Source: Candidatus Eiseniibacteriota bacterium (lineage in GTDB: Bacteria; Eisenbacteria; RBG-16-71-46; CAIMUX01; VGJL01). From it: a stretch of 64,000 bases of DNA. Of this stretch, positions 1 through 64,000 are shown one piece after another (positions within the stretch are counted from its first letter, which is position 1; the number at the start of each line of letters is the position of its first letter). The position numbers were made by a program, and so were the translations under genes. The DNA is taken from positions 76,425 to 140,424 of the forward strand of contig JBHGAY010000009.1 of NCBI GenBank assembly GCA_041946735.1, given 5' to 3'. The notes below the pieces were generated by a model, which was given only the letters and a program-made list of their open reading frames with translations, did no database searches and was not told the origin of the DNA.

Positions 1-2
1 AC

Positions 3-1967
3 ATCGCCGGATCGGAGGCTGTCGCGGGAGGCCGCCGCCGCCCCGTCGGGGCGGAGCTTACCCCGGAAGGGGGCGCGGACCTGCGCGTGTGGGCGCCGCG
101 CTCCTCCCGCGTAGAGGTCGTCCTCGAGGATCGCGACGGCTCGATCCGCTCGACCCATCTGCTCGATCCCGACGGCGACGGCTACTTCCGGGCGCGCGTC
201 GCCGAAGCCGCCGCCGGCGACCGCTACCGTTTCCGCCTCGACGGCTCCGAGGAGCGCATCCCCGACCTCGCCTCGCGCTTCCAGCCGGACGGTCCTTTCG
301 GTCCGAGCGAGCTGATCGATCCCGGGGCGTTCGAATGGACCGACGGCGCGTGGGAAGGGATCCCGCGGGAGCGGGTCGTCCTCTACGAGATGCACGTCGG
401 GGCATTCACTCCGGAGGGGACCTGGGAAGCGGCGGCGCGCGAGCTGCCGGAGCTTGCGAGGACCGGAATCACCACGATCGAGGTGATGCCGGTCGCCGAT
501 TTCGCGGGACGGTTCGGCTGGGGATACGACGGCGTCTGTCCGTATGCGCCGACGCGCCTCTACGGGACTCCGGATCAGTTCCGCTCGTTCGTCAATCGCG
601 CGCACACGCTCGGCATCGGCGTGATCCTCGACGTCGTCTACAACCATCTCGGTCTGGAGGGCTCGTTCTTCCGCCGCTTCACCGACGACTACTTTTCCGA
701 CCGGCACAAGAGCGAATGGGGCGACCCGCTGAACTTCGACGGACCGCGGTCGGGCCCGGTGCGCGAGTTCTTCATCGAGAACGCCGGCTATTGGATCGAG
801 GAGTTCCATCTCGACGGGCTGCGCCTCGACGCCACCCAGCAGATCTTCGACCTCTCCGAGGTGCACATCCTGTCCGAGATCGCGCGCGAAGCGCGCCGGG
901 CCGCCGGGACGCGGAAGATCCTGCTCGTGGCGGAGAACGAGCCTCAGCATTCCCGCCTGGTCCGCTCGGCGGAAGCGGGCGGGCACGGACTGGACGCGCT
1001 GTGGAACGACGACTTCCACCACAGCGCGATGGTCGCGATGACGGGACGGCGCGAGGCCTACTACAGCGACTATCGCGGCCGGCCGCAGGAGCTGATCTCC
1101 ACGATCAAGCGCGGTTTCCTCTATCAGGGACAGTGGTACTCCTGGCAGAAGAAGGGACGCGGATCTCCCGCCTTCGACCTTCCGCCGCAGGCGTTCGTGC
1201 ACTTCCTGCAGAATCACGACCAGGTCGCGAACACCGGCCGCGGGCTGCGCATGCAGCAGCGGACGTCGCTCGGACGGGCGAGGGCGATGACCGCCCTGCT
1301 GCTCCTCGCCCCTCAGATTCCGATGCTCTTCATGGGGCAGGAGTACTTCGCCTCGACTCCCTTCCTCTACTTCGCCGATCACGAGCGGGAGCTGGCCGCG
1401 TCGGTGGCGGCGCAACGCAAGAAGTTCCTCGCGCAGTTCCCGAGCCTGGCGAACCGGGCGGCCGCCGACCGGCTCGCGGATCCGGCCGAGGAATCGACGT
1501 TCCTGCAAAGCAAGCTCGATCCGGCGGAGCGCCAGCGCGACATCGAGATCCAGGAGATGCATCGCAACCTGCTGACGCTGCGCCGCGACGATGCTGTGTT
1601 CTCCGCTCCCCGCGCGGGTGGCGTCGATGGGGCCGTGCTGGGCGAGGAGGCGTTCGTCCTGCGGTTCTTCGGCAGCGGCGGCGACGACCGCCTGCTCCTC
1701 GTGAACCTCGGCATCGATCTCCACCTGCCAAGCTTGCCGGAGCCGCTTCTCGCCCCTCCCGAGGGATGCGACTGGGAGACGCTCGTGTCGACCGAGGATC
1801 CCGCCTACGGCGGAGGGGGATGCCCGGCGATCGTCTCCGAGAAGGGTTGGACGATCCCAGGCCACGCCGCTTTCGTGATGGTGCCGGTCCGGCCGAGGAG
1901 GAGCCCCGGCGAGCCGGCGATCGCACGCGCGCCCGCGTCCTCACAAGGGACGGAAGGGGAACCGTGA
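3..1967 (+). CDS. treZ: Malto-oligosyltrehalose trehalohydrolase (GH13), 5'-partial
   Basis: GH13 motifs WGYDG, DVVYNH, GLRLDAT, AENEPQ, QNHDQV. The frame is open back to the window start (RRRPVGAELTPEGGADLRVWAP), so the true start lies upstream of the window. Confidence 0.92.
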   Translation: MAGSEAVAGGRRRPVGAELTPEGGADLRVWAPRSSRVEVVLEDRDGSIRSTHLLDPDGDGYFRARVAEAAAGDRYRFRLDGSEERIPDLASRFQPDGPFGPSELIDPGAFEWTDGAWEGIPRERVVLYEMHVGAFTPEGTWEAAARELPELARTGITTIEVMPVADFAGRFGWGYDGVCPYAPTRLYGTPDQFRSFVNRAHTLGIGVILDVVYNHLGLEGSFFRRFTDDYFSDRHKSEWGDPLNFDGPRSGPVREFFIENAGYWIEEFHLDGLRLDATQQIFDLSEVHILSEIAREARRAAGTRKILLVAENEPQHSRLVRSAEAGGHGLDALWNDDFHHSAMVAMTGRREAYYSDYRGRPQELISTIKRGFLYQGQWYSWQKKGRGSPAFDLPPQAFVHFLQNHDQVANTGRGLRMQQRTSLGRARAMTALLLLAPQIPMLFMGQEYFASTPFLYFADHERELAASVAAQRKKFLAQFPSLANRAAADRLADPAEESTFLQSKLDPAERQRDIEIQEMHRNLLTLRRDDAVFSAPRAGGVDGAVLGEEAFVLRFFGSGGDDRLLLVNLGIDLHLPSLPEPLLAPPEGCDWETLVSTEDPAYGGGGCPAIVSEKGWTIPGHAAFVMVPVRPRRSPGEPAIARAPASSQGTEGEP

Positions 1968-4048
1968 CGGACGAGGAATCGCAGGGCGCCGGGGAGGAGA
2001 AGCCGCAGAAAGCGGCGGCGCCCGGGGGAGCGAAGGACGCGGCGGAATCGGCGGAAGGCTGGGAGTCCCTCCTGACGCATGAATGGCTCGTGACCAACGG
2101 TCTCGGCGGATACGCGTCCGGGACGGTCGGAGGCGTGATCACGCGCCGCTATCACGGGCTCCTCGTGTCGGCCTTGCCCGCGCCCAAGGGACGCGTCGTG
2201 ATGCTCTCGCACCTCTCCGAGGCATTGCGGCTGCCGGATCAGCGGGTGATCCGGATCAGCGGAGAGGAGTCCGAAAGCGGGTGGCCGGAGATCGAAGGGG
2301 CGAAGCACCTCCGCGACTTCGGGCTCGAAGGCGGGCTTCCGGTCTGGCACTACGCGATCGAAGGCTTCCGGATCGAGAAGCGGATCGTGATGCCCCACTT
2401 CCAGAACACCGTACACGTCACCTACAGGCTGCTCGAGGGGGAGGGCACCGTCCGCCTGATCCTCACGCCGGCCGTTCATTTTCGTCCCCACGAGGAGCCG
2501 GTCGACACCCCGCTTCCCGGTCCGTTCTCGATCCGCGTGACCGGAGACCGCTACGAGGTGTGGATGCACCCCGACTTCCCCCCGCTGAAGATCGTGATGG
2601 TCGGCGAGAGGGGCGCATTCACGTTGGCCGCGCAGCACATCGAGAAGGTCTTCTTCCGGAGCGAGAAGGAGCGGGGCTACCAGTCGAGCGGGCGTCTGTG
2701 GAGCCCGGGAGAGTTCCGCGTCGATCTTTCCTCCGGCGAGAGCGCCACCTTCCTCTCTTCGACCGAGACGTGGGAGGAGATGCTGGCGCTGCGCCCGGCC
2801 GAGGCGCAGGAGGCGGAGCAGGAGCGCCGCCGGCGCCTGGTGCTCGCCGCGCACCCGAAGCTGCGCGATGGCTTCCCGGCGAGGCTCGTCCTCGCCGCCG
2901 ACCAGTTCGTGATCACTCCCGCAGGCCGGGTCGAGGACACCTCCCGCGCCCGCGCTCGCGGGGACGAGGTGCGGAGCGTCATAGCCGGCTATCACTGGTT
3001 CACCGATTGGGGCCGCGACACGATGATCAGTCTCGAGGGGCTCACCCTGCTCACCGGGCGCTCCCTGGAGGCGGGCTACATCCTGCGAACCTTCGCCCAC
3101 TACGCGAAGGACGGCCTCATCCCGAATCACTTCCCGGAAGGGAACAACGAGGCGATCTACAACACGGCGGACGCGACGCTCTGGTACTTCCACGCGATCG
3201 ATCGCTACCTGGAGGCGACCGGGGATCGCCGCACCCTGGCGATCCTCCTGCCCCTGCTCGTCGAGATCGTCGACGCCCATCTCCGCGGGACGCGCTTCCA
3301 CATCGGGGTCGATCCGAGCGACGGCCTGCTCCGCCAAGGGCAGGAGGGCTACCAGCTGACCTGGATGGACGCGAAGGTCGGAGACTGGGTCGTGACCCCG
3401 CGCCGCGGGAAGGCGGTCGAGATCAACGCCCTCTGGTACAACGCCCTGCGCCTGCTCGAACGGTGGATCCGCGAGGAGCGTGGCGAAGCGGACGCGCATC
3501 GGTATGCGGAGCTGGCGGACCGGGCGCGCGACTCCTTCCGCCGGCGCTTCTGGTACGCGGAAGGCGGCTATCTCTACGACGTGGTCGACGGAGAGCAGGG
3601 GGACGACGCCTCGTTCCGCCCCAACCAGATCTTCGCGGTCTCCCTCCCCCATCCGGTGCTCGAGCAGGAGCGGTGGGAGCCTGTCGTGCGCGCCGTGCAG
3701 GAGCGCTTGCTCACGCCGGTCGGCCTGCGGAGCCTGGCGCCCGGCGATGCCGACTTCAAGCCGCGCTACTACGGCGATCTCCGGTCGCGCGACGCCGCCT
3801 ACCACCAGGGGACGGTGTGGGCCTGGCTGATCGGCCCCTTCGTCGACGCCTGGCTGCGGGTCCATCCCGGCGATCGCGAAGGGGCGCGGCGGCTCCTCGA
3901 GGGATTCCCCGGCACGCTCGAGCAGGCCGCGATCGGGACGATCAGTGAGATCTTCGACGCGGAGGCTCCGTTCACCCCGCGCGGCTGCATCGCGCAGGCG
4001 TGGAGCGTCGCCGAGGTGCTGCGCGCCTGGGCGCAGACGGCGGAGTAG
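1964..4048 (+). CDS. Amylo-alpha-1,6-glucosidase / glycogen debranching enzyme (GDE_N + GDE_C)
   Basis: EWLVTNGLGGYASGT, IAGYHWFTDWGRDTMI, QLTWMDAK, YHQGTVW, GCIAQAWS. GTG start overlaps the treZ stop (GTGA). Confidence 0.92.
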   Translation: MTDEESQGAGEEKPQKAAAPGGAKDAAESAEGWESLLTHEWLVTNGLGGYASGTVGGVITRRYHGLLVSALPAPKGRVVMLSHLSEALRLPDQRVIRISGEESESGWPEIEGAKHLRDFGLEGGLPVWHYAIEGFRIEKRIVMPHFQNTVHVTYRLLEGEGTVRLILTPAVHFRPHEEPVDTPLPGPFSIRVTGDRYEVWMHPDFPPLKIVMVGERGAFTLAAQHIEKVFFRSEKERGYQSSGRLWSPGEFRVDLSSGESATFLSSTETWEEMLALRPAEAQEAEQERRRRLVLAAHPKLRDGFPARLVLAADQFVITPAGRVEDTSRARARGDEVRSVIAGYHWFTDWGRDTMISLEGLTLLTGRSLEAGYILRTFAHYAKDGLIPNHFPEGNNEAIYNTADATLWYFHAIDRYLEATGDRRTLAILLPLLVEIVDAHLRGTRFHIGVDPSDGLLRQGQEGYQLTWMDAKVGDWVVTPRRGKAVEINALWYNALRLLERWIREERGEADAHRYAELADRARDSFRRRFWYAEGGYLYDVVDGEQGDDASFRPNQIFAVSLPHPVLEQERWEPVVRAVQERLLTPVGLRSLAPGDADFKPRYYGDLRSRDAAYHQGTVWAWLIGPFVDAWLRVHPGDREGARRLLEGFPGTLEQAAIGTISEIFDAEAPFTPRGCIAQAWSVAEVLRAWAQTAE

Positions 4049-4124
4049 GGACCGGAGCAAGGAACGCTGGCTGGGGGCTGGGCGGCCCCCTCTCACTCGC
4101 CCGGGCGGCGCGTACCGGCGGGAC

Positions 4125-4853
4125 TCAGAGATTGCCGAGGGGCGGGACGATCCGCACTTCCTCCAGGAGCGCGTCTCCCGGAGCTTCCGCCGCCTCGCGG
4201 ACGATCCGCGCGACGGCGCGCGGCGGCATCATCTTGGAGCGGTCCCAGTCCCCTTCGAGGCGGTCCCAGAACGGCGTCTCCGTTGCGCCGGGAAGGATCG
4301 CCGTCACCCGGACGCCTGCGCGGCGCACTTCGGCTCGTAGCGCCTCGACGAAGCCGAGTGCGCCGAACTTCGAGGCGTTGTAGGCGGCGTTCTTCGGGAA
4401 GGCGGTTCGGGCCGCGACGGAGAGGATGTAGAGCAGCCTTCCGTCGCCACGTTCGAGCATGGCGGGAAGAACCGCCCGAGTGACGAGGAAGAAGCCCCGG
4501 AGATTGGTGTCGATCGTCCGGTCCCACTCCTCGTCGGTCGTCTCGACGACCTTGCGAAAGACGCCCCAGCCCGCGCACTGGATCACGGCGTCCGGCTCGC
4601 CGGTCGCCGCGCGCAGGGTGGCGGTCCATGCCGCGACCGATTCGGTGCGCCGGACGTCGACGGCAGCGAAGGCATGGCGCTCCGGTTGGGCGAACGAGGA
4701 GACGAGGTCGCGGAGGGCTGGCTCGTCGCGCGAGCCCGCCCCGATGGACCATCCCGCCTGCTCCAGCTCGATCGCGACGGCCCGTCCGATCCCCGACGAC
4801 GCGCCGGTGATCCAGGCCGTCGGGCGCTTCTCGCGCGGCTCTCCTCCTCCCAT
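4125..4853 (-). CDS. SDR oxidoreductase, sepiapterin-reductase-like
   Basis: TGASSGIG Rossmann motif and YNASK catalytic motif; last gene of the PTPS-folE-SDR run. Confidence 0.85.
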   Translation of the reverse strand: MGGGEPREKRPTAWITGASSGIGRAVAIELEQAGWSIGAGSRDEPALRDLVSSFAQPERHAFAAVDVRRTESVAAWTATLRAATGEPDAVIQCAGWGVFRKVVETTDEEWDRTIDTNLRGFFLVTRAVLPAMLERGDGRLLYILSVAARTAFPKNAAYNASKFGALGFVEALRAEVRRAGVRVTAILPGATETPFWDRLEGDWDRSKMMPPRAVARIVREAAEAPGDALLEEVRIVPPLGNL

Positions 4854-4915
4854 CCCTTCCTTCTCTCTCCCTCTTGTTCCAGGGGGCTGTTCCGGGGGGC
4901 GGACCCGCCCGGCGC

Positions 4916-5470
4916 TCAGCGAATCGTGTGGTGGCCGATCAGGTTCATGAACTCGCTGCGCGTCGCCCGGTCCTCGCGGAACACCCCGAGCATCGCGCTC
5001 GTCGTCGCGAAGGCGTTCTGCTTCTCCACCCCACGCATGGCGATGCAGAGATGGAACGCCTCGATGACGACCGCGACGCCGGCCGGCTGGATCGCTTGTT
5101 GGATGCACTCGGCGACCTGCTGCGTGAGGCGCTCCTGCACTTGCAGGCGCCGCGCGAACAGATCGAGGATCCGTGGCAGCTTCGAGAGGCCGATGATCTT
5201 CCCTTGCGGGAGGTAGGCGATGTGCGCCCGCCCGTAGAACGGCAGCAGGTGATGCTCGCAGAGCGAGTAGAAGTCGATCTCCTTGACGATCACCATCTCG
5301 TCGTACGGCTCGTCGAAGATCGCCCCGTTGAGGACCGCGGTCAGGTCGGCCTCGTAACCCTTCGTCAGGAAGCGCAACGCTTTCGCCACCCGCTCGGGCG
5401 TCTTCAGCAGCCCCTGGCGATCGGGATCCTCTCCGATCTCGCGCAGCAACGCCCGCACATGCTCTTCCAC
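4916..5470 (-). CDS. folE: GTP cyclohydrolase I
   Basis: [50 protein letters not shown]. Confidence 0.97.
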
Positions 5471-5474
5471 GTCC

Positions 5475-5951
5475 TCATTCCTCCGTCGGCCCGAAATAGC
5501 GGGCGAAGTTGGTGCGAGATTCGTACAGCGTCAACTCATGGAGCGTGCAACCCGGGATCCGGCCCTCGAGCTGCTCCCAGAAGCGGATCACCAGGTTCTC
5601 GACGGTCGGCACCACGCCACGGAGGAAGTCGACGTCGAGATTGAGGTTCTTGTGATCGACCTTCGAGATCAGGACCTCGTCGAGGATGTCCTTCAAGCGC
5701 TTCAGGTCGAGGATCATGCCGGTCTGCGGATCGGGTTGGCCGGCCAGCGTGACGTCGAGGACGTAGTTGTGCCCGTGCCCGTTCGGGTTGTTGCAGATCC
5801 CGAAGACCTCCCAGTTCTTCTCGTCCGTGAAGTCCGGGCTGTAGAGGCGGTGTGAGGCGCTGAACTCCACCTGCTTGGTGATACGGACGACGGTCTTGCG
5901 GCGCGCGGCGATGGCCGGGATCTTCCCCGCCGGGCGAGCGGCATCCTGCAT
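5475..5951 (-). CDS. 6-pyruvoyl-tetrahydropterin synthase family (PTPS-II-type motif; QueD/PTPS superfamily)
   Basis: FSASHRL...[33 protein letters not shown]. Purine-rich RBS upstream of the ATG at 5951. Confidence 0.93.
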
Positions 5952-6030
5952 CGTTTCCCCCTGTGCCCGACGAAATGGAAACTCGCGGAACGGCCGGGCA
6001 TCCGACCACTGTACCCCAAGAGGACCGACG

Positions 6031-6147
6031 GGCGAACGGGAGGCGCAGGCTGGCGAGCAGGGCGAGCGGGAGACACAGGCCGGCGAGCAGGGCACCCGAG
6101 AGGCACAGGCCGGCGAGCAGGGCGCAGGGGACACGGCCGGCGAGCGA
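6031..6147. repeat. Degenerate 30-bp tandem repeat, about 3.5 copies
   Basis: Core CAGGCCGGCGAGCAGGGC recurs with a 30-nt period in the intergenic gap upstream of PTPS. Confidence 0.85.
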
Positions 6148-6201
6148 GCGGGAGTTCGTCTCGCCTGCTTCGCGCGGTCGCCCGGACGGAGGATGGACGG
6201 A

Positions 6202-7236
6202 TCAGTCGCAGTAGAGGCGCTGCGGCTTCGGTGCCATCGTGCGGTCGTAGAGTCGGCGCACCATCGGCAGAACCAACTCCTCCGCCTCGCTGATCGTCCC
6301 GGGCAGGAAGGCTCCGGCTGCGGTCGGCCGCCCTCCCCCGCCGATCCGCGTCGCGAGAGCGCCAACGTCGTGCTTGCCCTTCGACCGGAACGTCACGCGC
6401 ACCCCCGAGCCGAGCACCTCCCGGAAGAGGATGCACAGGTCGATGTTCTGGATGGCGAGCAGGTTGTCGAGGATCCCGTCGCCGTCCTGCAGGACCGTGC
6501 GCGTCTCGACGAACGTCGTGTGCGGCACCGAGAGCCAGGCGACCTTGCCGTCCCGCTCGTGCCGCAGATTCGCGAGCGCACGCCGGTAGAGGTCGAACCG
6601 CTCGAAGCTCTCGCTCTGGAAGATCCAGCGGGCGACGCTGGCGTGGTCGGCGCCGTGTCGCAGAAGGTCCGCCGCGACCAGGACCGCCCGGTTCGTCGTC
6701 TGCGGAAGGCGCAGGCCGCCCGTGTCGAACATCAGGCTGGCGTAGAGCGCCTGGGCGATGTCGGGATCGATGCGCACTCCCGCCCAGCGGAAGTAGTGGT
6801 AAAGCATCTCGCCGGTGCTGCACGCGGAGGGATCGATCAGCTCGAGATCGCCGAAGTCTCCGATCGGATGGTGATGGTCGACAGAGACGACCGGTAGGCC
6901 GCTCGAGCGGAGGATCTCGGCGAGCGGACCGATGTAGCTCCACTGGCTGACGTCGAGAGCGATCAGGATCTCCGTCCCTGGAGGAATCGGGGGAGCCCCG
7001 TTCTGCCCGAGGTAGCGGGCAGGAAACAGGTCCATCAGAAACCGGTAGCACGGCCGCGCGGGCGTCGGATTCAGTATCTGAACCGTCTTCCCTCGCTCCC
7101 TCAGATGGAGAGCGAGGGCCACTTCAGACCCGATCGAATCCCCTTCGGGGAACACGTGCGATGTGAGCAAGAACCGATCGTATCTGTCGAGAACCTGTCG
7201 CAGACTATCCCAACCCCGGCCCGGTCCTGCGTCCAT
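6202..7236 (-). CDS. DHH/DHHA1 family phosphoesterase (NrnA-like, divergent motifs)
   Basis: SHVFPEGDSIGS, ALDVS, VDHH, FDTGG, FRSKG...GGGGRPTAAG. Start uncertain (7236 or 7359). Confidence 0.85.
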   Translation of the reverse strand: MDAGPGRGWDSLRQVLDRYDRFLLTSHVFPEGDSIGSEVALALHLRERGKTVQILNPTPARPCYRFLMDLFPARYLGQNGAPPIPPGTEILIALDVSQWSYIGPLAEILRSSGLPVVSVDHHHPIGDFGDLELIDPSACSTGEMLYHYFRWAGVRIDPDIAQALYASLMFDTGGLRLPQTTNRAVLVAADLLRHGADHASVARWIFQSESFERFDLYRRALANLRHERDGKVAWLSVPHTTFVETRTVLQDGDGILDNLLAIQNIDLCILFREVLGSGVRVTFRSKGKHDVGALATRIGGGGRPTAAGAFLPGTISEAEELVLPMVRRLYDRTMAPKPQRLYCD

Positions 7237-7369
7237 GCGATTCGCCCCTCGCCGACTCGTTCGCGGAACCGATACTCCGTCTATATGTCGCCCTGCGTCT
7301 TTCGGGAACAGGGCGTTCGAATTCGCCAGGGTTGGAAACTCCCATGGCCGATCCGTCATGTCAACAAAT

Positions 7370-7795
7370 TCATTGCGACATATTCGTAAATCTTTCGTGC
7401 AACGAGACTTCCAGGAGACGAACGAACGCCGAACGAGGCCACACCTGGTCGGTTCCGGCTTCTCGAAGAGCGCGAAGGCCGCCGGCGTCGACGTGCGAGC
7501 CGAATCCCCAGATCGACCAGGAGGATTCCGTCTGCCCGCCGGCCCGGGCTGCGTCGATCGCGTGACGGATCGCTTCGATGCCGGCATCGAGATCGACGAG
7601 GAGCACGCCGCCGGGAGAATCGAGCGCGGCGCCGGCCTCGAGTTGCGAGATTCTGCGGAAGGCGAGGCGCAATCGCTTCGCGATCGCTTCGATGCGGCTC
7701 GAGAAGATCAGATCGTCGGATAGGAGGACCACGCGGCGCGCGCCGGGCGGCATCTCGCTCATCCGTTGTCGCCCATCCGGTGGCGCCTCGCTCAT
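7370..7795 (-). CDS. Small atypical receiver (CheY-like) domain protein
   Basis: VVLLSDDLIF...VLLVDLD...GFGSHVD...EAGTDQVWPRS follows a receiver-like pattern. Start uncertain. Confidence 0.65.
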   Translation of the reverse strand: MSEAPPDGRQRMSEMPPGARRVVLLSDDLIFSSRIEAIAKRLRLAFRRISQLEAGAALDSPGGVLLVDLDAGIEAIRHAIDAARAGGQTESSWSIWGFGSHVDAGGLRALREAGTDQVWPRSAFVRLLEVSLHERFTNMSQ

Positions 7796-7817
7796 CGAGT
7801 CCTCCGAGGGGGACGGC

Positions 7818-8849
7818 TCACTCCGCCTCTGCGCGACGCGGAAGCCCGGATTCCGCGAACGGGAGCGCTTCCACCGTGCCGGTCACGCCACCGGCCGTCA
7901 CTTCCCTTCCTGCGAGCGGCGCGTCGATCCGAAGCACCGCAAGGCCCAGATCGTCCCCGCCGGTGCGCGATGGCGCGAAGCTCGTGAGACGGCCCAGCGG
8001 CTCCGAACCGGACTCGGCGAGGAACACCTCGGGACCTTCTCCGTGGCCTTCGCGGCGATCGAAGGCCGAGGCGGCGGTGAAGCGGGATCCGGCAGCGAAG
8101 CGGATCCCGAGGAGCGCACGATGCACCTTCCCTTGAAAGTGGATGCGAGCGATCGTCTCCTGGCCGACGTAGCAGCCCTTCTGGTAGTGCACCGCCTCCT
8201 CGAGCCCGGCCTCCATCGGAAAGAGCGCGCCGTCGACGTCCTTGCCGAAAAGAGGCCGACCCGCCTCGATGCGCAGCCGCTCGAGCGTCTCCGAGCCGAT
8301 CGGGACGGCGTCCGCCTGCGCGAGCGCCTCCTCGAGCCCGTTCCCCTCGGAAAGCAGCAGGAGCCGGTCATTCGGCCCGACCTCGCGCACCTTCCAGAAC
8401 TCCACGCCGCGAGCTGGCGGGACCCGGTCGGAACCCGGGCCTGTCAGGAGCAGGAGCCTCTGGTCCTCTCGCCGATCGATCGCGAGCGATTCGAGGAAGT
8501 GGAACTGATGGAGGATCGCCAGGACGCCGGCCGCAGTCGAGGAGTCGAGGACAAGGTGCGCACCGTCTTCGAGCCGGAGGAGGCGGAGCGGCGCGAGGAG
8601 GTGGCCTTTCCGCTCGAGCAGGCAGGCGAGGCGGCTCTCGCCCGGGCGCATCCCGGCGACGTCCTGCGTCAGCATCCCTTGAAGGAAGGAGATGGCATCG
8701 GGACCGCGCACCGAGACGATCGCCCGTCGGGGAAGCGGCGTGTACGCGATGCGCCACCGCGCCGCTTCGTACTCCTCGCGCGGATCGCCGAAAAGAGGCG
8801 GGACGTGCGTCGCCGCCTGCGCGTGTCGCTCGCGGGCCGCCTCGCTCAC
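7818..8849 (-). CDS. ygfZ: YgfZ/GcvT-family folate-binding protein
   Basis: GPDAISFLQGMLTQD, RLRIEAG and the signature KGCYVGQE. Confidence 0.9.
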   Translation of the reverse strand: MSEAARERHAQAATHVPPLFGDPREEYEAARWRIAYTPLPRRAIVSVRGPDAISFLQGMLTQDVAGMRPGESRLACLLERKGHLLAPLRLLRLEDGAHLVLDSSTAAGVLAILHQFHFLESLAIDRREDQRLLLLTGPGSDRVPPARGVEFWKVREVGPNDRLLLLSEGNGLEEALAQADAVPIGSETLERLRIEAGRPLFGKDVDGALFPMEAGLEEAVHYQKGCYVGQETIARIHFQGKVHRALLGIRFAAGSRFTAASAFDRREGHGEGPEVFLAESGSEPLGRLTSFAPSRTGGDDLGLAVLRIDAPLAGREVTAGGVTGTVEALPFAESGLPRRAEAE

Positions 8850-9658
8850 GATCCCGTCGCCTTGCGGTATTCCTTATCCGCCTCCGGCATCCACTCCTCG
8901 AGCTGCCGGACGCGCGTCCCATGGCTCGGGTGCGTGCTCAGCCATTCGGGCGGCGCGCCCCCCTTCGACTGCTGCTCCATCCGCTGCCAGAACTGGATCG
9001 CGGCATGCGGATCGTAGCCGGCGCGAGCCATGTAAACGAGTCCGATGTGGTCCGCCTCGCTCTCCTGACTCCGGCTGAACGGCAGGAGGAAGCCGACCTG
9101 GGCGCCGACGCCGTAGGCGGCGAGGACGAGGTTCTGCGTCGCGGCGCTCTTCTCGTTCAACAGCGCCTGCAATCCCATCCCTCCGAGCTGCAGGGCGAGC
9201 TGATCCGTCATTCGCTCCCCGCCGTGGCGCGCGACCGCATGGGCGATCTCGTGCGACATCACCGTCGCAAGCCCCGCCTCGTTCTCCGTCACCGGGAGGA
9301 TGCCGGTGTAGACGGCGACCTTGCCGCCCGGAAGGCAGAACGCGTTGACCACCTTGTCGTTCTTGATCAGGTTGAATTCCCAGTCGTAGTCCTTCTTGTT
9401 CGAGACCGCGGCGATGCGGCGACCTACGCGCCGGACCATTTCGACGTCCGGGCCGGACTGCACGACCTCCTCTTGTTTCAGCAGCTGCTGGTAGCTGTCG
9501 GCGCCCAGGGCGATCTCCTCGCCTTCGGGAATCAGGTTGAAGCTTTTCCTGCCGGTGATCGGGACGGTGGCGCACGCGGCGAGGACGACGAGCAAGAGCA
9601 GGAGCGAAGCGGCGAGCGGACGGGCGCGATGCCGCGCGAATGACCGTGGCTTCACCAT
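8846..9658 (-). CDS. M48 family Zn metallopeptidase, lipoprotein
   Basis: Lipobox LAAC, NAFCLPGG, HEIAH, FSRSQESEAD, LSTHP. RBS AAAGGAGG. Confidence 0.93.
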   Translation of the reverse strand: MVKPRSFARHRARPLAASLLLLLVVLAACATVPITGRKSFNLIPEGEEIALGADSYQQLLKQEEVVQSGPDVEMVRRVGRRIAAVSNKKDYDWEFNLIKNDKVVNAFCLPGGKVAVYTGILPVTENEAGLATVMSHEIAHAVARHGGERMTDQLALQLGGMGLQALLNEKSAATQNLVLAAYGVGAQVGFLLPFSRSQESEADHIGLVYMARAGYDPHAAIQFWQRMEQQSKGGAPPEWLSTHPSHGTRVRQLEEWMPEADKEYRKATGS

Positions 9659-9889
9659 GGTTGCCTCCTTTCCTGTCAGGTTAGACGATTCCCGGCTCGT
9701 CCAACACGAGCGCGGAGAGGCATGAGCGACAAGCGCACGCGGGGCGAACGTATCGGGGCGTATCGCCGGGCGGCGATCACGCGGAGAACACCCGGGGCCG
9801 GACGTCCGGCGCGAGGGCGGAACAGCGAGAAGTTTACCAACGTGCGTCAATCCGATAGCTTAAGGTCTTTGGGCGGAGGTCTCATCCCG

Positions 9890-11389
9890 ATGCCGATCGG
9901 TTCGCTTTTCGGTCCTTTCCCCATGCAAGCGACCGGCCAGGAACGGCCGGGTGAAAGCGCGGACGAACCCGCCCTCGCCACCTGGGTGACGACCCTGTCG
10001 TGCGAAGACCTGCTCGCTCTTGGGCGGCAAGCCGACCTCTTCCCCCAGGCCGCCTGGTGGGACTCCGAGACGGGAATCGCCTGGATCGGCATCGGCGCCG
10101 CCCGGGAGCGGATCGCCCAGCCTCCGGTGCCACCCTGGACCCTCATCGACGACTGCAGGCGGGAGCTCTTGCGGATCCCGGCCCCGCAGCAGGCGAGCAA
10201 GGTGCTTCGGTATGCAGGCGGAGTTCCGTTCGACCCGGTAGCCGGAGCCCATCCGGAGTGGCCGGCAGGGGGAGCGACCCGCTTCTTCCTTCCCCGCCTC
10301 TGCCTGCAGCAGGCGCCGGGAAGCCGCCAGGCGATCCTCGCCGTGACCGTGGAAGCCGATCCGGCGCGGCCCGAGAGGGCGTGCGAGCAGGTGGGCCGCT
10401 GGATCGAGACGGTTCGCGGCTGGGCGCTCGCGCGGGGCGGAAGCGGAGCAGCGGCCGGGAACGGCGAGCGCGGGGGGAACGGCGAGGGCGGAAGGCACGG
10501 CGACGGCACCGGCAACGGCGCGGGCGGGGCGGACGGGACGAGCGGCGGCGAGCCCGGCACGCAGCTTCGTGAAGTCGCGATCCCCGGAGGACAGGAGCGC
10601 TTCGAGGCGAGCGTCGCGCAGGCGCTCGCAGCGATCGAACGAGAGGAGATCCGCAAGGTCGTCCTTTCCCGCGACGTCATCCTCGAAGCTTCGCAGCCGC
10701 TCGACCCGTGGGATCTCTTCGCGCGAATCGTTCGACACGCGCCGCCCGGGTTCCCCTTCCTGTTCCGGTTCGACCGCGAAGGATCCTTCCTCGGCGCTAC
10801 GCCGGAGCGGCTCGTCCGGGAATCGCGGGGCACGATCTCGTGCGACTGCCTCGCCGGGACGATCGGACGCGGAGCGGACGCGGCGGAGGACGCTCGCCTC
10901 GAGGCGTCGCTGCGGAGCAGCGAGAAGGATCTGCGCGAGCATCGCTTCGTCCTCGACGGAATCCGGGGGGCGCTCGCGCCGCTGGTCGCACGCATGGAGG
11001 TTCCGGCCAGCCCGGAGGTGCGGAAGCTGCCGCGCGTGCAGCACCTCTCCTCGCCGGTCCGCGCCCACCTGCATCCCGGCGTCGCCCTCGGGGAGATCGC
11101 GGCGCGCCTGCATCCGACGCCCGCCGTCGGAGGAGCGCCACGCGAAGCGGCGCTTGCGAAGATCGCCGCTCTCGAGTCCCGCCCGCGCGGCTGGTACGCC
11201 GGCCCGGTCGGATGGATCAGCGCGGGCGAGGCGGATCTCGCCGTCGCGATCCGCTCGGCGATCGTGCGCGGCGCGCGGCTGACGCTCACCGGGGGCGCAG
11301 GGATCGTACGCGGCTCGGACCCTCGATCGGAGTGGGAGGAGACGGCGCGCAAGACCGCCTCGATCCGCTCGCTTCTCGAGGAACGATGA
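9890..11389 (+). CDS. menF: Isochorismate synthase
   Basis: KVVLSR, GATPERL, LAGT, KDLREH, LHPTPAVGG, GWYAG, GAGIV. RBS GGAGGT; first gene of the men operon. Confidence 0.9.
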   Translation: MPIGSLFGPFPMQATGQERPGESADEPALATWVTTLSCEDLLALGRQADLFPQAAWWDSETGIAWIGIGAARERIAQPPVPPWTLIDDCRRELLRIPAPQQASKVLRYAGGVPFDPVAGAHPEWPAGGATRFFLPRLCLQQAPGSRQAILAVTVEADPARPERACEQVGRWIETVRGWALARGGSGAAAGNGERGGNGEGGRHGDGTGNGAGGADGTSGGEPGTQLREVAIPGGQERFEASVAQALAAIEREEIRKVVLSRDVILEASQPLDPWDLFARIVRHAPPGFPFLFRFDREGSFLGATPERLVRESRGTISCDCLAGTIGRGADAAEDARLEASLRSSEKDLREHRFVLDGIRGALAPLVARMEVPASPEVRKLPRVQHLSSPVRAHLHPGVALGEIAARLHPTPAVGGAPREAALAKIAALESRPRGWYAGPVGWISAGEADLAVAIRSAIVRGARLTLTGGAGIVRGSDPRSEWEETARKTASIRSLLEER

Positions 11390-13188
11390 GCGGCGAGAAC
11401 CGCAACATCGTGTGGGCGGAGCGCCTGCTCGGCGTCCTCCGGAGCGTCTTCTCCGTCCGCTACCTCGTCATGAGCCCCGGCTCCCGGTCCTCGCCTGTCG
11501 TCTGCGCCGCCGCCGAGCCGAGGAGCGGCATCGAGATCCTGATCCAGATCGACGAGCGGTCGGCCGCCTACTTCGCGCTCGGGCTGGCGAAAGCGACGCA
11601 GGCTCCGGTGGCGGCGCTCTGCACTTCCGGCACCGCTGCGGCCAACTTCCATCCCGCGGTCGTCGAGGCCTCGCACGCCGGCATCCCCCTGCTGCTGCTG
11701 ACCGCCGACCGCCCGCCGGAAGAACGCGGAATCGGATCCCCGCAGACGATCGATCAGATCCGTCTCTTCGGCTCCGCGGTGCGCGACTTCGTCGAGCTGC
11801 CGCTCCCGGACGACTCGCCCGGCCGGATCGAACGGATGGAGACGCTCGTCGCCCGCGCCGCGCTCGCGTCGCTCGAGCCGGTCCCGGGGCCCGTGCAGAT
11901 CAACGTCCCGTTCCGCGAGCCTCTCGCCCCGGTCCCCGTCCCGCCCGGGGATGGCGCGATCGCCGACCTGTCGGCCGTGTCCGGCGCTCGCCCTCGCCGG
12001 CTGCGCCTGCCCGTCGCGGTGCCGCGCGTCGTCCCTTCCCCCGATCGATCGCGGATCGAGTGGGCGGCCGGACGCGTCGCGCATGCCGAGCGCGGTCTGA
12101 TCCTCGCCGGCCCGGACTCGGTGCGCAGCAGCGAGGACCGGTTCGCCTTGCTCCGCCTCGCGCGCCTGACGTGCTTCCCGGTCCTCGCGGACGTGGCGTC
12201 GGGTATTCGCTTCCCCGCCCCGTTCGAGGACACGATGGCCGGTCCGGGGGCACTCCTCTGCTCGCGCGCCGACGCGTTCCTTCGCGCGCCCGCGCTGCGC
12301 CGCGGCCCGGCGCCGGACCTCGTCCTCTGGTGGGGAGAGCTTCCGACGTCGAAGGCGATCCGGGAATACCTCGTCGCCAGCCGGCCGGAGGTGCTTCGCA
12401 TCCAGCGCGACGCGCGCGTGTGCGATCCCGACGGCACCGTCACCGGCTCGCTGCTCGGCGATACGGCCGAGACCGCTTCGCTGCTCGCCGACTTGATGCC
12501 GCAGCAACGGGCGCCGGATCGATGGCGGGAGCGCTTCCTGCGAGCCGAGCGCGCCGCCGGATCGGTCGAGCGGGAAGTCGGAGAGGCGGACGCCGTCCGA
12601 CTCGCTCTCGCCGCCTGCCCGGCCGGAGCCGCCGTCGTCCTCTCCAACAGCATGCCGGTGCGGTGGGCCGAGACCTATGCGGCGGCCGGCAAGTATCTGC
12701 GAGTCTTCGTGCAGCGAGGCGCCAACGGTATCGACGGGATCGTCTCGACCGCATTCGGGATCGCGCGAGGGACGGCCGCGCCGCTTCTCCTCGTCACCGG
12801 CGACCTCGCCTTCCTTCACGATCTCGGAGGGCTGCGCCTCGCCCGTTACGCGCGAGCGCCGGTCGCGATCCTCTTGCTCGACAACGAAGGCGGCGGCATC
12901 TTCGCGCACCTGCCGATCGCGCAGTTTGCCGAACTCGACCCGTACTTCCGCACCCCGCACGGCTGCGATCTCGCCGCGGCGGCGGAGGTCTTCGGCTTGC
13001 GTCGCGTGGCGCTCGATTCGCCGCGATCGACGCCCGAGGCGGTCGATCTCGCGCTCTCCCAACAGACCGGCGGGACGATGCTTCTCCATCTGAAGACCGA
13101 CGCGGCGGAAGCGGCGAAGCAGCATCGAGAGCGGATGGAGCGGGTCGCACAGGCGGTCGGCAGCGAGCTTCCGGCGACGAGGGACTGA
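11386..13188 (+). CDS. menD: SEPHCHC synthase (ThDP-dependent)
   Basis: SPGSRS, IDERSAAYFALG, TSGTA, TADRP, RGANGIDG, GDLAFLHD...NEGGGIF. ATGA overlap with menF. Confidence 0.95.
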   Translation: MSGENRNIVWAERLLGVLRSVFSVRYLVMSPGSRSSPVVCAAAEPRSGIEILIQIDERSAAYFALGLAKATQAPVAALCTSGTAAANFHPAVVEASHAGIPLLLLTADRPPEERGIGSPQTIDQIRLFGSAVRDFVELPLPDDSPGRIERMETLVARAALASLEPVPGPVQINVPFREPLAPVPVPPGDGAIADLSAVSGARPRRLRLPVAVPRVVPSPDRSRIEWAAGRVAHAERGLILAGPDSVRSSEDRFALLRLARLTCFPVLADVASGIRFPAPFEDTMAGPGALLCSRADAFLRAPALRRGPAPDLVLWWGELPTSKAIREYLVASRPEVLRIQRDARVCDPDGTVTGSLLGDTAETASLLADLMPQQRAPDRWRERFLRAERAAGSVEREVGEADAVRLALAACPAGAAVVLSNSMPVRWAETYAAAGKYLRVFVQRGANGIDGIVSTAFGIARGTAAPLLLVTGDLAFLHDLGGLRLARYARAPVAILLLDNEGGGIFAHLPIAQFAELDPYFRTPHGCDLAAAAEVFGLRRVALDSPRSTPEAVDLALSQQTGGTMLLHLKTDAAEAAKQHRERMERVAQAVGSELPATRD

Positions 13189-13192
13189 CCGG

Positions 13193-14128
13193 ATGTCGCG
13201 GATCCGCGTCTCGGGTGGGTTGCTCCTGCGCGTGCGCGAGAGCGGCGATCCAGGAAGCGGGGCGAACGCGCCGCCCGGGCCCGTCGCGGGAGAGGCCGAC
13301 GCCGCCACACGACGAGAGGAGGAGCCGGGGCCGCCGCCGGCGCTCCTTCTTCACGGCTTCGCGGCGACCGGCGCGTTCTGGGAGCCGATCGCGCGCGATC
13401 TCGACCGCCGCTGCCTGATGCCCGATCTCCCCGGGCACGGGGCGAGCGATGCGCCCGTCCCCTCGGGCTCGTGGCCGCTCACGCGCGCGGCGGACGCGCT
13501 CGCGAGCCTCCTCGACCGCCTCTCGATCGAGCGCGCGGACGTCGTCGCGTACTCGATGGGGGCACGCCTCGCCCTGCACCTGCTGCTCGGTCACGGCGAC
13601 CGCGTCCGCCGCGCCGTCCTGATCGGCGCGTCTCCCGGAATCGCGGGCGCGCGTGAACGGCGCGAGAGGATCGAGAGCGACACGGCCCTCGCCCGCCTGC
13701 TCGAGGAGGAAGGGATCGAGGCGTTCCTGAAGATCTGGGAGGCCAAGCCCCTCTTCGCGAGCGAGGCGAGATTGGAGCGTGAGCGGCGGGACTGGATGCG
13801 CGGGTTGCGCCGCGCGAGCGATCCGCGCGGGCTGGCCGCGGCGCTGCTCGCCTTCGGCACCGGCGCCCAGGAGCCGCTGCACGAGCGGCTCCGAGAGATC
13901 CGCGCCGAGACGCTTCTGGTCGCGGGCGGCGAGGACGCAAAGTTCCGCGCCCTGGCGAGCGAGATGGCCGGAGCGATGACGTGCGCCAGGGCGGCGATCG
14001 TCCCCGGCGCGGGCCACAACGTCCCGCTGGAGGCGCCTCGCGCGACCGTGGCGCTGTTGCGCCGCTTCCTGGCCGAGGGGCCACCTCCGCTGGACGGCGG
14101 CGGCGGCGGCTCCGCCTCGATCGCCTGA
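13193..14128 (+). CDS. menH: SHCHC synthase (alpha/beta hydrolase)
   Basis: [28 protein letters not shown]; position in the men operon. Confidence 0.88.
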
Positions 14129-14154
14129 GGCCGGCAACCAAGGAGGAAGATCCG

Positions 14155-14991
14155 TTGCACGAGAACGAGGGCGGAGCGATCCGCTGGCAGAAGGCTCTCG
14201 AGTTCGAGGACATCCGCTACGAGAAGGCCGAAGGGATCGCGAAGATCACGATCGCGCGGCCCGAGGTGCGCAACGCTTTCCGGCCGCAGACCCTCTTCGA
14301 GCTGGAGCGCGCGTTCACCGACGTGCGCGAGGATCCGGCGATCGGCGTCGCGATCCTGACCGGCGAAGGGAAGGAAGCGTTCTGCTCGGGGGGCGATCAG
14401 CGGGTGCGCGGCGAGGCGGGCTACGTCGGCTCCGACGGAGTCCCCCGTCTGAACGTCCTCGACTTGCAGAAGCAGATCCGCTCGCTGCCGAAGCCGGTGA
14501 TCGCGATGGTCGCCGGCTACGCGATCGGCGGCGGTCACGTGCTGCACGTCGTCTGCGATCTGACGATCGCGGCGGAGAACGCCCGCTTCGGGCAGACCGG
14601 GCCGAGGGTCGGAAGCTTCGACGGCGGCTTCGGGGCGAGCATCCTCGCCGATCTCGTCGGTCCCAAGAGGGCGAAGGAGGTCTGGTTCCTCTGCCGGCAG
14701 TACGACGCGCGCGAGGCGCTTGCGATGGGGCTCGTCAACGCGGTTGTGCCGCTCGATCAGCTCGAGAGCGAGACCGTGCGGTGGTGCCGCGACATCCTGC
14801 GGCACTCGCCGCTCGCTCTCCGGTGCTTGAAGTCGGCGTTCAACGCCCGCACGGACGGCGAGGCCGGGCTGCAGGAGCTTGCCGGCAACGCGACGCTGCT
14901 CTACTACATGACCGAGGAGGCGCAGGAGGGGCGCAACGCGTATCTCGAGAAGCGCCGCCCCGATTTCTCGCGCTTCCCGCGGCTTCCCTGA
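14155..14991 (+). CDS. menB: 1,4-dihydroxy-2-naphthoyl-CoA synthase
   Basis: [47 protein letters not shown] start after RBS AAGGAGG. Confidence 0.97.
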
Positions 14992-15047
14992 GTGTCCGCG
15001 GGCTCGAGGCGGGGAAGCTGGAGGATGGGGAAACGAGAGGAACGAAC

Positions 15048-15956
15048 GTGACTCCCGCGACGACGGTCCGACCGCCGCAACGCCGGCTGCCCGCGAGCCC
15101 GCTCGCGCTCTGGTGGACGGCGGCGCGGCCGCGCACTCTACCGGCCGCGATCGCGCCGGTGATCGTCGGGACGGCGATCGCCGCCGCCGCCCACGCGTTC
15201 CGGCCGCTCGTCGCGCTTGCCGCTCTTCTCGGCGCCGTCTGGATCCAGATCGGGACGAACTTCGCCAATGACTACTTCGACTGGAAGCACGGCGCCGATG
15301 CCGCGCGCCAGGGACCGCTACGGGTGACGCAGGCCGGGCTCGTCACCGGACGGCAGATGCGTGTCGCGATCGCGATCGCCTTCGCCGCCGCCACCGCCTG
15401 CGGCGTCTCGCTCGTGGCGGCGGCCGGATGGCCGGTCGTGGCCATCGGAGTCCTCTCGATCCTCGCCGGGCTCGCCTACACCGGAGGCCCGTGGCCGCTG
15501 GGCTACCACGGGCTCGGGGAGCTCTTCGTCCTCCTCTTCTTCGGCGTCGTCGCCGTCTGCGGCACCTACTACGTGCAGGCCCGCGCCGTGACCCCGCTCG
15601 CGCTGGCGCTCTCGATCCCGGTCGGGCTCCTCTCGGTCGCGATCCTCGTCGTGAACAACCTCCGGGACGAAGCGAGCGATCGCGCCTCCGGAAAGCGCAC
15701 GCTGGTCGTGCGCCATGGCGGCCGCTTCGGCCGCGCCGAGTGGTTCGCCGCTGTCGGCGTCGCCTTCGCGGTCCCGCTGCTGCTGGTCGCGACGCGCCGG
15801 CTCGAGCCGCCGGCGCTTTTCGTCCTCGGCGCTCTCGCCCTCGTCCCCTCGCTCGCGCGCACCGTCTCCGGTCCCCGCCCGGGCCCCGCGCTCGCCGGCA
15901 CCTCGCGCCTGCTCCTCGTCTACGCCTTCCTGCTCTCGGCCGGGCTCCTGCTGTGA
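15048..15956 (+). CDS. menA: 1,4-dihydroxy-2-naphthoate prenyltransferase
   Basis: [31 protein letters not shown]...D...GKRTL; multiple TM helices. Confidence 0.93.
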
Positions 15957-17068
15957 TCGTCGATCTCGCTCCCGTTCCGTATGTCCTGCGCCTGCGCGAG
16001 CCGGTCGTCACCGCGCGCGGCGCGTGGCAGGAGCGCCGCGGCTTCTGGGTGGTCCTCCTCGACGAGCAAGGCGGCCACGGAATCGGGGAGGTGGCGCCGC
16101 TTCCGGGCTTCGGCACCGAGACGGAGGAGGAGGCGGCCGCCGCGCTCGATCGCCTGCGCGGCGAACGCAGAGCGGATCCGCATCCGCAGAAGATCGAGAA
16201 GACGCTCGAGTCCTGGGACGTCACGCGAGAGCGGACGCCGGCGCTGTGCGCGGGGCTCGAGCTGGCGCTGCTCGACTGGGCGGGACGATGCGCGGGGTTG
16301 CCGATCGCCGAGATCCTCGCCACCGCCCCGTGCCGCGAGGTGCCGGTCAACGCGCTCCTCGCCTCCGGCGATCCCGGCGCGCTCGCGAGCGCGGCGGCCG
16401 CGGCGATCGCGGCAGGCTACGGCACGCTGAAGGTCAAGGTGGGGGGACGTGCGATCGAGGAAGACGTCCGCAGGCTCGAAGCGGTGCGGCGCGCGGCCGG
16501 CGGCGCCGTGTCGGCGCGGCTGCGCGCCGACGCGAACGGCTCCTGGTCGGTCGACGAGGCGCGCGCGGCCTGCCACCGGCTCGCCGGACTCGATCTCGAA
16601 TACATCGAGGACCCCGTCGCCACGGCGGAGGATCTCGATGCGCTGCGCGCTGGCTGGGCGGGCGGGCAGCCGCCGGTGCCGATCGCTGCTGACGCGCTCG
16701 CCTCGACTCCCGGCCGCGCTCGCGCGCTGCTCCGGTCGCACGCGATCGACGTGCTCGTACTCAAGCCGGCCGTCCTCGGAGGGATCCGCCTCGCCGAGCG
16801 CCTCGCGCTCGACGCGATCGCGGCCGGCCTGCGGGTCGTCGTCACCTCCGCGCTCGACAGCGCCGTCGGGACCGCAGGAGCGTTGCACCTCGCCTGCGCG
16901 CTTCCGCCTTCCTCCGACACGGAGCGGCCGGTCGCGCACGGGCTCGCCACCGCCGGCCTCTTCGAAGAGATGCCGGCGGAAGGGCTGCCGGCGCCGGCCG
17001 ATGGACGCATGCGACTTCCGGACGGCGCGGGCCACGGCGTGCGGCTGCCGTTCGCCTTCCCCTGGTGA
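15953..17068 (+). CDS. menC: o-Succinylbenzoate synthase (enolase superfamily)
   Basis: GEVAPLPGF, KVKVG, RADANG, YIEDP, LKP, GLAT. GTGA overlap with menA. Confidence 0.9.
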   Translation: MIVDLAPVPYVLRLREPVVTARGAWQERRGFWVVLLDEQGGHGIGEVAPLPGFGTETEEEAAAALDRLRGERRADPHPQKIEKTLESWDVTRERTPALCAGLELALLDWAGRCAGLPIAEILATAPCREVPVNALLASGDPGALASAAAAAIAAGYGTLKVKVGGRAIEEDVRRLEAVRRAAGGAVSARLRADANGSWSVDEARAACHRLAGLDLEYIEDPVATAEDLDALRAGWAGGQPPVPIAADALASTPGRARALLRSHAIDVLVLKPAVLGGIRLAERLALDAIAAGLRVVVTSALDSAVGTAGALHLACALPPSSDTERPVAHGLATAGLFEEMPAEGLPAPADGRMRLPDGAGHGVRLPFAFPW

Positions 17069-17087
17069 GGAGCGACGGGAGGACCGG

Positions 17088-18632
17088 ATGCCGCCGAGCT
17101 TCCAGCGACCATCGAGCCTGACCGTCTCCCCCCTCGCCCGCGCGGCCCGCCGGTGGCCGGACGCGCCGGGCCTCCTCTGGAAGGATCTCTCCTTCGACTA
17201 CCGCGCGATGGAGCAGGAGACGCGGCGCGCCGCCTCGGCGCTCCTCTCCCGCGGTATCGCACCGGGAGACCGCATCGCGATCGACGCGCCGCCGGGTCCC
17301 GCTTGGGTGGCCCTGCTGCACGCGGCGCCTCGCGTCGGGGCGATCCTCGTCCCGCTGAACTCGCGCCTGCACCCACGGGAGCAAGCCGAGCAGATCGAGC
17401 GGATCGAGCCGCGGTGGACGCTGCGCGGCGCGGACGGATTGCGGGACTTCCTCGACGGCGCGCCGGAGCCCGACACGGTCGCGCCCGACACGATTGCCAC
17501 CGATCAGACGGCGCTCCTGCTCTTCACTTCGGGGACGACCGGACGTCCGAAGATCGTGCCGCTCACAGCCGGCAACCTGCTCGCGAGCGCGCTCGCGTCG
17601 AACGCCGCCCTCCGGCTCCGCCCGCGCGACCGCTGGCTCGCCTGCCTGCCGCTCTTCCACGTCGGCGGGATCGGCATCCTGTGGCGGTGCGCCCTCGCGG
17701 GAGCGTCCGTCCTCCTGCTTGAGCGATTCGACGCCGCCGGCGCCGAGAAGGCGTTCGAGAGCGGCGGGGCGACGATCGCCTCCTTCGTCCCGGTGATGCT
17801 CGATCGCCTGCTCCAGCGTCGCGTGGGCGAGCCGCTCCCGCCGTCCGTCCGGGCGATCGTCGTCGGAGGCGGACCGGCGCGCCGCGCCTCGCTCGACGCC
17901 TGCCCGGCCGTCTTGGCGAGCTATGGCGCGACGGAGACCTCCTCGCAGGTCACCCTCGCGCGCGGCGAGCCGCGGCTGCCTGGCGCCGGCCGGCCGCTCC
18001 CGCGCGCGCGACTGCGGATCGTGGGGCCCGACGGCGCCACCCTCCCCGCCGAGCAGGTCGGCTGGATCGAGGTTCGAGGACCGATGGTGATGCGAGGCTA
18101 TCTCGATGACACAGAGCCGGACGCCGCGGCGAAAGCGGCGGGCAAAGGCGCGGCGGAAACGGCGGGCGGCGCCGATACGCAAGCGGCGGGGCAGGGCGTG
18201 GCGATGACGAGCGGTTGGTTCCGCACCGGCGACCTCGGGTGCCTCGACGCGGCCGGCTGCCTGCACGTTCGAGGCCGCCGCGAGGATCTCATCGTCACCG
18301 GAGGCGAGAACGTCTATCCCGCGGAGGTGGAGGGCGCCCTCGCCGAGGATCCGAGCGTGGCCGACGTCCTTGTGATCGGGATCGACGATCCTTCGTGGGG
18401 GGAGGTCCCGGCCGCCCTGCTCGTGCTCTCCCGCTCCGCGCCGGACGGTCCGCGCGAGGTGCTCGCGCGCCTGGAGAGCCGGCTCGGCCGCTACAAGATC
18501 CCGCGACGCTATCGGGTCGTGGAGACCATCCCCCGCCTCGCGAACGGCAAGCCGGATCGCGTCACGGCCCGCGCCTGGCTGACAGCCGAAAGCTGGCTGA
18601 CAGCCGAAAGCTGGCCGACAGCCGAAAGCTGA
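17088..18632 (+). CDS. menE: o-Succinylbenzoate-CoA ligase
   Basis: FTSGTTGRPK, PLFHVGG, YGATET, FRTGDLG, GGENVYP, NGK. Confidence 0.92.
   Translation: MPPSFQRPSSLTVSPLARAARRWPDAPGLLWKDLSFDYRAMEQETRRAASALLSRGIAPGDRIAIDAPPGPAWVALLHAAPRVGAILVPLNSRLHPREQAEQIERIEPRWTLRGADGLRDFLDGAPEPDTVAPDTIATDQTALLLFTSGTTGRPKIVPLTAGNLLASALASNAALRLRPRDRWLACLPLFHVGGIGILWRCALAGASVLLLERFDAAGAEKAFESGGATIASFVPVMLDRLLQRRVGEPLPPSVRAIVVGGGPARRASLDACPAVLASYGATETSSQVTLARGEPRLPGAGRPLPRARLRIVGPDGATLPAEQVGWIEVRGPMVMRGYLDDTEPDAAAKAAGKGAAETAGGADTQAAGQGVAMTSGWFRTGDLGCLDAAGCLHVRGRREDLIVTGGENVYPAEVEGALAEDPSVADVLVIGIDDPSWGEVPAALLVLSRSAPDGPREVLARLESRLGRYKIPRRYRVVETIPRLANGKPDRVTARAWLTAESWLTAESWPTAES
18575..18632 (+). repeat. 18-bp tandem repeat x3 forming the end of menE
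   Basis: CTGGCTGACAGCCGAAAG twice, then CTGGCCGACAGCCGAAAG, then CTGA; encodes WLTAES-WLTAES-WPTAES-stop. Confidence 0.9.
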
Positions 18633-18719
18633 TCGCGATGCCCTCGGTGCGTGCCGCCGTCAGGCATGTCGCCGCCGCGATGCCGCCGCCGCGCGCGCAG
18701 GCGCGCCGCGCCGAGCGGC

Positions 18720-19157
18720 TCACGTCGCCGGCGGGAGCGCCTCCTCCAGCGCCTTCCGGAGCGGAATCGGCAGCTCGCGCGGGCGCCCGGTCGAGGGATC
18801 GATGCAGACGTGCACCGTCCTCACGGTCGCGCGCAGCCTCTCCTCCTCCGGCGCCTCGGAGCCGGCGAGCGCGATCCGCACGGCGATCGTGTAGGACGTC
18901 CTGCCGATCGCGACCGGGACGAGGGACAGCGCCAGCTCGTCCCCCACCCGCATCGGCGCACGGAAGTCCGCCTCGGCATGCGCCAGCGGGAGCGCATAGC
19001 CGCGGTCCTCGATCGGGAGGTCCAGCGGCAGCCCGATCGACCGCAGCCAGGCTTCGTAGGCGTCGTGGGCATAGCGAAAGACGCGCGCGAAGAAGACGAT
19101 CCCGGCCGGATCGGCCTCATGGAAGCGCACGCGGGTGTGGTCGAGGAACTCTGCCAT
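18720..19157 (-). CDS. Hotdog-fold acyl-CoA thioesterase, probable DHNA-CoA hydrolase
   Basis: RVRFHEADPAGIVFFARVFRYAHDAYEAWL (4HBT-like); convergent on menE. Confidence 0.8.
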   Translation of the reverse strand: MAEFLDHTRVRFHEADPAGIVFFARVFRYAHDAYEAWLRSIGLPLDLPIEDRGYALPLAHAEADFRAPMRVGDELALSLVPVAIGRTSYTIAVRIALAGSEAPEEERLRATVRTVHVCIDPSTGRPRELPIPLRKALEEALPPAT

Positions 19158-19199
19158 CGCGAGGAAGGCTAGTCGATCCGCCTCCGGCTAGAAAGACCG

Positions 19200-19223
19200 G
19201 CGCCGGCACAACCGTGCCGGCGC
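19200..19223 (-). terminator. Hairpin after iscA, possible intrinsic terminator
   Basis: GCGCCGGCAC-AACC-GTGCCGGCGC perfect 10-bp stem, followed on the minus strand by CGGTCTTTCT. Confidence 0.55.
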
Positions 19224-19257
19224 GCCCGGACCTGCCACCCGCGCCCCTCGCCGCCGC

Positions 19258-19587
19258 TCAGACCGTGAACGAGCTGCCGCAGCCGCAGCTTCCGGTGGCG
19301 TTCGGGTTTTCGAAGACGAAGCCCCGGCCGTTCAAGCCGCTCGAGTAGTCGAGGGTCGTCCCCTTCAGGACCGTCTCGCTCTTCGGATCGAGGAGAAAAC
19401 GCACCCCTTCCTTCTCGATGACGCGGTCGCCTTCGCGCGCCTCGCTCTCGAACTGCAGGACGTAGGAGTAGCCCGAGCAGCCGCCCGCCTTGACGCCCAC
19501 GCGCAGGTAGGTTTCCTCCGGAAGGTTCTCGGAGCGGATCGCGTCCTTGACCGCGCTGAGCGCGGAGTCGGTGATCTGAATCGCCAT
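19258..19587 (-). CDS. iscA: A-type Fe-S carrier (HesB/IscA/ErpA family)
   Basis: LRVGVKAGGCSGYSY and FENPNATGSCGCGSSF. Confidence 0.93.
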   Translation of the reverse strand: MAIQITDSALSAVKDAIRSENLPEETYLRVGVKAGGCSGYSYVLQFESEAREGDRVIEKEGVRFLLDPKSETVLKGTTLDYSSGLNGRGFVFENPNATGSCGCGSSFTV

Positions 19588-19651
19588 GTTCGGATCTGTC
19601 CTCTCTATTCTCTTCGCCGGCCGCATCGGAGCCGTCCGACGCGCCCGGCTG

Positions 19652-19750
19652 GTCCCAGTCTTCTCGTCTCGTGTCCCAGTCTTCTCGTCTCGCCACGAAC
19701 GTCTTGCTACGAACGCCTCGTTACGAACGGCCCGTTACGAACGGCCCGTC
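19652..19750. repeat. Short tandem duplications between iscS and iscA
   Basis: GTCCCAGTCTTCTCGTCTCG twice (21-nt period), then about four ACGAACG-core units with ~14-nt spacing. Confidence 0.8.
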
Positions 19751-20972
19751 ATGCCGGACCACCGCGGGACGACGACGAGCCCGCCGCCCGCTGTTCCCGG
19801 ATCATCTCATAGAGCGGGGAGAGGGAGCGCAACCGCTTCACGGTCGCCACGACCCGCTCGGCGGCGATGTCGATCTCCGCCTCGGTGTTGAAGCGCCCGA
19901 GACTGAAGCGAAGAGCCGAGTGGGCGAGCTCCTCGCTGACCCCGATCGCCTTCAGCACGTGGGACGGCTCGAGGCTCGCCGAGGTGCAGGCGCTACCGCT
20001 GGAGAGCGCGATCCCCTGCAAGCCCATGAGGAGCGACTCCCCCTCGACGTGCGCGAAGCTCACGTTCAGGTTCCCGGGCAGGCGGCGCTCGAGATCCCCG
20101 TTGACGCGGACGTCCTCGAGGCCCGACACGATCCGTTCGCGAAGCCGGTCGCGCAACGCGCGCAGCCGCGCCGACTCGCCCGCCATCTCCTTGCGCGCGA
20201 TCTCGGCCGCTTCCCCGAGCCCCACGATCCCCGGGACATTCGCAGTTCCCGAGCGAATCCCTCCCTCCTGCCCGCCGCCGTGGACGATCGGCTCCAGCAC
20301 CACCCTCGGGTTCCTTCGCCGGACGTAGAGCGCGCCGGCCCCCTTCGGCCCGTAGATCTTGTGCGCGGAAACCGAGACGAGATCGACGCCGAACGCTTGA
20401 GCGTCGAACGGCACCTTCCCGATCGACTGCGCGGCATCGGTGTGAAAGAGCACACCGCGCTCCTTGCAGATCCTCCCGATCGCCGCGAGATCCTGCAGCG
20501 TGCCGATCTCGTTGTTCGCGTGCATCACCGAAACGAGGACGGTCGTGTCCCGGATGGCCCCGCGCACGGCGGCCGGGTCGACGAAGCCGCGGTCGTCGAC
20601 CGGCAGCAGGGTCGTCTCCGCGCCCTCATGCTCGAGGGCGGCGCAGACATCGAGGATCGCCTTGTGCTCGATCGCCGTCGTGACGATGTGGTTGCCTTTC
20701 GAGCGATAGCGGCGAAACACCCCTTTGAGGGCCAGGTTGTTCGACTCGGTCGCTCCGCTCGTGAAAACGATCTCCCGCGTGTTGACCGACAGGATCCGCG
20801 CGAGTTGGCCGCGGGCCTTCTCGATCGCCTCTTCCGCTTCCCATCCATACGGATGGTGATGGCTCGACGCGTTGCCGAAGCTCTCCCGCAGCCAGGGGAG
20901 CATCGCGTCGAGCACCCGCGGATCGAGCGGCGTCGTTGCGGCGTTGTCCAGGTAGATCCATCGGTCGTTCAT
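19749..20972 (-). CDS. iscS: Cysteine desulfurase, group I
   Basis: YLDNAATT, FTSGATESNN, HTDAAQ, SAHKIYGPKG (PLP Lys), SSGSACTS. Confidence 0.96.
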   Translation of the reverse strand: MNDRWIYLDNAATTPLDPRVLDAMLPWLRESFGNASSHHHPYGWEAEEAIEKARGQLARILSVNTREIVFTSGATESNNLALKGVFRRYRSKGNHIVTTAIEHKAILDVCAALEHEGAETTLLPVDDRGFVDPAAVRGAIRDTTVLVSVMHANNEIGTLQDLAAIGRICKERGVLFHTDAAQSIGKVPFDAQAFGVDLVSVSAHKIYGPKGAGALYVRRRNPRVVLEPIVHGGGQEGGIRSGTANVPGIVGLGEAAEIARKEMAGESARLRALRDRLRERIVSGLEDVRVNGDLERRLPGNLNVSFAHVEGESLLMGLQGIALSSGSACTSASLEPSHVLKAIGVSEELAHSALRFSLGRFNTEAEIDIAAERVVATVKRLRSLSPLYEMIREQRAAGSSSSRGGPA

Positions 20973-21062
20973 TCTCGTCCTCGGGGACTGCTCCCGGCCG
21001 TGTCGCCCATGCTCGCGCCGTCCGGTCGAAGGGAAAAGCTTGGCTGGTGCCGGAAAGAGGGA

Positions 21063-21091
21063 ATCGTTTCATCCACGCTGCCGACTGTCAA
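21063..21091 (-). promoter_or_regulatory. sigma70-like promoter for iscS-iscA
   Basis: Minus strand TTGACA-17 bp-AACGAT with an extended TG. Confidence 0.55.
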
Positions 21092-21221
21092 CACGTGGGG
21101 GATGGCGAGGATCCGTGCCCGCGGAAGCCGTCCGTCCGCCGCAGGCTCCCGGACCCTGTGTTTCGCCGGCCGAACGGCCGATACAATGGTCGAGACCTTC
21201 GTTCTAGGGGCGCGCGTCGCT

Positions 21222-21249
21222 TTGTCGGTCCCGTCCCCGGTCCTATAAT
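21222..21249 (+). promoter_or_regulatory. sigma70-like promoter
   Basis: TTGTCG-16 bp-TATAAT about 50 bp upstream of the ATG at 21301. Confidence 0.55.
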
Positions 21250-21300
21250 GAAGACAAATCGCGGGGAGGAAACGCATTGGCAGGAGACGGACGAAAGGGG

Positions 21301-21891
21301 ATGGCATTCGCGGGGAAGGTCGTAGCCCTGCCCAAGCTCCGCAAGGCGAGCTTCAGCCTCACCCTGCTCGAGTTCGCCCATTCTCTCGTCCTGATGCTGT
21401 GGGTAGGTTCGCTCGCCGGCTTCGGTCTCGTCGTCGGCCCCGCATTGCTGACCGTCATGCCGGATCCGGAGATGGCGTTCCGCGCGATGCTGGCCGTCAC
21501 CGAGCGCTCCGCCTTCCTTGGTTGCGGCGCGGGCGCGCTCCTCTTGCTCACGACGCTCCTGATGCACCTGCTCTCGCTTCGCCAAACGCGGACGACGATC
21601 GTGCAGATGCTCCTCCTCCTCGTCATGACCGGGGCAGCGGTCGCGAGCCAGATCTGGCTTTCGCCACAGATCCAGGCCGTTCTCGCTTCGCTTCCCGCCT
21701 CGCTCGCCGCCGTCCCCGCGGGCGATCCGCTTCGCGCTCAGCTCTCCCGCTTGAATCGCCTCGGGATGGGCGTGTTGACCGTGCAGGTGGTTGCCGGCAT
21801 GGGCGTGCTCTTCTTCGCCGTCCGACGCTGGTACCGATACCTGCCGGGGCGGACTTCGCAGCGACTCGCGCGCGAGTCCTCGCGGATCTGA
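21301..21891 (+). CDS. Four-TM membrane protein, DUF4149-like
   Basis: Four hydrophobic helices; LWVGS...GPALL and a late soluble loop resemble DUF4149. Confidence 0.65.
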   Translation: MAFAGKVVALPKLRKASFSLTLLEFAHSLVLMLWVGSLAGFGLVVGPALLTVMPDPEMAFRAMLAVTERSAFLGCGAGALLLLTTLLMHLLSLRQTRTTIVQMLLLLVMTGAAVASQIWLSPQIQAVLASLPASLAAVPAGDPLRAQLSRLNRLGMGVLTVQVVAGMGVLFFAVRRWYRYLPGRTSQRLARESSRI

Positions 21892-21974
21892 CCTCCGGGA
21901 TTCCGGCGTCTTCGCTTCGCTAGAGAGCCGCGCGAGGGCAACCGCGCGCGTGTTGCGCCGGGCGGGCCACGCGA

Positions 21975-23402
21975 TCAGACCACGAGGGGATCGCCCGGGC
22001 CGGGACTGACGGCGCCGGTGTCCTCCGGCCCCGCATCGCCGCCTCCGTTCGCGTCGAGATCCGACTCGTCCCCCGCGAGCGCGACCCCCTCGGCGAAGAG
22101 AGTGTGCGAGCTCGCTCGCGCGACGCGGACGACGCGGAAGTCCCCCTCGATCGCTCCGTCGGCAGGGAGAAGCACTGCCTTGCCATCGTCCGCCTTCCCC
22201 TTGATCGCGGCGCGGCTCCTTCGCGACGGCCCCTCCACGCGGACGAGCACCTCGCGGCCGATCCATCGCGCATACCGCTCCGCGGAGATCTCCTCCTGCA
22301 GGGCGATCATCCGCGTCAGCCGGTCCGCCTTGGACGCCTCGGGGACATCGTCCGCCTGGTGGCGGTACGCGAAGGTCCCGGGACGCGGGGAATAGCGGAA
22401 CAGGAACGCCCCGTCGAAGCGCACCGCGAGCAGCAGCGAAAGGGTCTCTTCGAACTCCTCCTCCGTTTCGCTCGGGAATCCCGCGATGAGGTCGGTCGTG
22501 ATCGCCGCGTCGGGAAGGACCGAGCGGATTCGGTCCACGACTTCGAGGAACTGCCGCCGCGTGTGTCCGCGCTTCATCGCGGCCAGGATTCGATCGCTCC
22601 CGCTCTGCACCGGCAGATGGATCTGCTTGCAGAGGTTCTCGTGCCGGGCCATCACCTCGAACACCTCGGGCGTGAAATCGGCCGGGTGCGGCGAGGTGTA
22701 GCGGATCCGCCGCAGCCCGGGGATTCGCGCGACGCGATCGAGGAGCTTCGCGAAGTCGGTCCCGCCGTCTCGATAGGAGTTGACCGTCTGGCCGAGCAGG
22801 GTGACGGCATTCGCGCCCGCCGAGACCGCTTCCTCGACCTGACGGAGGATCTCCTCGGCCGGCAGGCTTTTCTCACGCCCGCGCACGAGCGGCACGACGC
22901 AGAAGGTGCAGAAGCGGTCGCATCCACGCATGATCGGGATCCAGGCATGCCGGGCGCCGGGCCGGACGGCCGGCAGCCCCTCGTAGCGCTCCTCCTTGTC
23001 GAGAGCGAGGTCGACGAGCGGTCCTTCGCTGGAGGAGCGCGCGAGGTCGTCGGCGAGGCGGCGATAGGAGTCGGGACCGATCAGCAGGTCGACCGCCGGG
23101 AGTCTACGGAGCAGATCCTTGCCGAGATGCTTCGCCATGCATCCCGCCACCCCGATCCGCAGATCCGGCCTGTAGCGCTTGAGGAGCGCGAGCTGCCGCA
23201 CACGCGACGCGACGCGTTCCTCCGCTCTCTCGCGGACCGCGCACGTATTCAAGAGGACGACGTCCGCGAGCGCGGCCTCCCCGCTCACCTCCCAGCCGGC
23301 ATCGTCCAGCATGCGGAGCATCATCTCCGAGTCCGCCTCGTTCATCTGGCATCCGTACGTCTCGAGATAGATGCGGGGGCGCGGGGCGGGCGAAGGGGTC
23401 AT
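21975..23402 (-). CDS. miaB: tRNA-i6A37 methylthiotransferase
   Basis: ETYGCQMNEADS, NTCAVRE, GCDRFCTFC, TSPHP, YSPRPGT, C-terminal TRAM domain. Confidence 0.95.
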   Translation of the reverse strand: MTPSPAPRPRIYLETYGCQMNEADSEMMLRMLDDAGWEVSGEAALADVVLLNTCAVRERAEERVASRVRQLALLKRYRPDLRIGVAGCMAKHLGKDLLRRLPAVDLLIGPDSYRRLADDLARSSSEGPLVDLALDKEERYEGLPAVRPGARHAWIPIMRGCDRFCTFCVVPLVRGREKSLPAEEILRQVEEAVSAGANAVTLLGQTVNSYRDGGTDFAKLLDRVARIPGLRRIRYTSPHPADFTPEVFEVMARHENLCKQIHLPVQSGSDRILAAMKRGHTRRQFLEVVDRIRSVLPDAAITTDLIAGFPSETEEEFEETLSLLLAVRFDGAFLFRYSPRPGTFAYRHQADDVPEASKADRLTRMIALQEEISAERYARWIGREVLVRVEGPSRRSRAAIKGKADDGKAVLLPADGAIEGDFRVVRVARASSHTLFAEGVALAGDESDLDANGGGDAGPEDTGAVSPGPGDPLVV

Positions 23403-24961
23403 GCGCCGGGTCGCCTTCCTCGGGCGTCTTCGACCGGAGTTCCGCTTGCGGCCAGCGGCGCAGCGATCGGCTCGCCGCGCATCGTCCTCGCGTCGCCGGT
23501 CCAGTGGAGACGCACGGGAAGGCGCGCCCCCTCGGGAAAGCGGAACCCTTCGACCACGACCCGAATGTAGGTGTCGGTCACGCCTTGCGCGGATCCGTCG
23601 GCCTCGGCTTTCCCTTCGATCACGATCTCCGCCTGCTCTCCGTCCCAGCTCTGGAGGAAGGAGGCGCGGAGGCGCCGATCGAGGTCGCGGAGCAGGCGCG
23701 TCCGCCGCTTCTTCTCCGCCTCCGGCACCTCGCCGGGGAGTCGCAGCGAAGCGACGCCCGGCCGCGCCGAGTACGGAAAGACATGGAGATAGCCGGGGCT
23801 GATCGATTCGATCAGGCGGCGGGTGTTCTCGAACGCCTCCTCGTCCTCTCCCGGGAAGCCGAGGATCACGTCCGCTCCGATTGCGACCCGCGGAATGCGG
23901 GCGCGCGCGCGCGCGACGAGCTCCCGGTAGTCGGCCGGCGTGTACCCGCGCCCCATCCGGCGCAGGATCCTGGCATCGCCGCTCTGGAGCGGCAGGTGCA
24001 GATGGCGGCAGAAGCGGGGCGAGGAGGCGAGCGTGTCGAGGAGATCGTCATCGACCCATTGAGGTTCGAGCGAGTTCACCCGGATCCGCGCGAGACCGTC
24101 GATCTCGAGTAGCCGCCGCAACAGTCCGGCGAGGCCGGATGCGGCGGGGCGACCGCTCCGCGTTCCGCGGTCGGCGGAGTCGGCGCGGGGGGCGTGGTCG
24201 GCGCGGTCGGCGCGATCGGCGCCGTAGGAAGCGGAGTGGATTCCTGTGAGCGTGATTTCCGCATAGCCCGCCGTTACGAGCCGGCGCGCTTCCTGGAGGA
24301 TCTCTCCCTCGTCGCGGCTGACGCTCCCGCCTCGCAGGCGCGGGATGATGCAGTAGGTGCAACGCTCGTCGCATCCGTCCTGGATCTTCAGCGCGGCTCG
24401 CGTCCGGTAGCCGGTCGATCCGGTGGCATGGCGGAGGAAGCGGGTCGTCGTCGGTTCCGCGCTCCAGAGGATCTCGGGCGCCGGAGCTCCGCGTCGCTCC
24501 AGCGCCGTCCCCGCCTCCTGGCCGGGCGGCGCGGCGACCGCGCGGCGCGCGCTCCGCTCCGCGAGCATCTCCGGAATCCGCCACTTCTCGCCGTTGCCGA
24601 CGACGAGGTCTGCGCCGATCCGCGCCGCCTCTTCGGGATCGCGCTGGACGAAGCAGCCGGTGGCGACCACGCGTCCACCCGAGAGCCGGGCGGCGCGCCG
24701 GATCGCCTGGCGCGCGTCCGACTCGCCTGCGGCCGTTACGCTGCACGTGTTGACCAGCGTCCAATCGGCCGGTTGCCCGAAGGGGACCGGACGAAATCCG
24801 CGATCCGTCAAGCTGCCGAGGAGGCAGTCGACCTCTTCCTGGTTCGCCCTGCAGCCCAGGCTCAGGACGGCGATCGTCGGCGGCGGAACTTCCGCCGAGT
24901 CCGGCGTCGCCCCGACCGTCTCCGCAGTCTCGCCCCCGAGTCGCCGCTCGGCGTCGTCCAC
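23399..24961 (-). CDS. mtaB: tRNA-t6A37 methylthiotransferase (MtaB-like)
   Basis: LGCRANQEE, NTCSVT, KIQDGCDERCTYC, HVFPYSARPG. Confidence 0.88.
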   Translation of the reverse strand: MDDAERRLGGETAETVGATPDSAEVPPPTIAVLSLGCRANQEEVDCLLGSLTDRGFRPVPFGQPADWTLVNTCSVTAAGESDARQAIRRAARLSGGRVVATGCFVQRDPEEAARIGADLVVGNGEKWRIPEMLAERSARRAVAAPPGQEAGTALERRGAPAPEILWSAEPTTTRFLRHATGSTGYRTRAALKIQDGCDERCTYCIIPRLRGGSVSRDEGEILQEARRLVTAGYAEITLTGIHSASYGADRADRADHAPRADSADRGTRSGRPAASGLAGLLRRLLEIDGLARIRVNSLEPQWVDDDLLDTLASSPRFCRHLHLPLQSGDARILRRMGRGYTPADYRELVARARARIPRVAIGADVILGFPGEDEEAFENTRRLIESISPGYLHVFPYSARPGVASLRLPGEVPEAEKKRRTRLLRDLDRRLRASFLQSWDGEQAEIVIEGKAEADGSAQGVTDTYIRVVVEGFRFPEGARLPVRLHWTGDARTMRGEPIAAPLAASGTPVEDARGRRPGA

Positions 24962-25105
24962 GCATCCCTCCGTCTCGCGCGGCCGGGTCTCGCCGCGCCG
25001 CTGGCAGTGGTGTAGTCAGGATTCTGCAAGCTACTTCCGGCGACGGGCGGACGTCAATAAGTGGTCCGACTACGTTTCATTCGGAAGATGGCTTCGTCGT
25101 TGCCT

Positions 25106-25122
25106 CATACGTTCCTCTTATG
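25106..25122. promoter_or_regulatory. Putative LysR binding site (T-N11-A dyad)
   Basis: CATA-N9-TATG between the divergent mtaB and lysR genes, directly after a TTGCCT -35-like hexamer. Confidence 0.5.
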
Positions 25123-25200
25123 GTATCAGTGACATGTTGCTGAGAGCAGCCGCCGGATTAGGCGACCTAATCGGGGAGGCGGAGGAGGGGGAACAGCTCC

Positions 25201-26112
25201 ATGCAGGTGGAAACGCTGAAAATCTACTGCGACGTGATCGAGACGCAGAGCTTCTCGAAAGCGGCGATGCTCAACTACATCAGCCAATCTGCGGTCAGCC
25301 AGCAGATCCGCGGCCTCGAGGAGAAGTACGATCGAAAGCTGATCGAGCGCGGCAAGCGGAACCTTGCGCCCACGCAGGCCGGACGGTTGCTGTACGAAGG
25401 AGCGAAGGAAATCCTCGAGCGCTTCCGGCTCATGGAGAACCGGATCCAGGTCCTCTCCAAGACGATCGCCGGCTCGCTGCGCGTCGCGACGGTCTACAGC
25501 GTGGGCCTGCACGAGCTGCCGCCGTACCTGAAGGAGTTCCTCCGCCGCTACCCCTCCGCGAACATCCATGTGGAATACAGCCGGGCAAACAAGATCTACG
25601 ACGATCTCGTCACGGGCACCGTGGATCTCGGCATCGTCGCCTATCCGGTCCGGCGGAGCGGAATCGAGGTGATCCCCTTCCGCGAGGATCAGCTCGTCGT
25701 CATCGCCGCGCCCGACCATCCGCTCGCGAAGACGCGGAAGATCGATCTGGCGAAGCTCGCGCGCGTCCGTTTCATCGGCTTCGAGCGCGACATTCCGACG
25801 CGCCGCGCAATCGACCGCATCCTGCGTCAGAACGGCGTCCCCGTCGAGATCGTCATGGAATTCGACAACATCGAGACGATCAAGCGAGCGGTCGAGATCG
25901 GCGCGGGCGTCAGCATCGTTCCCTCGCTCACCGTCCGCAGCGAGATCGAGACCGGCTCGCTCGTCCCGATCGAGATCGGATCGGCCGACCTGCGCCGTCC
26001 CCTCGGCATCCTCGCCAAGAAGGGGAAGGAGAAGACCCAGGTGATGGAGAAGTTCATCGAGGTGCTTCTCGAAGGAAGACGGCCGGTTGCGATCGAAGGG
26101 GACGAGGAATAA
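25201..26112 (+). CDS. LysR-type transcriptional regulator
   Basis: SFSKAA..NYISQSAVSQQIRGLE HTH plus substrate-binding domain (IETIKRAVEIGAG). Confidence 0.95.
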   Translation: MQVETLKIYCDVIETQSFSKAAMLNYISQSAVSQQIRGLEEKYDRKLIERGKRNLAPTQAGRLLYEGAKEILERFRLMENRIQVLSKTIAGSLRVATVYSVGLHELPPYLKEFLRRYPSANIHVEYSRANKIYDDLVTGTVDLGIVAYPVRRSGIEVIPFREDQLVVIAAPDHPLAKTRKIDLAKLARVRFIGFERDIPTRRAIDRILRQNGVPVEIVMEFDNIETIKRAVEIGAGVSIVPSLTVRSEIETGSLVPIEIGSADLRRPLGILAKKGKEKTQVMEKFIEVLLEGRRPVAIEGDEE

Positions 26113-26132
26113 GGGAATTCCGGCGCCTGAAG

Positions 26133-26141
26133 TTTTCCACA
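26133..26141 (+). promoter_or_regulatory. DnaA box upstream of nrdJ
   Basis: TTTTCCACA matches TTWTNCACA exactly, in an AT-richer intergenic stretch. Confidence 0.5.
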
Positions 26142-26356
26142 CTTCTATCTTTCGCTGATGCAACCCGATGCGTTGAGTCGGGGTATTTTGCTTGCAACCG
26201 TGCATCGCCTCCCCTACCGTCCCGCCTTACCCGATACACGGTCCCGCTCACGAGAGCGCCTTCGGGAGCCCCACGCGAGAGGCGAGCCGGACGTACGGTG
26301 CCGATGTTTCATACTGCAGGAACCAACGCCGCAAGGAGCCGCACAGGAGGAAGGGC

Positions 26357-29290
26357 ATGAGTCGAAGGGAGTTCGATGAGGAGGGCCCCGGCCGGGTCTC
26401 CGGCACTTCCCAGAACGAAGCCCAGGACGAGGCGCTCGGGCGCCGGGCGGGACTGAAGTTCCGCCGGTATTTCACGAAAGCAGGGATCGACCCTTTCGAT
26501 ACGGTCAGCTGGGACATGCGGACCGCCGTGATCACCAATGAGTCCGGGGATGTGATCTTCGAGCAGACCGGTGTCGAGTTCCCGCGCACCTGGTCGGTGA
26601 TCGCGACGAACGTCGTAGCCTCGAAGTACTTCCATGGCGCCGTCGGATCCCCGGAGCGCGAATCGAGCCTGAAGCAGGTCATCCGTCGCGTGGTGGACAC
26701 GATCGGCCGCTGGGGCCGTGAGCTCGGCTACTTCCATGCGGACGAAGATGCCGATGCGTTCCACGAGGAGCTGAAGCATCTGCTCCTCTACCAGATGGCC
26801 GCCTTCAACAGCCCGGTCTGGTTCAACGTGGGGATCGAGGAGAGGCCCCAGTGCTCCGCCTGCTTCATCAATTCCGTGCAGGACACGATGGCCTCGATCC
26901 TCGATCTGGCGAAGACCGAGGGGATGCTCTTCAAGTGGGGCTCGGGCAGCGGGACGAACTTCTCCAGCCTGCGGTCGAGCAAGGAGAGGCTCTCCGGCGG
27001 CGGCACCGCCTCGGGTCCCGTCTCCTTCATGAAGGGGTACGACGCGTTCGCGGGCGTGATCAAGAGCGGCGGCAAGACGCGGCGCGCCGCGAAGATGGTG
27101 ATTCTGGACATCGATCACCCCGACGTGCTCGAGTACATCCGCTGCAAGGCGGAGGAAGAGAAGAAGGCGTGGGCCCTCATCGACGCAGGCTACGATGGCT
27201 CTCTGACCGGAACCGCCTACTCCAGCGTCTTCTTCCAGAACTCGAACAACTCCGTCCGCGTGACCGATGATTTCATGCACGCCGTGGAATCCGACGGGAT
27301 CTGGCAGACGAAGGGCATCCTCAGCCACGAGCCGATCGACACCTACAAGGCGCGCGACCTGTTCCGCGAGATGGCGGAGGCGGCCCACATCTGCGGCGAC
27401 CCCGGAATCCAGTTCGACACCACGATCAACACCTGGCACACCTGCCCGGTGACCGGGCGGATCCGGGCGTCGAATCCGTGCAGCGAGTACATGTTCCTCG
27501 ACGACACCGCCTGCAATCTCGCGAGCCTGAACCTCATGCGGTTCCGCACGCCGGGCGGCGATCTGGACGTGGAAGCGTTCTCCCACGCGGTCGCGACGCT
27601 GATCCTCGCGCAGGAGATCCTGGTCGACTGCGCCTCGTATCCCACTCCGCAGATCACGCAGAACAGCTACGACTACCGCCCGCTCGGGCTCGGCTACGCG
27701 AACCTCGGCACGTTCCTGATGGCTCGCGGGCTGCCGTACGACAGCGACGCGGGGCGCCACGTCGCGGCGGCGATCACGGCGTTGATGACCGGCCAGGCAT
27801 ACAAGACGTCCGCGGAGATCGCCTCTGTCACCGGCCCGTTCCGCGGCTTCGCGCCGAACCGTGAGGCGATGCTGGGGGTGATCGCGCGCCATCGCTCGCA
27901 CGTGAGCAAGGTCGATCCCTCGGTCGTTCCCGAGATGCTGCTCAACCGCGCGCGCAAGGCCTGGGACGAAGCGCTGGAGCTCGGCGAGCGCTGGGGATAC
28001 CGCAACTCGCAGGTCACGGTCCTCGCTCCGACCGGGACGATCGCGTTCATGATGGACTGTGACACGACCGGCGTGGAGCCCGACATCGCGCTGATCAAGT
28101 ACAAGAGGCTCGTCGGCGGCGGCGTGCTCAAGATCGTCAACCAGTCGGTGACCGAAGCGCTGGAGTACCTGGGCTACGACGAAGGACAGCGGCGCGAGAT
28201 CCTCGAGTACCTCGACGCGAACGAGACGATCGAGGGAGCGCCGGGACTCTCCGCGGAGCACGTCTCGATCTTCGACTGCGCCTTCAAGCCCCGCAACGGC
28301 GAGCGCTTCATCGGACCGATGGGACACGTCCGGATGATGGCGGCCGTGCAGCCGTTCCTCTCCGGCGCCATCTCCAAGACGGTGAACCTGCCGAACGAGA
28401 CGAGCGTCGAGGAGATCGAACAGGTCTACCTGGAGGCGTGGAAACTCGGACTGAAGGCGATCGCCGTCTATCGCGACGGATGCAAGCGCACCCAGCCGCT
28501 CAGCACCTCCCTGTCCGAGGAACCGCGCAAGGCGGCGACGGGCACGGAGACAGGAGCCGGGACGGGAGAGGAAGTGTCCGCAAGGACGGGCGCCGTCGCG
28601 CCGGGAGCGACGGCGGGCTCGAGCCCGGCGAGCGCGAGCGGTCCGGTGCACCCGGTGCGTCGCCGGCTCCCGGACGAGCGAGCGGCGATCACCCACAAGT
28701 TCTCGATCGGCGGGCACGAGGGATACATCACCGTCGGCCTCTACGAGGACGGCCAGCCGGGCGAGATCTTTCTCGTGATGGCGAAGGAAGGGACCGTCGT
28801 CTCCGGGCTCGTCGATTGCTTCGCGACATCGATCTCGATCGCGCTGCAATACGGGGTGCCGCTCAAGGTCCTGGTCGACAAATTCGTCCATACGCGCTTC
28901 GAGCCCTCCGGAATCACCTCGCATCCGGAGATCCGCTTCGCGAAGTCGATCACCGATTACGTCTTCCGCTGGCTCGCCCTGAAGTTCCTGCCGGATCACG
29001 AGGCGGTTCGCAACGGCAAGACGAACGACTTCGGCGCGGAGATGCATCGCGCCGAGGGAATGACTCCGGCGGCGGCGATGGCGGCGACGTCCACGTCGAC
29101 ATCCACGCCGGCTTCGACCTCCGCCTCGAGCTCCGCGGGCACGCCGCCCGGCGGGGCGGAAGAGCCGCTGGCGATCTACCAGATCGCCGACGACACGCCT
29201 CCCTGCCCCGTCTGCGGATCGCTGATGGTCCGCGCCGGCAGCTGCGCGCGCTGCTTCAACTGCGGAAGCTCGAGCGGCTGCGCCGGCTGA
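26357..29290 (+). CDS. nrdJ: Adenosylcobalamin-dependent (class II) ribonucleotide reductase with C-terminal TSCPD-like domain and Zn ribbon
   Basis: FNSPVWFN, QCSACFI, GGKTRRAAKM, SNPCSEY, APTGT, SGAISKTVN, YRDGCK; C-terminal CPVC..CFNC. RBS AGGAGG. Confidence 0.95.
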   Translation: MSRREFDEEGPGRVSGTSQNEAQDEALGRRAGLKFRRYFTKAGIDPFDTVSWDMRTAVITNESGDVIFEQTGVEFPRTWSVIATNVVASKYFHGAVGSPERESSLKQVIRRVVDTIGRWGRELGYFHADEDADAFHEELKHLLLYQMAAFNSPVWFNVGIEERPQCSACFINSVQDTMASILDLAKTEGMLFKWGSGSGTNFSSLRSSKERLSGGGTASGPVSFMKGYDAFAGVIKSGGKTRRAAKMVILDIDHPDVLEYIRCKAEEEKKAWALIDAGYDGSLTGTAYSSVFFQNSNNSVRVTDDFMHAVESDGIWQTKGILSHEPIDTYKARDLFREMAEAAHICGDPGIQFDTTINTWHTCPVTGRIRASNPCSEYMFLDDTACNLASLNLMRFRTPGGDLDVEAFSHAVATLILAQEILVDCASYPTPQITQNSYDYRPLGLGYANLGTFLMARGLPYDSDAGRHVAAAITALMTGQAYKTSAEIASVTGPFRGFAPNREAMLGVIARHRSHVSKVDPSVVPEMLLNRARKAWDEALELGERWGYRNSQVTVLAPTGTIAFMMDCDTTGVEPDIALIKYKRLVGGGVLKIVNQSVTEALEYLGYDEGQRREILEYLDANETIEGAPGLSAEHVSIFDCAFKPRNGERFIGPMGHVRMMAAVQPFLSGAISKTVNLPNETSVEEIEQVYLEAWKLGLKAIAVYRDGCKRTQPLSTSLSEEPRKAATGTETGAGTGEEVSARTGAVAPGATAGSSPASASGPVHPVRRRLPDERAAITHKFSIGGHEGYITVGLYEDGQPGEIFLVMAKEGTVVSGLVDCFATSISIALQYGVPLKVLVDKFVHTRFEPSGITSHPEIRFAKSITDYVFRWLALKFLPDHEAVRNGKTNDFGAEMHRAEGMTPAAAMAATSTSTSTPASTSASSSAGTPPGGAEEPLAIYQIADDTPPCPVCGSLMVRAGSCARCFNCGSSSGCAG

Positions 29291-29308
29291 TCCCACCGGT
29301 TCCGCTGT

Positions 29309-29342
29309 CGTGCCGGGGATCGCGCAGGCGATCCCCGGCACG
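29309..29342. other. Strong intergenic hairpin between nrdJ and pduO, no U-tract
   Basis: CGTGCCGGGGATCGC-GCAG-GCGATCCCCGGCACG, perfect 15-bp stem. Confidence 0.7.
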
Positions 29343-29361
29343 GCGCTGAGGAGACACCGGG

Positions 29362-29961
29362 ATGAAGATCTACACGAGGACCGGCGACGGCGGTGACACG
29401 GGGATCCTCGGCAGCCAGAGGGTGCCGAAGAGCCACGTCCGGATCGACGCCTACGGCGAAGTCGACGAGCTGAACTCCCTGCTCGGCTGGATGCGAGCCG
29501 GGATGGAGGATCCGGCCGTCTCCTCGCTCGTCGAGTCGATCCAGGGACTGCTCTTCGAGGTGGGGGCCGAACTCGCCCGGCCCCCTTCGCCATCCGGTGT
29601 GGCGCACGGCACACTGCGCGAAGAGGACGTGACCGCGCTCGAACGGGCGATCGATCGGATGGAGTCGAACCTCCCGCCGCTCTCTGCCTTCGTCCTTCCC
29701 GGGGGAAGCGAGGCGGGATGCCGCGCACACCTGGCTCGCACGGTCTGTCGCCGCGCCGAGCGCGCGGTCGTCCGGCTTCTTCTCGAAGAACCGTACGAGA
29801 CGCTCGCCGTCCGCTTCCTGAACCGCCTCTCCGACTTCCTCTTCGTTCTCGCGCGCAAGCTCAACCAGGATGCGGGAGCCACCGAGAAGCCGTGGGTCGC
29901 GCGCAGGCGCGGGGGCGCGCCGGCGTCCGGCTCGGAGTCGTCCCGGCCCAAAAGCGATTGA
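29362..29961 (+). CDS. pduO: ATP:cob(I)alamin adenosyltransferase, PduO type
   Basis: KIYTRTGDGGDT, AYGEVDELNS, ARTVCRRAER, LNRLSDFLF. Confidence 0.96.
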   Translation: MKIYTRTGDGGDTGILGSQRVPKSHVRIDAYGEVDELNSLLGWMRAGMEDPAVSSLVESIQGLLFEVGAELARPPSPSGVAHGTLREEDVTALERAIDRMESNLPPLSAFVLPGGSEAGCRAHLARTVCRRAERAVVRLLLEEPYETLAVRFLNRLSDFLFVLARKLNQDAGATEKPWVARRRGGAPASGSESSRPKSD

Positions 29962-30029
29962 CCTTCCCGCCGCGGGAGAAGAACCTGGGGTGGGTTTCGT
30001 CATGGCGTAGGGACGTGAGGAGGTCCGGG

Positions 30030-30497
30030 ATGGAAACGCTCCATGCGATCGCGAACCGGGACGTCAGCAAGCTCACCCTGCTGGGCGTCCCCGACCGGCC
30101 TGGAATCGCCGCCGAGATCTTCGGCAAGCTCGGCCTTCAGGGTTTCAACATCGAGCTCGTCGTCTCCACGGGGGCGGACGGCGGCCGCGCCGACATCTCG
30201 CTCGCCATCTCGCGGAGCCAGGAGGAAGCGGTCCTGCGCGCGCTCGAGGTGTTGCGCGAAGAGGTCGGCGGGATCTCGATCGCCGTGAACTCCGGCGTCG
30301 CCCTCGTCAGCATCATCGGCCCGCATCTCTCCACCGAGCCGGGCATCGCCGGACGGATGTTCCGCGCGTTGTCGAAGCAGGGGATCAACATCGAGGTGAT
30401 CTCGACCTCGATGTCCTCGGTCACCTGCATGATCGGCGACGAGTGGACCGAGACAGCGCTTCGGGCGCTTCGAGAGGAGTTCGGCCTCACGGCTTGA
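30030..30497 (+). CDS. Stand-alone tandem ACT-domain protein (aspartokinase beta-like)
   Basis: GVPDRPGIAAEIFGKL and VSIIG...PGIAGRMFRALSKQGINIEVISTS; RBS GAGGAGG; no kinase domain upstream. Confidence 0.85.
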   Translation: METLHAIANRDVSKLTLLGVPDRPGIAAEIFGKLGLQGFNIELVVSTGADGGRADISLAISRSQEEAVLRALEVLREEVGGISIAVNSGVALVSIIGPHLSTEPGIAGRMFRALSKQGINIEVISTSMSSVTCMIGDEWTETALRALREEFGLTA

Positions 30498-30568
30498 GGC
30501 GCGGAGCGGCGCGCCCAGCGGCCGCGCCGGGAGCTCGCCGGGGCGCCTTGGCCCTGTGCCGGGGGCTC

Positions 30569-30628
30569 TGCTACGATCCGCTGTTCCGCAATGATCCGTT
30601 CGAACTTCCCCATGGTTCGAACTTCCCC
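30569..30628 (+). promoter_or_regulatory. Extended -10 element followed by a direct-repeat operator candidate
   Basis: TGcTACGAT at 30569-30577; GTTCGAACTTCCCC twice with a 17-nt period (30598, 30615). Confidence 0.45.
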
Positions 30629-30650
30629 GTACCCGACGGCAGGAGGACCG

Positions 30651-32333
<1,683 letters not shown>

Positions 32334-32385
32334 TCGCCCCAGTCGCCGAGGCGTCGAGGGACACCGGGCAGGAAGGGAGCCGTCC

Positions 32386-33246
32386 ATGGCCGAGGAGATG
32401 GACCGGCGGTCGCGGGCCCTCCCGCTCGACCGGCTCGGAGTTCCACAGGAGCGCTTGCGTGAAGGCCGGTCGCCGGTTCTGCTCGAGCCACGCGACCTGT
32501 TGATTCTGCCGCAGCCGGGCGGCCGCGCCGCCGCGCATGCGAGTGCGAGCGCAGGCGCGAGCGCAGGCGCAGGCGCGGGCGTGGGCGGCGCCGCGACGGA
32601 CCCCGGGCCGGGTCCCTATCCTACGGTCGTCTGCTTCCATGGGATGGCGATGCGCATCGAGCCGATGATTCGCTGGATGTCGGACCTCTTCGACACGCCC
32701 TGGGCATGGCTCTTTCTCGAGGCTCCGTATCCGGTCGAGCGCAAGATCGGAGGCGTCCGCACCATCGGCTACGCCTGGTACGCGTTCGACGGCGACACGC
32801 CGGCGTTTCGCGACAGCCTCCGGAGAAGCGAGGCGCGGGTGTTGAGCCTTCTGCCCGATCGCGCCTCCGCATGGAACCTGGACGTGACGCGGATGGTCGT
32901 GCTCGGCTTCAGCCAGGGGGCCTACTTCGCGGGCAGCGTCGGACTCCGCCATGCCGAGCGGTTCCGGGGCATCGTCTGCGCAGGCGGGCGCATCCGGCCG
33001 GCGTATTCCGGACGCTCCCCGGAAACCGTCCCGAAGCTGCCGATCCTCTTCCTTCACGGGCGCGACGACGCCACGATCCCGATCGAGGACGCAAGGTCGG
33101 CGGCCGAGGAGATGCGAGGGCTGGGCTTTCCTGTCGAGTGGCGGGACGTCGAAGGGCGGCATCGATGGAACCCGGCGATGTCGGAGGCTCTGCGACCTTG
33201 GCTGAGCGAGCGCTTCACCGAGGCAGATCCCCCTGGATCCCGATAA
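32386..33246 (+). CDS. Alpha/beta hydrolase (phospholipase/carboxylesterase family)
   Basis: FHG, GYAWY, GFSQG nucleophile motif, HGRDDATIP, GRH. Confidence 0.85.
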   Translation: MAEEMDRRSRALPLDRLGVPQERLREGRSPVLLEPRDLLILPQPGGRAAAHASASAGASAGAGAGVGGAATDPGPGPYPTVVCFHGMAMRIEPMIRWMSDLFDTPWAWLFLEAPYPVERKIGGVRTIGYAWYAFDGDTPAFRDSLRRSEARVLSLLPDRASAWNLDVTRMVVLGFSQGAYFAGSVGLRHAERFRGIVCAGGRIRPAYSGRSPETVPKLPILFLHGRDDATIPIEDARSAAEEMRGLGFPVEWRDVEGRHRWNPAMSEALRPWLSERFTEADPPGSR

Positions 33247-33249
33247 TTC

Positions 33250-33453
33250 CCAAGAAGAAACCCAGGGGCTCTTCGAATCTCCTCTCGGATCTTCGTCCCG
33301 GATGACCGTCTCCGGGAACCCCTGGGTTCCGGTTACCTGTCGAGATTCCGCAGACGACCTGGCTCAAGCCATACGACTGCGGCCAGGCCGCCTAGCGTTC
33401 AGGCACCTCACGGGTCTTGGATTTCATAGATTGGACCACCTCCTTTCTCGTGT
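33250..33453 (-). ncRNA. Candidate structured small RNA or micropeptide mRNA carrying an extended anti-16S-3'-end segment
   Basis: Own promoter, 5' AGAAAGGAGGUGGUCCAAUC, several stems whose G-U pairs work only on the minus strand, and a terminal stem followed by a U-rich tail. Confidence 0.6.
33392..33427 (-). CDS. Micro-ORF, 11 aa (MKSKTREVPER)
   Basis: ATG 10 nt after AAAGGAGGT; TAG at 33392-33394. Confidence 0.45.
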   Translation of the reverse strand: MKSKTREVPER

Positions 33454-33459
33454 ACCGCC

Positions 33460-33488
33460 AACATAGGATGAGACAACGAGCGCTGCAA
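33460..33488 (-). promoter_or_regulatory. sigma70-like promoter for the small RNA
   Basis: TTGCAG-17 bp-TATGTT; predicted start near 33453. Confidence 0.6.
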
Positions 33489-33516
33489 GAAGGATGTCGC
33501 TGGAGGGCGAACGGGC

Positions 33517-34026
33517 ATGCAGGAGGAAGAAACGTCGCCGTGCCGGCGAGAATCGCGAGCAGGACCGAAGCGGAGACGCCCGGCCGAGGCAGGCCCGACC
33601 GGGAGCGCCGGGACAGTGATCGTCTACGACGCATCCTGTCCGATCTGCCGAGCGACGGTCCGTGCGCTGCGTGGCCTCGACGCCGACCGCCTCTTCGAGT
33701 ACGCCGACGCCTCCGATCGAGACCGGCTTCGCCGCGACGTCCCACAGGTCGATCCCGGGCAAGCGATGGAGAAGATCCATGTCGTCCTTCCCGGCGGAGG
33801 CGTGCGCGCGGGATTCAGCGCCTTGCTGGCGATCGTTTCGGCGCTCCCCGGCTGCCGTCCGCTCGCTGTGGCCCTCGGCCTGCCGGGGATCCGCTGGATT
33901 GGAGAGAAGGCATACGCCGTGTTCGCGCGTCACAGACCGCGACGAGGAGGAGGACGAGAAGGAGGACGAGGAGATACGCATGCCGTGCGGGAAGGCGAGC
34001 CGCGCCCCGGTGGACGGGAAGGGTAG
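33517..34026 (+). CDS. DCC1-like thiol-disulfide oxidoreductase family (DUF393)
   Basis: VIVYDASCPICR and GEKAYAVFARHR. The true start may be further downstream. Confidence 0.8.
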   Translation: MQEEETSPCRRESRAGPKRRRPAEAGPTGSAGTVIVYDASCPICRATVRALRGLDADRLFEYADASDRDRLRRDVPQVDPGQAMEKIHVVLPGGGVRAGFSALLAIVSALPGCRPLAVALGLPGIRWIGEKAYAVFARHRPRRGGGREGGRGDTHAVREGEPRPGGREG

Positions 34027-34372
34027 AGGCGAGCAAAGCGAGGCGGTGCGGAAAAGAAGGAAGCATGGCTGCCGGCGCGGAGGGGGGATGCCACAAGAGG
34101 ATGGACAGCCATGCGAGGGACCGCAGGCGCATCGTCGCGCGGAAATGGGCACGGTCCAAGCCAATTCCCTGTCATGTTCGCGATCCTTCGACCGCGCGAC
34201 GATGCGCTTCGCTCTCCGCCGTCCAGTTGAGCAGACCGGAGGGGGGACGAGCAGAGCCGAGTCGAGTCGAGCCACCAAGTCGAGCCGAGCCCCCGAGGCG
34301 AAGCGAAGCGATCAGCAGGCCTCCGCGAGGCTTGAAGCTCGATTCATTCCCGCCGCATCGCGTTCCTCCTAA

Positions 34373-36940
34373 TCACGCGCATCCCCGTGATGCGTCCCCA
34401 CCCGCACCGTCCGAAGGCGAAGCAGGGGGCTTCGCGCTCTCCGGGTCCGCGATCCTCTCTCCTTCCGGCTCGCGTTCCTCCGCGCTCGCCGAATCTCCGG
34501 GACCGGGGAAAAGGCCGAGCCGCTTCATCTTTCCGATCAGCGTCGTTCGGCTCAGTCCGCCCAGGGAGCGGGCGGCGCGCGTGCGGTTCCACTCGTTCTC
34601 CTCGAGCGCCTTGACGATCAGCCGGCGCTCGAGGTTCTCGAGGAACGGCTCGAGGCCTCCTGCGGCGCTCACGTCGTAGGGATCGAAAGCCTCTTCGGCA
34701 TCGATCGTCGCCGGCAGCCGTTCGAGGTCGATGCAGTCCGCCTCGATCCGGTCCCGTCCGAGAGCGAGGGTGAGAGCGAGCGCCTTCTCGACGACGAAAC
34801 GCAGCTCGCGCACGTTGCCCGGCCAGGCGTGCGCGAGAAGCCGGTCGAGCGCTTCGGGAGTCGGGGAGGGGCGGGGATCGTCCGGCCCGGCGAAGAGACG
34901 CACGAAGTGGTGCACGAGGAGTGGCACGTCCCCCATCCGGTCGCGTAGCGGGGGCAGGTCGATGCGAAGGCCGGAAAGGCGGTAGTAGAGGTCGCGCCGG
35001 AACTCGCCTCGGCGGATCTGTCCCTGCAAGTCGGCGTTCGTCGCCGCCAGCACGCGCGCGTGGATCTTGCGCGTCCGCGTCTCGCCGACGCGGCGCACCT
35101 CCCCCAGCTCCAGAACGCGCAGCAGCTTCACCTGCGCGCGCGGCGTCATCTCCCCGATCTCGTCGAGGAGCAGCGTGCCCCCGTCCGCCGCCTCGAAGAG
35201 GCCGACCTTGTCGGCGATCGCGCCGGTGAACGCGCCGCGGACGTGCCCGAACAGCTCGCTCTCCTGCAGCTCGGCGGGCAACGCCCCGCAATTGACGGCG
35301 ACGAACGGGCCGCGGCTCGCAGCCGCCCGGTGGAGGGCGCGAGCGAGAACCTCCTTGCCGGTTCCGCTCTCGCCGAGGATCAGCACGGGGATCGCCGTGC
35401 GTGCGAGCGACTCGATCGGCTCGAGCGCCCCGAGGATCCGCGGGTCGGCGGTGACGAACCCCAGCTGGGACACGCGCCGCGCGCGCGGCACGCGAGGTGG
35501 TCGCGCCGCAGCCGCGGCGGGCGCGGCGGCGGCCGCGCGCTCGCATTCCCGAAGTCCTTCGAGGGCGACGTCGCAGCGCCACGCGAAGCGGCTCTCCCCG
35601 AGCCGATGGAACAGCAGGCGGGCCTCGAGCAGAGACTCTTTCGCCCCCTCCCGCAGGTTCGGCTCCCAGCGGCGCACGAGGACCGCTTCGGCGCGCTCCA
35701 GCAAAGTCCCGGCCAGCTCTCGCGAGGCTTGGACGCTGCGGTGGAGATCTTCGGCCCATTGGAACTCCGCCCAGGCGCGTTCCTCCTCCCCATCCTGGAG
35801 AGCAAGACGGGCGGCGAGCCGCCGCAGGCCCGCCAGGGCGAATCGATAGGCGGCGCCGGCGAGCCGCGCTCCATCCACGCCGGCGGGCAGGACGTCGGAG
35901 AGGACCGCACGCGCCTCGGCCGGCATGCGGCGCTCGAGCAGGACCTCGGCGAGGAGGCTTGCCGCCTGCATCCCCGTCTCTTCGTCCCACGATCCCTTCT
36001 CGGCCATCGCCGCCCCACCGCCGCACACGGGGACGTCCGCCTGGACAGAGGCGGCGCTCGCTTCGCGGCAGGCGGCGCTCGCCTCGCAGCAGGCGGGGGC
36101 CGCTTCTCGGCAGACGGCGATCGTTTCGCGGCACGCGGACTCCGCCGCCTCCAACCGTCCGGAGAGAGACAGCAGGCGCGCGGCGGCGAGACGCGCGCGG
36201 GCGCGCAGCTCCGGGATCCTCTCGAGCGCCGGCTCGCCTTGCAGGCGGTCGAGCATGCGGCGCGCGGCGGGCAAGTCGCGGGCGTCAAGATAGACGTTCG
36301 CCGCGGTGAGACGCGCGCGCCCGCGCAGAGCCCAGTGGACCGGGGTCGACCTCGGTCCTCCCCCGCCTCGGAGCAGCCGCAAGGCGCGCGCCAGGTGGCG
36401 TACCGCGCGCGGCGGCTCTCCTGCCCCGGAGGCCGCCAGCGCCTCGCCGATCCGCAGCAGCGCCTCCTCCTCGCCGCCGCGGCGAGCGAGCGGCACGAGC
36501 GCCTCGAATGCCTCCCCCGCCGCCGTCCAGCAGCCGGCGGCGAGGAGCGAGCGGGCGAGGGCGAGCCCGGTCACGCGGAGCGAGGGTCGGTCCTCGTGCG
36601 CGAGCGCGAGCGCGTGCAGGCGGACGAGCTGGGAGCGGACGTCGCCGGCGCCATGCGGCGCCGCGGCGGTCGCCACCCGTTGCTCGAGCTCATCGGCCTG
36701 CCGCTCCAGATCGAGATCGGCGGCCGGCGACGCCCGCTCGACGGCGTCGGACGTTGCGACATCCTCGAAGAGCGAACCGCAAAGGATCGAAGCCGCGGCG
36801 AGTGTCGTCGCGTCGCGCTGGGGGACGAGCTCCGTGGGCCCCTCGAATGGCTCGGGCTGCGGAGCTGCGACAGGTTTCAGAGACACAAGAGACACGAGCG
36901 AAGCGAGCGAAACGGGGGACCTCTCCTGGATCACGGCCAC
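34373..36940 (-). CDS. sigma54-dependent activator: TPR-like N-terminus + AAA+ + Fis-type HTH
   Basis: [58 protein letters not shown]. Confidence 0.93.
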
Positions 36941-37299
36941 CTCTCGGAAGTGCGCCCCTCGGCCGGGCCGGCCATCGAGGCGCGGTTACCAGCTTGCGAC
37001 ATCAGGACTTCGGGAGGCTGGTGCCGGGGACTGCCGGAACGATTCGTAGCTCCGGCCGTCCCCGAGCGGGCATCCGGGGGGCGAATGCCTTCTACTGCTA
37101 TAGCAAGACTCGCACCGGGAGCGGTGAGTGGCCGGCCGGCCAGCCAGCCAGCGGCTGCGAGGCTGCGGAGGGGAGAGCAAGCGCGGGCGTCCGAGTGCGG
37201 GATGGACTCGCTCCGGTGCGGCGGATACCGTCGCTCTGTCGCGAACGGCGCGCCGCCTCACCCTTCGCGGAGAGTGCGGCAGGAAGGCGAGACCGATCG

Positions 37300-40200
37300 A
37301 TGCGTCTGCCCCAAACCCTTCTTCTCCTGCTCGCGTGGACGGCCGCCGCAGCGTCGGTGGCCGTGCCGCCCGCGCCCGCGCAGGGCACGTTCGTCCTGAT
37401 GAACGAGCGCAACCATCCCGAGCTGCGGTGGATGGAGCTGCGAACGGCGCACTTCCGGATCTTCTATCACGACCCGCTCGAGAGCTGGGCTCGCGAGGCG
37501 GTCTCGATCCTCGAGCGCTACGACGCGCCACTACGCGAGCGCCTCGGCGTCGAGCCCGGCGGCCCGCCGACCCGCGTGTATCTGTCCGACCAGGATCAGA
37601 TCGCCAACGGCGCAGCGGTGGGCGACTACTTCTACGTCTGGATCCCCTCCCATCCGATCAGCCGGTGGTACGCCGGGGACAGGCCGTGGCTCGAGGAGGT
37701 GCTGATCCACGAGTACACCCACGTCCTGATCACGCGAGCCTCGTGGACGTGGATCGGGAACCTGGCATTCCTGGTCGGCGCCTACCCTCCACGTTGGGTG
37801 CACGAGGGAGTCGCGCAATGGACGGCGGAACGTTGGTCGGTGACGCGCGGGGATCAGACGCTGGGCGCCGCGGTGATGGACGGCTCGATCGAGCGCACCC
37901 CGCCCGGCGTGCCCGGAGAAGGCGCCCTCCTCTACTCGCGCGGCCACGCACGTATCCGATGGATCGCCGCGATGGCGGGCGATTCGACGATCGCCCGCCT
38001 GCTCGAACCGCACGGTTCGCTCGGCCTCTATTCGTATCCGGCGGCCGAGCGCCGCGCTCTGGGGACGAAGCGGGCCGGGCGATCGTCCGAGGACTTCCGC
38101 CGCGACATGATCGCCTTCTACGGCGCCCGCTACGAGGCCGGAGAGGATCCTGATTCGCTCGGCAGGCTCGCCGACGCTCCGCTCGCCTATCCGCAGCGGT
38201 TCGTGGAGCTCGGCTCGGACGTCGGTTCGGACGTCGGCTCGGAGGCCGACTCGACGGCCGACTCGACGGGCGACTCGACGGCGAGCGGCCCGGCCCCCGG
38301 ATTCTGGACAGGACAGGCGCGCCGGGGCGCGCCCGAGTCTTCGCTCTTCCTCGCCGGCAAGGACGGCGCGCGCCGCGTCGTGGCAGGATCCGTGTCCGGC
38401 TCTCCGGTGCCGCTTCCGGGCGGTGGCGCGCTCCTGCCGCGCCTCCATCGGGCCGATCACGGAGCGATCGTCGAGGATCTCGGCCTCTGGGAACCGCGCG
38501 AAGGCTTCCGCTTCCTCACCCACGGCGAACGGATCGGCGAAGCGGCCTGGCTGTCCGGGACCGGGGCAGCGGCCGACTCCCCGCTCGTCGTGCTGTTCGA
38601 TCGACCGCTCGAGACGGTGCTCGCGCGCGGGCGCCTCGCTCCCGATCGCCGCGCGATCGACGTCCGTCCCATCCTCTCGTGGCCGCGCGGGCACAACCTG
38701 CACGGACTCGCCTCCTCTCCGGACGGTTCGCGCCTTGCCGTCTCGATCGCCGAGCCCGACGGCAGCCGCGGCCTCTGGGGCATCCGGCTACGGCCCGATG
38801 GGGCCGGCCGGCTCCCGCTCCTACGTCACCGCGTCGACGTCGCCGAGGAGCGGTCGGCTTCGTGGGTCGATGAAGAGACGCTCGCCTGGACGTCCTACGA
38901 AGGCGGGATCGCCAACGTCCGGACCGCCCGATGGCCCGAGGGCGCCGACAGCTTGACCGGCGCGCGACTCCGCACGAAGACCGGGATCGGCGCGGATCTG
39001 GCAGGCGTGCGCGACGATTCGCTCCTCGTCGTGGATCGATCGACGCGCCTCCGCTTCCCGGTTCGGGCGGCGGCGGCGGCGACCCGGCGCGGCACGGGCG
39101 GCGACCTTCCCCGCGATCCGTATCCTTTCCCGAGCGGGCGGGCGGTCGCGCCTCTTCCCGCGGAGAGCGTCTCGGTCGCCGCGACGGCCGAAGGACCGTT
39201 CCCGTATCGCGCCCTCCGAGAGGTCCGGCCGTGGTTCCTCCTGCCGCTCCTCGGGCCTCAGGCGGGGTCCCTGGGCTTCGGGGGGCTGGCGATCGCGAGC
39301 GAGCCGCTTCTTCGCCATTCGATCGGCGCCTACGTCTACGGCAGTCCCGAGTCGTATCGCGATCCGGATCGAGCCGCCGCCTACCTCACGGGGCGCTTCG
39401 GGCCGTGGCTGGCCGCGTACCACCACTCGACGATCCTCCCGCGCCGCGTGCTTCGTGGAGGGATCCTCTGGGAGCGGCGGGAGCAGACCGGGATCGGCGT
39501 GCTCGCGCCGCTTCAGTCCTCGGCCGATCCGAACCGGGGCGGATGGATCGCGCTCGCCGTCGACGCCGACAGCCGCTGGCCTCGCTTCGACGCGGCCGCC
39601 CTGCGCACCCCGCTCGGCGCGCCGCGCGCCTGGTCAGGCGTGCGAGCGTCGATCGAGGCCGGGACCGTCCACCAGCCGCCGCCCGCGCGCGGCAACGTCG
39701 CCACGGGCATCTCCGTTCGCGTCGATGGCAGCCTGGCCGCGCTCGAGCATCAGGAGCGGTTCCTGCGCGCCGCCGCGCGCTTCTTCCACGCGGCGCCGCT
39801 GCCCTTCGCGCCATCGCGCCTGTATCTGGAGGGTTCCTTCAACGGAGTGTCGGGGCCGGGACGATCGGGCGGGCTCCCGCCGCAGGAGTATCTCGGCCTC
39901 GACCGCTACCCGAGCTACGATGCCGGCGTCCCCGGCCTCGACCTGGACGGGACGGTCTTCCTTCGCGGCTGGCCGCGCGAGCGAGCGGCGCGCGCGGTGC
40001 TCTACGGCGATCTCGAGATCCGGATGCCCGTGCTCCCTGACTTCGGCATCCGCGGCCCCGGCTTCGCGATCGGCGCCGGCACCCTCGCTCCCTTCCTCGA
40101 GGCGGCGCATCCCTGGGGCGGATATTCCGCTCCTTTGTCCGAGGAGCGCACACGCGTGGCGGCCGGGTTCGAGGCGCGGCTCGGCGCTCGTCTCGGCCCG

Positions 40201-40389
40201 CTGCCTCTCGTCGCGAGCGCGGCGTGGGGACGGCCGCTCGGCCGCGAACACCCCGATGGCTTCGTGACGTGGAGGGTGAGCGCCGGTCCTCCGGTGCGCG
40301 CTCCCCTTTCGCCGGCGCGCCTCGCGCGCGCCCTGCTCGGCGGGCGGCTGATCGAGGAACTGCCGCGCGACGAATCGCTGCCGCGCTGA
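37300..40389 (+). CDS. Large exported/outer-membrane protein: gluzincin-like HExxH domain, propeller-like middle, beta-rich C-terminus
   Basis: Signal peptide; WMELRTAHFRIFY, IHEYTH...WVHEGVAQW; SPDGSRLAVS; alternating aromatic beta strands at the end. Confidence 0.7.
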   Translation: MRLPQTLLLLLAWTAAAASVAVPPAPAQGTFVLMNERNHPELRWMELRTAHFRIFYHDPLESWAREAVSILERYDAPLRERLGVEPGGPPTRVYLSDQDQIANGAAVGDYFYVWIPSHPISRWYAGDRPWLEEVLIHEYTHVLITRASWTWIGNLAFLVGAYPPRWVHEGVAQWTAERWSVTRGDQTLGAAVMDGSIERTPPGVPGEGALLYSRGHARIRWIAAMAGDSTIARLLEPHGSLGLYSYPAAERRALGTKRAGRSSEDFRRDMIAFYGARYEAGEDPDSLGRLADAPLAYPQRFVELGSDVGSDVGSEADSTADSTGDSTASGPAPGFWTGQARRGAPESSLFLAGKDGARRVVAGSVSGSPVPLPGGGALLPRLHRADHGAIVEDLGLWEPREGFRFLTHGERIGEAAWLSGTGAAADSPLVVLFDRPLETVLARGRLAPDRRAIDVRPILSWPRGHNLHGLASSPDGSRLAVSIAEPDGSRGLWGIRLRPDGAGRLPLLRHRVDVAEERSASWVDEETLAWTSYEGGIANVRTARWPEGADSLTGARLRTKTGIGADLAGVRDDSLLVVDRSTRLRFPVRAAAAATRRGTGGDLPRDPYPFPSGRAVAPLPAESVSVAATAEGPFPYRALREVRPWFLLPLLGPQAGSLGFGGLAIASEPLLRHSIGAYVYGSPESYRDPDRAAAYLTGRFGPWLAAYHHSTILPRRVLRGGILWERREQTGIGVLAPLQSSADPNRGGWIALAVDADSRWPRFDAAALRTPLGAPRAWSGVRASIEAGTVHQPPPARGNVATGISVRVDGSLAALEHQERFLRAAARFFHAAPLPFAPSRLYLEGSFNGVSGPGRSGGLPPQEYLGLDRYPSYDAGVPGLDLDGTVFLRGWPRERAARAVLYGDLEIRMPVLPDFGIRGPGFAIGAGTLAPFLEAAHPWGGYSAPLSEERTRVAAGFEARLGARLGPLPLVASAAWGRPLGREHPDGFVTWRVSAGPPVRAPLSPARLARALLGGRLIEELPRDESLPR

Positions 40390-40522
40390 GCGGACGCCGC
40401 GGCTCGGGCGCCGCCAGACGCCGCCCGCCCCCACCCGCCTCTCTTGTCCCCAAGCGCGCAAGCCCCTACGCTGGAGAGCGTTCTCGGCCGCCCTCTCGCG
40501 TTTCCATCCCCAGGAGGATTCG

Positions 40523-42094
40523 ATGCGCCTGCGACTCTACCCGCGCTTGCACCTGCCGGCGGCGATTCCGCTCGCGTCGCTTCTCGCCGCCGTCTTGCTG
40601 GCCGGCCCGGCCCGGGCAGCCGTGCCGCCGCTTCCCGATGACCTGTCTCCGAAGGAATGGAAGCCTCCCAAGGAGTTGCGGCAGATCTTCGACGACTTCG
40701 ACGCAGTCGAGGGCTTCGAGGAGCTACGGGCGTTCGCCGATCGGGTGCAGCCGGTGCTCGAGAAGCATCCGGATTGGGTCGACCTCCATCGTTTCGCGAT
40801 CGGCCTCGCCCGCCAACTCGATGAAATGCCGGAGGCGAGGGCGAAGTACGAGGCGTGGGTCGAGCGCGATTCGACGAACGCCGCGGCGCAGTATCTGCTT
40901 GGGATCCTGGAAGGGCCCGGCGGGGAGAAGCGCCTCCGGAAGGCTCTCGAGCTCGATCCGCAGAGCTACTACGCCCGGTGCGGCCTCGGCCTGCTCCTGC
41001 TCGGCGGCAACGATCCCCGTCCCGACGAGGCGTTTCCCCTGCTGTTCGAAGCGGCGCGCATGCGGCCGGACCATCCCTACGCCTACCACGCGATCGCCCT
41101 CGGCTACGAGATGTCGAGGGACTGGGAGACCGGCCTGCGCGTGCGCAGGATGGCCGAGGTCGTCGAACCTTCCTCCTTCCAGCCGGTGCAGTACGAGATG
41201 AAGGATCTCCAGCAGCTGAAGCGAGGCGACGAGGTGCTGGGACGGCTCGAGGCGTTCGTCGAGGAGCATCCCAAGGACCGGCACGCCCAGCGCGCTCTCG
41301 TTCAGACCTACCTCGAGCTGAATCGGGTCGGCGACGCGATCCGTGTGCAGACCGGGTTGGCGGAGCAGGCGACCGACTATCCGGACGAGACGTACCGCGC
41401 GGCGCTCCTGCTCGCGCGGGCGGGACGTCGCGACGAGGCGCTCGATTGGCTGAAGCGCTCCGCAAGGCAGGGCTTCGACAACTACCGCGTGGCGGAGGAG
41501 GATGGCGGCCTCGACTCGCTGCGGGCCCTTGCCGGGTACGCGGAAGCGATCGCCGCCATGAAGGAGCAGCACGAGAAGCGGGCGCCGGAGTACCGGTCGC
41601 AGGTTCTCGCCAAACGGGTCGACGAGGCGGCTCCGCCGTTCGAGGTCACCACGCTCGACGGAAAGACGTTGCGACTGGACGATCTGAAGGGGAAGGTCGT
41701 CGTCCTCGACTTCTGGGCGACCTGGTGCGGGCCGTGCCAGAAGACGCTGCCGCTCGTCCAGCAGATCCAGAACTCGGTCGAAGGCAAGCCGGTCGAGATC
41801 CTCTGCATGAACGTCTGGGAGAAGGACAAGGAGCGCGCAAAGGTCGCTCCCTACTGGAAGGAGAAGGGATACACGATGTCCGTCGGGCTCGCGAGCGCGG
41901 ACGATGCGACCCGCTACGCCGTCCGCGGAGTCCCGACGCTCTTCGTCCTCGATCGCGATGGGAAGATCCGGTTCCGCCACTCCGGATACACGCCGTTCAT
42001 GGACGAGGAGATCTCCTGGGTGATCGATTCGCTTCTCGCCGAGACGACCGAAGGGGACGGCACCGGCTCCTCGCAAGGGGAGCTGGTTCGCTGA
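40523..42094 (+). CDS. Exported TPR protein with C-terminal TlpA/ResA-like thioredoxin domain
   Basis: Signal peptide, TPR helices, GKVVVLDFWATWCGPC, GVPTLFVLDRDGKI. Confidence 0.9.
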   Translation: MRLRLYPRLHLPAAIPLASLLAAVLLAGPARAAVPPLPDDLSPKEWKPPKELRQIFDDFDAVEGFEELRAFADRVQPVLEKHPDWVDLHRFAIGLARQLDEMPEARAKYEAWVERDSTNAAAQYLLGILEGPGGEKRLRKALELDPQSYYARCGLGLLLLGGNDPRPDEAFPLLFEAARMRPDHPYAYHAIALGYEMSRDWETGLRVRRMAEVVEPSSFQPVQYEMKDLQQLKRGDEVLGRLEAFVEEHPKDRHAQRALVQTYLELNRVGDAIRVQTGLAEQATDYPDETYRAALLLARAGRRDEALDWLKRSARQGFDNYRVAEEDGGLDSLRALAGYAEAIAAMKEQHEKRAPEYRSQVLAKRVDEAAPPFEVTTLDGKTLRLDDLKGKVVVLDFWATWCGPCQKTLPLVQQIQNSVEGKPVEILCMNVWEKDKERAKVAPYWKEKGYTMSVGLASADDATRYAVRGVPTLFVLDRDGKIRFRHSGYTPFMDEEISWVIDSLLAETTEGDGTGSSQGELVR

Positions 42095-42200
42095 GAGAAC
42101 GCGGCCGAGCGGAGAGAGAGGCCGAGAAGCGAGGACGGCCGGGGGAGCGCGACGATTCGAGCGCGGACCGGGAAGCCGGCTGGAGAGAGAGGACTCGCGA

Positions 42201-42413
42201 CTACTCCACGAGGCCCCAGATCACCATCGCCTTCTCCCGTCCTCCTTCGGAGAAGTAGATGACGTCGTACTTGCAGCGATCGAACGGGCCCTCGTAGCCG
42301 AGCTTCGTCAGGAACCGCTGCACCTGGCTCGGCTCGAGGACCTGATACTGCACGCGTGGGTTCCTCTGCTGCATTTCGCGGATGCTGTCCTGGATGGTCG
42401 GCACCGTGGCCAA
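42201..42413 (-). CDS. Small hypothetical protein (70 aa)
   Basis: TTG start after AAGGAG; composition is protein-like rather than shadow-ORF-like. Confidence 0.65.
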   Translation of the reverse strand: MATVPTIQDSIREMQQRNPRVQYQVLEPSQVQRFLTKLGYEGPFDRCKYDVIYFSEGGREKAMVIWGLVE

Positions 42414-42639
42414 TGCTCCTTCCCCGTCGCGCGGCTTCCGCGCACTTCCGCGCACTGCTGAAACGCCGCCGCATGGCGGCGTTATGGAACACAGTCGCAT
42501 CACGGTCGCGCCGGCCGAGCGTCGATTTCGAGTCGAATTCGAATAGACGCTGGTCGACGCTACGACGCCCTCCGGCCGCACGCACGCCCGGATGCCCCGG
42601 AGCGCCCGGGCGAGCGGCCAGGGATTTCTGCGCCTCCCC

Positions 42640-43407
42640 TTATCGGCTCGTGGGGGCGGGCTCACCGCTCTTGCGCGGTCGCCCACGCCGGTTCCGTGGT
42701 CTCAGACCGTGGCGGCGCATGAGATTCCTCACGCGCGTCTCCGTCACTCCGAGACGCCGGGCGGCGCGCGACTGGTTCCAGCCCTCTACCTCGAGAGCCG
42801 CGACGAGCCGGCGCCGCTCGAGGTCCTTCAGCTCCTCGTCGAGATTCGACGTGGCGCCAAGGTCCACGATGCGGGCGAGATGCGCCTCGACCCGCTCGGC
42901 CGACGCGCTGTCGCCGATCTGTCCGTAGGTTTCCTTCGCCTTGCGATACAGATCGCGCGCCCGGTCCACGTTGCCGGTCCGCTCCTGGACGAGCCCCGCG
43001 TTCTCCATCACCTCGGCGCGGGTGCGACCCGGATCGAGGGGATTGGCGATCTCCAGCGCCTCGTCCATCGTTTCCGCGGCTTCGCGCGACCGGCCCGCCT
43101 CGAGATGCACACGGCCGAGGTCACCCAGCGCGCGGGCGGTGCCGATCGGGTCGGACGCATTGCGGCGAAGTTCGACCGCCTCGCGGAGCCGTTCTCCCGC
43201 GGCGTCCAGATTCCCCGTCTCCCGCTCGAGGACTCCCTGGCTTGCGCGTACGGCCGCAATCCATTCGGGTCGCTGCTCCGTTTCGGAGATGCGATACGCC
43301 TCGTCCAGGAGCGCCTGCGCGCGTTCGACGGCACCACGTTCCCTTTGGGCGGTGGCCGCATCTAGGAGCAATCGCACGAGCTGTTCTTGCGTCCATGCAC
43401 TCGGCAT
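42640..43407 (-). CDS. TPR-repeat protein with C-terminal Fis-type HTH and no AAA+ domain
   Basis: About four TPR-like repeats, then LDEELKDLERRRLVAALEVEGWNQSRAARRLGV. Confidence 0.8.
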   Translation of the reverse strand: MPSAWTQEQLVRLLLDAATAQRERGAVERAQALLDEAYRISETEQRPEWIAAVRASQGVLERETGNLDAAGERLREAVELRRNASDPIGTARALGDLGRVHLEAGRSREAAETMDEALEIANPLDPGRTRAEVMENAGLVQERTGNVDRARDLYRKAKETYGQIGDSASAERVEAHLARIVDLGATSNLDEELKDLERRRLVAALEVEGWNQSRAARRLGVTETRVRNLMRRHGLRPRNRRGRPRKSGEPAPTSR

Positions 43408-43426
43408 TATCACGCTCCTGCCCTCC

Positions 43427-45568
43427 TCAGCGGCTGAGGATGACCTTCGTCCGGGCGGCGCGGCCGTGCGCCTCCAACAGAGCGAGGTACACCCCCGAAG
43501 GGAGATCTCTGCCGTCGGCGCCGCGCAGATCGAAAGGCATTTCGTTCCATCCTTCATGGGTGACGGCCCTGGTCTCCCGCCAGAGACGTCTTCCCGTGGC
43601 TTCGAAGATCGTCATGCGAACCATCTCGGACATGCTGCCCGGAGGGGCGTACCAGCGAAGCACCGCGCCCGCCTTCCAGGGGTTCGGGCTCACCTCGATG
43701 CGCCATCCGTCGACGACGGGAAGGAGGTCATCCGTCCCCGACGCCTGCGGCGTGCGGAAGGAGAAATCGGCGCGGCAGAGCCGGCGATAGCCGTCCGGCT
43801 CCTCCGCGATCACCCTCCAGTAGAAGAGTGTTTCCGGCGGCAGCGGGACCGGAAGCGTCCACGTCGTGTCCGCGATCTCGGAGTAAACGAGAGGAGTTCC
43901 GAAGTCCTGCTCCTCGTCCACCCACACCTCGTAGCGGATCACTTCGCCTTGCGGATCGGCCGACCGGTTCCATACGAAGGTCGGACGGACGGTCGGAGTC
44001 GTCGACCCGTCGGGAGGCTGCTGCAGGCTGAACGGGAGCGGGACCAGGACAGGCGTGTAGTGGATCGCCGCGTCGACGTCGATTCTTCCCCACCCGTAGT
44101 CGTTGTCCGGATGCGTGTGGCGGTCGGCGGTCGAGATGAGCGCGCGGCGCGCTTGCCACACGCTCCACTCGGGGTGCGCCTCGAGGACGAGGGCGACCGA
44201 GCCGCCGACGAGAGGAGTCGAAAGCGAGGTTCCGCTGGCATCGGTATACGTATCGGTGTCGTTTGCGTCGGCGCACCACGTATCGACCCCGCGCGCGACG
44301 ACCTCCGGCTTCGTACGGCCGTCGGCCGTCGGGCCCCGGCTGGAGAAGTTCGCGATCGAGTTCTCGTTCGAGACAGCGCCGCAAGCGAGCATCGTGTCGG
44401 CGTCGGCGGGCTCCCCGAGGCTCCCGAGGTCGGGACCCGAGTTCCCCATCGCGTTCACGCAGAGAATCCCGCGCTGCGCGGCGCGGTCGATCGCCCGGGT
44501 GATCGGCGCGGTGTCGCCGTCGAGCTGCGCGTAGTCCCATCCCGAACCGTCGTCGAAGTCCTTGTAGATCAGTGACGCCGAGGTGGAGGAGATGCCGAGC
44601 GAGTCGCCCCACTCGAGCGCGGCCACGTAATTGTCCTCTTCGACCGGCAGCTCGGAGCGGACGTCCTCGGTCTTCGCGAGCACGAACGTCGCGCCGTAGG
44701 CGGGGCCGATCAGATTCCCCGGCGCGTAGCCGCCGCACGCGCCCCACGTCGCGGTGCCGTGCCAATGCTGCGAGGGATCGTCTTCCGGCTCGTTCTGCGT
44801 GTCGCCGTCGCCGAAGACGAAGTCGCGCTCGGCGAGGAGGTCGGTCTGCTGGAAGGCGTCGTGGTCCTTGCGGAATCCCGTGTCGAGCATCATCACGCGG
44901 ACGCGGGCCCCCGTGTATCCCTCCTGATGGGCGGCAGGAACGTCGATCTCGTCGAGCTGCGCGCGCGAAGGGCCGTAGATGTCGTCCACGCCGCCGAGCG
45001 GACGGCGCAGCCGCCGGGACGGATCGGGCCGCTCGAGCAGCCGGCCGTCCGGCGCCCGTTCCGGTCCCAGGCCCGCGGACGCCAGCCTGGCGACCGGCCG
45101 CACCTCGAGGACGAACGGCAGAGCCGCGATCGCGGCGATTTCCGTGACCGGCACCCGGGCGCTGACCGCGTTCAGCCAGCGGCTCTCGTGGCGGATCGTG
45201 CCATGAGCGGCGACCGCGCGGCGGTAGGCGGGACAGATGGGAAGGTCGGCGTCATCGGCCAGGGCCGCTCCAACAGCGGCGCGGCGGGCCAGAGCTTCGT
45301 CTCCGATCCTCTCCTGGGCTTGTCGAAGGGCTTCGGCGCGGGCGGCCTCCGTCGCGAATCCACGGTCCGCGAACGATACCCAGACGATCGCCTCGGAAGG
45401 AGGAGCCGTCTCCGAGCGAGGAGCCATACGATCCTCCACGCTCGGACCGGCCGCGCCGATCCGGGCTTGGAGGACCGGGTGAATTCGACCGGCTCCGGCG
45501 TCCCCTGGGAGAGTCGTCTCGAGCAAGCCAAGCCCGAGAATCCCGAGGATCGAGAGGGTTCGTTGCAT
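43427..45568 (-). CDS. Secreted S8 subtilisin-like peptidase with C-terminal Ig-like and FlgD/T9SS-like tail
   Basis: Triad motifs LDTG, HGT, SGTSLSTP; NDYGWG; tail VSPNPW...DLPSGVYL. Confidence 0.93.
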   Translation of the reverse strand: MQRTLSILGILGLGLLETTLPGDAGAGRIHPVLQARIGAAGPSVEDRMAPRSETAPPSEAIVWVSFADRGFATEAARAEALRQAQERIGDEALARRAAVGAALADDADLPICPAYRRAVAAHGTIRHESRWLNAVSARVPVTEIAAIAALPFVLEVRPVARLASAGLGPERAPDGRLLERPDPSRRLRRPLGGVDDIYGPSRAQLDEIDVPAAHQEGYTGARVRVMMLDTGFRKDHDAFQQTDLLAERDFVFGDGDTQNEPEDDPSQHWHGTATWGACGGYAPGNLIGPAYGATFVLAKTEDVRSELPVEEDNYVAALEWGDSLGISSTSASLIYKDFDDGSGWDYAQLDGDTAPITRAIDRAAQRGILCVNAMGNSGPDLGSLGEPADADTMLACGAVSNENSIANFSSRGPTADGRTKPEVVARGVDTWCADANDTDTYTDASGTSLSTPLVGGSVALVLEAHPEWSVWQARRALISTADRHTHPDNDYGWGRIDVDAAIHYTPVLVPLPFSLQQPPDGSTTPTVRPTFVWNRSADPQGEVIRYEVWVDEEQDFGTPLVYSEIADTTWTLPVPLPPETLFYWRVIAEEPDGYRRLCRADFSFRTPQASGTDDLLPVVDGWRIEVSPNPWKAGAVLRWYAPPGSMSEMVRMTIFEATGRRLWRETRAVTHEGWNEMPFDLRGADGRDLPSGVYLALLEAHGRAARTKVILSR

Positions 45569-45675
45569 GCTGCCGCCGCGCATCGAGCTCATGATGGGTC
45601 GGTCACCTCCCGGGTCGCGTCCATAACTCATTCTAACAGCCTGCTACCACCCGGCCATGTACAATCACGTCCGGC

Positions 45676-48090
45676 ATGTCGGGTATCAAGTCCTCGCGCT
45701 CCCGGCTCCACAGCCGGACGACCGATCGCGATCGCGCGGCGCCCCATCCTGCCCGGACGGCCGCCTCGGCGGCCTCGGCCGCCGCGGGAGCGCCTCGGCC
45801 CGCGCGCGGCCGGTGGCTGCATGCCGCGGCATGGGTTGCCGTTGGCCTCTGGGGCCTGGCCGGGCTCCTTCTCGCGTCGACGGAGATCGTCGACCCCGAC
45901 TTCGCGTTCCACGTGGGTTGGGGACGCGTGCTCCTGACGAACTTCCCCGGCGCATCCCACGTCACCCTCGGTCAGTCCTCCGCCGTCCAGTCCTATGCGT
46001 ACAGCTACTGGCTCTACCAGGTGGCGGTCTCCCTTGTGTTCGGCTCGGGGGGCGCCGGGGCCGTCGTACTGCTGCGCGCCTTGCTGCTCGCGGCCGCCTT
46101 CTTCCTCGCCGTTCGGATCGCCCTCCGCCAAGGCGTCCCCGTCGTCTCGATCCCGATCCTCCTCGCATTCGCCCTGGTGACCGCTCAGGAGCGCTTCCTC
46201 GACCGCCCGGAACTGGTCTCCTACGTCCTGTGGGTCGCCGCCCTCGGCGTTCTGATGCGGCCCGGCAGCCGGGATCGTCGCGCGCTCCGCCTCCTCGTGC
46301 CGATTCTGGTCCTCTGGACGAACACGCACCTCAGCTTCCCGCTGATGCTCGGCATGGTGGGGCTCTTCGCCATCGGTGAGAGGCTCGAGGGCCAGCCGCT
46401 CCGGCCGCGAGCCATCCAGATCGCCGTGCTCCTCCTCGCGAGCTTCCTGAATCCGGCCGGCCCGCTCGTGTGGCGCAGTCTCGAGCAGATCGTGCCGTTC
46501 TTCGGACGGGGACAAGGGCTGCCGTTCCGGATCGAGGAGATGACGAGCCCGTTCGGCTCCTACCAGGAAAGCCCGGCCGTCTGGGCTTTCCGGATCGGGA
46601 TGCCCCTCTTGGTCGCCGCAGCGCTTCTCGCCCGCCGTAGGATGCCGGCCGGCGCATTGCTCGTCCTGCTGGCGAGCGCGCTTCTCGCGGCCCGTGCACG
46701 GCGCGCGATGCCGCTCTTCGCGCTGACCACGCTGTGTGTGACGCCCGCCGCCCTCCGGGCGCTGTTCGAGGGGACACGCGATCGGGAGCGGCGTCCGGCC
46801 ACGAAGATCGCCCGAGCGATCGGCATAGCCCTGGTGGCGGTTCCGCTCTTCGCAGGGGTCGTTACCGTCCTCGGCCTCGCCAACGGGCGGATCTTCCTCG
46901 CTCTGGATCAGGACCGGTCGATCGCGTTTCGGATGAGCCCGCGCTTCCCGGCGCTCGAAGCGGCGCGCTTCCTGCACGACCAGGGAGTGCAGGGCCCGGT
47001 CTTTCACAATGCGGTCGCTGCCCCCGCGATCCTCTTGGAGAACGGGACGCGGCTGACGCCCTTTCTCGACGCGCGCTGGCGTGGGACGCCGGAGGCGGTC
47101 GCCATCTATCAATCGATCCGGACGGCCGGCGACGCAGCAATCGCGGAGCGATGGAAGCAGGCGATGGAGGCCCGTGGTTTCGAGGCGGTGCTCCTCGACT
47201 TCTATGAGATGCCGGCGCTGCTGCGGCTCCTCGACGAGGACCCGCGATGGGCGTTCGTCCACGTGGACGAGACGGCGGCCGTCTTCGTCCGGAGACAGGG
47301 AGCGAACGCGGCGATCGCCCGACGACTCGAGAATGCCGAGCCGCTTCGCGCCGGCCGCGATCCGGTGCGCGAGCAGGCGCTCGCCGACGCGATCGTGCGC
47401 TTCCTGAACTCCCCGGCGCCGTCGCTGCTCGCGCCGGTGCGCTTCCCCTACGGACCGTTCTACGATGCGAACCTCGCGCTGCAGCTCGGACGCACCTACG
47501 ACACGCAGGAGGCGTATCTGCGGCTCCTGCAGCAGGAGCACGGCTCGCTGCATGGCAGCACGCATCGCACGGAGATCCTGAACAACCTGCTTTGGGCTCT
47601 GCGCGACGCCGACCAGCCGGCTGCCACCGCCGGTCTCGCCGCAGCCGTCGCGACCGATCCGGCCACCGGTCCCGAGGAACGCCGTAATCTCGCGCTGCGA
47701 CGGGCTCGGGCGCTCGACCGTCTCGGAGAGGACGAAGAAGCGGAGCGACTTGCTCGCCAGGTCGTGGAAGATCCGGCGGCGAACCCGGATCAGAAGTGGG
47801 CCGGCTGGTGCCGTGTCGCGAGCATTCGGTCGGAGGCTTCGGACTTCGAGGAGACGGCGGCGGCGCTGCGCCGGGCGACCGAGGCGCGGCCCGGCTCGGC
47901 GGAGACGTATCGATCGCTCGGAACGGTGCTCGACGTCAAGCTGGCGCGCCCGGCCGAGGCGCGTGAATCGTACCGGCGGTTCGTGGAGCTGGGCGGCGAC
48001 GATCCATGGGTCGTCGAGCGGCTTCGCGCGCTGGGAGAGGCGCCGCGAGGCGGCTCGCCTGGCGCTGCCGTTGCCGATTCGATCCGCTAG
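45676..48090 (+). CDS. Multi-TM membrane protein with C-terminal TPRs (GT-C-like, inferred)
   Basis: DPDFAFHVGWGR, DRPE, LWTNTH, LNP, FLDAR; about 11 TM helices, then TPRs; paralogous to 61695. Confidence 0.7.
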   Translation: MSGIKSSRSRLHSRTTDRDRAAPHPARTAASAASAAAGAPRPARGRWLHAAAWVAVGLWGLAGLLLASTEIVDPDFAFHVGWGRVLLTNFPGASHVTLGQSSAVQSYAYSYWLYQVAVSLVFGSGGAGAVVLLRALLLAAAFFLAVRIALRQGVPVVSIPILLAFALVTAQERFLDRPELVSYVLWVAALGVLMRPGSRDRRALRLLVPILVLWTNTHLSFPLMLGMVGLFAIGERLEGQPLRPRAIQIAVLLLASFLNPAGPLVWRSLEQIVPFFGRGQGLPFRIEEMTSPFGSYQESPAVWAFRIGMPLLVAAALLARRRMPAGALLVLLASALLAARARRAMPLFALTTLCVTPAALRALFEGTRDRERRPATKIARAIGIALVAVPLFAGVVTVLGLANGRIFLALDQDRSIAFRMSPRFPALEAARFLHDQGVQGPVFHNAVAAPAILLENGTRLTPFLDARWRGTPEAVAIYQSIRTAGDAAIAERWKQAMEARGFEAVLLDFYEMPALLRLLDEDPRWAFVHVDETAAVFVRRQGANAAIARRLENAEPLRAGRDPVREQALADAIVRFLNSPAPSLLAPVRFPYGPFYDANLALQLGRTYDTQEAYLRLLQQEHGSLHGSTHRTEILNNLLWALRDADQPAATAGLAAAVATDPATGPEERRNLALRRARALDRLGEDEEAERLARQVVEDPAANPDQKWAGWCRVASIRSEASDFEETAAALRRATEARPGSAETYRSLGTVLDVKLARPAEARESYRRFVELGGDDPWVVERLRALGEAPRGGSPGAAVADSIR

Positions 48091-48333
48091 CACTCTCGCC
48101 GTTCATCCGCCCACACCCTCTGGGCCAGCGCATCCGTTGGAGAAATCCTGATCCTGCTGCCGCATGCGGTTCTCGCGAAACGCTGCTTCCGCGGCGCTGG
48201 GAAGCAGGGAGATCGCGACCCTGCTCGTCTCGCATCATCCTCCCAAGGAGGTGCTCCTCGACTCCGGCAGGCCCGCCGGGGGCCTTCTCTTGTCGACGGC
48301 GGGAGTCCCCGCTGACGGACGTATACTTGCGCC

Positions 48334-49095
48334 ATGCCGCGCTGCATCGTCCGCGAGGTCGAGGCGAAGTCGATCCTCAATCGCTCGAAGATCCACGATT
48401 ACTGCGTCAATCCGTATACCGGCTGCGAGGTAGGGTGCGCCTACTGTTACGCGGCGCTGTTCATGCGCCGCTACAGCGGGCACAGCGAGCCGTGGGGAGC
48501 CTTCGTCGACATCAAGGTCAACGCGCCCGATCTTCTCGCGAGGCAGATCCTCCGAGCGAAGCGCGGGACGATCTGGTTCGCCTCCGTGTGCGATCCCTAC
48601 CAGCCGATCGAGGAGCGGTATGCGCTGACGCGTCGCTTGCTCGAAGTCCTGGCAGGCCGGGACTTCCCCGTTTCGATCCAGACGAAGTCCGCTCTCGTAC
48701 GCCGCGACCTTGACGTCATTCGCCGCATTCCCAACGTCGAGGTCGGATTCACCATCACCACGGAAGACGAGACGATGGCGAAACTGTTCGAGCCGAAAGC
48801 CTCCCCGGTCCGCGAGCGTGTGGCGGTCCTACGCGAGTTCCGGAAGGCGGGGATCGCCACGTTCGCCTTCGCCGGCCCCTTGCTTCCCGGAGATCCCGAG
48901 AAGCTTGCCGCGCTCCTTCGTGGAGCGGTCGATCGTGTTCTCGTCGATCGGATGAACTACGAGTCGTCGGTGAGGAAGGTCTACGCCCGCCACGGTCTGC
49001 TGCATGCCCTCGACGATTCCTTCTTTCGCGCGCAGGCGAAGCGGTTGGCCGAAGCCCTACGCGGCAGCGGCGTCCGTGTCGAAGTCCTCTTCTGA
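48334..49095 (+). CDS. Radical SAM protein, spore-photoproduct-lyase-like family
   Basis: VNPYTGCEVGCAYCYA, DPYQPIE, IQTKS, FEP. Confidence 0.9.
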   Translation: MPRCIVREVEAKSILNRSKIHDYCVNPYTGCEVGCAYCYAALFMRRYSGHSEPWGAFVDIKVNAPDLLARQILRAKRGTIWFASVCDPYQPIEERYALTRRLLEVLAGRDFPVSIQTKSALVRRDLDVIRRIPNVEVGFTITTEDETMAKLFEPKASPVRERVAVLREFRKAGIATFAFAGPLLPGDPEKLAALLRGAVDRVLVDRMNYESSVRKVYARHGLLHALDDSFFRAQAKRLAEALRGSGVRVEVLF

Positions 49096-49236
49096 CCCGA
49101 GCCGCGCGCGCGCCTGGCATCGCCCGCGCGCGGGCACTTCCCTGTGTCAAGGTTTTGAGCGAAATCCCTGGGCGGATTGCGCTAGAATCTCTCCGCGCCA
49201 TGGTGGCCCCGGCTACGCCGCGACCTGGGAGGTGCC

Positions 49237-51375
49237 ATGCAGATCCTGGCTGCGATCCTCGCGACCCTCATCTTCGCTTGTGTCTGTTCACCGACTGCTG
49301 CGCGCGATTTGATCCCGTACGTGAACTCGATTCTCTGGAGCGGCGCTCGCGACGCCGTCGTTCAGCAGGATTTTGCCTATTGCGCCTTCGCGAACGGCCT
49401 CGTTGTCCTCGACGTCGCCGACCCGGCGGAGCCAGAGCTCGTGGGCCGCGCCTATGTGCAAGGCTCCGGGCGCGCAATCGCGATCGACGCCAGCCATGTA
49501 TTTCTTGCAGACGAACGCTCCGGACTGCGGATCTTCGACGTTTCCTCGCCGGCCGATCCGGTTCTCGTCGGCGGCTGGGACTCACCGGGGGAAGCTTGGG
49601 ACGTGGCAGTCCAAGCGGGTTACGCCTACGTGGCCGACGGCCCGGGCGATCTGGAAATCCTCGACGTGCGCGACCCGTCCGCGCCGGCACGAGTGGGGAC
49701 CTACGTCACTCCCGGACCGGCATCGGCCATCGCGGTCTCCGGAGACCTCGCCTACGTGTTGAACGGCTGGGACGACATGTACATCGTCTCGGTTGCCAAT
49801 CCCGCCCATCCCGTGCTGGTCGGCACCTACTTCGCGTGCTGCGCATTCGACGTCGCCGTCGACGGCGACCTGGCATACCTCGCTTGCTCCGAAGGAGGCG
49901 AGCGGAGCACCGGCTGGCTGGAGGTCGTCGACGTAAGCGATCCCAGGCGGGCCGAGCGGGTTGGCCGCTGCTGGACACCGGAAGGAACGTCTGCTGTCGC
50001 TGTCTCCAGCCCCAGCGCCTATGCCTACGTCACGGTGAACGCCACCTTGGGATCCGTGGAGGTCATCGACATCTCCAACCCGCGGAGCCCCGAGGTCATC
50101 GGCAGCGCGACGACACCCATCGGAGCGGAAGGGCTCTGCGTCGCCGGCGATCATGTCTACGCCGCGGCCGGAGTGCAGGGGCTGCAGATCATCGATGTGT
50201 CCCAGCCGGCCTCGCCGGAGCTGGCCGGAAGCTGGTGCGAGGGGGGCGGCGCGAGCGAGCTGTGTGTCGACGGGGACTATCTCTACCTCGCGGATTGGGT
50301 CGCAGGCCTGCGAGTCGTCTCGGTCGCCGATCCCGCGAACCCGGTCGCGGTGAGCCAGCTCGACATCCCCTCCTACGCCACGGACGTCTGCTTCGCAAAG
50401 GGGTGCGCGTTCGTCGCCGCCTGGGAGGCGGGACTGAGGATCGTCGACGTCAGCGACCCCGCACAGCCCGTGGAGCTGGCAACCTGGGAGGGAACGGCTC
50501 GCGGCGTATGCGTCGCTGGCGACTACGCGTACGTCGGCGCCGGCCTGGCCGGCCTCGTGATCCTGGATGTCTCCGATCCCAGGGATCCGCGGTTGGCGGC
50601 AGCCTGCCCGCTCGATGGAGTCTCGGGTCGACTCGTCGTGAACGATGCGCGCGCCTACATCTCGGGTGCCGGCGGCGGGATGCAGATCGTCGACCTCGAG
50701 GATCCCGCGCATCCCGTCGCCTTGGGCTCCTATGATCCCACCAACGCGATCAATGAGGTCGCTGTGCAGGGCGACTACGCGTACGCGACGAACAGCGGCG
50801 ACGGACTGCGAGTGCTTGACGTGTCCGATCCGATGCATCCGGTCCTCGTCGCCACAGCGGAGGTCCCTGGATACGCCGACGGCATTCATCTCGTCGACGG
50901 TTTCGCCTATGTGGCGGACTCCTTCCGGGGCGGCCTGCTCGTCTTCGACGTCGGCGATCCGCTGCATCCTCGCATGGTCGCCCAGTACCCCACGCCCGGT
51001 TCGGCCCGCGCGGTTTGGGCTGCCGGCGCCCACATCTACGTGGCCGACTGCTATTCGCTGATGGTCTTCGGGCGGCCGAACAGCGCCGTGCCGGGCTCCC
51101 TTTCCTGGGACGCCTCGTCGTCGCTGGCTCGCATCAGCCCGAATCCTTTCCGCGTGCGAACGACGGTCTCCGGCATCCTCCCCGAACCCGCGAATCTTCG
51201 CGTGGAGGTCTTCGACATCCTCGGCCGCCGCGTTGCGAGGCTCGAGGAGAGCGAGCGTCCTGCCGGAGCCTGGCAAGTCATCTGGGACGCGACCGAGGTG
51301 TCCCCCGGCGTCTACTTCTGCGGCATCACGGCCGGGACGCAGTCCCTCGTCCGACATGTCGTCGTGATCCGGTGA
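49237..51375 (+). CDS. Secreted LVIVD-repeat protein with FlgD/T9SS-like C-terminal domain
   Basis: Signal peptide; about 13 repeats of the form YAYVA...GL.I.DVSDP..P; tail SPNPF...FDILGR...PGVYF. Confidence 0.9.
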   Translation: MQILAAILATLIFACVCSPTAARDLIPYVNSILWSGARDAVVQQDFAYCAFANGLVVLDVADPAEPELVGRAYVQGSGRAIAIDASHVFLADERSGLRIFDVSSPADPVLVGGWDSPGEAWDVAVQAGYAYVADGPGDLEILDVRDPSAPARVGTYVTPGPASAIAVSGDLAYVLNGWDDMYIVSVANPAHPVLVGTYFACCAFDVAVDGDLAYLACSEGGERSTGWLEVVDVSDPRRAERVGRCWTPEGTSAVAVSSPSAYAYVTVNATLGSVEVIDISNPRSPEVIGSATTPIGAEGLCVAGDHVYAAAGVQGLQIIDVSQPASPELAGSWCEGGGASELCVDGDYLYLADWVAGLRVVSVADPANPVAVSQLDIPSYATDVCFAKGCAFVAAWEAGLRIVDVSDPAQPVELATWEGTARGVCVAGDYAYVGAGLAGLVILDVSDPRDPRLAAACPLDGVSGRLVVNDARAYISGAGGGMQIVDLEDPAHPVALGSYDPTNAINEVAVQGDYAYATNSGDGLRVLDVSDPMHPVLVATAEVPGYADGIHLVDGFAYVADSFRGGLLVFDVGDPLHPRMVAQYPTPGSARAVWAAGAHIYVADCYSLMVFGRPNSAVPGSLSWDASSSLARISPNPFRVRTTVSGILPEPANLRVEVFDILGRRVARLEESERPAGAWQVIWDATEVSPGVYFCGITAGTQSLVRHVVVIR

Positions 51376-51479
51376 CGATCGCAGACTGCGGGCTCGCCGC
51401 AGCGGGAGAGATGAAGGGAGCGCCGAGGCTTCACGGAGCCCCGGCGCCTCAATGCGAACAAAGATCAGAAGCTGAAAGA

Positions 51480-52130
51480 TCAGAAGCGGTAGGACAGACC
51501 GAGGCTTGCGCGCTCCATCCAGACGTCGTCCGCCTTGCCGTCGACGGACAGCCCCTCGGCGTCGTTCGGCGGGAAGGCGACGAACTCGCGGAAGTCGGCT
51601 CGCACGCCCCAGGGTCCCGAGAGACGGGCGTTCAAGCCCGCACCGAAGTTGATGGCGAAGGCCGTCTGGGAGTCCTGCAGCCGAGGCAGACGGTTCGCGT
51701 CGGTGTTCGACAGGAACGTCGCGCCTCCGAGCCCCGCCGCGAGGTACGGCTTCACCGGAGACCGCTCCAGGGGAAGGTCCGCCCGGAGGTTGGCCTGGTA
51801 GAGGAGCACGTCCGGCGACTTGCGATCGGTCTTCACGCCGGGCTGCAGCTCCACGCTCTGCTGAACGGGGATGACCCAGGTGAAATCGCCCTCGAGAGCG
51901 AAGATCGGACTCAGGCGATAGCCGAGCGTCGCCGTCACCGGGACGTTGAGGATGTTGTCGTAGATCGACGTGTCGTTCTCGTTGAGCGCCTGAACCCCTC
52001 CCATCAGGGAGACCTCGGCCATTCCGGTGCTCTGCCAGTCATTCAGGTCCTGTGCCGCGGCAATCGTCCCGCCGAAGGCGAGGAGCGACAGCGCCGCGAC
52101 CGCTATGAGGATGGTCCTCATGTTCTTCAT
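51480..52130 (-). CDS. Outer-membrane beta-barrel protein (OmpA-TM-like)
   Basis: Signal peptide, KPYLAAGLG, AINFGAG, terminal LSYRF. Confidence 0.85.
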   Translation of the reverse strand: MKNMRTILIAVAALSLLAFGGTIAAAQDLNDWQSTGMAEVSLMGGVQALNENDTSIYDNILNVPVTATLGYRLSPIFALEGDFTWVIPVQQSVELQPGVKTDRKSPDVLLYQANLRADLPLERSPVKPYLAAGLGGATFLSNTDANRLPRLQDSQTAFAINFGAGLNARLSGPWGVRADFREFVAFPPNDAEGLSVDGKADDVWMERASLGLSYRF

Positions 52131-52205
52131 CTCATTCCTCCTTCTCACGGCACTCTCTCGATTGAACACTCGAGGCTCCGTGGTTCTTCCGATCGGCAAC
52201 GTCAT

Positions 52206-52221
52206 AACAAATGTCGTGCCA
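52206..52221 (-). promoter_or_regulatory. Possible sigma54 (-24/-12) promoter for the beta-barrel gene
   Basis: TGGCACGACATTTGTT: perfect -24 element, -12 reads GT instead of GC. Confidence 0.4.
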
Positions 52222-52456
52222 GCACGGACTCCTGAATCGAGCACGCGCCCTGGGGCTCGGAGGTGCAGCGAGTTGTGGCCAGGAGGAGCCTGCTTGCGAA
52301 GTCGCCCATGCGCCGAACTCCGCTGCGGAAGAATCGACACCTGTCGACTTCGACGCACCCATCGAACGGCTCGGAATCCTCGCTTGATGCGGCTGGGCGG
52401 CGCACATTTCGTTTCTTCCGTCGAGTCCATCGTTCAGGCGGTCGGAACGCAGGTGC

Positions 52457-52516
52457 CTCGTGGGCTCACGGCTCGTGGGCTCACGGCTCGTGCGCTCACG
52501 GCTCGTGCGCTCACGG
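52457..52516. repeat. 15-bp tandem repeat x4
   Basis: CTCGTG(G/C)GCTCACGG four times, directly before the RBS of the 52530 gene. Confidence 0.92.
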
Positions 52517-52529
52517 TGAGGGAATCACG

Positions 52530-52967
52530 ATGAAACGCTCGTTGTCGCTGATCGTCGCGCTCCTCTGTCTCGCAAGCGCCCAATGCGGCTGGACGATTCC
52601 GGAAACCCGGCCGGGCATCGATGATCCGGAGACGTTCGGAGTCACCGGGACATGGAAATGGGTCCGCTCCATAGGCGGCTTCGGCGGAAACGATTTGCGG
52701 ACACCCGAAACGGTCGGCTACTCCAGGACGATTCGCTTTCGTGACGATGGAATGTTCGAGACGTTTCGGAATGGCACCTTGCAGGAGGTCGACCACTACA
52801 CGATCACGCGACGCAGCGCGATTTGGCATTCACGATGGAGAATCGATTTCCGCTCCTTCCGGATCGCGCAAGCCATCTTCGAGGTGACGGCCGACACGCT
52901 CCGACTCGCCGACGACATCACCGATGGCTACGGCCACGACTACAGCAGGGTGAGGGAGGAGCCATGA
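52530..52967 (+). CDS. Hypothetical exported protein (lipocalin-like beta protein)
   Basis: Signal peptide, GTWKWVRSIGG, DTLRLADD..DGY. Confidence 0.7.
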   Translation: MKRSLSLIVALLCLASAQCGWTIPETRPGIDDPETFGVTGTWKWVRSIGGFGGNDLRTPETVGYSRTIRFRDDGMFETFRNGTLQEVDHYTITRRSAIWHSRWRIDFRSFRIAQAIFEVTADTLRLADDITDGYGHDYSRVREEP

Positions 52968-53027
52968 CAGCATCGGCCTTTTGGATTCCGGGCGCGCCGT
53001 TCTTCCTCGAGTGAACTCGAGCCCGAT

Positions 53028-53993
53028 CTACGGGCCCGGACGGCTTTGCCGCTCGCGTTCCAGCGCCGTGCGGTCCCATCCGCCAAGGTCCGCCGCGGCG
53101 GCATAGGTCGAATCGAGAAACGCCAGCAGCGCCTCGTCAGGGGACGGGGAAACCCGCACGACGTCGTACGGCAGGACGAACTCCCGCATCTCCGCGCTAT
53201 AGAAAGCGCCCTCGGGCCGGATCGCGGCAGCCGAAAAGCCGTGCGGCTCCGGGTACGCATAGCTGTAGAAGAGTGGGAACGGATGCGGCCCGCCGCCGGG
53301 CCAGAATCCGGCGCTGGAAAGCTCGTGCGAGTACGCCTCTCGAACGACCCAGTCGGGCAGGTGCGGAATGCCTCCGGGATGCTCGGGTGCGCGACGTCCC
53401 GAAAAGCGCGTCACGGCGAGGTCGAAGCTTCCCCAGAAGAAATGGACCGGGCTGCACTTTCCCACGAAGCGGCATTGGAAGCGCGTGAAGACTCGTTCCG
53501 TCTGGATGAGGACTTGCAGGAGCCGGTTCGCATACTCCGGATCGTAGGAGGCGTGGACGCGATCCCGTCGAAACGGGATCGGGTTCTCGATCTCGTTCGG
53601 CATCCCGTGGATCTTCACCTCGATCCCAAGACGCGCGAGCGCGCCGAAGAGCTCATCGTGAAACTCCGCGACCGCCTGCGGGCGAAGCGGGATGTCGGCC
53701 GCTCCCCCGTCGCTCGCCCGTATGCGAAGGTGATGGTCCAGGAAGTCGAAATCGATCTGGAACGTCCCCTCGCGATACGGAATCAGCGAGGTGGTCAATC
53801 CGCGAGGCGTGAGGTAGAGCGTGGTGTGCCAGGAATGGTTCCTCCAGGGGGCTTGCGAGAGCCGGATCTTGCCCACGATCTGGGTCCAGAGATGGAGGGT
53901 TGCGTAGGTGTCGCGCCATGCCGCCAAAGGCAACTCCGGCCACGATGCAGCAGCGCCGGACACGGATGAATCACCCGAAACGGAACGGTCCAT
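53028..53993 (-). CDS. DUF5996-like conserved hypothetical protein
   Basis: TLHLWTQIVGK, NHSWH, SPVHFFWGSFDLAVTRFSG, EAYSHE, FYSYAYPEP. Confidence 0.85.
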   Translation of the reverse strand: MDRSVSGDSSVSGAAASWPELPLAAWRDTYATLHLWTQIVGKIRLSQAPWRNHSWHTTLYLTPRGLTTSLIPYREGTFQIDFDFLDHHLRIRASDGGAADIPLRPQAVAEFHDELFGALARLGIEVKIHGMPNEIENPIPFRRDRVHASYDPEYANRLLQVLIQTERVFTRFQCRFVGKCSPVHFFWGSFDLAVTRFSGRRAPEHPGGIPHLPDWVVREAYSHELSSAGFWPGGGPHPFPLFYSYAYPEPHGFSAAAIRPEGAFYSAEMREFVLPYDVVRVSPSPDEALLAFLDSTYAAAADLGGWDRTALERERQSRPGP

Positions 53994-54024
53994 GAGTGCC
54001 TCCGAACCGAGGAGCGCGGCACCG

Positions 54025-54798
54025 CTAGGCGGTCTTCAGGCGGGAGCGGATCTCCTCGTGCAGGCGGCCGTTGGTTGCCAGAATCTCGTGCCCGTCGCGC
54101 CAGCTGTCCCCGCCGGCGAGATCGGTCACCCGGCCGCCCGCCTCGGTGACGAGCACCGCGCCGGCGGCGATGTCCCAGGGGCCCAGCCGCAGCTCCCAGA
54201 ACCCTTCGTAGCGCCCGCACGCGACGTAGGCCAGATCGAGCGCGGCGGAGCCGCAGCGCCGCAGGCCGCGCGCCACCGAGGAGAGCCGTCCCCAGTTCTC
54301 CAGGTTCAGGTCGTTGTCGCTGTCGTAGGAGTAGGCGAAGCCGGAGGCGAGGAGCGCGTGCTCGATCGACGTCTCGGCGGAGGCGCGGCACGAGACTCCG
54401 TTCAGACTCGCGCCTGCACCCTGCTCGGCCGTGAACAGCTCCTCCAAGTACGGCGCGAAGACGACGCCAAGGACTCCGCGTCCCGCATGCTCCAGCCCGA
54501 TCGAGGTGCAGAAGAAGGGATGCGCGTGGACGAAGTTCGTCGTTCCGTCGATCGGGTCGATCACCCAGCGATACCCTTCCGGAGGGGCGGCTTTCGATGC
54601 CTGCTCTTCGCCGAGGATGCCATGATCCGGAAAGCGCTCCGTGATCCTCCGCACCAGGTGCGACTCGATGGCCACGTCGGTCTCGGTGACGAGGTTTCGC
54701 CACCCTTTGTAGCCGACGTCGCCGCGGTCGACCCGGCCGTAGGCGGCCAGCAGCATCTCCCCCGCTTCCCGCGCGATCCCGACCGCGAACTCGAGCAC
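54025..54798 (-). CDS. suhB: Inositol monophosphatase family protein
   Basis: LVTETD, GEE, WVIDPIDGTTNF, GSAALD, WDIAAG. GTG start after AAGGAGG. Confidence 0.92.
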   Translation of the reverse strand: MLEFAVGIAREAGEMLLAAYGRVDRGDVGYKGWRNLVTETDVAIESHLVRRITERFPDHGILGEEQASKAAPPEGYRWVIDPIDGTTNFVHAHPFFCTSIGLEHAGRGVLGVVFAPYLEELFTAEQGAGASLNGVSCRASAETSIEHALLASGFAYSYDSDNDLNLENWGRLSSVARGLRRCGSAALDLAYVACGRYEGFWELRLGPWDIAAGAVLVTEAGGRVTDLAGGDSWRDGHEILATNGRLHEEIRSRLKTA

Positions 54799-54964
54799 CC
54801 GTCCTCCTTCGAGCCGGCCGGCGCGGCGTCGCGCCGCTCCTCGCGCCGCTCCTCGGCTTACTCGCCGCTCTTCCGCGTCCCTCACGCTCCTCGCCGTTGA
54901 ACCTGCCGGCCCCGAAAGGCTAGAGTCTAACGTACTTTTGCCGCTGGAGAAGCAGGGAGGAAGC

Positions 54965-56293
54965 ATGGTCGAGAAGTTGATGGAGAAGGTCGTCGCGCTC
55001 TGCAAGAGACGCGGCTTCATCTTCCCCTCGAGCGAGATCTATGGCGGGATCAACGCGTGCTGGGACTACGGACCGCTCGGCGTTCGCCTGAAGAACAACG
55101 TCAAGCGAGTCTGGTGGCGCGCGATGACGCAGACGCGCGACGACATCGAGGGGCTCGACGCGGCGATCCTGATGGCCCCCCGGGTCTGGGTCGCTTCCGG
55201 CCATGTCGAGAACTTCACCGATCCGCTCGTCGACTGTAAGAACTGCAAGGCGCGCTTCCGCGCCGACGAGCTTCCCGCCGATCCCACCGATCCGAACACC
55301 CCCTGCCCCCGCTGCGGCAACCGCGGCACGCTGACCGCTCCGCGGATGTTCAACCTGATGTTCAAGACGTTCATGGGCCCTGTGGAGGAGGAGTCGTCGG
55401 TCATCTACCTGCGGCCGGAGACGGCCCAGGGGATTTACGTCAACTTCGACAACGTGCGGACGACGAGCCGGCAGAAGGTTCCATTCGGGATCGCGCAGAT
55501 CGGCAAGGCGTTCCGAAACGAGATCACCCCCGGCAACTTCATCTTCCGGACGCGCGAGTTCGAGCAGATGGAGATGCAGTTCTTCGTCAAGCCCGGCACG
55601 GACGACGAGTGGTTCGAGCATTGGCGCCAGCAGCGCATGCGCTGGTATGTCGAGCAGGTGGGGTTGCGCGCCGAGAAGCTCCGTTTCCATCAGCACGAGC
55701 CGGGCGAGCTGGCCCACTACGCGCGCGCCGCGTACGACATCGAGTACGAGTTCCCGTTCGGATGGAAGGAGCTCGAGGGGATCCACAACCGCACCGATTT
55801 CGATCTGAAGCGGCACCAGGAATACTCGGGCAAGAAGCTCGAGTACTTCGACGACGAGACGAAGGAGCACTACGTCCCGTACATCATCGAGACGTCGGCC
55901 GGCTGCGACCGCACGCTTCTGACGACGCTGCTCGACGCCTATCGCGAGGAGGAGGTCGAAGGGGAGACGCGTGTCGTGCTGTCGCTGCACCCCGACCTCG
56001 CGCCGATCCACGTCGCGGTCTTTCCGCTCGTCAAGCGGGACGGGATGCCGGAGCTTGCCGCGAAGGTGGCGGCCGAGCTGCGCGGCGACTTCTACGTCTT
56101 CTACGACGAAGCGGGCTCGATCGGGAAGCGCTACCGCCGCATGGACGAGGCGGGCACGCCGTTCTGCGTCACGATCGACTCCGAGACGCTGCAGAACGAG
56201 TCGGTGACGATCCGCCATCGCGACTCGCTCCAGCAGGAGCGGGTGGCGATCGGCGACCTGAAGGAGTGGTTCCGGGCGCGGATGCGGGGCTGA
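54965..56293 (+). CDS. glyQS: Glycine--tRNA ligase, alpha2 (homodimeric) type
   Basis: KRRGFIF, YLRPETAQG, GKAFRNEITP, FRTREFEQME, IGKRYRRMDE. Confidence 0.96.
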   Translation: MVEKLMEKVVALCKRRGFIFPSSEIYGGINACWDYGPLGVRLKNNVKRVWWRAMTQTRDDIEGLDAAILMAPRVWVASGHVENFTDPLVDCKNCKARFRADELPADPTDPNTPCPRCGNRGTLTAPRMFNLMFKTFMGPVEEESSVIYLRPETAQGIYVNFDNVRTTSRQKVPFGIAQIGKAFRNEITPGNFIFRTREFEQMEMQFFVKPGTDDEWFEHWRQQRMRWYVEQVGLRAEKLRFHQHEPGELAHYARAAYDIEYEFPFGWKELEGIHNRTDFDLKRHQEYSGKKLEYFDDETKEHYVPYIIETSAGCDRTLLTTLLDAYREEEVEGETRVVLSLHPDLAPIHVAVFPLVKRDGMPELAAKVAAELRGDFYVFYDEAGSIGKRYRRMDEAGTPFCVTIDSETLQNESVTIRHRDSLQQERVAIGDLKEWFRARMRG

Positions 56294-56334
56294 AGGCCGC
56301 CCCGCCCCCTACAGCGAGGGGGCCGATGCGCGAC

Positions 56335-56364
56335 GAGGCCGGGTGGATGGCGCCACCCGGCCTC
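56335..56364. terminator. Hairpin between convergent genes
   Basis: GAGGCCGGGTGG-ATGGCG-CCACCCGGCCTC, 12-bp stem, no clear U-tract. Confidence 0.5.
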
Positions 56365-56406
56365 ATGCGTTCCGGACGAAGGACGGGAGCCGACTACACG
56401 GGCCGG

Positions 56407-57039
56407 CTACAGCGGATCGACGACCGTGACCTCCGTCGTCCCCACGATGTTCAGCCGCAGCAGGAACTCCCAGTCGAAGTTCGTCTCCACCGACTGCGGC
56501 TCGGAGACGCCGGACACCTTGAAGACGAGGTCCGGAGCGGTCGGATGGCTGACGCCGCCGTTGATCTGGTCCACCAGATCCTGCAGAACGTAGTTGAGCA
56601 GATCGACGCCGGGCGCCTCGAGCGAAAGCGGGCTCCAGTCGGCGTAGATCTCATCGTTCACCTCGATCGAGGTGAAGTCGATCAACGCGAGGTCCGGACC
56701 CGGAAGCGTGCCGACGGTCACGTTGCCGCTCACCGTCCGGCCGCTGGTCGGATCCTGCTTCGTGACGCGCACGAACACGGCCTCGATCGAGACGCTCACG
56801 AGCGAGTCGATCCCATTGTCTTCCAGGATCTGCGAGAGATCGATCTCCTCGTCGAGCGAGACGACCTCCTCGTCGTTCAAGGCGTTCTCGGTTCCGCGCG
56901 CCTGGAAGGCGGCGACCACGTCGGCGCCGACGACGATGTCGACGTTCCGGTCCTCGGTGCACACTTCCCCGGTCAGAGCGACTCCGAGCAGAAGGATGGC
57001 GAGGATCGCCCAGCCCCTGTGATTCCGTTGGATCTTCAT
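56407..57039 (-). CDS. Hypothetical acidic exported protein, possible lipoprotein
   Basis: Hydrophobic leader ending ALTGEVC; beta-rich; starts 1 nt after the upstream stop. Confidence 0.75.
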   Translation of the reverse strand: MKIQRNHRGWAILAILLLGVALTGEVCTEDRNVDIVVGADVVAAFQARGTENALNDEEVVSLDEEIDLSQILEDNGIDSLVSVSIEAVFVRVTKQDPTSGRTVSGNVTVGTLPGPDLALIDFTSIEVNDEIYADWSPLSLEAPGVDLLNYVLQDLVDQINGGVSHPTAPDLVFKVSGVSEPQSVETNFDWEFLLRLNIVGTTEVTVVDPL

Positions 57040-57040
57040 C

Positions 57041-57955
57041 TCAGTTCCCCAGGCTCAGGCCGAAGCCGAACGCGGTCTTGTCCGAGAGGCTTCCCTCCGC
57101 CTGCAGGTGCACGAAGGAGAGGTTCAGGGACAGGCCGCCGGTCAGCCGAGCGTTGTTCTGCTTGTCGAAGTCGACAGAAAGCCGCGTGGGCGGATCCCCG
57201 GCGTCTTCGTAGTCGACGGACATGTCGAAGCTATCGTAGGAGAGTCCTACGTACGGTTCGAGGACGCCGAAGGCGCGGCTCGCCTGGACGCCGACGGTAA
57301 GCGCGTTGGCGTCGATCAGGTCCTCCCCCATCTCGAACTTCTGCCAGAACAGCCCGGCCGCGATCGAGACGGGAAGATCCGGGAAGTAGCGGGAGATGCT
57401 GTGCCGGGCGCCGACGCCGATCAGGCTCAAGTCGCCGAGGTCCGTGTCGCCCGTGTCGAAGGCGATGAAGCGAGCGGAGATCTCGCTCCCGTAGATGCCG
57501 CTGATCGTGATCTCCGGGACTGCGATGCCGAGCGAGCCGACGTCGAAGCCCCCGGGGAACGTGTAGCTCGTCCCCGCATCGCCGCCGACCTCGACACCCC
57601 GCTCGTTCCCGACGACCGTCGGAGCTGTCGCGATCTGCTCAGGGAAGAACCCCTCCGGGGTGGAGGCTTGGAAGGTGCGATCGTCGTCGCCGAACTTCAC
57701 GAACATGGTCTTGACGCTCAGATTCACCCGGACGTCGTGTTCCGGGAGATCCGCCGTCCGGTAGAGCAGACTCTGGAGCGCGGCGCCGAACCCTTCGTTC
57801 AGCGGGCCGAGGTATCCCTTCGCGTTCGGCCCTGTGTAGGTGCTCAGGTTCGGCTCGATCTGGGCATGGGCCGGCCCGGGCGCCAGCATCGCGAGCGCGA
57901 GCGGGAGCGCCGCAAGCAGCGGCAGCGGCAGCAGGACAGGTCTCGATCCTCTCAT
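57041..57955 (-). CDS. Outer-membrane beta-barrel protein, DUF6588-like
   Basis: Signal peptide, YLGPL..GFGA, APTVVG, GVGARHSISRY, C-terminal FGFGLSLG. Confidence 0.7.
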   Translation of the reverse strand: MRGSRPVLLPLPLLAALPLALAMLAPGPAHAQIEPNLSTYTGPNAKGYLGPLNEGFGAALQSLLYRTADLPEHDVRVNLSVKTMFVKFGDDDRTFQASTPEGFFPEQIATAPTVVGNERGVEVGGDAGTSYTFPGGFDVGSLGIAVPEITISGIYGSEISARFIAFDTGDTDLGDLSLIGVGARHSISRYFPDLPVSIAAGLFWQKFEMGEDLIDANALTVGVQASRAFGVLEPYVGLSYDSFDMSVDYEDAGDPPTRLSVDFDKQNNARLTGGLSLNLSFVHLQAEGSLSDKTAFGFGLSLGN

Positions 57956-58085
57956 CGATGATCCTCCGGCCGTTCCGCCTCGAGGCCGGCAGGCCAGCCG
58001 GCCGCGTCGATGGCAGGAAACGGATGCGGAAAGGCTAGCGGCAGGCGGAAGGCGGCGAAAGGCCGAATTCGGGCGAAAAGGGGGA

Positions 58086-59417
58086 TCAGCTCGATTCCCG
58101 CCGCTTCCTCGAGAGGCTCCACTTCAGGGCGGGAGGGGTCACCATCGTGGTGACGATGACCATCAGCACGACCGCCGAGAAGATGACCGGATCGATGATC
58201 CGCTCGCCGCCGATGTGCAAGCCGAGCCCGATATTCGCGAAGATCAGCCCTACCTCTCCGCGTGGGATCATCCCGATCCCGACCGAGAGGCGGTCGAAGC
58301 GCCCGCCGAAAGCGCCCAGGGCGCACGCCTGCTTCCCCAAGATTGCGGCGAGCGTCAGCAGTCCAGCCAGACGGAGGGACTGCGCGTTCAGGAACGACGC
58401 GAGGTCGACCAGCATCCCCATGCGCACGAAGAAGATCGGCACGAGGAAGACGGCGATCGGCGCGATCAGATCGTGCAGAGAGCGGTTCGAGCGGGTCTCG
58501 AGCTCCCGGTAGTGGACCTCCTCGAGGATCAGGCCGGCCGCGTAGGCTCCGACGATCGGCGCCAATCCGATCTTCCCGCTGAGCGCGGCAAGGACGAAGC
58601 AGAAGAGGAGCGCCAGCGTCAGCAGCACTCCTTGCACGCGCAGCTTCGAGGCGAGACGGAAGAGGCGCGGCGAAAGGATCTGCCCGACCACGATCGCGGC
58701 GAGGAGGAATCCGAGCGCCTTGCCGAGGATCGCCAGGATCGAAGCGATGGAGAGGTGGGAGCCGGTGTCGAGCGCTTCGATCCATCCGGCCACTGCGGCG
58801 AGGATGACCAGTCCCATCACGTCGTCGATCACCGCCGCCCCGAGGATGACGCGCGCTTCGGGAGAGCGGGAGCGATTCAGGTCCTGAAGCACGCGCGCTG
58901 TGATTCCAACGCTCGTTGCCGTCAAAGTGGCGCCGAGGAAGGCATAGACAGGGAACGTGTGACCGGGAAGCGCGAGGTACCCGACGCCGATTCCGAGCGC
59001 GAAAGGGGTGATGACGCCGAGCAGCGCGACGAAGAACGACGGGGCGCCTACCCGGAGCATCTCCTTGACGGTCGACTCGAGGCCGACTTCGAACAGCAGC
59101 AGGACGACGCCGATCTCGGCCAGGATCTCGATGAAGGGATCGGCCGCCATCCACTCGGCCCAGCCGATTCCGATCAGATTCAGATTGCCGAGCAGGATCC
59201 CCGCGACCAGCTCGCCGAGCACGGGCGGCTGATGCGCGCGAACCGCGAGGTCGCCGAACAGCTTTGCGACTCCGAGAATGACGACGAGCCCGAGCAGCAG
59301 GCTCGCGAACTCGCCCGATTGCGCGGCCGCGCGTGCGGCGGAAGGGGCGAACAAGGCGAAGAGAGCGAGGAGCGTGCAGGCTCGAAGAGTCGTCCGGCCG
59401 CTTCGATTCGGTCGCAT
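58086..59417 (-). CDS. CPA2-family cation/proton antiporter
   Basis: QPPVLGEL, LFEVGLE, ATSVGIT, AAVIDD, GMIPRGEVG. Start uncertain. Confidence 0.92.
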   Translation of the reverse strand: MRPNRSGRTTLRACTLLALFALFAPSAARAAAQSGEFASLLLGLVVILGVAKLFGDLAVRAHQPPVLGELVAGILLGNLNLIGIGWAEWMAADPFIEILAEIGVVLLLFEVGLESTVKEMLRVGAPSFFVALLGVITPFALGIGVGYLALPGHTFPVYAFLGATLTATSVGITARVLQDLNRSRSPEARVILGAAVIDDVMGLVILAAVAGWIEALDTGSHLSIASILAILGKALGFLLAAIVVGQILSPRLFRLASKLRVQGVLLTLALLFCFVLAALSGKIGLAPIVGAYAAGLILEEVHYRELETRSNRSLHDLIAPIAVFLVPIFFVRMGMLVDLASFLNAQSLRLAGLLTLAAILGKQACALGAFGGRFDRLSVGIGMIPRGEVGLIFANIGLGLHIGGERIIDPVIFSAVVLMVIVTTMVTPPALKWSLSRKRRESS

Positions 59418-59651
59418 GGGCGGATTCTGATGGGTGCGGCGGGGCCGGGCAAGCGCTGGTTCGGCCGCGGCCCCGGACGGCGCCGGCGCCGGGGCGCGCG
59501 GCGCGCGCGGCGCGCGCGGGGCGCGATGCACGCCGGCGGTCCGATGGCTGGTTGCGGACGCTACGATGAGAACGAGCGACGGGACGAGCGGGCGGGGGCG
59601 GAACGGGACGAAATGCGACAACGACACCCTGCGAGGGGCAAGGAGAAACGC

Positions 59652-60056
59652 ATGTACATGCGAGCGCAACCGGAATCGCCATCCCTGGATCGCCAGGCGT
59701 TCGAACGACCCCTGAAGAGCGCGCGTAGCCGAGGCGCGTGGATCGTGGCCGGAGCGCTTCTCGGGCTAGTCGCCACGGGAGGCTGGCTGCTTGCGAGGCG
59801 GCGGCCGGTGAGCGGGCGCGCGGGGAGTCCCCCCGGCGAGGGGGCAGGCGTGCTCGGCAGAAGCCACGGCGTCCGGGGAGGCCGTCACGGAACGAGGGAC
59901 GGGGGAACGATCTTCGACCATCCGCCCGAGAGCCCTCCGGCCGAGGAGCTCTGGAGCGACGAGAAGGACGAGGTCGAGGAAGCTTCGGAGGAATCGTTCC
60001 CGGCGAGCGACGCGCCCGGTTGGACGGGGACGAGGCTCGGCGCCGACGGAGCGTGA
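59652..60056 (+). CDS. Small single-TM protein with C-terminal EASEESFPASD motif
   Basis: RBS AAGGAG, one TM helix, DEVEEASEESFPASDAPGW. Confidence 0.7.
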   Translation: MYMRAQPESPSLDRQAFERPLKSARSRGAWIVAGALLGLVATGGWLLARRRPVSGRAGSPPGEGAGVLGRSHGVRGGRHGTRDGGTIFDHPPESPPAEELWSDEKDEVEEASEESFPASDAPGWTGTRLGADGA

Positions 60057-60200
60057 GGCGCGCGATACTCCTGGCTTCCGGTGCGGCGGTGAACACGGCG
60101 CCCCTCGAATCCCAATCCGCATGATGGTGGATCGCGTCCTCCGACTCGCGCGGCCGCGGGGACTTGCGCCGCCGGGCCGCATCGCCTATCCCTGGGCGCG

Positions 60201-60632
60201 ATGCGCTGGCGTCTCTTCCTCCTCCGCTGTGCGGCGCTGTCCTGCGCCTCCTGGGCAGCGCTGTCCTGCGCACCCCGCCGAACCGGTTGCGAGTCGGTGA
60301 CGAACGTCCTGCGCGACATGCCGGGTGTGGAAGTGCAGGCGAGCGAGCCCTGCCTCGTCGAGGCGGTGGGAGTCCTTGGAGAGGAGATCGACTTCTTCGA
60401 CAGCTTCCGCGACTCGTTGATCCGCCGCGGCTGGACCTACGAGGTTCTCTCACAGGCGGACGGTCCGGACGGAACGTCCTTCGTGGTGGCGAGGGATGGC
60501 GCGCGGTGTCGGATCGAAGGATCGTGGGACTCGGTCCCGCCCGGCGATACGGTCTCGGTCGTAAGCGAACGGTTCGGCATCCGCGTCACTTGCCTGGACG
60601 GCGAGTCGGGCCGCGGGGAAGACCAGCGCTAG
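60201..60632 (+). CDS. Hypothetical exported protein, possible lipoprotein
   Basis: Leader with a duplicated AALSC; protein-like composition. Confidence 0.65.
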   Translation: MRWRLFLLRCAALSCASWAALSCAPRRTGCESVTNVLRDMPGVEVQASEPCLVEAVGVLGEEIDFFDSFRDSLIRRGWTYEVLSQADGPDGTSFVVARDGARCRIEGSWDSVPPGDTVSVVSERFGIRVTCLDGESGRGEDQR

Positions 60633-60667
60633 CCAGCCGACGCCGCCGACAGGCAAAGGAGTCACAA

Positions 60668-61546
60668 GTGCCTCGCGCGCTGAAAGGGAAGGTAGCGGTC
60701 GTCACCGGCGCAAGCCGGGGCGCCGGCCGCGGCATCGCCATCGAGCTGGGCGCCGCCGGTGCGACGGTCTACGTCACTGGGAGGAGCGTGGCGGGCAGCC
60801 CCGCGGGAGGCTACGAGCGTTTCCTCGAGCACGCGCATCTCCAGTCCATGCCCGGGACGATCGACGAGACCGCGGAGCAGGTGACGCGAAATGGCGGAAG
60901 CGGCATCCCCGTGCGTTGCGACCACACGTCGCCCGAGGGGGTCGCCGCATTGTTCCGGAGAATCGACGAGGAGAGCGGACGGCTCGACCTGCTGGTGAAC
61001 AATGCTTGGGGCGCGCATCGCAATCCGATCGAGATCCGTCCCTTCTGGGAAGACACGATGGACCACTGGGAAGGGATGTTCCAGCGCGGTCTCCGCAATC
61101 ACATCCTCGCCTCCCGCTCCGCTACGCCGATCTTCCTCCGGCAGCGCTCGGGCCTCATCGTCACAACCACCTTCTGGGATCGGGACCGCTACACCGGGCA
61201 TCTCTTCTATGACCTCGCGAAGGCATCGATGGTACGGCTGGCGCTCGGAATGGCCCGGGAACTGCGGCCTTATGGCGTCGCGTCCATCGCGCTCTCGCCC
61301 GGCTGGATGCGGACCGAGCTGGTCCTCGCGAGCTTCCGGACCGACGAGGAGCACTGGCGCGAGGTGCCGGCCTTGAGCGCGACCGAGTCGCCGCGCTACG
61401 TCGGACGCGCGGTCGTCGCGCTGCTCGCCGACCCGGACGTGCTGGCGAAGACCGGCGGCGTCTTTCGCACCGGCGACCTCGCGAAGGAGTACGGCTTCAC
61501 TGACGTCGACGGACGCCAGGTGCCGCCGTTCGAAGTGCCGGAGTAG
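60668..61546 (+). CDS. SDR oxidoreductase (DHRS1-like)
   Basis: TGASRGAGRG, VYVTGRS, LVNNAWG, YDLAK, PGWMRTE, ESPRYVGR, YGFTDVDG. Confidence 0.92.
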   Translation: MPRALKGKVAVVTGASRGAGRGIAIELGAAGATVYVTGRSVAGSPAGGYERFLEHAHLQSMPGTIDETAEQVTRNGGSGIPVRCDHTSPEGVAALFRRIDEESGRLDLLVNNAWGAHRNPIEIRPFWEDTMDHWEGMFQRGLRNHILASRSATPIFLRQRSGLIVTTTFWDRDRYTGHLFYDLAKASMVRLALGMARELRPYGVASIALSPGWMRTELVLASFRTDEEHWREVPALSATESPRYVGRAVVALLADPDVLAKTGGVFRTGDLAKEYGFTDVDGRQVPPFEVPE

Positions 61547-61694
61547 GCGGGGGCCAGCGGCTACCACGCCACCCATCGCGCTGGTTCGCTTTTCCGCCCG
61601 ACCGTCGACGGGTTCGTCCGTCCCGCGCTATGATGCGCACGCTTCGGCGTGCGAGGCCGGTCGATCGGCGGAGGCGAACCGAGGGGGAAGGGAC

Positions 61695-63923
61695 GTGAGC
61701 GCGGGGACGAAGCGAGCGAGTGGGGCGCATGCGGCGGGACCCGTGAAGGCGCGAGCGGTCGCCGCGCGGATAGGCGGCGCGCAATCCGCTGCGGGACCCG
61801 CGACCACATCCCCCGCATCCCCCGCGTCCGTGCTCCTCCCGGCGGTCGCGCTCGGTGCCACCCTCGTCCTCACCTGGATCCTGAGCTGCTTCCCGGTCAC
61901 TTCCGACGACCTGTGGTGGCACCTGGCGACCGGCCGATGGATCGCGGAAGGCCACGGCATTCCCCGGACCGACCTGTTCAGCTACACCGCGCTCGGCCAC
62001 CGGTGGGTGACCCACGAATGGCTGACCGAGCTTCTCTTCCACGGCTTGCGGCGGCTCGGCGGGGTGGATCTGCTGGTCGTCGGGAAGGCGACGGCGGCGG
62101 CGCTCGCGATCGGGCTCGCCGCGGGCGCTGCGCTCATCGGTCCCCGTTGGCGCGAGAGGATCGCTGGAGCCGCGCTCGGCGCCCTGCTAGCAGGCCCGAT
62201 GATCTCGCCGCGCGCGTTCGTCCGTCCTCACATGATGACGGCGCTCCTCCTCGGTGTTCTGCTGCTACTGCTGCGGCTCGAATCGCACACGGGGAGGCGG
62301 CGTTGGCGAGTCGCGCTGATCCCGCTCTTCCTCGTCTGGGCGAACCTGCATGCCGGGTTCGTCCTCGGCCTCGCGGTGGCCGTGTTGTACTGGGGCGGCG
62401 AGGCGCTTGCGGCGCCGCGTGAAGGTCGCGCGTGGCGCGATCGCGGACTGATGCTCGGCCTCGCGCTGCTCGCCACCTTCGCCAACCCGAACTTCGCGCG
62501 GCCGCACCTTTACGGCTTCCAGCTCATCGCGCGCCCCGAGGTGCGAGGATCGATCGTCGAGCTGCGGAGCCTCCTGCATCCCGCCTATCGCGGCGCGATC
62601 TTCCCGATGGCGTTCCTCCTATCGCTCGCGGTCGCCGCCGTGTTGGCGCGCGCCTCTCGGCGGCGGCGGGCTGTCGTCGGCGCGGCGCTCCTGCCGGCCG
62701 GCGTCTTCGCGATCCTTGCGGTCGCCTCGGTTCGGAACCTCTCGGAATATGCCGTCCTGGCGCCTCTGGCCATCGGCGCCCACGGAGCGGTGCTGGCGGG
62801 TCGGCGCCGGGCGCAGACGGCGGTGAGCGCCTGTGTCCTCGCGCTCGCCGTCACCACCGGCGCGATCAGCATGACGCGCGGCATTCCTGTGGCCAGGGAC
62901 GAGACGCGGCACTTCGGGCTCGGTGTGGAGCCGGGGAGCCGGCCGGACGGCATTCTCGCCTTTCTCGAGCGCGAGCGTCCGGCAGGGGAGCTGTTCCATC
63001 CGATGTCGTACGGGGGGGCGATCCTCGACGCGCTCGGCCCGGAGAGGAAGGTGTTCGCCGACGGGCGGCTCGATGTCTATCCACCGGAGCTGCTGCGCTC
63101 GTACGAGGCGGTGATGCGCAGCGGACAGGGCTGGGAGGATCTGGTCCGGCGCTATGGCATCACGATGGCGATCGTCACGCACGCGCGGGATCCGCTCGCC
63201 GATCGGGGTCTCGGCGCCCGGCTGCGACGCGACCCGGAGTGGACCTGCGTCCTCGCGGGCGATTACGCGCTTCTCTACATGAAGCGGACGCCGGAGAACC
63301 GGGGCATCGTCGAACGTTATGGCCTCCCGTTCGATCCTGTCGGAGAAGGAGGCGGCGGCGGGACCGACCCGCTGAGCGGCCTCCTCGCGAGCCACGACGC
63401 GGCAGCGATCGCCCGCGCGTCGGGCGCCCTTGCGAGTCAGGAGCAAGTGGCGCCGAAGGAGATCGCCCCGCGGTTGCTCCTCGGACGGTTGCTCGACGCC
63501 ACCGGACGCAGCGGCGAAGCGATCGCGCAGCTCCGCGAGGCGGCGCGGCTCGATCCCGCGAACCATTCCTTCCGTATGCTCCTGGCCGAGACGCTCCAGC
63601 GCGCCGATTCGCTCGACTCCGCTCGCGCGCTTCTCGAGGCGCTGCTTCGCGAGGATCCGAAGGATGTCGAGGCGCTCTCCATCCTCGCGATGGTGGAGCG
63701 GGCCGCCGGACGGGCCGGCGAGGCTCTGTCGGTCCTCGAGCGGGCCGCCGCGATCGATCCGGCGAATGCGGTCGTGGAGATCCGCCTTGGCGTGCTGCAC
63801 GCCGAGGCGGGGCGGCTCGACGAGGCGGAGCGGCATCTGCGGCGCGCTGCCGTCCTCTCGCCGAACGACCCGGCTGTGCAGAACAATCTTCGCGCGCTGG
63901 AAACTCTGCGCGGGCGACGTTGA
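61695..63923 (+). CDS. Multi-TM membrane protein with C-terminal TPRs (GT-C-like, inferred)
   Basis: DDLWWHLATGRWI, DLFSYT, HEWL, VRP, WANLHAG, ANP, FADGR; about five TPRs. Confidence 0.75.
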   Translation: MSAGTKRASGAHAAGPVKARAVAARIGGAQSAAGPATTSPASPASVLLPAVALGATLVLTWILSCFPVTSDDLWWHLATGRWIAEGHGIPRTDLFSYTALGHRWVTHEWLTELLFHGLRRLGGVDLLVVGKATAAALAIGLAAGAALIGPRWRERIAGAALGALLAGPMISPRAFVRPHMMTALLLGVLLLLLRLESHTGRRRWRVALIPLFLVWANLHAGFVLGLAVAVLYWGGEALAAPREGRAWRDRGLMLGLALLATFANPNFARPHLYGFQLIARPEVRGSIVELRSLLHPAYRGAIFPMAFLLSLAVAAVLARASRRRRAVVGAALLPAGVFAILAVASVRNLSEYAVLAPLAIGAHGAVLAGRRRAQTAVSACVLALAVTTGAISMTRGIPVARDETRHFGLGVEPGSRPDGILAFLERERPAGELFHPMSYGGAILDALGPERKVFADGRLDVYPPELLRSYEAVMRSGQGWEDLVRRYGITMAIVTHARDPLADRGLGARLRRDPEWTCVLAGDYALLYMKRTPENRGIVERYGLPFDPVGEGGGGGTDPLSGLLASHDAAAIARASGALASQEQVAPKEIAPRLLLGRLLDATGRSGEAIAQLREAARLDPANHSFRMLLAETLQRADSLDSARALLEALLREDPKDVEALSILAMVERAAGRAGEALSVLERAAAIDPANAVVEIRLGVLHAEAGRLDEAERHLRRAAVLSPNDPAVQNNLRALETLRGRR

Positions 63924-64000
63924 CGCAGGCAGAGCTTCGTCAGCGGCACGCGACGATTCGCTGCCCGCGCGCACGGAGGAGCCCGCCGCCCAGGTCCCAG

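Follow-up and report, generated by a model that had tools for sequence, protein, structure and literature searches.

What is encoded on the minus strand between the genes for an Abhydrolase_2 protein and a DCC1-like thiol-disulfide oxidoreductase, which flank this locus in the window (the whole stretch of 64,000 nucleotides that was analysed)? A hidden transcription unit, some 200 nt long and equipped with its own promoter and terminator, had been proposed there, and all of its elements were found in the sequence. The sigma-70-type promoter (33460..33488, minus strand), recognised by sequence reading and homologue comparison, consists of a -35 element TTGCAG at 33488-33483, a spacer of 17 nt and a -10 element TATGTT at 33465-33460, with six bases between the -10 element and the predicted start at A33453. 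Among 104 homologues, TAnnnT was found at the matching distance in 90, and together with TTG 16-19 nt further upstream in 85, whereas shifted control windows yielded 0-1 of 104; the position of the putative promoter is conserved across the family. The whole RNA, of 202 nt (33252..33453), has a structured 3' end with a closing stem followed by TTTCTTCTT, which runs to 33252. A tRNA and tmRNA scan of the window returned zero. Among sequencing runs for this organism a search turned up none of RNA, the single run listed being of DNA type and covering 0.26 of the words. As its elements read, 33453-33252 on the minus strand is a stand-alone small RNA gene.

The RNA had been regarded as not assignable to any known family, a statement contradicted by Rfam RF02471, Ms_IGR-5 ("Actinobacteria sRNA"), whose model the RNA matches over the full length and above threshold. 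With cmscan the match scored 54.5 bits (gathering score 45, E 6.5e-11) and spanned model positions 1-184 of 184 without truncation, with A33453 at position 1 of the model match. It was the sole Rfam match above threshold in a gathering scan of the whole window, the other matches at the locus being sub-threshold noise of the microRNA type and a 16.5-bit CC2171, and a whole-genome search found one copy of RF02471. The locus is almost certainly a member of Ms_IGR-5, and the novelty of the object is lost with so strong a match, an outcome that the original prediction had itself named as its refutation. A model of our own, built from 23 own-phylum sequences, recovered actinobacterial, acidobacterial and other loci, hitting 99 of 99 sources over the full length with E <= 0.01; the Rfam model applied to 18 non-actinobacterial loci recovered 10 at E <= 0.01, with 3 above threshold.

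According to the available part of a review (PMC4109619), Hfq pull-down in M. smegmatis brought Ms_IGR-5 to light as an sRNA. In what is accessible of the later reports, the M. smegmatis member was detected as ncMSMEG15794c (PMC10454040), the S. lividans member (SLIV_16488) was validated by RNA-seq (PMC8079986), and the S. avermitilis member was listed as a transcription unit whose start and end are mapped (PMC8780764). An excerpted preprint gives the M. smegmatis member a +1A start by NAD capture and calls the function of the family uncharacterised (bioRxiv 10.1101/2021.12.14.472595). In the accessible text of PMC4974804, MS_IGR-5 of both M. abscessus and M. smegmatis is reported to carry ribosome footprints; its authors noted that tRNAs and other classical non-coding RNAs carry footprints too and that coding is hard to judge. 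The literature found on Ms_IGR-5, as far as its accessible parts go, lists the family, reports ribosome footprints or describes NAD capture only, and those parts mention neither a 16S complement nor a conserved micro-ORF nor a long-range helix.

Comparison of the window RNA with the M. smegmatis gene (IGR-5, ncMSMEG15794c, between MSMEG_5794 and MSMEG_5795), likewise a stand-alone gene, revealed a common order of elements: an ACAC start, a long Shine-Dalgarno (SD) sequence, a short ORF with GAGGUG(G/C)CUG, a variable hairpin, a GAAUCC...CAG..ACC linker and a terminator. The predicted +1 A of the window agrees with the +1A of M. smegmatis Ms_IGR-5 given by NAD captureSeq in the excerpted preprint. 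The two differ in the peptide C-terminus, EVPER in the window and EVAAR in actinobacteria, and in a helix here called PL, where GCCUG/CAGG in the window stands against GGCUG/CAG(U/C) in actinobacteria, a compensatory swap. In the Rfam structure line the 3' part of the SD pairs with the end of the ORF, and this first helix is not kept in the window RNA, where three of its pairs are flagged non-canonical; it is replaced in the present analysis by the predicted helices P0, P1 and PL.

The host of Ms_IGR-5 is by name actinobacterial whereas the window host is not, and by homologue comparison the family reaches well outside Actinobacteria. Within the window's own phylum, whose sample comprises only 17 families, 91 of 151 genomes yielded the gene, as did 71 of 118 of good quality; the nearest named look-alike of the sequences from one of these families (f13) is a 'Candidatus Eisenbacteria' MAG. 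In at least five phyla the promoter, fold, linker and terminator are conserved. The gene downstream in the window, Abhydrolase_2 (32386-33246, plus strand), is convergent with the RNA, and among 79 downstream ORFs picked in relatives 47 were co-oriented and 32 opposed, so that the RNA is not a leader. A conserved gene neighbourhood was considered and rejected, since the top families in 40 named loci scanned were GCV_T (6), THAP4_heme-bd (5) and Citrate_synt (4), each restricted to related actinobacteria. Several neighbours are redox-linked (MsrA, MsrB, DCC1, nitrobindin-like), an observation judged too thin for use.

The segment complementary to the 3' end of 16S rRNA is AGAAAGGAGGTGGTCCAATC at 33448-33429 (minus strand). 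The organism's own 16S gene ends at the contig end, with model positions 9-797 only assembled, and the exact GGATCACCTCCTT is absent from the genome assembly; because its own 3' end is unassembled, four relatives with a complete 16S were used as the tail reference. The 16S of the window's relatives begins ...CTCAGAAC, and the tail reads ...GCGGCTGGATCACCTCCTTTCTA(A/G)GGAG in all four. Against this tail, standing in for the unassembled own end, the 17 contiguous pairs (one G-U) originally claimed were reproduced, and they are formed by the extended SD AGAAAGGAGGUGGUCCA (33432..33448). A 20-pair version requires the GGUUGG variant, missing from the four relatives, and cannot be upheld for them. 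The match had also been taken to reach beyond the usual mature end and to point to pre-16S maturation, a reading dropped as unnecessary, since UUUCU lies in the relatives' rDNA tail. The mature 16S of many bacteria retains ...CCUCCUUUCU, and with UUUCU thus retained no precursor-specific contact is implied.

Such complementarity within this genome is extreme and not unique. Sites with at least 17 contiguous 16S pairs number three in 4.9 Mb on both strands; by predicted duplex energy (-30.4 kcal/mol) the site ranks 6th of 86,587 GAGG-containing genome sites; and one-mismatch matches to the 13-mer number 41, against 4 for the reversed control. The decisive argument that the 16S complement is more than chance comes from its conservation among homologues. 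The word AAGGAGGTG is kept in 24 of 24 own-phylum homologues found by the Rfam model, which does not force AAGGAGGTG. It is intact in eight of nine new hits of our own model that lay outside the model-building set, one of the eight having C directly after it, and the ninth carries one substitution inside it, which makes two of nine with a substitution in or adjoining the SD. The unbiased evidence on SD invariance is confined to these 24 and 9 hits: 80 named loci were fetched by a pattern requiring AAGGAGGTGRTY and GAGGTGSCTG, and the invariance of both words in those loci is by construction. Over the 104 homologues the docking-site consensus is GAAAGGAGGUG(G/A)UCC, with GA before AAGGAGGTG in 90 and a following base that is G in 85 and A in 19. 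The SD core AGAAAGGAGGU (33448-33438) has a mean predicted unpaired probability of 0.49, compared with 0.34 for the whole RNA. For GGUCC, the 3' part of the SD, and for the GAGGUG further downstream the values in predicted ensembles are 0.20 and 0.22, and because both are mostly paired, the full 17-bp duplex with 16S would need prior unfolding.

Downstream of this site lies the micro-ORF (33392..33427, minus strand), which was read as predicted, with ATG at 33427-33425, 11 codons (MKSKTREVPER) and the stop TAG at 33394-33392; the ATG sits 9 nt past GGAGGUG. In all 104 homologues an ORF opens 2-14 nt past AAGGAGGTG and closes 8-12 nt past GAGGTG, compared with 20% after shuffling, and the spacing from SD to start is 5-10 nt in 92 of them. 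Start codons are ATG (46), TTG (40), GTG (11) and CTG (7), stop codons TAG (86), TGA (10) and TAA (8), with the stop at a single position in 96 of 104. The distance from SD to GAGGUG ranges from 31 to 54 nt and the ORF is open in every sequence; two indels, of +1 and -1, offset each other in family f13 and in the named Eisenbacteria MAG. Homologues lacking the extended 16S complementarity or the micro-ORF would have refuted the original prediction, and both are kept across the homologues compared. The conserved word GAGGUGCCUG (33400..33409) is a second SD-like word inside the ORF. It is read as E-V-(A/P) in 97 of 104, and the C-terminal half of the peptide is alike within phyla. The other seven, which include two families of the window's phylum, Latescibacterota and Planctomycetota, have the conserved RNA word in a different frame, where it reads GGGC or R(W/C)L, with start and stop still kept. 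Residues 2-5 are hypervariable among close relatives (MKSK, MIQA, MQRL, MKCL, MKQP, MKYT, MQDS). Across the homologues compared, start, length and stop position of the ORF are conserved and the peptide sequence is not. The ORF is probably translated, to judge from this pattern, and the conserved start, frame and stop speak for productive translation rather than for sequestration as a dead end.

The RNA was predicted to fold with an MFE of -92.7 kcal/mol (z = -4.9), which none of 200 shuffles equalled. At the 5' end (within 33409..33452, minus strand) two helices were modelled, namely P0, with CACG at 33452-33449 opposite CGUG at 33412-33409, and P1, with GGUC at 33437-33434 opposite GACC at 33416-33413 and the start codon in its loop. 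RNAalifold and the MFE fold place GGUGCCUG (33407-33400, mean unpaired probability 0.22) as the 5' strand of PL, whose 3' strand CAGGUAACC (33339-33331) belongs to a linker (33331..33348) conserved in comparison across phyla, the single-stranded part of which is GGAAUCUCGA (33348-33340); the linker form AAUCC...CAG(N)2-4ACC recurs in several phyla. The MFE fold has between these strands the P2 hairpin (33349..33397), of variable length and with the stop codon in its base, and after them P3 (33252..33330), a branched terminator made up of an outer stem and two inner hairpins and finished by the U-rich tail at 33256-33252.

Support for these helices was sought in two alignments. From the 23-sequence MAFFT alignment RNAalifold drew no more than PL and a trivial hairpin, and the remaining helices are a single-sequence fold projected onto that alignment, in which 78.8% of cells are paired, compared with 34-48% for slid partners. 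Pair counts in the alignment of 99 sequences are inflated, because it was fitted to the model structure: 86.3% of cells are paired versus 32-45% slid, with a covariation score of 0.398 versus at most 0.084 and with 1048 double-sided changes versus at most 258 for slid partners. In the same fitted alignment P0 is paired in 87.9% of cells and P1 in 90.1%, PL in 99.3% and 93.9%, and the P3 helices in 76-95%, with two-sided changes in 20 of 20 modelled pairs of P2 and 23 of 23 of P3. Since the register of P0 shifts by one base between clades, and at one fixed register it is paired in only about 75% of sequences, P0 was examined again with the register left free and with cross-pairings as the control. 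Its own partners formed at least 4 bp in 55 of 69 distinct combinations, compared with 39% of cross-pairings, and they covary (CACG/CGUG, CGCG/CGCG, CACUG/CAGUG, CACC/GGUG, CCAA/UUGG and others). A true G-C to C-G swap is present in PL as aligned, the pair of columns 96/420 being G-U (40), G-C (32) or C-G (17). By this comparison the SD core is displayed as a bulge between the two covarying helices P0 and P1. The loop GACGGUCA of P3 (33310-33303) contains a GGUC that can pair with GACC of the ORF; a loop-to-ORF complement of at least 5 bp was found in 50 of 98 sequences, against a mean of 26.9 (maximum 37) with loops permuted among sequences and 12.3 (maximum 18) with shuffled loops, while in the window RNA this pairing is of 4 bp only.

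An explanation that joins these elements is that the locus is the genome's single copy of Ms_IGR-5, a translated, ribosome-engaging RNA that refolds when it is read, for which we give a probability of about 0.6. As sequence and comparison show, the conserved sigma-70-type promoter has its predicted start at an A, and the 5' domain presents the SD core GAAAGGAGGU as a bulge flanked by P0 and P1, the loop of P1 holding the start codon. The 11-codon ORF traverses the 3' strands of P1 and P0 and then the 5' strand of PL, ending at the base of P2, and the sequence-conserved linker comprises the 3' strand of PL and the adjoining single-stranded GAAUC. A 30S subunit may dock where 15-17 nt are complementary to the 16S tail and initiate at the AUG, and the ribosome reading the ORF would then melt P1, P0 and PL successively, briefly exposing the linker and an anti-SD-like UAACC (UCACC in most relatives). 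At termination the P-site codon would lie 6 nt downstream of GAGGUG, the second SD-like word. Selection would act on the act of translation and the resulting refolding and not on the peptide, and ribosome loading would probably also shield the 5' end of the RNA. Translation-gated refolding as the working principle is held tentatively, at somewhat less than even odds. The output in the cell might be the sensing of free ribosomes or regulation via the exposed linker, among other candidates.

Four other explanations were weighed against the translated, refolding RNA. Family discovery by Hfq pull-down in M. smegmatis, as the available part of the review gives it, would fit a classical non-coding, trans-acting sRNA, in which the ORF is incidental and the SD-like word or the linker is a seed for other RNAs, and so would the highly structured RNA with its strong covariation, the single-stranded GAAUC(C) linker, whose sequence is kept from phylum to phylum, and the gene standing alone among variable neighbours. 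This is improbable: a proper ORF with a fixed stop site is present in 104 of 104 versus 20% of shuffled sequences, the stop position changes among the three stop codons only, compensating indels leave the frame open, the SD-start spacing, 5-10 nt in 92 of 104, suits functional initiation, and a target seed would not be expected to be identical across phyla without common targets. If instead the 11-residue peptide itself were functional (...TREVPER here, ...RTREVAAR in actinobacteria), with RNA structure tuning its synthesis, the predominant E-V-(A/P) reading, the similar C-terminal half within phyla and synonymous changes such as CGC/CGT before the stop would be accounted for. Yet the conserved codons coincide exactly with the P0 and PL strands, whose partners covary, so that codon conservation is explained by RNA pairing. 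The seven frame-shifted readings and the freely varying residues 2-5 show no sign of purifying selection on the peptide, and the peptide strings are absent from the microbiological literature searched. Lack of conservation in the peptide speaks against its being the product, and a micropeptide gene is judged decidedly unlikely.

Equally unlikely is a decoy for the 16S 3' end, which would sequester 30S subunits or act on the 3' maturation of precursor 16S without productive translation. It is suggested by the 15-17 contiguous tail pairs, far above a normal SD, by the SD displayed in a bulge, and by a widespread, single-copy occurrence in the phylum that suits a housekeeping role. For such a decoy the conserved start, open frame and stop would be needless, one gene copy would have to equal the ribosome pool in amount, and the UUUCU belongs to the rDNA tail of the relatives. 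Moreover, position 13 of the SD is G, not the perfectly complementary A, in 85 of 104, and it covaries with an internal partner (G-C 65, A-U 12, G-U 14). The literature searched on sRNAs sequestering via an anti-Shine-Dalgarno yielded nothing relevant, nor did that on an extended SD with a small ORF in Actinobacteria. That the segment is an ordinary, strong ribosome-binding site serving a small gene missed in annotation, or that it matches by chance and lacks special function, could be argued from the other long SD-like sites of the genome, the 41 one-mismatch 13-mers among them, and from the five sites that are better by duplex energy, and is very improbable given the above-threshold Rfam match, the conservation of promoter, fold, linker and terminator in at least five phyla and the presence of the gene in 91 of 151 phylum genomes.

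The translated, refolding RNA resembles several known systems in part. STAB-SD 5' stabilisers of Bacillus mRNAs (cry3A type) carry a GAAAGGAGG-type word near the 5' end with extensive pairing to the 16S tail, are not known to have a start codon behind it and serve a long downstream mRNA. The window RNA also has an SD-type word a few bases from its 5' end with extensive 16S pairing, and by analogy a bound ribosome could shield it from 5'-end-dependent decay; it differs in having no downstream cistron, and Ms_IGR-5 members have a start codon at 5-10 nt in 92 of 104 and at 2-14 nt after the SD in all 104. Dual-function sRNAs (SR1/SR1P, RNAIII/hld, SgrS/SgrT) encode conserved functional peptides in an ORF located in a separate part of the RNA. 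Ms_IGR-5 is similarly a stand-alone, structured and putatively translated RNA with its own promoter and terminator, but its peptide is not conserved across lineages, its ORF is interwoven with conserved helices, and it has no known base-pairing target. With leader-peptide attenuators and regulatory uORFs it shares a very short ORF whose translation would remodel helices ahead of a terminator. Such systems have a co-oriented regulated gene directly downstream, whereas Abhydrolase_2 lies on the opposite strand in the window and the orientation in relatives is mixed; no gene family is common to the neighbours of the Ms_IGR-5 loci scanned, and no run of one regulatory codon occurs in the Ms_IGR-5 ORFs.

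A more far-reaching proposal, regarded as unlikely, is that Ms_IGR-5 is an ancient, single-copy ribosome-binding RNA of Actinomycetota, Acidobacteriota, Eisenbacteria, Latescibacterota and probably more phyla, acting as a 'parking' or counting device for one ribosome. Every sequence-conserved part would then be kept because its partner is the ribosome itself, the ribosome-facing parts being the bulged 15-17-nt complement, the helix-held second SD with its UCACC look-alike, and the GAAUCC linker. One ribosome would be loaded, read about 12 codons and be held at the stop by the second SD, which would lie 6 nt away from the P-site codon, while the freed anti-SD look-alike closes the first SD; the device would report or buffer the pool of free ribosomes. 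Since Ms_IGR-5 is already catalogued, the locus adds a member to the family and no new kind of RNA. The invariant features of the family all point at the ribosome, and its cultivable members, in M. smegmatis and Streptomyces, make the idea of ribosome engagement directly testable.

A scan of the window against all of Rfam returned one strong match, RF02471 Ms_IGR-5 "Actinobacteria sRNA", at 33252-33453 on the minus strand, with 54.5 bits against a gathering score of 45, an E value of 6.5e-11 and model positions 1-184 of 184 covered. It was the sole above-threshold Rfam match in the 64 kb, and the 4.9-Mb assembly carries one copy of Ms_IGR-5. The original observation was confirmed at sequence level and its object is real, but its novelty, which a strong hit to a described Rfam family had been set to remove, was removed by this match; the RNA is an additional member of an already catalogued family. 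On the minus strand, the sequence reads TTGCAG as the -35 element (33488-33483), a 17-nt spacer, TATGTT as the -10 element (33465-33460), and A33453 six bases beyond it. Then follow AGAAAGGAGGTGGTCCAATC (33448-33429), a micro-ORF for MKSKTREVPER (ATG at 33427, ten further codons, TAG at 33394-33392) and about 140 nt of GC-rich sequence closing in a stem and TTTCTTCTT, down to 33252. A plus-strand gene flanks the unit on either side, and the RNA is antisense to neither of them: one encodes an Abhydrolase_2 protein (32386-33246), the other a DCC1-like thiol-disulfide oxidoreductase (33517-34026). No tRNA or tmRNA was found in the 64-kb window. Further along, 34376-36940 on the minus strand encodes a large sigma-54-dependent activator with the domains Sigma54_activat, AAA_lid_14 and HTH_8; Pfam assigns nothing to its long N-terminal region.

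Ms_IGR-5 was discovered in M. smegmatis through a heterologous Hfq pull-down accompanied by northern blots and 5' RACE, according to a review (PMC4109619), and was re-detected there as ncMSMEG15794c (PMC10454040). In S. lividans it is the RNA-seq-validated SLIV_16488 (PMC8079986), and in S. avermitilis an sRNA transcription unit whose start and end have been mapped (PMC8780764). For M. abscessus and M. smegmatis, "significant ribosomal reads" on it were reported, in a study where tRNAs and other non-coding RNAs were footprinted too (PMC4974804). NAD captureSeq recovered the M. smegmatis member with a +1A start and termed it "validated but yet uncharacterized" (bioRxiv 10.1101/2021.12.14.472595). 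No description of the 16S complement, ORF or function was found in the literature searched on the family, the peptide, the flanking genes, anti-Shine-Dalgarno sRNAs and extended Shine-Dalgarno (SD) sequences.

With the Rfam model, matches came from 12 of 41 relatives and from 21 of the 151 genomes that represented the organism's own phylum, Eisenbacteria; all 14 control genomes, including Corynebacterium glutamicum, were negative. A pattern scan with one genome per species, requiring AAGGAGGTGRTY, a gap of 12-42 nt and GAGGTGSCTG, gave at least 120 stretches, and 80 loci were taken from the matches listed. Among the matches listed were Actinomycetota (Streptomyces, Micromonospora, Kitasatospora, Nocardioides, Mycobacterium, Mycolicibacterium, Rhodococcus, Acidimicrobiia), Acidobacteriota (Pyrinomonadaceae, Blastocatellia, Terriglobales, Polarisedimenticolia), Latescibacterota, Planctomycetota, one Candidatus Eisenbacteria MAG, a Syntrophobacter MAG, a Leptospira and one MAG labelled Heliobacteriaceae. 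Ten of 18 non-actinobacterial loci matched the Rfam model at E <= 0.01, three of them above threshold. R1, a covariance model built from 23 own-phylum sequences, matched all 99 loci given to it at full length, the weakest scores being 32.6 bits for Leptospira and 28.9 and 19.7 bits for two planctomycete loci. Within the phylum, R1 gave matches in 91 of 151 genomes (71 of the 118 of good quality), counting G052, a genome flagged as unpublished; each positive genome held a single full-length copy, and one had an extra partial match at a contig end. Two planctomycete loci (L094, L106) and the Leptospira locus (L074), at 19.7-32.6 bits, have the SD, a short ORF and GAGGUGGCUG in common with the family but do not show the GAAUCC...CAG..ACC linker in the form it takes in other members, and may represent either a divergent lineage or look-alikes. 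The sequences of f13, an own-phylum family, closely resemble the named Eisenbacteria MAG locus over the SD-to-stop segment, and the relatives' 16S begins with CTCAGAAC; both fit the Eisenbacteria placement.

The complementarity to the 16S 3' tail was assessed through relatives, as the sole 16S gene of the assembly (C36:1-811) is broken at a contig end with model positions 9-797 present, and exact GGATCACCTCCTT is absent from the assembly. All four relatives with complete genes have the tail GCGGCTGGATCACCTCCTTTCTA(A/G)GGAG, and against it the 17 contiguous pairs with one G-U that had been proposed were borne out. The site is tied for second place genome-wide by pairs, and by predicted duplex energy (-30.4 kcal/mol) it comes 6th among 86,587 GAGG sites, so that within one genome it is extreme, not unique. 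A few other sites, e.g. C24:5883, C1:99396, C2:38500 and C2:43375, pair with the tail equally well or better. One-mismatch matches to the 13-mer GGATCACCTCCTT number 41 genome-wide against 4 for the reversed control, and long SD-like words or 16S-tail complements are generally enriched in this genome. The phylum is grouped with Bacteroidota-related bacteria. Bacteroidetes are described as largely without SD sequences (PMC7797042); SD use in this genome looks strong. Since the Rfam consensus itself opens with ACACAaGGAAGGAgGugGuCc, the long 16S complement is a family property. The core AAGGAGGTG was kept in 24 of 24 Rfam-model matches, where no pattern was imposed, and in eight of nine new R1 matches, the ninth having one substitution inside it and one of the intact eight a C directly after it. 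Across 104 homologues (24 own-phylum sequences and the 80 named loci, in which the two pattern words are fixed by construction and all else is free), AAGGAGGTG is preceded by GA in 90 and followed by G in 85 or by A in 19, mostly with TCC after that base.

The promoter is likewise kept: TAnnnT lies at the matching distance in 90 of the 104, and in 85 it is joined by TTG 16-19 nt upstream, against 0-1 of 104 in shifted windows. Nearly all homologues, like window 33453, have A as the predicted first base (ACAC... or ACGC...), and NAD capping could be general to the family. No conserved neighbourhood was found in 40 named loci, where no gene family was common beyond related actinobacteria, and the gene downstream is co-oriented in 47 cases and opposed in 32, which makes the RNA a gene of its own and not a leader. 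Redox or repair neighbours (MsrA, MsrB, DCC1-like thiol-disulfide oxidoreductase, nitrobindin-like THAP4_heme-bd, YgfZ-like GCV_T) occur in different phyla, at L045, L047, L048, L051, L076, L079, L082 and window 33517-34026; synteny is not conserved, and they may be coincidence.

The predicted micro-ORF was retained in all 104 homologues, starting 2-14 nt past the SD, running 11-18 codons and stopping 8-12 nt past GAGGTG, a second SD-like word inside it (exactly 9 nt in 96). The two words lie 31-54 nt apart with the frame open in every case, and when the segment between them was shuffled, such an ORF arose in 20%. Starts are ATG (46), TTG (40), GTG (11) and CTG (7), and stops TAG (86), TGA (10) and TAA (8). 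The CTG starts include those of Acidimicrobiia, which share one conserved position; in L055, L063, L068 and L081 of this class CTG is the sole in-frame start at that position, six bases after GGAGGUG, suggesting that CTG serves as start codon behind a very strong SD. The peptide is not conserved: the conserved word is read as E-V-(A/P) in 97 of 104, as R-(W/C)-L in four (own-phylum family f12 and planctomycetes) and as G-G-G-C in three (Latescibacterota and the named Eisenbacteria MAG), as well as in four inspected f13 matches added later, outside the 104, and residues 2-5 vary freely among close relatives. Relative to own-phylum family f11 (L027-L036), the f13 type (L181-L184) and the named Eisenbacteria MAG (L115) carry +1 before GGAGGUGGCUG and -1 after it, so the micro-ORF remains open; this is a compensated frameshift within a 15-codon ORF, with GGGC replacing EVA. 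The conserved start, frame and stop, with the compensated indels, argue that the micro-ORF is translated, and the coincidence of its conserved codons with covarying helices, together with the frame changes, argues that the peptide is not its point.

These helices come from the predicted fold of the window RNA (-92.7 kcal/mol, z = -4.9), projected onto alignments with helix P1 substituted for weak 5' pairs. In a MAFFT alignment of 23 sequences, 78.8% of cells were paired against 34-48% with partners slid, with 39 pairs showing double-sided changes against 15-31; in 99 sequences fitted to the model, the values were 86.3% against 32-45%, with a covariation score of 0.398 against at most 0.084. 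P0 joins the four or five bases directly upstream of the SD to those directly upstream of GAGGUG, with covarying partners CACG/CGUG, CGCG/CGCG, CACUG/CAGUG, CACC/GGUG, CGCA/UGCG, CCAA/UUGG and CCGA/UCGG; 55 of 69 distinct combinations form at least 4 bp with their own partner, against 39% of cross-pairings. P1 pairs GGUC with GACC around a loop carrying the start codon, and SD position 13 covaries with its P1 partner (G-C 65, A-U 12, G-U 14). The SD core is predicted as an 11-nt bulge with P0 on one side and P1 on the other. The long-range helix PL pairs GGUG(G/C)CUG with the linker CAG(N)NACC; it also emerged independently from RNAalifold, and one of its pairs switches among G-U (40), G-C (32) and C-G (17). 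P2 is a variable hairpin with the stop codon in its base, the linker holds single-stranded GAAUC(C) conserved across phyla, and P3 is a branched terminator. The loop of its first inner hairpin (GGUC in the window, GUCC in actinobacteria) can pair with the P1 3' strand, and bases flanking this match covary between loop and ORF (GGACU/AGUCC, GGACG/CGUCC, GGACA/UGUCC, GGAUGA/UCAUCC). This pairing reaches at least 5 bp in 50 of 98 sequences, against a mean of 26.9 (maximum 37) with permuted and 12.3 (maximum 18) with shuffled loops; the window has 4 bp. Predicted openness is 0.49 for the SD core against an RNA average of 0.34, the core being more open in 75 of 98; values are lower for the GGUCC extension (0.20) and for GAGGUG (0.22), both mostly paired.

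The most economical mechanism, whose steps we infer, would be SD docking, reading of the short ORF and a stop at P2. A ribosome would dock on the bulged SD; opening of P1 would allow the 16S-tail duplex to extend into GGUCC, and the P3 loop could take over the other strand of P1. The ribosome would then read about 12 codons across P1, P0 and PL and stop at the foot of P2. From the sequence it follows that a ribosome at the stop would have GAGGUG 6 nt upstream of its P-site codon, a working SD spacing, and would leave the linker unpaired, including its anti-SD-like UAACC, which is UCACC in most relatives. The features of the Ms_IGR-5 family are striking. The RNA might serve to protect its 5' end, to sense free ribosomes or to release the linker.

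Follow-up and report, generated by a model that had tools for sequence, protein, structure and literature searches.

Which RNA is encoded on the minus strand between the two plus-strand genes that flank positions 33250-33391 of the window (the whole 64-kb stretch of DNA that was analysed), and what might it do? A preliminary description had singled out a multi-stem fold in this region. Using Rfam, we found that the stems noted there are the 3' two-thirds of an RNA of about 200 nt (33453-33252, minus strand) belonging to the Ms_IGR-5 family (RF02471). The whole RNA (33252..33453, minus) matched model positions 1-184 with a score of 54.5 bits against a gathering threshold of 45, using the full model. 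It was the sole gathering-level match in the 64-kb window and is present as a single copy in the genome. The bounds first given omit the 5' 60 bases, which carry function, and the invariant GUC loop of the junction's first hairpin had been left unremarked. No ribozyme or riboswitch family was found in Rfam for the minus-strand RNA at E values up to 1. Matches to mir-2041, mir-1247 and sR28 scored far under the cut-off and were rejected.

Family assignment and transcription unit

We compared the folding of the two strands over 33250-33391. The minus strand folded at -73.2 kcal/mol (z -4.46, with none of 200 shuffles equal), versus -57.3 kcal/mol for the plus strand (z -2.22, with 4 of 200 shuffles as good). 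The pairs were also found to covary in homologues, and the four G-U pairs become A-C on the plus strand, which favours the minus strand. The selection on the minus-strand RNA proposed in the preliminary description was therefore upheld, as was its view that the fold goes beyond a simple terminator, with 140 further bases and the internal loops conserved besides the stem and tail. A plain intrinsic terminator was rejected as a full account, since its stem and tail are present, yet much more than these is conserved.

Upstream of the RNA we identified a -35-like hexamer, TTGCAG (33483..33488, minus), and, 17 nt past it, a -10-like hexamer, TATGTT (33460..33465, minus), which would place the transcription start at A33453. 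The TTG...TAnnnT spacing was present in 124 of 132 loci. At this locus a consensus scanner called neither a promoter nor a terminator. In mycobacterial homologues, a start has been mapped to the 5' end of the model (PMC4974804), and the M. smegmatis IGR-5 transcript is reported to start on A (bioRxiv 10.1101/2021.12.14.472595). At the other end lies a U-rich tail (33252..33256, minus); 27 of the 31 folded copies from outside the actinobacterial set had at least 4 T among the following 8 nt, and the last long helix, P3, probably doubles as the terminator stem. The RNA is thus intergenic, with conserved promoter-like hexamers and a conserved U tail, as a stand-alone Ms_IGR-5 unit should be. Judged by its sequence and that of its homologues, the minus-strand RNA is a stand-alone transcription unit of a catalogued family, with a fold under selection.

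The RNA is flanked by a convergent gene for a phospholipase/carboxylesterase-family hydrolase (32386..33246, plus; PF02230), which ends 6 nt beyond the RNA, and by a divergent gene for a DCC1-like thiol-disulfide oxidoreductase (33517..34026, plus; PF04134). Neither is a conserved neighbour among the loci of relatives. Based on rough ORF calls at 40 loci, the downstream ORF was convergent in 27 of the 38 cases called, and no Pfam family recurred in more than a few of 74 flanking ORFs (39 loci). These varied, mostly convergent neighbours argue against a leader. In one relative (L009:1792-2520), the RNA is directly preceded by a divergent smpB gene and a tRNA match, and L004 also has a tRNA nearby. 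Elsewhere in the window we observed a sigma-54-dependent activator whose long N-terminal region has no Pfam match (34373-36940, minus), a 1044-aa ORF without a Pfam match at E 0.001 (37255-40389, plus), and a cobalamin-related run (26192-32333, plus) that includes a cobalamin adenosyltransferase, a two-ACT-domain protein, methylmalonyl-CoA mutase and, by eye, a ribonucleotide-reductase-like ORF.

The host genome contains 8 Omp85 matches and sigma-54, and a Corynebacterium control has neither, which suggests that the host is not an actinobacterium. The actinobacterial host for which Ms_IGR-5 is named is thus not what we found here, and we read this as an extension of its range, not as a failure at the sequence level. 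The RNA is a member of a known family outside its named range, and the new part is the revised architecture described below.

Architecture of the RNA and its 11-codon frame

All stems named in the preliminary description are present in the sequence, as are the GAGA loop, the 2x2 G-A loop and the UUCUU tail. The 11-bp stem pairs 33392-33382 with 33363-33353 and has 2 G-U pairs as described, but it begins on the last base (G) of the stop codon and not after it. The 15-bp outer stem is a possible pairing, and in the 12 close relatives 98.3% of its cells are paired, but the minimum-free-energy (MFE) and centroid structures prefer 13 outer base pairs, with a 7-bp inner hairpin and an unpaired AAGA strand. 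Pair probabilities were 0.51 and 0.82 for this 13-bp/7-bp arrangement versus 0.40 and 0.18 for the earlier register, and most folds of the more distantly related homologues have the former, with AAGA unpaired. In the 12 aligned copies, 17 of 31 pairs of the earlier register were changed on both sides (7.3 in shuffles), with 95.9% paired; the revised 49-pair model was 94.2% paired with 20 pairs showing two-sided changes (8.1 in shuffles and at most 5 in slid controls). The earlier register scores as well as the revised model, so the 12 close relatives do not decide between them.

In the revised model, the P1 helix (33407-33400 with 33339-33331; span 33331..33407, minus) encloses P2 and an A-rich internal-loop strand (33348-33340). 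P2 (33349..33397, minus) consists of 3 bp (33397-33395 with 33351-33349), a bulge formed by the U(A) of the stop codon, the 11-bp stem and a variable tip. Two-sided changes were found in 6 of the 14 P2 pairs (12 aligned copies). The outer extension of P1 had weaker support on a tree (4 of 14 and 7 of 15 changes shared), and the P1 core had been used for parsing the copies. The length of the P2 tip varies by more than 100 nt among copies; in L011, L017, L058 and L104, it has grown to 150-240 nt with the core unchanged. Another copy (L113) seems, by eye, to be broken just past the stop by unrelated transposase-like sequence.

The three-way junction (33257..33330, minus) is formed by P3 (33330-33318 with 33269-33257), P4 (33317-33296), P5 (33295-33274) and the unpaired AAGA (33273-33270). 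Two-sided changes were seen in 9 of the 12 pairs of P3 and in 3 of the 7 pairs of P4 (12 aligned copies). The junction had been noted before and proved to be conserved, as it was found in 30 of 34 homologues from outside the actinobacterial set (relatives, metagenome copies without taxonomy and two named non-actinobacteria); three of the exceptions had no usable fold and one had no third arm. In the actinobacterial set, the junction region formed two branches in 63 of 85 copies. In most copies of the wider set, 0-1 base separated the first helices and the A-rich strand measured 4-6 nt. A GNRA loop and tandem G-A pairs, as pointed out earlier, are both present here, but the third-arm loop was GNRA in only 14 of 30 copies outside the actinobacterial set (UNCG in 3 of 30) and in 5 of 66 within it, and the tandem G-A pairs were exact in only 2 of 30. 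Going by these comparisons, the two features are a lineage detail and not conserved tertiary motifs, and the third-arm loop appears as a stable cap and not as a conserved contact.

The 5' region contains an extended Shine-Dalgarno (SD) element (33432..33449, minus) complementary to the whole single-stranded tail of 16S rRNA. With the 16S ends of two genomes of the same family (the own assembly does not contain that end), it formed 14-17 bp at -25 to -31 kcal/mol, a range that depends on the position of the mature 16S end, and cofolding gave 16 bp. The 14-mer pattern of the element is unique in the genome. It is followed by an 11-codon frame, MKSKTREVPER (33392..33427, minus), with its stop UAG at 33394-33392. 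We analyzed this frame in two sets of loci; neither start nor stop was part of any search pattern. In a first set of 132 loci, the stop was found seven codons past the Thr codon (UAG 119, UGA 7, UAA 6), and no locus had an earlier in-frame stop, versus 69 and 77 loci in the other two frames. In a later set of 161 loci, 4 without the 5' motif were dropped and 132 were distinct; all 132 had the stop at one structural position, and an in-frame start was present in 131 of 132, versus 3 and 2 in the other frames. The frame is 11-16 codons long and changes by whole codons, and its linker is 64% A+U versus 30% in P2. Three copies (L152, L161 and L167), probably from one event, have one extra P1 base, a shifted start, a different peptide and the same stop. 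In L156:191-262, there is no ATG, GTG or TTG at the normal spacing, and candidate starts are ATT codons in frame and an ATG further away.

Within the frame lies a second SD-like hexamer, GAGGUG (33404..33409, minus), 9 nt ahead of the stop in 129 and 10 nt in 3 of the 132 loci. The hexamer was fixed by the search patterns, and it was also invariant in 12 copies found with Rfam and 5 found with a model. Its P1 partner drifts, with one pair broken in 8 of 12 copies, and a fixed 5' strand with a drifting partner hints at a second constraint, for example pairing with rRNA. GAGGUG need not pair with rRNA, however, because it is also P0 and P1 sequence. Several other readings of the region were rejected. 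Read-through or recoding of the stop did not fit, since the next in-frame stop lies anywhere from 4 to more than 370 codons on. A 117-aa ORF sharing the stop (33392-33745) overlaps the DCC1-like gene, and its frame is not kept in relatives. A hairpin pairing the GUCC next to the SD element with the GAC is often present in MFE folds; its flanking pairs showed no covariation (p 1.0 and 0.09), and an A breaks it in 21 of 132 loci. One further position of this hairpin gave p 0.004, and it may be a minor state.

Two further pairings join the frame to the rest of the RNA. P0 pairs CACG (33449..33452, minus) with CGUG in the region of codon 6 (33409..33412, minus; pairing 33412-33409), so that the ribosome-binding site and the start codon lie within a closed loop, 32-47 nt long among copies. 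In 40 sequences chosen for spread, 98.7% of P0 cells were paired, with 22 two-sided changes versus 7.5 in shuffles; one pair was A-U in 28 and G-C in 11, and the next was G-C in 16 and A-U in 10. The variable pair was Watson-Crick in 118 of 132 loci, and copies with a single possible register had 88 of 91 Watson-Crick and 3 G-U pairs. On the tree, which comprised 119 sequences and was built from other parts of the RNA, 8 of 10 and 10 of 14 changes were shared with the partner. P0 had a probability near 0 in the pseudoknot-free ensemble and a model enforcing it lay 8.7 kcal/mol above the MFE, so that it would need tertiary or protein support.

The pseudoknot pairs GACC (33413..33416, minus), beginning at +12 from the start codon, with the P4 loop GGUC (33304..33307, minus), where GUC was invariant in 12 of 12 copies. 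In general form, it is GAC(N) with (N)GUC of the P4 loop, and its G was never nearer the start than +12 (131 of 131). The GAC:GUC core cannot be counted as evidence because it was used as an anchor. The fourth pair held in 72 of 107 distinct copies (14 of the 132 loci, incomplete or mis-parsed, having been dropped) versus 43.5 when shuffled. All four Watson-Crick types occurred (U-A 26, G-C 26, C-G 7, A-U 6, plus U-G 7), and 17 of 24 changes at this base on the tree coincided with the partner, versus 8-10 for four control columns. No pseudoknot covariation was seen among the 12 close relatives alone, where the fourth pair held in 6 of 12.

We compared this architecture with that of the family in Rfam. 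The locus shares with Ms_IGR-5 the same 5' element, GAC, GUGAGGUG, the terminal helix and the GUC loop, and both are stand-alone with one copy per genome. The frame differs in length (11 codons here versus mostly 12 in the family). In the Rfam consensus, the 3' helix and hairpin agree with the locus, and the first helix would have non-standard pairs at 3 of 6 positions here. Rfam, which types the family as an sRNA, pairs the 5' region otherwise, without P0, P1, the pseudoknot or the third arm. Covariation backs pairings other than those of the Rfam consensus structure.

Distribution and divergent copies

The Rfam model matched 12 of 41 related genomes, with 10 above the cut-off. An exact pattern was found in 17 of 201 genomes of a sample of the phylum and a model of the 5' part in 17 of 35 genomes of the order, and neither was found in the rest of its sample. 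A looser 5' pattern gave no match in any of the five previously negative relatives searched with it. Scanning genome contigs by pattern gave at least 120 stretches; among the matches listed, 78 of the 80 with titles were actinobacterial, and the other two carried the labels Gemmatimonadota and Polarisedimenticolia. The Polarisedimenticolia match comes from an unpublished genome (G203), the one source for an acidobacterial copy, and this genome contributes one row to each of the frame, P0, pseudoknot, tree, junction and codon-position counts. Metagenomes gave 25 further copies, and viral contigs gave no exact match.

The 5'-only model detected five copies outside the search patterns, all with the stop 9 nt past GAGGUG. 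One of them has every part. The other four, from another family (L181-L184; genomes G030, G020, G018 and G026), have a 14-codon frame and P0-like and P1-like pairings, and a plain hairpin replaces the three-way junction; they fall under Rfam's detection. Four copies without the junction suggest that the junction serves as scaffold and terminator and that the 5' module is the essence of the RNA. Upstream of these four copies, the sequence is unlike the sigma-70-type promoter of the others. Weak model matches at window positions 22233-22276, in G003:C137 and in G244 were rejected, as they lie inside genes or lack the parts.

A related design may exist in Caulobacter. The consensus of the sRNA CC2171 (RF01867) opens with the same long complement of the 16S tail, followed by GUG. 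The RNA scored only 16.5 bits against a cut-off of 75 with that model, which had no match in this genome, and the fold differs past the first 25 bases. CC2171 is therefore at most a sister design, and it may be another unrecognised micro-mRNA (CC2171 is treated in 10.1101/2022.01.24.477521 and PMC11701678).

Possible ribosome engagement and function

The conserved parts can be arranged into a mechanism, which we give about an even chance of being right: the RNA would be a translation-gated switch onto which a ribosome loads, opening the fold as it moves until it is held at the stop, with the RNA reporting the state of translation. Conservation supports the first step, in which the RNA is its own transcription unit and folds into a compact core. 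In this core, P0 fixes the 5' end at codon 6, the GAC next to it pairs with the P4 loop, which the three-way junction holds out, and the remainder of the frame and its stop lie buried in P1 and P2. An A/U-rich loop of about 32 nt would display the maximal SD and the start codon, where a ribosome would initiate, consistent with this conservation and with ribosome cover in a homologue. A ribosome begins to unwind mRNA at about +12, and the core begins no nearer to the start codon than +12, so that the loop could accommodate an initiating ribosome while the core stays closed. Because the 5' strands of the pseudoknot, P0, P1 and the P2 base are all codons, elongation must open these elements, and would melt them in turn. 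At the stop, the unmasked GAGGUG, 6 nt ahead of the P-site codon, could re-pair with the 16S tail, so that the ribosome would linger. In the weakest step, the peptide would be a by-product, and the output would be the state of the RNA (closed or opened by a ribosome) and its lifetime, which might tell a partner how many working ribosomes are available or buffer that supply. More doubtful, though conceivable, is the broader proposal that Ms_IGR-5 typifies a class of lasso-shaped micro-mRNAs spanning several phyla, with a pseudoknotted core, a loop sized for the 30S neck, a maximal SD, a knot opened within 11-16 codons and a second-SD clamp at a structurally encoded stop. Such a class would act as a sensor or regulator of translation state, the ribosome-side counterpart of 6S/Ms1.

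Elements of this design are known from other systems. In leader-peptide attenuators, translation of a short frame remodels the RNA; at STAB-SD 5' stabilisers and the internal SD of prfB, SD pairing holds a ribosome or shields the 5' end; and tmRNA is a pseudoknotted RNA with a short frame. Unlike these systems, the RNA here has no controlled downstream gene, no conserved peptide, no conserved frame past the stop and no tRNA-like domain, and it matched none of their families in Rfam.

The IGR-5 RNA was reportedly first described by Li et al. in 2013. Ms_IGR-5 RNA has been found to be expressed in two streptomycetes (PMC8079986, PMC8780764). A look through listed sequencing runs gave no RNA run with the stretch found here. 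The RNA has since been re-detected (PMC10454040), and in M. smegmatis it is listed among NAD-capped RNAs and called uncharacterized (bioRxiv 10.1101/2021.12.14.472595). Whether Streptomyces scr4389 is Ms_IGR-5 was a guess that was not confirmed. For the M. abscessus homologue, ncMab10731, ribosome reads have been reported, and the ncRNA sheet gives 70.3 RPKM in RNA-seq and 3736.6 RPKM in ribosome profiling (PMC4974804). By our own division, the ratio is 53; both the ribosome value and the ratio are the highest of the 36 ncRNA rows (next F6, 12.5), but several tRNAs exceed this ratio in the same table, so the ratio alone is no proof of translation (PMC4974804). The homologue is the sole ncRNA in the list of 287 genes that erythromycin changed (+2.67 log2) and one of four ncRNAs that changed with kanamycin (+1.14 log2). 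In the same source it is absent from the hypoxia and sputum change lists, and its flanking genes are likewise unlisted as changed (PMC4974804). A frame, the P0 or pseudoknot pairings, or a function for Ms_IGR-5 were not found in the literature searched, outside which most subscription journals lie.

We weighed four other explanations. A cis-acting role, as a leader or attenuator or as a bidirectional terminator serving the hydrolase gene next to it, would suit the leader-peptide-like layout and the U-tailed stem abutting the end of the convergent gene. It is largely refuted by context and we consider it most improbable: no gene follows on the strand of the RNA here, the neighbours of relatives differ and are mostly convergent, there is no conserved read-through length, and the G-U pairs favour the minus strand. 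The leader-peptide attenuator was rejected on the same grounds, there being no conserved co-oriented downstream gene (27 of 38 convergent, with varying families). That the peptide is the product, acting for example in the exit tunnel at termination while the structure controls its synthesis, is an explanation we find improbable. A strong initiation signal and a recurring T-x-E-V-small residue motif speak for it, as does the observation that the two most variable positions in the Thr and Thr+1 codons are third positions. Those third positions, however, covary with RNA partners, and GAG GTG has no synonymous change in the 17 copies found without that pattern. Moreover, there is no constraint on the N-terminal half, a different frame is read in three copies, and another family reads DMVEV or GLVEV at the same place.

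The two remaining explanations concern the ribosome itself. The RNA might bind free or immature 30S subunits through the 16S 3' tail, in maturation, quality control or protection, with the frame as a release device. In favour of this, the complement spans the whole tail up to helix 45, and ordinary initiation uses less of it. Yet the RNA was found in 17 of 35 genomes of the order and not in many near-complete relatives, unlike core biogenesis factors, and the neighbours give no link to biogenesis genes, making this role very unlikely. Somewhat better placed, although still unlikely, is a bulk ribosome decoy, in which the RNA, wrapped like a collar around the subunit's neck, would trap 30S or 70S particles in a complex that is a dead end or very slow to resolve, for storage under stress. 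The maximal 16S-tail complement fits this, as does a loop of 32-47 nt, which is about the stretch of mRNA that a ribosome holds. The very high ribosome cover in M. abscessus and the rise with two ribosome-targeting drugs fit as well (PMC4974804). A dead-end trap, however, requires no stop codon at a fixed place, and RNA-seq shows little of the homologue (70 RPKM versus 79,735 for tmRNA), which is also unlisted under hypoxia (PMC4974804).

The locus itself adds one more member to a family that is present and expressed in streptomycetes and mycobacteria and that has no assigned function in the literature searched. The combination of a structure backed by covariation, a conserved frame with a seemingly dispensable peptide and a response to ribosome-targeting drugs makes directly testable mutations available for M. 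smegmatis or Streptomyces. If the reading as a translation-gated switch or as a clamp at the stop is true, the family would represent a new RNA-based way for bacteria to sense or manage their ribosomes.
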